NCBI RefSeq assembly: GCF_000400465.1
Contig: NW_008806279.1
Location: 60,001 to 92,000 of the forward strand
Direction: 5' to 3'
Source: Wallemia ichthyophaga EXF-994
Taxonomy: Eukaryota; Fungi; Basidiomycota
Length of the DNA: 32,000 nucleotides
In this document: positions 1-32,000 of the stretch, piece after piece
How the letters are laid out: every line of letters begins with the position of its first letter
Numbering within the stretch: position 1 is the first letter of the stretch
Notes under the pieces: generated by a model
The model's database searches: none
What the model saw: only the letters and a program-made list of their open reading frames with translations
Told to the model about the DNA's origin: nothing
Made by a program: the position numbers and the translations under genes

Positions 1-450
1 TTTTCTCTACAGGTACCTCGACTATCTTTTCTACAGGTACCTCGACAACCTTTTCAACGATCTTCTCGATAGGTACTTCTACTATTTTCTCTACAGGTAC
101 CTCGACTATCTTTTCTACAGGTACCTCGACAACCTTTTCAACGATCTTCTCGATAGGTACTTCTACTATTTTCTCTACAGGTACCTCGACTATCTTCTCC
201 ACAGGCACCTCAACCTTCTTCTCCACAGGCACCTCGACGATCTTTTCTACTGGGACCTCAACGATCTTTTCTACTGGAACTTCGACGATCGTTTCTACCG
301 GGACTTGGACGATTTTTTCAACTGGAACCTCTAAGATCCTTTCGACTGGGACCTCCACGAGTTTTTCGACTGGAACCTCGATGATTTTCTCAACCTCCTT
401 CTCAACGATGCTCTCAACAGGCACCTCCTTCTCTACAATCTTCTCAATAA
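1..450 (-). repeat. Coding tandem repeat, 24-nt unit (VEVPVEKI), with an exact 84-bp higher-order duplication
   Basis: TTTTCTCTACAGGTACCTCGACTATC recurs at 1, 85 and 169 (period 84). The units become more diverged towards 450. Confidence 0.95.
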
Positions 451-2538
451 CGCGGTCTTGCACACCACCCAACTGAGAAGAATCAGCGAGGTTAGTCTTG
501 TGTGAGGTAGGCTGAGAAGGTGGAATGAAAGAATCACGGAGACCGCTAGCGCTCAGTTTGTTCTTGACAGCTCTGCCGCGTCTCCTACCCAACGACGACA
601 TGGAGACGTTAGCTTGGGAGATATTGGTATTGGTATTATAATTGCTATCTTCTTCTGAGCTACTCTCCTGTTGAGTCCCTGTCGCTGATGTGCTGCTTGG
701 TTGTTTGACTGGCGAGTGTGAAGCGAAAAGCGGATCGAGGTCGTCATCGTCGTTATTATCATCATTCTGGTCAGGTGAGTGAGAGGCATCTGTTTCGAAT
801 TCAGGGAGCTGAATTGATGTTTGACTGGTGTCATCGAGCTGTTTGGAGTTAGTTATGTGCGTACACATATTTGGCAGTACTCTCAACTCACCTCAATAAC
901 ATCACTTCTATCATACTTATCGTGCTTATCAGTCAAGGCAGACTTACGAAGTTTAGAAGCGCGTGATTTGCTTGGTTTGCCTTTGTTCTTGGATTGTAGA
1001 TTGGTTGGGCTGCTCTGGCTGACGTTAACTTGCTCCTCCTTCTCCTCATCGCTATTATCACCACTCTCATCACTCTCACTATCCTCAACACCTTCGTCCG
1101 GCCCTCTTTGAGACAGGGCCAATTTGCGTTTATATTCGATGATATGACCTTTTTCGTTGCGCAATTGTCTCTGCAGGCCAGCAATAACTCTCTCTTTGTT
1201 CCCATAAGCGACGCGTAGGGTTTCATTTTCGGAAGCGAGAGCAGTAGCGGTGCGAGCGCCACCTGGGGTCATATTAGCATCGTTAGTGTTAACGCGAGGT
1301 GGTCTGGGTGAATCGAAGACGGGCAGGCTGAAGTTACCCGTATGTCTACGTCTACCAGCTGAGTCGCTTTCCTCGAAGATCTCATCGAGGAGGCCCTGCG
1401 TGGGATGATACTCCCCTGGATGACCGAAATCGCTGCGATCGGGGTCGAATTCTGCGTCGGTGTTGAATCTGCGGCTGAAATCGTTGTCATACATCGTATT
1501 GTTCATGCTGACGTCGTTGGAATGGTTGCGTACACGCTTCGCTCGACCCTCCTTCTCTAATCTGTCGATCTCCTTCTTGGCACTCTCAACCGCACTGGCT
1601 AAATCACCCTTTTCACGCGTTGCTGTTGCTCGGTCTTTCCTAGCGAGAGCTGTTTCTGTCTCGTATTTTTGTTTAAGTTGCTCGAGTGATTGGTTCAGTT
1701 TCTCGCTATCTTGGCGCCGTTCTTCGAGGGAGTCTCTCGAGAGCGAGAGGGACTTAGTAAGTTTGTTGCGCTCAGCTTCAAGTTTGGTGAGTGAGTCCTG
1801 ATGGTTTGTGTTACTTGTGTACAGCTCCTGGTTTTGCATTTCGAGATTCCAGTTGTCTTCTTTGAACCTATCGACTGTCTGTTCGAGCGAGTTGAGACGA
1901 AGGAGGAGATCGTCATGTTTTGCGTGCGTGTGCTCCTTATCTAATTGAAGATTTTTGATAGTATCGTCGCGTTCACTGATCAGACTCTGTAGACGTCTCA
2001 CTTCTATTAACAAATGCTGGCCAATCTCAGCAGCGAATTCAACATCGTCTGACCTGTGCGCTGCATTACGCGATCTTCTATGGGACTGATTCTTGTGTGC
2101 TGGTGCTGTGGGTACAGCGAATGGTTGTGGGGAGTTGGCAGCTGTGCTGAGAGCGAATGAGGAGGTGGAAGGGAGAGTGGGGATGATAGTAGAGTCTGAG
2201 GTATTTGCAGGTGAATTAACTGAGTTGTGTTCACTCTGATTGTGCTCGCTCTCCAATTTCATCACTGTCGCTCTCAATTCTTCCACCTTGTCAGCGTAAT
2301 TGGGGTCATTGGGGTCGTCGGGATTGCTGTCTACACCTTCAATAAGCCCAGATAATTCTTGACGCTGTTTAAGCAGAGATTCCCCCAATCTGCCTGTATT
2401 TGCGAGCTGCGTGTCCTTCTGCGCGAGAAGATGCGCGAGCTGACGGCGCAATTGCTTTTCACCGAGATTATCTGGTGGCACTGGATTGAGCTTAAATTGC
2501 GTTGGCTGGCTCGCATCACCAGATTGGAATATATCCAT
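1..2538 (-). CDS. apsA: ApsA/Num1/Mcp5-like cortical dynein-anchor protein; 5' part only, runs off the window start
   Basis: Coiled-coil N-terminus with the motif [28 protein letters not shown], typical of the Num1/ApsA family. A 53-nt intron (891-839; GTGAGT, CTAAC branch, CAG) joins ...SDVIE to LDDTSQ..., and the frame then stays open to position 1 through VEVPVEKI repeats. The C-terminal PH domain is not in the window. Confidence 0.75.
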
Positions 2539-2815
2539 CTGCTCTTGAGCGTAAGTTGCAGAGAGGGAAACGCGTTTTAAAAAATAAAAATAAAAAGTAA
2601 AACACAGAAATGTCTTTTATATTGTATAATCTAATAATTTACGCGTATGTTTGCTGTGTTTGGGATTATTTTGGGTGAAGTTGGTGGAGATGTCAAGGGA
2701 GAAGACATTGAGGGAGATCAGGGATTTGAAATAGAAGGCGCTAACGGGGTGTATTGAGGTATATACGCAGTAATAACCGTTGCGCTATTCAATCCACTCT
2801 TCCACTCGTACCACC

Positions 2816-5327
2816 ATGGCTTCTCTATTCCCAAAGCCACCAAAGTCACCAAAGCCACCAACAGATAAAGCTCTACGGCGATGGGTGAGCACGGACAGCC
2901 TCCACTCCTCCCGCTATGCTTGGCCCTTCCTGGCAAAGCCCAGATCCACCAGCAATCTCCATGCCATACAGACGTTGAAGTTGGTAGATAAGCCGACAGC
3001 AGTAGACGCAGCCACGGGGGAACACGCAGCCACGCCGCCACCAACACCCACACGCCGCACACCTCACAAAAAGTTCATTCGCCCCAGCCAGCCATTCTAC
3101 CACCGCGTCAACGAGTACGTAGGGCGGTTTAAAGGGCTAGTCAAGCTGGAGCAGCAAGCGAGTGAGCACAAATTCAATAACAGGATGCATGAGTGGCCAC
3201 TTGACAAACTGAAGCAAGAGGGCTATGTCATTACTGACTTGAGTGCTTGCCACGCCAGGAGGAAGTGGGGGAAACCCAGTGCCATTTTTCAGCTCAATCC
3301 GGGTCATTTGCTGCCCTCTCACAGATTCAGGAAGGGTGAGACTGTCACGTTGAGCGAGTTAAGTGAGTTGAGTGAGGTGGATGCAAATGCAAATGCAAAT
3401 GCCTCCGATGTCCCCCGAAAATGGTCAGGAACCGTCGATTCAGTCTCGCCCACACACATACAGCTCCTGTTTGACAGACGCGTCCCTATCACTGCCGATG
3501 CCAGGTACAGAATCGATATGGCACTCGCAGATGTCCTCTACAAACGCTCTTTGGAGGCGCTCGAATCGCTCTGTCTCGATCCAGTAGAGCAGGCCAAGGT
3601 GTCTGATAGTGCGCTTAAAGGGACGCATCTGTGTGATGTTATCCTGAATACTGGCAATTCTGCCAACACCACCAACACAAACTATCAAGGTATTTTCGCG
3701 AATGACTGCTGGATGCGAAGCTGGGCATTACGTTACTCGCGTGCAGATCCACTCGCTATAGAGGGAGATCCCGAGCTATCACTGAATGCGCGGCAGATCC
3801 AAGCGGTAGCGCTAATGATTGGCAACCGGGCCTCACTCATACAAGGACCACCAGGGACGGGCAAGACGGCGACTATCTCGCACAGCATCGCTCTGATGAA
3901 GCAGCACTTTCATATCCCCCACCCCATCCTCATCGCCGCATACACCAACGTCGCCACCGACAACATTGCGTCTATCCTATCTGCGGCGGGGATGAAAATA
4001 ACCCGTCTGGGGCATGTCAGCAGAGTAGCGCCTGAGCTTCATACCCACACTCTCGCAGCACAAGTCGAGGCTCATCCGCGCTACACGCATGTCAAACACG
4101 CGCGATATAGGAGCGAAGGGCTATTCAGACGTGCAGCTTCGACGAATTCGACGGCTAATGCCACTTCTAGTCTGATGAAAGGTGGGTGAAGTGTGAGTAG
4201 AGTTTAATCCAACTCACTTTTTTCCTATCCTATGTTATTGTTGCACTGCAGAACAGCTCTATGAAGAAGCGCGCCAACAGAGACGAACCGCAGGGCGGAT
4301 AGTACGGGAGATGCAACAAGACATAATCCGCAATGCGGATGTAGTGTGTGCGACGTGCATAGGTGGAAATGCGCGGGAGCTATCAAGTGTAGATTTCCCA
4401 ATAGTGTTTATAGACGAGGCGAGCCAGGCTACTGAGCCCACCACGCTAATCCCGCTCATGAAGGGGTGTTCGCACATGTCGATAATAGGGGACCATAAAC
4501 AGCTAGCGCCAATTATCACATCTGAGGAGGCTTCCAGACAGGGTTTGTCTGTTTCGTTGTTCGAGCGCCTCATTGAGACTAGTAGCGTGCCTTCAGTGAT
4601 GCTCGACGTGCAGTACCGCATGCACCCCGATCTCAGCTCTATTCCCAACACCATTTTCTACGACAGTCAGCTGGTGGATGGATGCATGCGAAGGAGTGTG
4701 GATGCTAGCAATGGTGGCAGTAGTGGCCACCTACTCCCCGCATACAAACCCCCGCGTTCCGCATACCTGCGCGACGGGGCAGCGCTTGCTTTTGTGAACC
4801 ACGAGCACACGGAGACGCGCGACGGGGAGTCAACGCTTAACGAGGGGGAGGCAGGTGTGATAATGGGGCTAGTTACCGATTTATTCAAACAGAATATGGA
4901 TATACGCGGGTGCGATATAGGTATCGTTAGCCCGTATGTCGCGCAGACACTCGAGTTGCTGCATCTGCTCAACCGCGACGCGCACTGGCGGCGACAGTTC
5001 GAGGGCGTACTCGGGGCACAGCGCTTGCACGAGCTCGCTGACATCGAGGTTAAGACGGTCGATGGGTTTGAGGGGCGCGAGAAGCAGGTGATTATACTCT
5101 CGTTAACACGCTCTAATGAGCGCGGGTTTATTGGGTTCTTGGACGACCCTCGTCGCGCTAATGTCGGCCTCACTCGGGCGAAACGCTGCCTCATGGTCGC
5201 GGGGAATGCAAGCACTCTGGTGAAAGGTGTCGTCGGTGCTGGCAGAGAAAGCGCGCTGTGGAGAGACCTGATTGGGCTATGCCGGAGCAAAGGGGCGTAT
5301 GTGGAGTATGACGAGTGTAGAGTATAG
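2816..5327 (+). CDS. Superfamily-1 Upf1/DNA2-NAM7-like helicase (AAA_11/AAA_12 type)
   Basis: Walker A GPPGTGKT, AYTNVATDN, motif II DEASQ, GDHKQL, QYRMHP, TVDGFEGREK and NVGLTRAK. A 70-nt intron at 4182-4251 (GTGGGT...TGCAG) joins the two ORFs in frame. First ATG at 2816. Confidence 0.9.
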
Positions 5328-5366
5328 AGTAGAGTGTAGAAATAGAAATAGAAGACAATGCATCTC

Positions 5367-5866
5367 TTAGTCCTGCCCGAGCAGAGTGTTGAACAGCGGC
5401 TTCTCACCCCAAGGGAAAGTCTTTTCGAGTTTGCGGAGGTAAGGGTAGGCGACCTTCTCCGGCTCCTCGCCGCCGTTTTCTTCGACGACGTGGTGGTGGT
5501 GAGCCTCGTGGGCTTCTTCGAGGTTCTTGGTCCAGAGAGCGCCGAGGAGACCTGATGGCAGTTAGAAACGGTGGTTAGAAACGGTGGCTGGTGCACGCTG
5601 AGCACTCACACCCAGGGAGAGCGACGTAGAGTGAGATCTTTCTCCACAATTCACTCGATTCTGAGGAGAATATGAGAAATTGGGTATAAACTGCGCTTAT
5701 CAAGCTCACCGTGTGCGTGTTCACTCGTCGCTGCTCTCTTATGCATGAAGCCGGATTCGCCTTCGACGGGGACAACGATTCCATCAGCGCCTCTGGGAGT
5801 GCTGGAGGAGGCGTATCTACGTTGAGCGTGTGCTGGGAGTCTGAGTGCTCTGCGTGCAATGAACAT
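5367..5866 (-). CDS. COX13: Cytochrome c oxidase subunit VIa (Cox13)
   Basis: Three exons (introns 5709-5661 and 5609-5552) give MFIARRALRL...SELWRKISLYVALPGCLLGALWTKNLEEAHEAH...YPYLRKLEKTFPWGEKPLF. This shows an Arg-rich presequence, the W-x-KIS transmembrane helix and the FPWG motif of COX6A. Confidence 0.9.
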
Positions 5867-5925
5867 GGTGGTTTGAGACCAAGATGGATTTATGGGGAGC
5901 AATACAAAATACACAAATACACCAG

Positions 5926-6691
5926 CTAATGATGGGATATTCTAGATATTACGACGGCTAAGAGCAGAAGGAGGGCCCAGCGCCATTTATCCCAGAGACT
6001 GCGTTGTGGATTCGATGGTGAGTGGTGGGTGAGTGTTGGGTGCGCCGGGGACGGCGAAGGCGGCACGAGCGGATGAGGAGCAGCCTTGTCTAATATCTCA
6101 TCGAGAGATGGACTGGCGTGTGGCTCAATTAGATCAGAAAACACCTCTGCGAATTGCTTGTTTTGCCTGTTTACGCTTCTCGACTTGGACGCCATCAGCA
6201 GCCTCTCTGAACGCGTCGAATGAATCCCCCCAGTGCCAATCTCATCGTCTAGAAAGAAAGAAAGTAAACCGGTCAGAATACTCGCAACACTCCATGCTGG
6301 ATTCCAAGAGGCGGGATGGAACGAAGAGAAGGTGGTGCAGATGCTGGTATTTACTTGAAACCTCCCTGAAGGCGTAATCATTTTAATTTCAGGCGGTTTG
6401 AATGGGTATTGCGCGGGGAACGAGAGGGTGCCTGGGCAAGTTGAACGGGATATAAGCGGATAAAGGAAACACACCATGATACTCTCCTCCAGTATAATCA
6501 CTATCTGGCGGACCACGCAGAACATAATGCCACTTGAGTATGTCCCTCTCATCGGGCCTAGCGAAACCAAATGGAGGTGGCTGGTCCTCCATCGCGATAT
6601 TCTCCTTCATTAGACGTTTTCTAGCTGCAGGAGTGGCCCTAGAGGATTGTTTGAGTGAGATTTTATTCTTTTTACAAGAATATTCTCACAT
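5926..6691 (-). CDS. UBC6: Tail-anchored E2 ubiquitin-conjugating enzyme Ubc6 (UBE2J2)
   Basis: MATPAARKRLMKE...WHYVLRGPPDSDYTGGEYHG/TLSFPAQYPFKPP...TPSGRF...SIC...FHPASWNPAWSVASILTGLLSF, followed by a C-terminal hydrophobic anchor (WALLLLLAVVI). Introns at 6689-6639 and 6474-6432. Confidence 0.92.
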
Positions 6692-6756
6692 TTGGTTGAT
6701 TGGTGGACTGGTACAAGTTGAATTGCTCAACACAACGGCCATCAGGTCAATCACAA

Positions 6757-6873
6757 TTACTCAATGATGAATTGAATCCATCTGTAGATTCCTGCTGGTA
6801 GGCTTAGGTGGCTGTGAAGCTGCTAGAGAAACCGTAGTGTCTGTGTCAGTTTAGAACGGATATCTGAGAGTAA
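6757..6873 (+). ncRNA. Box C/D snoRNA candidate
   Basis: Perfect box C ATGATGA (6764-6770) and box D CTGA (6864-6867), closed by a 6-bp terminal stem TTACTC (6757-6762)/GAGTAA (6868-6873) in canonical K-turn geometry. Lies in intergenic DNA. Confidence 0.7.
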
Positions 6874-6970
6874 AGTGAATTCAAAGGATTACAAGGTATC
6901 TCAGTAATTCCTAGTAATTCCTAGTAATTCTTAATTGTCTCAAGCAAATTCAAGTCATTTCAATTACATT

Positions 6971-7379
6971 TCAAGTCATTGGATCTTGTACACATATTAA
7001 TAGATAGTTTCCATCTGCAGAAATCAAGTCAGCCACTCTAGCAAATAACAAGCCATCCACACTAACCACTAGACAAGATAATTTCGTGCTTCTTATTCCT
7101 AATCCTTACCAGCTTTATGTCTTGCTACGGTGGCTCATTCAACAGGTAATCACGACAAGGAAAGGCCAAACTCACAGACTCAGTCTCCTCCACCTCCCTG
7201 AGATTGTCTGTGATCGACCAAATAATATTTCTACACGCCTTTGCATACTTCTTGCCCTGATCGCCATCAAAGATATTCCCGTGTATTTCAATTATACGGC
7301 CATCTCCTCTATCTAACACAAGGATTCCCTTAACTGGCTTGCATTCGAGCAGCCTGTGTATTCCTTCACTCTCGACCAT
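6971..7379 (-). CDS. Dynein light chain, roadblock/LC7 family
   Basis: Spliced product MVESEGIHRLLECKPVKGILVLD...LREVEETES/QDIKLVRIRNKKHEIILSS/DGNYLLICVQDPMT*. It matches the DYNLRB pattern ([26 protein letters not shown]). Two GT-AG introns. An in-frame upstream ATG at 7418 is an alternative start. Confidence 0.85.
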
Positions 7380-7416
7380 TGATAGATTCCTAGATGGCGG
7401 TTGTCCAGCTACCACC

Positions 7417-9163
7417 ATGACTCACTCCCCACCAAACTGGATTATACAGAAATTTGGTGGTACTTCCATTGGCAGGGCTCTTGATTCCATCGTTGACCAC
7501 ATCGTCCCCCAATACTTCCCTGCTTCAAACGTCGTTCTCGTTTGTAGCGCTAGATCCGGTGCCTCCAAGGACACCGGCACCACCAATCTTCTCTTAAAAG
7601 CCGCGACCGAGGCTCTCACTCCGCGGAATAGCCCAAACTCTCCTTCCGCTCCAGGAACTCCAGGCACTCCATCTGCCCTCACTAGACCCAGGTTCGGCAG
7701 TCCCCAGCAATCCAGATCTGCGTCTCCCACAGGCTTCAGCCATAGCAACCTCGACGACAGCCTTAGAAAGCTCTCTCTCTCCAGAAGCACGCTCGATCAA
7801 CCTGACTTTGTCCTTACCGCCAACATACTCCGTGAGGAGCACTTCAGCGCGGCAAGAGACTTGATCAAGAATGACAACGTTAGAATATCTGTTGAGGCTG
7901 ATATCTCTGCTGACTGTGACAGCCTCTGCGAATTCCTCAACGCAGCTCAAATCATCGACGAAATTAGTCCTCGTTCCAAAGACGCTATTGTTGGTCTTGG
8001 TGAGCGTTTGGCCTGTCGTTTAGTTTGCGCTGCACTCGCTGATCGTGGAATACCCAACGAGCTTGTCAGTTTGGAGGGTGTTGTCGATGCTTTTGTCGAA
8101 GGCGGCTGCTCCTCCGATGACAACAACAACACTACACTCGACCAAGGCTTCTACACCAGACTGGCACAGAGGCTGGGAGAGCGTCTGCGCAAGTGTGATG
8201 GTAAGGTTCCCGTCGTCACTGGTTTCTTCGGCCCCGTCCCCGGTTCTCTCTTACAGCAAGTGGGGAGAGGTTACACCGACCTCTGTGCGGCGTTGTGTGC
8301 TGTCGGTTTGAATGGCGGTGAGCTGCAGATTTGGAAAGAGGTTGACGGTATCTTCACCGCAGATCCCCGCAAAGTCGTTACAGCTCGTCTTGTCCCCATC
8401 ATCACTCCAGACGAGGCTGCTGAGTTGACTTACTACGGCAGCGAGGTCATCCACCCCTTCACAATGGACCAGGTCATTAGAGCCTCCATCCCGATTCGCA
8501 TAAAAAACGTCCTCAATCCACTCGGTCCTGGTACCGTTATCTTCCCTGACGCGAACAACGCCCACGACGCTCGTAACGCACACAACCCTGGCGAAGAAGC
8601 AAGCGAGGCTGTCAAAGCGCAGCATTCAGGCATCGTATCGAGCAAATTGCCCACAGCTGTAACCGTAAAGGACAACATACTAGTTCTCAACGTGCACTCG
8701 AATAGGAAGACAATGTCACATGGCTTCCTGGCCAAGATATTCACTACTCTCGATAGATATGGTGTGTGTGTGGATCTTATTAGCACGTCTGAAGTGCACG
8801 TCAGTATGGCTATCCACGGATCGAATTCGAGCAAGCGCTCGTTCGATAGACTGGTCAAAGAGCTCGAGTCTATTGGGACCGTCGATGTGCATGAAGATAT
8901 GGCCATCTTGTCTCTCGTTGGTCGCGCTATGAAACACGCTGTCGGTATCGCTGGAAAAATGTTCAGCGTGCTCGCTGCGGGGAATGTCAATATCGAGATG
9001 ATTTCACAGGGTGCGTCTGAGATCAATATTTCGTGCGTCGTGCAGGAATTGGATGCAATCAAGGCAATGAATATCATACATCAGGTGAGATCGCCGTGGT
9101 TGCTTTGGTTGCACTGACTAATACTACCAGGCCTGTTTAAACATCAACAGTAACAGCATCTAA
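7417..9163 (+). CDS. HOM3: Aspartate kinase
   Basis: WIIQKFGGTS, GRGYTDL, EVDGIFTADPRKV, two C-terminal ACT domains (MISQGASEINISCV). Final 46-nt intron at 9085-9130; last exon ACLNINSNSI*. Confidence 0.95.
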
Positions 9164-9343
9164 CCTGTGAACTTGCTATCCTACTATTTTCTCCCGACAC
9201 CTTATCAGAATAGAAAATTTTATGCATTTGTATTTGTCTTGGTTGTTAATCGTGTTTCGATATTGTCTTTGGTATTCTGGCAAACAAAAGAAGCCACGCT
9301 ATACATCCTCTCTTATAACCACACCACCATCATCGATATACCC

Positions 9344-12299
9344 ATGACACATCTCTCGGTGAATGCAGAGAACGCAGCAAAAGCAGAGAATTTCGCAAAC
9401 AAGCTTCCCAGTCCGCACACTGCCACGAAGCTGCTCAGTGACCCACTCGCACTCCTCCCGCCGATCCTATCCGTCGACGATGTGCACGCGCTGTTGACAC
9501 CCGAGCGAGGAGAGGCAACGCAGACGCCTACACGCACACTGAGCGCTGGGGAGAAGGAGCGACTGGTGAATCGGGCGCTAAGCGAGGCGGTGTCATGGAC
9601 AAATCTAGCTCTGCTCGACTGCGTGTTAGGTGCAGTAGGGCGGCGGTGGGTGAATGTCGATCTGCGCGATAACGAGCGCACGCCCATGCTCGTAGTGGCC
9701 GCTGCGTCGTGCTGGCTCGATGGGATAGCTCTTTTGCTTGGCGCCGGTGCCGATCCCAACGCGAGCGACAGTCGTGGGTCAGCCATTACGTTATCCGCAC
9801 GCCTCACAATAACATGACTGCAGAATCGTGGACGGCACTGCATTGGTCGGCTATTAACTCGCATAGTCAGCCAGACGTCTGTGCGCGCATTGTCGCACTC
9901 CTCCTCCACCACGGCGCTTCGCCTCTTCTCACCTCTAGCAAGGGACGCACCGCGAGGGATATCGCACCCGTTTCAAACGATATCGGTGAACTACTCGACG
10001 GGGCACAGGAGCAAGCGGCTGCGCAGTCCAGTTCCGACCTCTTCTCACTCTCGCAAGCGTCGCTCACACCGTCGCATACGCCGCGTACTAAACTGCGAGC
10101 GCGCGAGAAGAAGGCAGCGCGCAACACGTCGATTCTTCACCACGCAGCAGACGAACTCGGCTTCGACCGCGCGCTGGTCCACGACGCAGCACCAGGAGAG
10201 GGTCACGCGGAGGGTGAGGAGGAGGATGAGATGGAATTAGCTGATGGAATGTCGCGGGTATTCGATTGGAGTGTGTGTCTACCCCACCAGATGCTCATTA
10301 TCAATCCCGACACTCTACAGCTGGCCATAGATGCCCTCCTCGCGCTCCCGTCGCACCCTCGTCCCATAGCCTACGCAAGCGCACCTGCCAGTGCACTCTT
10401 CTTGTGGCAGCGATACGCCACCCATTACGGCGATCCTGGTGGTGAGCTCTCCTCGCTCATTTTCGACCATGCCGTTGAAAACATCGAACAGCGCGCATCA
10501 GCTGCCGCTGATAATCTCCCAGCACTCGCTTTTTGGTTGCACAACGTGACATTATGGCTCTACTTCATCGGCGCAGACGGGACGTTATGCGAGTTTCACG
10601 ACATGCAGGCTATCTTGGCCGATTTGCTTAACGAGATACACGTCTTTGTCGTGCGACTCGTCGAACGCAGACTGGATGCCCTTCTCGACTCCCTCATTCT
10701 CGACTTTAATAGCATGCCTGAACTAGATGATGTCCGACTCGACGGCGAGTGGAGGATCGTGCGTGCGCTCACTAGGCGCAAGGATGGCGCTAAAAGCCCT
10801 GGAAAGAGAGGTCTCGGACATCGAAGAAACGGTGGCGGAAGCTTGTCCAGCAGCATTTTCGGGATGGGCGGTGGTGGTGGATCGACGAGTTCGTTTGCAG
10901 ATATTTTCAACGGCAGTAATAACAAGAATGAAAAGAAGGAAAAACACTCGGATTCACTCGGACCTACCTCGCCGGCATCCCCCAGATCACCATCATTTGA
11001 CGAGGCTACAAAACGGCGGCCGATTAGCACATCCATTTTGCCTTCAGATACCACCTTGCCCAGTTCGCCATCTCTGTCGTCTTTAGCAAATGCAGGTAAT
11101 TCAGGTACCCACGACACGATCGGCGACAAGTTTAAGAAGATCAATGTAGAAGACATTGACAACGGCTCACCCAAGAAGCTCACCCATCTACTCAACTCGA
11201 CTCTGCTAGTATTAGAGCAATACAATGTGAATGAGGCGACGATAGTGCAGATTTTCTCTCAAATCCTCTACTGGACGTCTAGCGAGGTATTTAACCGTGT
11301 GATAACCAATAAGAGGTACTTCAGCCGTAGCCGTGCGACAATGATTCGCTTCAACCTGAGCGCGATTGAGGAGTGGGTGAAAATGAACAAATTGCCAGCG
11401 AGCATATTCAATCACCACTTCGCACCTCTCATGCAAATGCTACAGTGGCTGGGATGTCTGTCGGCGATGACGGATTTCTGCGCACTCATTTCGACCCTAC
11501 AGGGTTTGCGCCAGCTCAACCCAACCCAGTTGCACAAGATGCAGAAGGAGTATCGCCACGAGGCAGCTCCCGTCGTTGAGAGCCGCATGAGCGCTGAGTG
11601 TGTCGCTTACCTCGATCAGCTCGTGCAGGCGTGGGACTCGCGTAGGTGTTCCGCTGATTCGCAGCAAACCCACCCAACCCCAGGCGTGCCGGCCAAGACG
11701 ATGAACCATGTTGACTACCTATACCCAAACTCGGATAGTGCACCCACTCAGCAAAACGGAGTTGGAGTTGGAGTTGGTCTCGGATTAGGACTGGGTGTGC
11801 AGCCGAGTACCGCCACCAGCAGTAGTAACAGTAATATTAACAGTAATAGAAACAGTCACAGTCACAGTCATAGTGCCACAGGCGATGCGTATATGCCCCC
11901 ACCTTTGCCAGAAAACTTTGGGGAGCAGGTCGACAGCAGGTGAGTAGACGTTCTCCACACTCCATTTTCGACAGAAGCGCAACAAAATGGCTAACACGAC
12001 CAAGGTACATGCTGCCATTCGAGCTGCCGAGCGACCTGGAACACCTGCAGTGGCGGCGTAGGAAGTCGGCGCAGACGGCCGATACGACTGACACCCCCAG
12101 GATGGCGTCTCTCGGCGCGCTTGACGATGACCTCCTCTCTGTTCCCACTTCCCGCCCGGCGTCGCGCGCTTCGTCGACGCATTCATCCTCCCCTCTCGCG
12201 CACAATGCGCACACCGCTCAAGTCACCATCACACCGGATGTACCGCAGGATATTTTGACTCGTATCGACAATGCTGTCAGCGAGGGCGTGAAGCGATAG
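9344..12299 (+). CDS. Ankyrin-repeat + DIL (dilute) domain protein, YPR089W-like
   Basis: Ankyrin motifs (LLLGAGADPNASD, WTALHWS, LLLHHGASP) and a DIL domain (QIFSQILYW...FNRV...YFSRSRATMIRFNLSAIEEW, LNPTQL). Introns at 9774-9823 and 11940-12004 join the three ORFs. Confidence 0.85.
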
Positions 12300-12401
12300 T
12301 TGCATGATTTAGCGTGTATGCGTGTATTTGTGTATCAAGTATCAAATATTTATAGGATCAATGTTTGACTACATGATTGAATTTGAACTAAATGTTATCT
12401 C

Positions 12402-13010
12402 ATGAATTGCATCGCACTTACATCCAGAGCAACATCTCTACCGACAGAGCTGACACATAAGATTTTCGATAACTATCTGATTCCTACTGAATTAGGGGAC
12501 ATCCCACTAAAGGAGCCCTACTTTACTAACAAATATTGCTGCTTCTTTGCTAAACAGAGCTCAAAAGGTGTAAATATTTTCTGTCACTGGGTTATGCATT
12601 CAAACGTTGTGTTTGAATTTTTCCGCGGAGGTTTTTCCACGACACTGCGAAGTTACAACTGCAATCTTCCAATCTGACTGTAGTGAAGATAAGTCACAAC
12701 TCAGTCGCCCAGCGTAACGTAAACTGATTGGTTATGCATTCAAATTAGTATTGTGTCACTGTCATGTTTCAGAAACAAAGCTAAGTCGCCTGAGCGAATC
12801 GGGGTCTCTGTCAAGCCTAAAGATCATTTCCAATTGAAGGCTCTCAAGGCTTTAATCATAAAATTCTTTGGCTGTATTGAGCCCCACGCCGTTTATCGTC
12901 GGTGTCGGACCAGGTATATTCGTGACTACAGTCTTTTTCTGATGAATACAGCAAATCTACACTTTTTACGCGTTGCATCTGATTTTCTAAGATTTTAAAC
13001 TCAAGTCTGG
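12402..13010 (+). pseudogene. Possible degenerate F-box-type gene remnant
   Basis: Short ORF with an F-box-like start (SLPTELTHKIFDNY), followed only by interrupted frames. I could not build a continuous spliced model. Confidence 0.25.
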
Positions 13011-13877
13011 TCAAGTTTAGTGCTGAAATGAGGTCTGCGTATCTGCTAATCCAATACATCACCCAAATGTTTTGGTTTCAACTCCAAAGCTCAAGTGTTT
13101 CATTATTTTAAGGCTCCAATAATGATTATAAGAAATTCTCACTTTTGCACCTTGAAATCAACGCTACTAGCAACGTTTCTCTTTCAAGTTTATCAAGCTT
13201 GTGATTCATGAAAGAAGGTGGCACTCTGTAAATATCTAGTATTTATATATTTGTTTCTTTAAATAATCGCATCACCAAAGTCGAGCTGGCCTTTCTAAAA
13301 ACACAATCCACAATCATCAGCGAGCGCAATCTCAACGAGCACGAACAAGCGCGAGGATCAATAAAGCAGTTTATATTCATGCTAACGCTATCTTCATTCA
13401 GCGATGATTATATCCGCTGCCAAATTATGTTTCGAAGATGTCTCAGCCACATAGCATTGTGATTGAGTGCGAGTACTGAACTTGGGTGCGCTGTAAACCT
13501 GCTTCGAGAACAAGCTTAAGAAGAAGCATCCATATAGACATGGAAGATATTGATTATTTCGTGCTATCACTCACCTCATTGGTAACGCGAACGTTGATGA
13601 GCAAAAATGGCACAAATGACGAAATATATTCAACGCGTCGCTAGCGGACCAAAGCAAAGATTCCGAGATCCAGAAACGGATACAGATTTAGATCTATCGT
13701 ACATATCTGACAATATCATCATAATGGGTTACCCTACACCTGCGAGTGAGAATAAAATAAGCAAAATAGCCGCGTGAATCTCAAAAATACTTTTAGACAA
13801 TTATCAGGCGGTATTTCGCAATAACCAGGACCAAGTGAGAAAGCTGCTTGAGTGGGTTACAGTGCGCAGGAGGAGAG
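13011..13877 (+). repeat. Segmental direct duplication, copy 1 (partner at 27253-28144)
   Basis: Manual alignment gives about 10 substitutions and one 25-bp indel over ~870 bp. Confidence 0.97.
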
Positions 13878-15202
13878 GAATACTGACGAGTTATTGAGTG
13901 TAGAAGTAGACACGGACGTAATTGGAGGATATACAATCTGTGTCCGTGCCACGAGAATAAGTATGATCCAGCCTATTTCTACAATCAAGGTCGGTTGCTT
14001 TTGCTAGCTGTCAGCTAGTGCTAACTAATTGTCTATCAGTGGTAAGATATCCATTCCCAGATCACCATGCACCCCCTCTTGCATTGATAAAGGTTGCTGT
14101 GAAGAATATGGGGAGATATCTGAGCGAGAACGCGGAGAATGTTGTAGTAGTACACTGCAAAGCCGGTAAAGGGAGAAGTGGGACGATTGCATGCTGTCTT
14201 CTGCTCACATTGGCTGAGCTGCCACCGCCAAGTCGACATGTATCCAACAGGCCAAGACACTCTTACTACCCTTCAGGTAATGAGATTGATGCGGATCAAT
14301 CAAGACCTTCACAACTAAAAACTCATCAGGGACATGCTAAAAGTGACGCATCAGCAGTACAAAGACTAGTGGAACCCCATATCATACCCTCAGCAGCGTC
14401 GAGTACATCACACCTAACGACGACAGAAGCGACAGAAAACTCAAACTCAACCCTACCACCTGCTTTAGAGAGAGCAGAAGATGTTCTAAAGCTGCACACA
14501 CACCGTCGTATGAAAACTAAGGAAAGTAATAAAACTAAGGAGAAGGACGTGTCTAGATGGCGGATGGGTGTAAGCATACCGTCTCAAAGGCGATTCATTG
14601 AATATTTTGCGAGGGAGTTAGCAAATGAGGTTGTACACAACAGTCACAATGTCAGAGTATGGAGGGTGACAGTTCGGCTGAGTGAAAATTTTGGAAAACT
14701 TGCTAAAACGATGTGAGTGGCTCGCAATCAGATTGGCTTTGCTAATGCTTTGATAGCGTGGGTCTCGGTAATACCCGTCTCTGCCTACATTTTGCTAGGT
14801 ATACAGATGATTATGTGGAAGCGTTACAAGACGGTGTAAATAATGATGATGAATCTTTTTCGATCCAAGATGACAGATGGGACAAAGAGAAGATGGTTCA
14901 TAGGTTTGCAGAGACGGACGAATATACGACTGAAGAGGATGATCAAGTAGGTAGGCTGTTTTAACGACACAACAAACTAAAAGAGCTAGGGCATCAAAAC
15001 CTTAACCTTTACGCCAGAAGTAATCCTCAACTCCAGCCGAGAATGTAGATTAAGATTGGTGTACGGACAAGTATCAATCGGATGGATATGGTTTATACCT
15101 GATTTTCATGAATCCGCGTTGATTATAACAAATGAGCAGATCGATTTTACGAAAGGAGCGTTAGTAGGAATATCTCTTGTCGATGTCAAAGTAGAGATTT
15201 AA
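13607..15202 (+). CDS. TEP1: PTEN/Tep1-like phosphoinositide phosphatase
   Basis: DLDLSYISDNIIIMGYP, VFRNN, IYNLC, PFPDHHAPPL, catalytic HCKAGKGRSG, IPSQRRFIEY and a C2-like tail ending VKVEI*. Five short GT-AG introns, the first at 13746-13796. Confidence 0.9.
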
Positions 15203-15322
15203 CACTCTGGTCACACTCTTCTCTTTAATACAATGTATGAAATAGAATAAACTATGATATGATGATGACTTTGATGACTTTTAAATTAAAAAGAAAGAAA
15301 AAGCTTGGATTTTGTATTAAGT

Positions 15323-16544
15323 TTACTTTGATTCCTTAATGGCGTCAGATGAGCCACCGTCTATTGAATTGGAAGATGCGTTTTGATGAGAAGATTGATT
15401 AGTAGGTTCGTTAGATTGAGCTGGTTGTGAATCAGCAGATTCAAATTGGGCTGACATAGCAGCAACTTGTTCATTATGATTGCTAGCTTCAACAGGAGTT
15501 GCACTATCATCAAATTGAGCATTATCATCTTGTGGTAAAGATTCAACGTCAACATTTGACTTTTGGGCATTTGGTAAAACCCATTTCTTCCAAACACCAT
15601 GAGCGAGCCTAACTTTACCAACAGGATTTGTGTTGCTAGCGATGAAATCAATCTCTTTTTGTACTTGGGACATGTCCAAAGACTCTTTTTGCAAGACGCC
15701 TTCTTCTTTTTGAGAAGGCTCTTGATTACCGGCGAAGAAGAAGACTTCGACGAGTTGAGACATGGCAAAGACATCTCTAAGGAGGTAAACGTCGACAGAG
15801 AGAGCTTTAACTCTATTGAAAGTAGTGAAAACAGGTATATCGACCCAGCCATCACTATCCATTTGCTGGCGTAAAAAGAAGTCCCTAACTAAATTTTGAG
15901 TAGTGAAGTAATATTCTAATTGGCCTAATAAATAGAATCTCAAAGGATCCAAAGGATAGTTTGTAGTTGTAACAGGAGTTGGCATTGGCATTGGAGCGTA
16001 AGTGTGACCTGCTTGAGAATTTGGAGCGCCAAACATTTGAAAAGAGGAAGGCATAGGAGGAACGACGGGAGGGAAAGCCTTATCCTTTGGATTCTTATCA
16101 AGGTTCTTTTGATTTCTACGATTTGATGATTTTCTTTGATTTGATTGGTGGGGATTTGAGTTCTTTGATTTTGATGATTTGCGTTGATTTTGTTGCTTGT
16201 TTGAAGGCTGTTGAGCTTTAGATTTTGAAGAAGATTTCTTATTTGAACGTGGAGGTTGAACTGGTAATACTTGCTCAACAGGTACGCTAACCCAGTTCTT
16301 CTTACCTGTAAAAGATTGTTAAAATGGCTTGTAAAGGGAATATTACTGAATACACACCCCTCCGCGTACTCGTAATTGAATCATCCTTCTTGTTATCTTT
16401 CTTCTCCTCACGCTCCTCTTCCCTCTTGTCATTAGCATCTGAAGCTGACGGCCAAGATATTTCATCCTTCACAAGTAAATCTTGTTGACTTGCTGGACTC
16501 GCAATTGCTTGTCTACTCTCCCACACGTTTCCATTACTCGTCAT
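15323..16544 (-). CDS. La-motif RNA-binding protein (LARP1/Sro9-Slf1-like)
   Basis: La motif LLGQLEYYFTTQNLVRDFFLRQQMDSDGWVDIPVFTTFNRVK. N-terminal SWP and KKNWV motifs. A 52-nt intron at 16357-16306 links the exons in frame. Confidence 0.85.
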
Positions 16545-16995
16545 TTTTATCTATTTTATTGATCAAAGTTGCGAGTGTTGAAGCTTTGAACGGGGGTGCT
16601 ACACGCTGATACCTATTCTAAATTCAAAAATTCAAAATTTTATATTCGTTTCTTAACTCATTTAGTTTCTTACTATGCTATTCATATCCCATTTCTCTTC
16701 TCTACCTCTTAACTTGCAAACTCGTTCATCTATGTCACAACCTGCTTTCTTCCATTTATAAAGAATTCTATGTTACAGAATTAAATATATCTCCCAAACA
16801 AATCAACTCGCTCCCTCAATTTCTTCATATGTGATTATTTTGTCAAAATTTTCACAAACGAACCAAACTCAAATGCTCGAAATTGTTTCAAAATATCATA
16901 GTCGTCAATTTCAGCACATCTTGCAATTCACATTTTAACATTTGATTCTCACTCAATCTCCCTTGCGACTTGACAACGACGACATCTCGAGCTCA

Positions 16996-19254
<2,259 letters not shown>

Positions 19255-19399
19255 GGATGTAAATGGATCACGAGTATCTAAATTTTATCACGATAAACAA
19301 ATTAAACGGCAAATATATACCTTTTATGTCTATAATTAGTAATCTTGTTTAATAAACAGATCCAGATTCCTGGAAAACGTTGCTTACTCAGAAACGGCC

Positions 19400-20955
19400 A
19401 TGTCCGAGGAAGTGAAGGAATTAGAGATTGTTTTCGATAGCAAGGCAGATATCAAAGTGGCGCATGACAGCAGTAGAGCGCCTGTCATGTCCACGCGCGG
19501 CGTGAACAACCTGAACGGCGTGCGTGGCAAATTGGAGGCATTTGACGCGGTGTTGAAGGATTCCTACCACCCATCGAAGAATCCCACTGGAATTATAAAT
19601 GCCGGTGTGGCGGAGAATGGCTTGATGAGTGATGAGTGAGTGGGGGTTCCGTGTTCCTTGCGCCTGATTAACGGGGAACGCGTCGTCCAGGATAATAAAA
19701 GTGGGTTGATTAGTCTGGGCTATTAATTAATCTCACCACCCGCATACACCCAGTTCTACAACGATAATTTCAAGCTTGACAAATTCGATCTATCGTACGG
19801 CAACGGATTCAGCTGCTCGAGGGAGCTTGCAGCTGCAATGGCCGTGTTCTACAACGACACTCTCAAGCCGGTCGACCAGATCAAGCCTGAGGTGTGTATG
19901 CGCTGATTTGAGTTGTTTGAGCCGTTTTTCACACTCCAAAGCACATAGTAGCAGGTGTTGGTATGTCTGCCGTGAATGGCCAACTCAGTTGGTATCTCTG
20001 TGAGCCTGGTGAGGGTATTCTCATTGGAGCTCCCTACTACAATGGTTTCGATATAGAGCTGCGAGCGCAATCGCAAGTCGAGCCAATCGAGGTGCATTTC
20101 CCTGAAGATGTCCACCCACTATCGCTGGCCGGTGTGGATGAATATGAGCGTGCGCTACTCAATGCTCGCGCTCGTGGCATCACTTCGCGCGCAATCCTCA
20201 TCGCCTCACCGCAGAATCCACTTGGATGGATAATCACCCGCGATGTTCTCATCGCATATGGACGTCTAGCTGAAAGATACAATTTGCATCTCATCTCTGA
20301 TGAAATTTACGCTCTTTCTGTCTTCAGTTCTGATGATGTACCTAATCCGCCCCCCTTTGTTAGTAGTGCGTCGATAGATTGGTCGGCAGAGGGTGTCGAT
20401 CCGGCAAGGGTGCATGTGTTGGTTGGTGCTAGTAAGGATTTCGCCAGCAATGGTCTGCGTATTGGAGCGCTCATCTCACAGTATAATGCTGACCTCGTCG
20501 GTGGGGTGACAAGCAGCTCGGTGCTAATGAAGCTGTCAAGCGCGTCCGAGGTCCTCTGGCTTAGTCTCCTCTCTGATAAAACATTCCTCAACTGGTATAT
20601 AAATGAGAACCAGAGACGACTCGCCGGCTCCTACGCTAAAGTTACTAAGTGGTGCAGACACATGGGCATCCCTTATGAAAAAGCTTGCGCGGGTTTCTTC
20701 TTTTTGATCGATCTCAGAGAATTCTTGCCCTCTCGTAATGACAAAGGAGAACTGCTGTCGAGCGATATGGATAAATTGGGCGAGTTGAACAAGCGCCTGA
20801 TTGGCAATAAGGTCTTGTTTAATCCAGGTACTTCATACCATCATAGGACTGTTGGGGTGTTCCGGATCACCCACACACTCTACCCCCACACGCAGGATCT
20901 GGCGCTGGAAAGAGCGGAGGAGGTGCTGCTACAGACAAAAAAAGAGAATGCTTGA
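19400..20955 (+). CDS. PLP-dependent class I/II aminotransferase, ACC-synthase-like
   Basis: NPTGIINAGVAEN, PYYNGF, SPQNPLG, ISDEIYALS and the PLP-lysine motif GASKDFASNGLRIG. Introns at 19636-19690, 19701-19753 and 19892-19941. Confidence 0.88.
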
Positions 20956-21074
20956 CTAGATCTGGTGCACCATTATATACTCTCGTGTCTCTTTGTCTTG
21001 TGTTGATGTATTTATTTCCACGCACAATACACACGACGATATAATGTGCTTCATATTTATTCACATCCTTCTTC

Positions 21075-23175
21075 TTACAACGCTTGGAAATTTATGTGGT
21101 GGCTCTCCTTCCGACGCTCCACTTGGTCCTCCTTCTTCTCGTGCACGTGCAGCGCAAAGACGACAGCGCCGAGGATGAGACATAGGGTGCTAACGACGAT
21201 AGCGACGAAAGGGACCCACTTATTTTTTTTGAGATACATCTCAATATGCCAAGAGTGCTCATTTGTCTTGGGAGTGATGACTACTTGAGCATTAGGTATG
21301 ATACCTTCAAAGTTGACCTTGTGAGAGTTGTCCAGAGTTTGGGAGGTGTCCTTGAACGTGCTCCCGACGTGTAAATTTTCTATGTAGTTATTCGTTCGGC
21401 CTACGCCTGTGAATGAGTAAGGCGTGTAGAGAGCATCAGACGCGGTAGAGGGGACCTGAGCGAACTGCGCCGCATGTCGTCTGCCAGCCGTATCCAGAAT
21501 GGTAAGTTTGTAACTACCTCCGAGGAGGGCAGCGCCGAATGGTTTAAAAGGTTTATACAGTGCAGTGTCACCTTCACCCTCGCCATCGCCCCCATGTGTG
21601 TCGTCATATAGCCTCACGTCCTGGCAATACGTGTCACATACGCCATTGAGAAGGAGTGTCTTGAGGAAGAAGGCGTCATTGGGCATGTTGTTCTGGATGA
21701 AAGTGAGACCGTGCTGGCGCTGTACCATGACGTCAAGTGTGCCGTCGTCATCTATATCGAGCCACGAGACAACGCGTGCATCTGTAATGTTGTGCAGTGC
21801 TGCATACTTGGACCCGTCGCGCAACTCTATTGTGCGCCCACCCGCTTCTGTCACTTGGCCATCAGAGACCGCTGTATTCTCTAGTATCGCCCCGCGGTCG
21901 CTGCCGTCGTCGTAGTGCAGCAGTGCGAGTATATCGGGGAAACTGTCGAGATTGTAGTCGCCGAGGCGTAGGAGCAGGGGTTGTGAGTGGGCATTTGCCT
22001 CGCTGAGCCACTCCATGCGTAGTGTCGCATTACCTTTGGTGAGCTCATCAACAGAGACTGACAGCGCATTGGTGCTGTCGAGCACAAACTTTTCATCTGC
22101 TACACAAAGATCGGAGGGATTGCGGCAGCGAGTGTGGTCCCCGTTTTTGCTGAAGAGGGAGGGGTGCAAGAGAGCGTCGAAACTCCTGCTGTCGACACAT
22201 AGCGGCATCTGCTTATTGAACCACACATTGATGTGACACTCCCGCCCAACACCATTTCCATCCACACTGGCGCAGCTCGGGAAAACCATGTCGAGTGTCC
22301 CGTCGCGGTTAAAGTCGGCGAATGTTACCAGACCGCTGTTAGGTGGTAGTGGAGTGTGTGAATGTAGGGTGAAAGTGTTGTTAGATGGATTGTTGCGCCA
22401 AATTTGGAAGGCTGTGTCTTTGTTATCTTTATCAGTACTTTCATCGCACAACAAGAAAACGTCAGCCAGACAATCGCCATCAAGGTCTATGAAAGCGTTA
22501 GAGTGTTTCTGCGTAAGTTTGCAAGGCTGGCCGTCGAAATTGAGAGGAGAGGAAGACAAAGAGCCATTGTGGTTGCGAAAGAGGGAGAGCGTGTCAGTGT
22601 CGGTGTTTGCGTCATCTGCGTAGGCGTAACCGATGTAGTCGGGAGAGAGGTCGCCGTACGCGTCGAGGAAAGTGGGCTGTGTGTAGCGAATACTGGGAAG
22701 TGGGGAGTGGGTATCAAAGCCATCGCCATGGCCAGGGTAGAGGGACATCTTAATTTGATTGTCGTCGGGACTACCGACAGCGATGAGATCAATGAGCCCA
22801 TCACCGTCAATGTCGGTTGGAATGAGCGAGTCGAGGGGAAAAGGGGAAGTGGCTGTACTAGAGATTTTGAAGGATTTGGCAGAATGATCCCAGATATAAG
22901 TGGAAATGGAGTTGTTGCTGCTGTCGATAGAGATTAGATCGATGCTGTTATAGAGTGAGCTGCGACAAGTGAGAGAAGCAAGGAACAGACAATTGATCAC
23001 CGTTTAAATCAGCGAGTGCGGATATTCGTGTGGTTCCTGGAGGCTCCAGGTTACCACCGCTGGAGTTGCCGGGAGAGACACCCAAGTTGCCGAGATCGAC
23101 CAAGGAATTTGAAAAGGTAGCTTGGACGAGTGTGGAGAGAATAGCAGTGACAGTGGCTGTAGATATAAGTTTCAT
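21075..23175 (-). CDS. LINKIN/ITFG1 (T-cell immunomodulatory protein) homologue with FG-GAP repeats
   Basis: Signal peptide, repeated D-x-D-G-D motifs (DIDGDGLID, DLDGDCLAD, DFNRDGTLD, DIDDDGTLD), GVGRTNNYIE, one TM helix and the tail RRKESHHINFQAL. One 46-nt intron restores GDQ-F-IDLI. Confidence 0.85.
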
Positions 23176-23238
23176 TAAAATAAAAAATAAATTAGCTCAA
23201 TTAGCTCATCGGTGTTTGAGTTGAACCATCAATCGATA

Positions 23239-23856
23239 ATGTCAGTATTAGATCACCCAATAGAATTCCTCCCAACTTCAATTGATAAAGATAAATATGA
23301 AAATATTCAGATGCCTAAGAGGAGATTGAAGAGGCTTTCCTTGTTGAGTGGTGGGAGTAGTGGTGGGAGTAGTGGTATAGCGAGTACCAGTGCTCGTACT
23401 AGTGCCAGCACCACCAAACACAAACCAAGTACAAGCACAAGCACAAGCACAGATGCGGAATCACTCATAAGTTTATCACGTCCAAGTAACGACAGCAGTA
23501 ACGCACCAATAACTCAACCAATGACACTATTCGATCAACACGCTCCACTTTTATCTCGAATAGCGCATAAGGAGACAATCATTAATGATTTACAAGATGA
23601 GCTCGATATGCACACAGTTGAACTTAAAAGATTGCGTAAAGATTGGCGTAGAGTTGTTAGAAATCAAAAGCGAGATAATTTGGATGAATTGGGGCACCCT
23701 GTTTACACAGATCACTCAGAGGAACCAACTCCGACCACTCAAACCCCACAACCAAACGCTTACTTGCAACATTCTGTCGATTTGCTCGTTGATGGCGTAG
23801 GCGCTTTTTGGGATACACTTCGCAGTGGACCTGGACTCCAACCGAATGGCAGATGA
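23239..23856 (+). CDS. Hypothetical coiled-coil protein (DUF4048-like segment)
   Basis: Intronless ORF from the ATG at 23239. LLSRIAHKETIINDLQDEL...LKRLRKDW resembles the fungal DUF4048 coiled coil, recalled from memory and not searched. Confidence 0.6.
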   Translation: MSVLDHPIEFLPTSIDKDKYENIQMPKRRLKRLSLLSGGSSGGSSGIASTSARTSASTTKHKPSTSTSTSTDAESLISLSRPSNDSSNAPITQPMTLFDQHAPLLSRIAHKETIINDLQDELDMHTVELKRLRKDWRRVVRNQKRDNLDELGHPVYTDHSEEPTPTTQTPQPNAYLQHSVDLLVDGVGAFWDTLRSGPGLQPNGR

Positions 23857-23971
23857 TATACTTGACTTGAATACCTTTATGACGTTTGAAATCGGATCTT
23901 CTTGTATAAATTGTATCATGAAACATAATGTATAACAATAATTTTACATATTCAAGTAGTCATTACCACAA

Positions 23972-24936
23972 TTATCTGAACAAAGCCCTTGCACTTGCAT
24001 TACTCACCCTATTATTACTTTTCTTGGCACTAGCAAGGAGATCTGTATGCGATGGGTGCATCAGCTTGTTTGGACGTGGTGTGACTGGTGGTTGTTGTGA
24101 GCATGCGCTTCTCTTCTTCGATTCTTCAACACCACTTGAACTACAACCACTTAAACTGCCAGTATCGACACAATCAACGCTATCCAACTGATAATCCTCC
24201 AATTCATCCTTCGCGTGCATACTCACTTTCGCACTCTCCTCTTCCTCCCTCTGAAGCGCCTCTAGTTGAGATGCGTGGTGGGCATCTGCGAATAGAAGAC
24301 GTGGCTTAGGGTTGGGTAAAGGTGAAAAGTCGATATGAGATTCAGGGAGGTGTGCACGCTGTTTAACAGCACTTGGGAGATTTTTGAATGGGTTTGTGAA
24401 TGCGCATTTAGCCCCACGGCTGTAATTGGTGTGAGTTCAGCCTAGCGAGAGTGAAATCAGTCAACCCACAATGAATACATCATAAAATCAGGTTCAGGAG
24501 AAGAAGTCCTCTTACTCTTCCCTTTAACTGGTCTTTTGTTTGTTGTACCAGAGAATATGTCATCGTCTGGGTCCTGGGTTGGTATAGCGTTTGCGTAGAC
24601 TGATTTCGAGGTACTTGGTTGCGGCGAGGTGTTCAAGTCATCCAAGCTATCATCAAAATCACTAAAGTTCAATTTACGCGGAGATTTGCTGGCATGTTCT
24701 TGGAAACCATCCTCCTCCTCATCATCATCATCTAAAAGACCATAAACGACGCGTCTTTTAGGATCCTTTCCTTTGTGCAAGTACGCGGATGGCGGTAAGT
24801 TGTCGTCAGAGCGTTCGTCATCGCTCGAACGCGTGTCGTTGAGCAGCTCGTCGTGGAGTGAGTGGCGGGGATGTTGATATTTATACTTCTTTTGTACGTG
24901 TATGTTATGAGGAGATTGTGGAGATCTTTTTGGCAT
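23972..24936 (-). CDS. Hypothetical low-complexity protein
   Basis: A GTGGGT...TTACAG intron after MMYS joins the 159-aa ORF to FRGAKCAFTNPF...DFSPLPNPKPRLLF and reads in frame into the 84-aa ORF. Confidence 0.65.
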
Positions 24937-25020
24937 AATTTTAATAATTTTGATTGTCGTCGTTTGAGTCTAAAAGCGGCTGACCCACTAAGTCTTCGAT
25001 AAGCAGCGAAATTTAGCAAA

Positions 25021-25662
25021 ATGAGCCAAGATACACGTTCGTACGCGTCAAATCAGCTTCCATTTGGCGATAAAGTTAAAGAATTTATCGATGATCAGAT
25101 TGCGGTACTTACAAAACCGGTGGACTGGAATGGCAAGATTCTCGCAGGTAGCACGATGAGCAAGGAGACAGTAAAAGCGATTTATGAACACGTGAATTTA
25201 GAAAGAGACGTCGTTATTTCCACTCATTTCAATCAGATTGCTAAAATGTCTGTCGTTGAGCAATTGACAGAAATACAGCGTGTTAAAGAGATTGATGAGA
25301 AGGAGAGACGCGAGGAGGAAGACAACGTCATCTTCATCGATAAGGGAAAGAGTAGCCTGTTGGCTGAGTTCCCGCAGCGGTGGCCTGGCGATGAGCATCA
25401 CAGAGATTCACAAGTAAAAAGATATGATCAGAAGATGTCAGTTTACAAGAGTAACCTTAAGCTTATCAATGACCAGAAGAATAAGATCGCAGAGTATAAA
25501 CGTCTCTATGAGATGTTATCCAAATTATCAGATGAATCCATCGAGCTGAATTGCGATGTAATGGAACAAGATACCTTTGAAGAAATCAATGACAGGCTCG
25601 ATGACATGCCCAATCAAGATATTAAATCAATCTATACCGCCAACCACTTGGATCTGTTGTAA
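25021..25662 (+). CDS. Putative kinetochore Sim4-complex subunit Fta4-like
   Basis: The pattern KEFIDDQIAVLTKP...QIAKMSVVEQL...FPQRWP...RY + coiled coil resembles the FTA4 family as I recall it. Not confirmed by search. Confidence 0.5.
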   Translation: MSQDTRSYASNQLPFGDKVKEFIDDQIAVLTKPVDWNGKILAGSTMSKETVKAIYEHVNLERDVVISTHFNQIAKMSVVEQLTEIQRVKEIDEKERREEEDNVIFIDKGKSSLLAEFPQRWPGDEHHRDSQVKRYDQKMSVYKSNLKLINDQKNKIAEYKRLYEMLSKLSDESIELNCDVMEQDTFEEINDRLDDMPNQDIKSIYTANHLDLL

Positions 25663-25690
25663 CCACCATCGTCTAACTTAGTATACTCAA

Positions 25691-26800
25691 ATGCACGCAC
25701 TCCTTCTAATACTGCTGCTTATAAGTCTAGTATATTCAAAACCATCTCTTCTCGTTTTACATGGCAGTGATTTAGATTCTTACACTCAGCTATCTGATGA
25801 GCTGGAAAATTCCTTTGATACGGCGTATAAGGATATACAGAGAATCAGTCAATATGACTTAGATTACAACAATCTGCTGCTACTCTCAGATACACTCCCA
25901 ACCAACCTCCACTACCCAATCTTAGATAATTTACAACACAACAACATCGTCATCACTTCAGAATCCAACAATCTATCAAATCTAGCTAGACAATTCAATT
26001 TACAGCTATCGAACAAACCAATTACCGCCTTCGATGGAGCTAATGAGCTGGAAATCCATTCAAACCCACACTCCTGCACGCTATCTTACAATGGCCACTC
26101 ACACTCATACATATCCAACTCACAACTTATCCATCCAAGTCTATCATCGCCACCCGCAACCTCTCACTCAAAGTCTCACCTCATTTCATCCCTCCAATCC
26201 ACCAAAAACACCAGAATGTCTTGGATTTCCAGTAAATCCTTCCTTAATGACACGTCGCTTTCAAACGAATGTAACAAACAATCTGCACTCGACGTACTTC
26301 TCTGGACATTCCAACAAAAGGGAGTTGTCAAGGTCACTCAAATGAAACACTACAAAACGGGTGAATCAGAGACACCCGAATATGTCTACAATGATGAATC
26401 GAACTTTGAGCTCCACCTTTCAGATGAGAACAATCAGCCATTCACTACGCACTCGCTCCAACTCGATTTCACTATGCTCGATCCACACATCCGCGCCCAC
26501 GTCCCCCCATCGCACATCTCCGAAGATGGTACATCTATGGTTTACAAGCTCACTTTTAGAGTTCCGGACCGTCATGGTATTTTCAAATTCGTTGTCGATT
26601 GGAAGAGACAGGGTTACTCATTCATAGACGAGCAGATGCGCACTACTGTCGCACCTATTAGACACGACGAACATCCACGCTTCCTTAATCACGCTTGGCC
26701 TTTCTATTCAGGCACCCTCTTTACTCTCGTCTCTTTTGTCGCTTTTGCCGCCCTTTGGCTCAGTTGGGATGATAAGATTAAGGGTAAAAAGAGTGAGTGA
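25691..26800 (+). CDS. WBP1: Oligosaccharyltransferase subunit Wbp1/OST48
   Basis: Signal peptide, LDFTMLDPHIR, FRVPDRHGIFKFVVDWKR, PIRHDEHPR, TM helix and a C-terminal KKSE (KKxx ER-retrieval) motif. Confidence 0.9.
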   Translation: MHALLLILLLISLVYSKPSLLVLHGSDLDSYTQLSDELENSFDTAYKDIQRISQYDLDYNNLLLLSDTLPTNLHYPILDNLQHNNIVITSESNNLSNLARQFNLQLSNKPITAFDGANELEIHSNPHSCTLSYNGHSHSYISNSQLIHPSLSSPPATSHSKSHLISSLQSTKNTRMSWISSKSFLNDTSLSNECNKQSALDVLLWTFQQKGVVKVTQMKHYKTGESETPEYVYNDESNFELHLSDENNQPFTTHSLQLDFTMLDPHIRAHVPPSHISEDGTSMVYKLTFRVPDRHGIFKFVVDWKRQGYSFIDEQMRTTVAPIRHDEHPRFLNHAWPFYSGTLFTLVSFVAFAALWLSWDDKIKGKKSE

Positions 26801-27252
26801 GTGAGCTTTGTGTTTTATTTATATCATTTAAAACATTATACACATCATATACATCTTAAATTTTATCTATAATGATCTCGTCCAACAATCACCATACCAG
26901 ATTGGATGATAATCTTTTGAACGAGTGCGAGTGGGAGCGAAAGTAATAGAAACGCTCTCAATCTTAATCAATGAGATTTTTCACTTTTCAAGCGTCGACC
27001 CTGGTTTCCATCTAAAAACACCTTGTTGAGGCTCCCACTCATGTATGACTTTCCAAAGCTGAAGATTTTAATATGCAAAGGCACTGACATTCCGTCTTAA
27101 CTATCATTTCAATACAGCTCAATCATGAAACTATTTGAGGTGTTCGACCTGTGCAAAAGGTTTGCTAATAAGCAGTCACACCCCAAGTTGACAAAGATAC
27201 ATCTCACAATAAACGACATCAACGCAGATGGCGCATGGGAGAAAGACTCTGC

Positions 27253-28144
27253 TCAAGTTTAGTGCTGAAATGAGGTCTGCGTATCTGCTAATCCAATACA
27301 TCACCCAAATGTTTTGGTTTCAACTCCAAAGCTCAAGTGTTTCATTATTTTAAGGCTCCAATAATGCTTACTAGAAAGTCTCACTTTTGCACCTTGAAAT
27401 CAACGCTACTAGCAACGTTTCTCTTTCAAGTTTATCAAGCTTGTGATTCATGAAAGAAGGTGGCACTCTGTAAATATCTAGTATTTATATATTTGTTTCT
27501 TTAAATAATCGCATCACCAAAGTCGAGCTGGCCTTTCTAAAAACACAATCCACAATCATCAGCGAGCGCAATCTCAACGAGCACGAACAAGCGCGAGGAT
27601 CAATAAAGCAGTTTATATTCATGCTAACGCTATCTTCATTCAGCGATGATTATATCCGCTGCCAAATTATGTTTCGAAGATGTCTCAGCCACATAGCATT
27701 GTGATTGAGTGCGAGTACTGAACTTGGGTGCGCTGTAAACCTGCTTCAAGAACAAGCTTAAGAAGAAGCATCCATAAAAACATGGAAGATATTGCAACTC
27801 ATCCAGGACAAAGATATTGATTATTTCGTGCTATCACTCACCTCATTGGTAACACGAACGTTGATGAGCAAAAATGGCACAAATGACGAAATATATTCAA
27901 CGCGTCGCTAGCGGACCAAAGCAAAGATTCCGAGATCCAGAAACGGATACAGATTTAGATCTATCGTACATATCTGACAATATCATCATAATGGGTTACC
28001 CTACACCTGCGAGTGAGAATAAAATAAGCAAAATAGCCGCGTGAATCTCAAAAATACTTTTAGACAATTATCAGGCGGTATTTCGCAATAACCAGGACCA
28101 AGTGAGGAAGCTGCTTGAGTGGGTTACAGTGCGTAGGAGGAGAG
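27253..28144 (+). repeat. Segmental direct duplication, copy 2 (partner at 13011-13877)
   Basis: Near-identical to copy 1, with an extra 25 nt at 27795-27819. Confidence 0.97.
27874..28144 (+). pseudogene. 3'-truncated PTEN/TEP1 fragment (exon 1, intron 1, exon 2, start of intron 2)
   Basis: ATG at 27874. It encodes the same first ~64 aa as 13607 onward, with one synonymous AGA>AGG change. Homology stops inside intron 2, before the catalytic motif. Confidence 0.85.
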
Positions 28145-28574
28145 AACTGCACGATAATTCTCAATAGTCTTGATCATTCTTGCATCACCGCGAACCTCCA
28201 CCTCCACCCACATGATCTTTAAGCGGTGATTCTATCAGCTGACAGCAGCTGTCAGGTTCAGCAGGTAGAACTAGCTGAGATTTATGCGGTCATGATCCTT
28301 GCGCGTGCTCGAAGGAAGCGTACAACAAAGTGGGTGATGCCGATCGAACGTTCCTGGAGAACGAACGAACGAGAAGTAACTGACGACAAAAGTCAGAAGT
28401 CAAAAGCACCGAAGCACACCTAATACAGCTGAGTCAGAATATATCGAGGAATGTTTCTTGGAATGTTTCGGCGTAGTTATGTCTGGTTCAAAAAAGGAGC
28501 ATGTTCATCGGCAATAATAATTTTATAAGAAGAAAGTAACGTTGACAGAATAAGCCTTACGAGAAGACTTCCAT

Positions 28575-29249
28575 ATGTCAGACATAAACATAAAGCGGGA
28601 AGCGATCTCTCAATCGTACAAACCATTTCACCACAAACACAAGCATTTCGACAGAGAGATCCTGGTGGAAGGAATGAGTATGAGAACTAAAGAAGAGAGT
28701 GTACTGAGGTACATGAGTCAATTTGGAGCAGTGGACACTCTATCGATATATTCCTCCAAACGCAGTCAAACGGCATTGCTCACATTAACAGATGCCGAGC
28801 ATGCGCGACAAATTAGTATCAGAGATCACTGGATAGACAACAAGCGAGTAAATGCTAGACTGTATATACTTGCACTGGCCAGCGGTGGATGTCTCACTGT
28901 CAATATCGACGGAATACCCCCATCCATCCCAGCTGAGGGGGTGGCAGAGGCGTTAAAATGTTTCGGAAGAGTTATCCACGCTAGCATCAAGCACAACAGC
29001 AATATAGGCAGAGCGTCAAAGGGATTTGGTGTGTTTTGTTTCGATTGTCCAGACTCAGCTAAAGATGCTGCCAAAGAGGGTGAACTGATGTTGGAAGGAC
29101 AGAAAGCGAAAGTAAGCTACATGGGAAGGACTCGCAATACGTTTGGGGCGGACAGTCGGGTGGGCGGGGTGAAGTTTTTGACAAGGATAAAAGTCGCGAT
29201 AAATTGGAATATTTCATGTGGTTTGTGCGGCGTGTGGTGTGCGTTGTGA
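28575..29249 (+). CDS. Divergent protein with two RRM domains
   Basis: RRM1 (ILVEGM...YMSQFGAV...ALLTL...HWIDNKRVNAR) and RRM2 (VNIDGIP...KCFGRV...RNP1 KGFGVFCF...LEGQKAKV). Intronless. Confidence 0.7.
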   Translation: MSDINIKREAISQSYKPFHHKHKHFDREILVEGMSMRTKEESVLRYMSQFGAVDTLSIYSSKRSQTALLTLTDAEHARQISIRDHWIDNKRVNARLYILALASGGCLTVNIDGIPPSIPAEGVAEALKCFGRVIHASIKHNSNIGRASKGFGVFCFDCPDSAKDAAKEGELMLEGQKAKVSYMGRTRNTFGADSRVGGVKFLTRIKVAINWNISCGLCGVWCAL

Positions 29250-29319
29250 ATAAGGACACGTCTAAAGTGGCGTAAGACATCCCAATTCCAGGAATATCAA
29301 CAAACACCTTGACATCGGC

Positions 29320-30018
29320 ATGTCATCATCGAGGAATATCGAAAGAATGAGCAAATGGAGCCGTAGGCTGCAGCGGGTACAGACGTATTCAGGGGTTGCT
29401 TTTGGTGGGTTCGCATTGCAGCACACGCTCCCAGCGCTGCTAGCGAGTGTAGGACAGCTGGAGCTGAGTGAGCAAGTGGTGATGATAGAGCGGGCAGTGT
29501 ACCACTCGCCGTATGTGGAAGTGGTGTGGGTTATTGGATCAATATCTGTGCACGTGATCGCCGGTATCTTGCGGCGTGTAGTGTTGAAGAAGACAGCGAA
29601 AGAGAATAATACGCAACACACACTCACCACACAGCAGAAAGCAGGCTGGATGCTGACGCCACTCCTCACAACGCATTACCTCATCCACCGCTCAATACCC
29701 AGTTTGGATACACCGCCTATACGCTCACTTTCACCGTCCGAACTCTCTTACCCGCATTTCGTGGGCTATGCAGTACAAGCACTCACACCACGCGCTGTCA
29801 TATCCGCTACTGCCCTCACCGCCCTCTCAACCCTCACCGTTTATCACAGCTTGGCGGGGCTATGGCGCGGGAAAAAGAACGCAAGGACAGCGCTGAGGTG
29901 CTCAGTCGTCAACGGCGTCAGCGTATTAGCTGCATTGGTTAATATGGGCAGAGCGTACTCCAGTGTGTCTTACTTAGAGCCTCGCTACGAAGCAGTGTAT
30001 GGTTATTTGGGGTTGTAA
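29320..30018 (+). CDS. MCP1: Mitochondrial membrane protein Mcp1-like (DUF1691)
   Basis: LQRVQTYSGVAFGGFALQH, RAVYH...SVHVIAGILRR, AGWML...HYLIHR, YH...GL: hydrophobic helices carrying conserved His residues. Confidence 0.65.
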   Translation: MSSSRNIERMSKWSRRLQRVQTYSGVAFGGFALQHTLPALLASVGQLELSEQVVMIERAVYHSPYVEVVWVIGSISVHVIAGILRRVVLKKTAKENNTQHTLTTQQKAGWMLTPLLTTHYLIHRSIPSLDTPPIRSLSPSELSYPHFVGYAVQALTPRAVISATALTALSTLTVYHSLAGLWRGKKNARTALRCSVVNGVSVLAALVNMGRAYSSVSYLEPRYEAVYGYLGL

Positions 30019-30102
30019 TTGACACGGAGGCAGACGCCGCACTAATTATACACTAAATATATCTGACATTGGAATACAAATAATGGACTTGAAATTATTC
30101 AG

Positions 30103-31550
30103 CTAACCCAGCTGAGGTGCTGGCGGGGCACTAAACCTGTCGAGCACATCGAGTGCATCGCGTACAGCGCCCATCTCGACGAGCAGTTTCCTTCTCTTAC
30201 TATTTGATATGAGTTGGTCGTGGGGGACGAGTTGTGGGAGTTGCAGTGAGGTGCTGTTGCGACGTGCGCTAGCATGGTTAGAAGTGTCAAGTTCATTGTT
30301 ACTGCTACCCATATCCACCCTCACTTCAGCATCGCGGTGGACATTCTCGAGCACCTTCTCAACCTGTTGATGCAATTCTGCGCCGGTACATCTCGTTCTG
30401 CTGCCAACGAGATCGGCGAGTAGTGCTAGATCTGCTAGGCCGATGTTAGGATGTGATTTGAGACGTCTCCAAGCATCCGAAGCGGGAATGGAGGGGGTGT
30501 GGGTGTTGTTAACCCGTTCTTGGGCTCTTTCTTCAGGAGTGCTTTCTTCAGCTTCTTCGTGAAGGTCCTTTTTCTTCTTTCCTTCTCCTTGCGAATACTC
30601 CTTATTATGTCCCGGACAGCCTTCGCACCTCGCGCCACCGCCATCCTGACAGACGCTCCCCTGCAGCGCTTCAAAGAAGGCACGACCGGGTTTGTCGTCG
30701 CGGCAGGCGAGTGAGTCATCTACTTGGCACGCCATGCAGTTGTCTGGGTCGCCACTGCATTCTGTCTGTACGGTGAAAAGTTTCTTAGACTGCGTGCGTT
30801 TCTTGCGGAGGGGCTGAGCGGGTGCGATGGAGGGTGGATTGTCGAGGATTTTTGTGGGTGGCGTGATAGTTTCTGTGGTTTCTACTGCTGCATTGTCTGC
30901 CTTGTCTGTAGCTGCCTCGGATATCTGCCGACAAACACACGGCGTCTCTTCAGAACAAAAGCCGCAGCTGAAAAACTTATCGAGATCGTCGTCGACGTGC
31001 AGTTTAATAGGTGGTGGTGGGGGGGTTGTGTGCTTGGTTTGTTGAGCGTGGGTGTTTGCTGCATATGCTGTATCTGCAGCTGTTGTGCTGAATTTACGCT
31101 TCATTGCTCTGCGTGTCTGTGTGCCCATTTCCAGCCGCCTTTTCAGATGAACATTCTCCTCTTTGAGTGTATCATTTTCTTGCTTCAACTTCTGTGAAAC
31201 CTGCTGTAATGCGATATGGCGCTGTATAGAATTACTCTCAAATTCCTGCAGACGCTGCTCGAGTTCCTGTACATACTCCTGTTTTCTCTCACGGAAAGCA
31301 CGCTGTGCGACTCTGTTTTGTGATTTGCGCTGGGAGTATTAAAGATGTTGCTTGGACTGAAAATAGCCACTCACATTTACAGGATCAGCCTCAATTGGCT
31401 TCCTTCCTGGCTTTGGTCTCGCTGGTATTTCCCAGTTTTTCGTAGGCTGTACGTAGATTTTGCCTGTTTCTATTGTAAAAAGGCTATCATACAGCACATA
31501 CAACACCTACCTGTTATTTCTTTCTGCGGTGCTGCCTTTATCGTCGACAT
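30103..31550 (-). CDS. hapX: HapX-type bZIP iron regulator
   Basis: Spliced N-terminus (two introns) gives the Hap4-like motif KNWEIPARPKPGRKP and the bZIP RKSQNRVAQRAFRERKQEYVQELE. Cys-rich CGFCSEETPCVC and CSGDPDNCMAC, plus DAWRRLKSHP. Confidence 0.9.
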
Positions 31551-31744
31551 GGCAGCTGCTATCAAAAATGATCTGATAACTCAAGATAAAGATCAATCGG
31601 ATCGAATCGGGTAATCAAAAATGTTAATTTTAAATTTGAGAAAGGGAGTTGCATTTGGATGGTGAAGGTTTATTAGGGATTGTTTATATTTAAATATTTT
31701 AAATCCAATTAATTCCTGCGTTTTTAGCTTCAAATTCAACTCCA

Positions 31745-32000
31745 ATGCGACCATCACTAGCCCGGCACACGCAATCGACCCTGGAAAGCATCGAAGGGAT
31801 TTTGAGTAAATCACCCACTCACACAAACCCCTCCATCCAAGATTTAGAGTCACTGCGCCCGCGCCAACTGCCGACGCAGCTGCAAGACAAGATAATTCTC
31901 TACGACACCGTCCACAAGCGGCTAGATAATGCATTTACTAAATCTCAATTACGTCACTTGATAAAGGAGCTTGAGATGCAGCCAGGGAGCAATCTCAATA
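31745..32000 (+). CDS. 5' end of a gene running off the window, possibly a mitochondrial Sls1-like N-terminal domain
   Basis: Open from the ATG at 31745 to the window end: MRPSLARHTQ...DLESLRPRQLP...RLDNAFTKSQLRHLI. The product call rests on a remembered motif only. Confidence 0.55.
   Translation, partial: MRPSLARHTQSTLESIEGILSKSPTHTNPSIQDLESLRPRQLPTQLQDKIILYDTVHKRLDNAFTKSQLRHLIKELEMQPGSNLN

Follow-up and report, generated by a model that had tools for sequence, protein, structure and literature searches.

A stretch of the Wallemia ichthyophaga genome carries the beginning of its PTEN gene twice, and we asked whether the second occurrence is a genuine duplicate, how it came to lie some 14 kb from the first, and whether it could still have a function there. 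The sequence analysed, hereafter the window, is a 32,000-nt stretch of scaffold KE007229.1 of strain EXF-994 (GCA_000400465.1), for which record coordinates are obtained by adding 60000 to those of the window. A repeat search at first returned two families of 300-nt direct repeats, spaced by about 14.25 kb, which gapped local alignment merged into a single direct repeat on the same strand: copy A at 13006-13877 (872 bp, plus strand) and copy B at 27248-28144 (897 bp, plus strand). The two differ by 11 substitutions over 881 aligned positions (98.75% identity) and by one 25-bp indel, in good agreement with a preliminary description of the locus, made by eye, that had put them in the same orientation with ~99% identity, about ten substitutions and one 25-bp indel; its limits (27253-28144 against 13011-13877) were right save for a left end 5 bp short. 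Bases that tell A from B include 13587G/27854A, 13840A/28107G and 13867C/28134T. Identity of ~99% across 870 bp makes a chance origin impossible. Outside the repeat, sensitive alignment of the flanks of A and B gave no more similarity than shuffled sequence in either orientation, so that the boundaries of the repeat are sharp; a larger, since decayed duplication was rejected because no residual flank similarity between A and B was found in either orientation. Two copies were seen within the window and about 3.6 kb more of the scaffold, and a 35-mer from exon 1 had no match in a scan of JGI metagenomes.

Copy A belongs to an intact gene. A hand-built six-exon model places PTEN/TEP1 at 13607-15202 on the plus strand, with its ATG at 13607 and exons at 13607-13745, 13797-13851, 13904-13989, 14040-14712, 14757-14946 and 14990-15202; the spliced translation is 451 aa long. 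Exon 4 yields the phosphatase Pfam matches and encodes the P-loop HCKAGKGR, and the C-terminus of the model forms a C2-like domain. The model matches hundreds of basidiomycete PTEN/TEP1 proteins and is 69% identical to W. mellicola PTEN over 100% of the query, with its start, MAQMTKYIQR, aligned to the start of that protein. Copy A starts 601 bp 5' of the PTEN ATG and runs through the first two exons and the intron between them to end 26 nt into intron 2. The gene order PTEN-La-calcineurin-aminotransferase-FG-GAP is kept in W. mellicola (L007), and this synteny, above all that of PTEN with La, identifies copy A as the parent in its ancestral position. The PTEN 5' region, which the preliminary description had as moved downstream, was thus copied: the parent gene stands intact at its syntenic place. 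To the left of copy A, an apparent F-box-like motif in the ORF at 12402-12677 was discarded for lack of Pfam support, and an exact-protein look-up of the 91-aa ORF left of copy A gave no match.

Copy B, the derived copy, is a PTEN 5' fragment lying between the OST48 gene and the RRM and MCP1-TM genes. It holds 626 bp (601+25) 5' of the ATG, exons 1 and 2, intron 1 and 26 nt of intron 2, so that gene model and alignment bear out the content first ascribed to it (~600 bp 5' of the ATG, then exons 1 and 2 with intron 1 and part of intron 2). Intron 1 is whole and retains GT..AG at its ends. From exon 1 (27874-28012) and exon 2 (28064-28118), translation reads past the stranded intron-2 donor into the start of intron 2 and reaches a stop codon at 28165-28167, giving an 80-aa ORF at 27874-28167 on the plus strand. 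Its 65 PTEN-derived codons specify a protein sequence identical to that of the parent, the single change among them, at 28107, being synonymous. The fragment ends in intron 2 and is missing exons 3-6, and the parental P-loop lies in exon 4; a functional PTEN paralog would possess a phosphatase domain with the HCxxGxxR P-loop and a C2 domain, which copy B lacks, and the 80-aa product had neither a Pfam match nor a catalytic P-loop. With these exons and the P-loop gone, copy B, judged from its structure, would encode at most an 80-aa N-terminal stub, and it appears to be a pseudogene-like relic rather than a second PTEN. The reference nevertheless annotates the stub as a gene (L002, 12854-13147), GenBank EOR01624.1, under the name 'phosphatidylinositol 3,4,5-trisphosphate 3-phosphatase cnrN'; this protein forms a singleton cluster, annotated in the reference only, and is a mis-named, mis-annotated 80-aa 'phosphatase'. 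Neither the 2013 genome paper (PMC3849046) nor the 2019 population paper (PMC6738226) discusses a duplication of a PTEN fragment, and the duplication screen of the former counted protein alignments of >=100 aa only.

A repeat of this kind in a short-read reference might be a collapsed or misplaced sequence, and two observations lend that explanation some colour: the reference was assembled with SOAPdenovo at K=21 from 500-bp and 2-kb libraries (PMC3849046), and a cluster of four substitutions within 12 nt (27367-27378, plus strand), which separates B from A in the reference strain only, resembles a local error and occurs in no sister strain. All six sister-strain contigs that reach this cluster carry the A-type bases, making it private to the reference copy B; it reflects either a complex mutation private to that strain or a fault of gap closing in the K=21 assembly. 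The duplication itself is recorded elsewhere. Sister strains were assembled with IDBA-Hybrid at a maximum k of 120 (PMC6738226); these NCBI assemblies are reference-guided, whereas Logan contigs are reference-free. Seven distinct sister-strain contigs (14 samples; L008-L014), each 13,651-13,951 bp long, correspond exactly to the unique segment between the copies; one of them, SPNZ01000198.1, starts at window position 13761, inside copy A. All seven are single-copy across the 13.4 kb, cross the junction 27247|27248 and end 119-333 nt into copy B. Every one stops exactly 119 nt past a variant or past the unique flank, which, given k 120, is what is expected of a de Bruijn assembler where the next k-mer is common to a second locus.

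Logan contigs from a strain 0.6-0.7% diverged from the reference (SRR25393947) behave in the same manner. One (L003) ends exactly 30 nt into copy B, k-1 for k=31; another (L017) starts exactly 30 nt before the B-specific 28107G, carries 28134T, crosses the right junction at 28144 and continues into the RRM ORF. Beyond the reference, eight contigs (seven IDBA, one Logan) thus support the left junction, and a single Logan contig with B-specific SNPs supports the right one. Misassembly or collapse, foreseen at the outset as what would undo the duplication, was looked at in this way, and both junctions of copy B are present in contigs from other samples. Because contigs cover both junctions, are laid out as described and stop exactly k-1 bases beyond the final base that tells the copies apart, the position expected for a true two-copy repeat, we conclude that the duplication is no misassembly and regard the chance of an assembly artefact as negligible.

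We then compared the site with that of relatives. OST48/WBP1 (25691-26800, plus strand) is the ancestral left neighbour of the insertion site, and a gene with an MCP1-TM domain (29320-30018, plus strand), which lies directly 3' of OST48 in the outgroups, the ancestral right neighbour; exact-protein look-ups of these two ORFs gave no match. The spacer between them measures about 220 bp in W. hederae (L016), about 630 bp in a Wallemia sp. (Logan SRR25399871; L015) and about 90 bp in W. mellicola (L018), and tblastn and blastn found neither a PTEN fragment nor an RRM ORF between OST48 and MCP1-TM in these three genomes. The corresponding interval of W. ichthyophaga, 26801-29319, spans 2,519 bp, made up of 447 anonymous bp, the 897-bp copy, 430 further anonymous bp, the 675-bp RRM ORF and 70 bp, with a GC content that ranges between 37 and 46%. 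The left flank of copy B (26801-27247; 447 bp, 37% GC) and its right flank (28145-28574; 430 bp) are lineage-specific intergenic DNA in which no ORF or homolog was found, and neither has an alignable counterpart in the outgroups. The adjacency of OST48 and MCP1-TM without a PTEN fragment in three outgroups indicates that copy B is derived and W. ichthyophaga-specific, and on the same comparison the whole interval 26801-29319, RRM ORF included, is W. ichthyophaga-specific DNA. Since the flanks cannot be aligned, the empty site is not reconstructable, microhomology at the junctions cannot be scored, and one-step and two-step origins are inseparable.

Copy B is present in every W. ichthyophaga contig examined and absent from the outgroups, and so arose after the lineage had separated from these relatives but before the sampled strains diverged from one another. 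The term 'recent', as applied to it earlier, therefore stands with respect to three other Wallemia genomes and gives way with respect to the strains, the more so because the ~1% divergence, through apparent gene conversion, underestimates the age of the copy. Divergence between A and B is not a clean clock in any case: four of the 11 differences are confined to copy B of the reference strain, and copy B is unusually polymorphic, with seven variants in 333 bp of one sister-strain contig (L008; reference-private cluster excluded) against about 0.3% in the remainder of the contig. The differences comprise six transitions and five transversions without directional bias, and the RIP signature, an excess of C:G to T:A transitions between copies A and B, is absent. 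A further remark of the preliminary description, that both copies lie in gene-poor patches, holds with the qualification that the second patch is gene-poor largely because of copy B itself. A Pfam search of all small ORFs in both patches returned no match, and the window gave no match to Rfam and none in a tRNA scan, so that no non-coding RNA explains the duplicated upstream DNA.

The 25-bp indel (27786-27810, plus strand), extra in copy B and absent from copy A, deserves separate mention. In copy B the 9-mer AAGATATTG at 27786-27794 recurs unchanged, in the same direction, at 27811-27819, and this perfect direct repeat brackets the indel. Such bracketing is the classic footprint of slippage or of microhomology deletion, and the difference is most simply read, from this direct-repeat signature itself, as a putative deletion from copy A after the duplication by one of these two routes. 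When the DNA upstream of A and flanking B was compared by tblastx and blastn with W. mellicola, W. hederae and the Wallemia sp., PTEN exons alone aligned; the outgroups thus do not polarise the indel.

How, then, did the fragment arrive? Retroposition is excluded, as intron 1 and the upstream DNA are kept and there is no poly-A at 28144. Capture of a gene fragment by a transposon (a Pack-MULE, Helitron or similar element) is known in fungi and plants, and the fragment does begin with TC, as Helitrons do. Around 27248 and 28144, however, we found no inverted or direct repeat pair that could be a TIR or TSD; the 3' end reads GAGAG, not CTRR, and has no hairpin; the same sequence is ordinary promoter and exons at the parental locus; two copies only were seen; and repeats make up just 1.67% of the genome (PMC3849046). 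Such capture is accordingly highly improbable, and the flank alignment, the GAGAG end and the missing poly-A agree with the first description of the segment as a non-transposon copy without TIRs, TSD or Helitron ends. The hallmarks of a DNA-level partial duplicate are all present: two sharp-edged copies, a retained intron and retained upstream DNA, a syntenic parent, an empty outgroup site and independently recovered junctions. We are highly confident that copy B is a real, species-specific, non-transposon partial duplicate, dead as a phosphatase.

Its sharp junctions, free of transposon hallmarks, fit copying during the repair of a break. A double-strand break or stalled fork in the spacer downstream of OST48 may have been repaired by copying from a nearby ectopic template, through templated insertion or a template switch followed by end joining. 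About 0.9 kb would have been copied from the PTEN locus (upstream region, exons 1 and 2 and 26 nt of intron 2) and joined, in the same orientation, into the spacer 3' of OST48, 14.2 kb downstream on the same chromosome. One-step templated copying during break or fork repair is the most likely mechanism, with something close to an even chance of being correct; that copy B is a genuine, W. ichthyophaga-specific, DNA-level partial gene duplicate, a mechanism of this sort included, we regard as likely.

The geometry of the repeat also accommodates an origin in two steps, in which 13006-27247, a 14,242-bp unit from PTEN to OST48, was first duplicated in tandem and the second unit then lost ~13.4 kb, with its first 872 bp left in place. 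Copy B begins exactly 14,242 bp past the start of copy A, abutting the end of the would-be first unit, the copies are in direct orientation on the same chromosome, and new segmental duplications are most commonly tandem. Yet this history requires two events, the second of which must reach the end of the second unit or beyond with no other remnant; the window contains no other repeat; and the longer second unit occurs in no strain examined, the seven contigs that span the 13.4 kb being single-copy. We consider a two-step origin rather unlikely. The RRM ORF, too, is lineage-specific, and the history of the site may exceed a single insertion.

A different extension of break repair would bring in the PTEN fragment, the RRM ORF and the flanks together, as one multi-template insertion of ~2-2.4 kb (MMBIR/chromoanasynthesis-like). 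It would account for the absence of the entire 26801-29319 interval from three outgroup genomes and for an RRM ORF with no ortholog above 32% identity, and would remove the coincidence of two independent gains in one short spacer. Against it, no source locus was found for the other pieces, GC varies from 37 to 46% along the interval, and no close RRM paralog was seen, in a search that hid the window's own proteins and was clustered at 90%. A composite insertion is, on balance, unlikely. The adjoining orphan RRM ORF marks the spacer as a site of lineage-specific sequence gain.

The contig ends that authenticate the duplication also carry information on its later history. A contig end lies k-1 bases past the last B-specific base, and eight contigs can be read in this way; variants relative to the reference that fall inside the terminal k-1 stretch must then occur in both copies of that strain. 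Counting from 27248, two such variants are found in L010, at offsets 150 (+A) and 155 (C to A), one at offset 20 (G to A) in L011 and L003, and one at offset 5 (C) in L014 and L003. The same C to A at offset 155 is the exact terminator of L009, hence B-specific in that strain, and the offset-5 base is the terminator in L011-L013. That a variant is copy-specific in one strain and common to both copies in another suggests that the relic and the 5' region of the working PTEN gene now and then undergo non-allelic gene conversion, a reading of assembler contig-end behaviour that we consider somewhat more probable than its opposite. If it is correct, changes in the promoter or leader of the sole PTEN gene can come from the relic.

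The remaining question is whether copy B does anything at its new position. Beginning 430 bp downstream on the same strand is a 224-aa ORF (28575-29249, plus strand; 675 bp) with a Pfam RRM_1 match and, by remote homology, two RRM domains resembling multi-RRM proteins at <=32% identity. It had no tblastn match in W. mellicola (L007), the Wallemia sp. (L015) or W. hederae (L016), no exact-protein match, and no close homolog among 5.8 billion clustered proteins (90% clusters, with the window's own proteins hidden); between the reference and the strain of L017 it shows a single nonsynonymous difference. It looks like a real but orphan gene. An in-frame splice from PTEN to RRM was set aside as implausible, needing an intron of at least 536 nt where W. 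ichthyophaga introns average 68 bp (PMC6738226).

Functional co-option, compatible with any of the structural readings, would have the PTEN promoter drive the RRM gene, as the preliminary description suggested, or the 80-aa stub act as a regulator. Its appeal lies in what has been kept: ~600 bp of DNA 5' of the gene, the ATG, the donor and acceptor of intron 1, 65 PTEN-derived codons that are protein-identical to the parent (the change at 28107 being synonymous), the copy itself in all strains seen, and, 430 bp downstream on the same strand, an RRM ORF that is itself new at the site. Set against this, the distribution of differences (one in 194 coding nt, ten in 687 non-coding nt) gives no significant evidence of constraint, gene conversion would equally preserve the stub, variation among strains is unusually high in copy B (the seven variants in 333 bp of L008 against about 0.3%), and the long intron noted above weighs against a PTEN-RRM fusion. 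The supplements of the 2013 genome paper hold no entry for the gene at the copy B locus, expression included. From these features co-option seems quite unlikely. A fuller proposal, that the relic promoter and 5' leader supply transcription of the RRM ORF while the relic and the PTEN 5' region exchange sequence by conversion, would be a long shot. Were it true, promoter capture would help a new RRM gene to become established, and in this extreme halophile the two loci would co-evolve, while variants from the stub, among them the 25-bp difference that alters a uORF, could enter the regulation of PTEN.

As a simple partial duplicate, copy B has ready counterparts. Young DNA-level partial, or fragment, gene duplicates have been catalogued in nematode, fly and yeast genomes, and Katju and Lynch reportedly surveyed duplicates in C. 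elegans. Like these partial duplicates, the Wallemia copy is ~1 kb long, retains introns and upstream DNA, truncates the coding region, shares a chromosome with its parent and shows low divergence; unlike them, it is dispersed 14 kb away rather than adjacent to the parent. On its own the event is of a well-known kind and unremarkable in genome evolution: a gene copy, young and truncated, that GenBank already half records. Human PTENP1, by comparison, is a processed PTEN pseudogene: an intron-less retrocopy with the full coding region, on another chromosome. It resembles the Wallemia copy as a non-catalytic, PTEN-derived relic, whereas the latter keeps an intron and the promoter, extends over exons 1 and 2 only, and is DNA-mediated. 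For the apparent exchange with the parent, a closer analogue is human CYP21A2/CYP21A1P, a gene/pseudogene pair that exchanges sequence by non-allelic gene conversion. In both systems a truncated or dead copy, kilobases to tens of kilobases away, appears to trade short tracts with the gene, and the relic could in this way donate variants to the 5' region of the functional gene; in Wallemia, by contrast, the exchange is read from contig-end logic and has no known phenotypic consequence.

As regards mechanism, double-strand breaks in budding yeast can acquire templated insertions, stretches of about 10-1000 bp whose sequence comes from other places in the genome (PMC12214859, PMC11724301). These match copy B in size class, in the use of an ordinary genomic segment, in their freedom from mobile-element features and in their sharp junctions; the yeast insertions, however, were observed experimentally, in mutants or at induced breaks, whereas the Wallemia mechanism is inferred from the end product. 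With 9.6 Mb and 1.67% repeats (PMC3849046), the W. ichthyophaga genome is among the most compact and repeat-poor fungal genomes known. The locus offers a clean, datable, non-transposon dispersed duplication in such a basidiomycete genome, and one for which population data exist. Copy B also explains why the short-read assemblies of the species all show a recurring contig break, and it probably accounts for an OST48 gene model that is over-extended.

The double-RRM ORF (window 28575-29249, 224 aa), which lies downstream of the derived partial PTEN duplicate, is an orphan. It is not present in the OST48-MCP1 spacer of W. mellicola, W. hederae or the Wallemia sp. assembled in Logan, and a search of 1.8 billion representative proteins recovered as relatives just generic multi-RRM proteins at no more than 32% identity. 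The reference annotation merges this ORF and the neighbouring MCP1-TM gene into one 462-aa model.

The last of these comparison genomes, represented by a 45.5-kb contig (L015; Logan SRR25399871), is syntenic with the window at a DNA identity of just ~72-73%, with 69% protein identity in OST48. Distinct from both W. hederae and W. mellicola, this genome thus appears to represent an additional Wallemia species, existing only in raw-read assemblies.

OST48 itself is modelled in the reference as a 416-aa protein (window 25691-27262) that splices beyond a stop at 26800 and ends 15 nt into copy B, the PTEN duplicate. Because the 369-aa ORF carries a TM segment and KKSE at its C-terminal end, and aligns with the outgroup proteins up to its own stop, the extension beyond 26800 looks like a prediction artefact. 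The three other Wallemia genomes share an OST48 intron of ~50 nt after codon 308 (L015 10930-10978; W. hederae, L016 11586-11637; W. mellicola, L018 6921-6971), whereas the W. ichthyophaga gene (window 25691-26800) is intron-less, which looks like a lineage-specific intron loss.

The 25-bp difference between copy B and copy A, the 5′ end of the intact PTEN gene, alters an upstream ORF in the leader (window 13486-13644 in copy A versus 27782-27820 in copy B). In copy A, a 35-codon uORF starts at a uATG (13540) and runs over the PTEN ATG in a different frame, whereas in copy B the equivalent uATG (27782) is followed by just 12 codons before a stop, which lies 54 nt upstream of the ATG. Were copy A the version that lost the 25 bp, PTEN leader regulation would have changed after the duplication.

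Directly upstream of PTEN, synteny with W. mellicola is lost (window 9709-13606 compared with L007 1-10000, the W. mellicola PTEN locus), and that species lacks, upstream of PTEN, the DIL-domain and aspartokinase genes seen in the window. This loss places the gene-free 1.3-kb patch containing the left end of copy A at a rearrangement breakpoint. The W. mellicola locus has, upstream of PTEN, a 4.3-kb stretch without a called gene (L007 5848-9370, minus strand), whose long minus-strand ORFs of 472, 240, 188 and 194 aa are probably one unannotated multi-exon gene.

MAKER models of the sister strains (L008-L014) merge adjacent genes, joining FTA4 and OST48 (570 aa) and calcineurin and aminotransferase (1051-1084 aa), and, as the contig begins within the repeat, leave a shortened PTEN of 266 aa. 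Positions 1-420, at the left edge of the window, are tandemly repeated with a period of 24 nt (14 registers, 60-100% identity); the array probably encodes an 8-residue repeat in a gene truncated by the window start.
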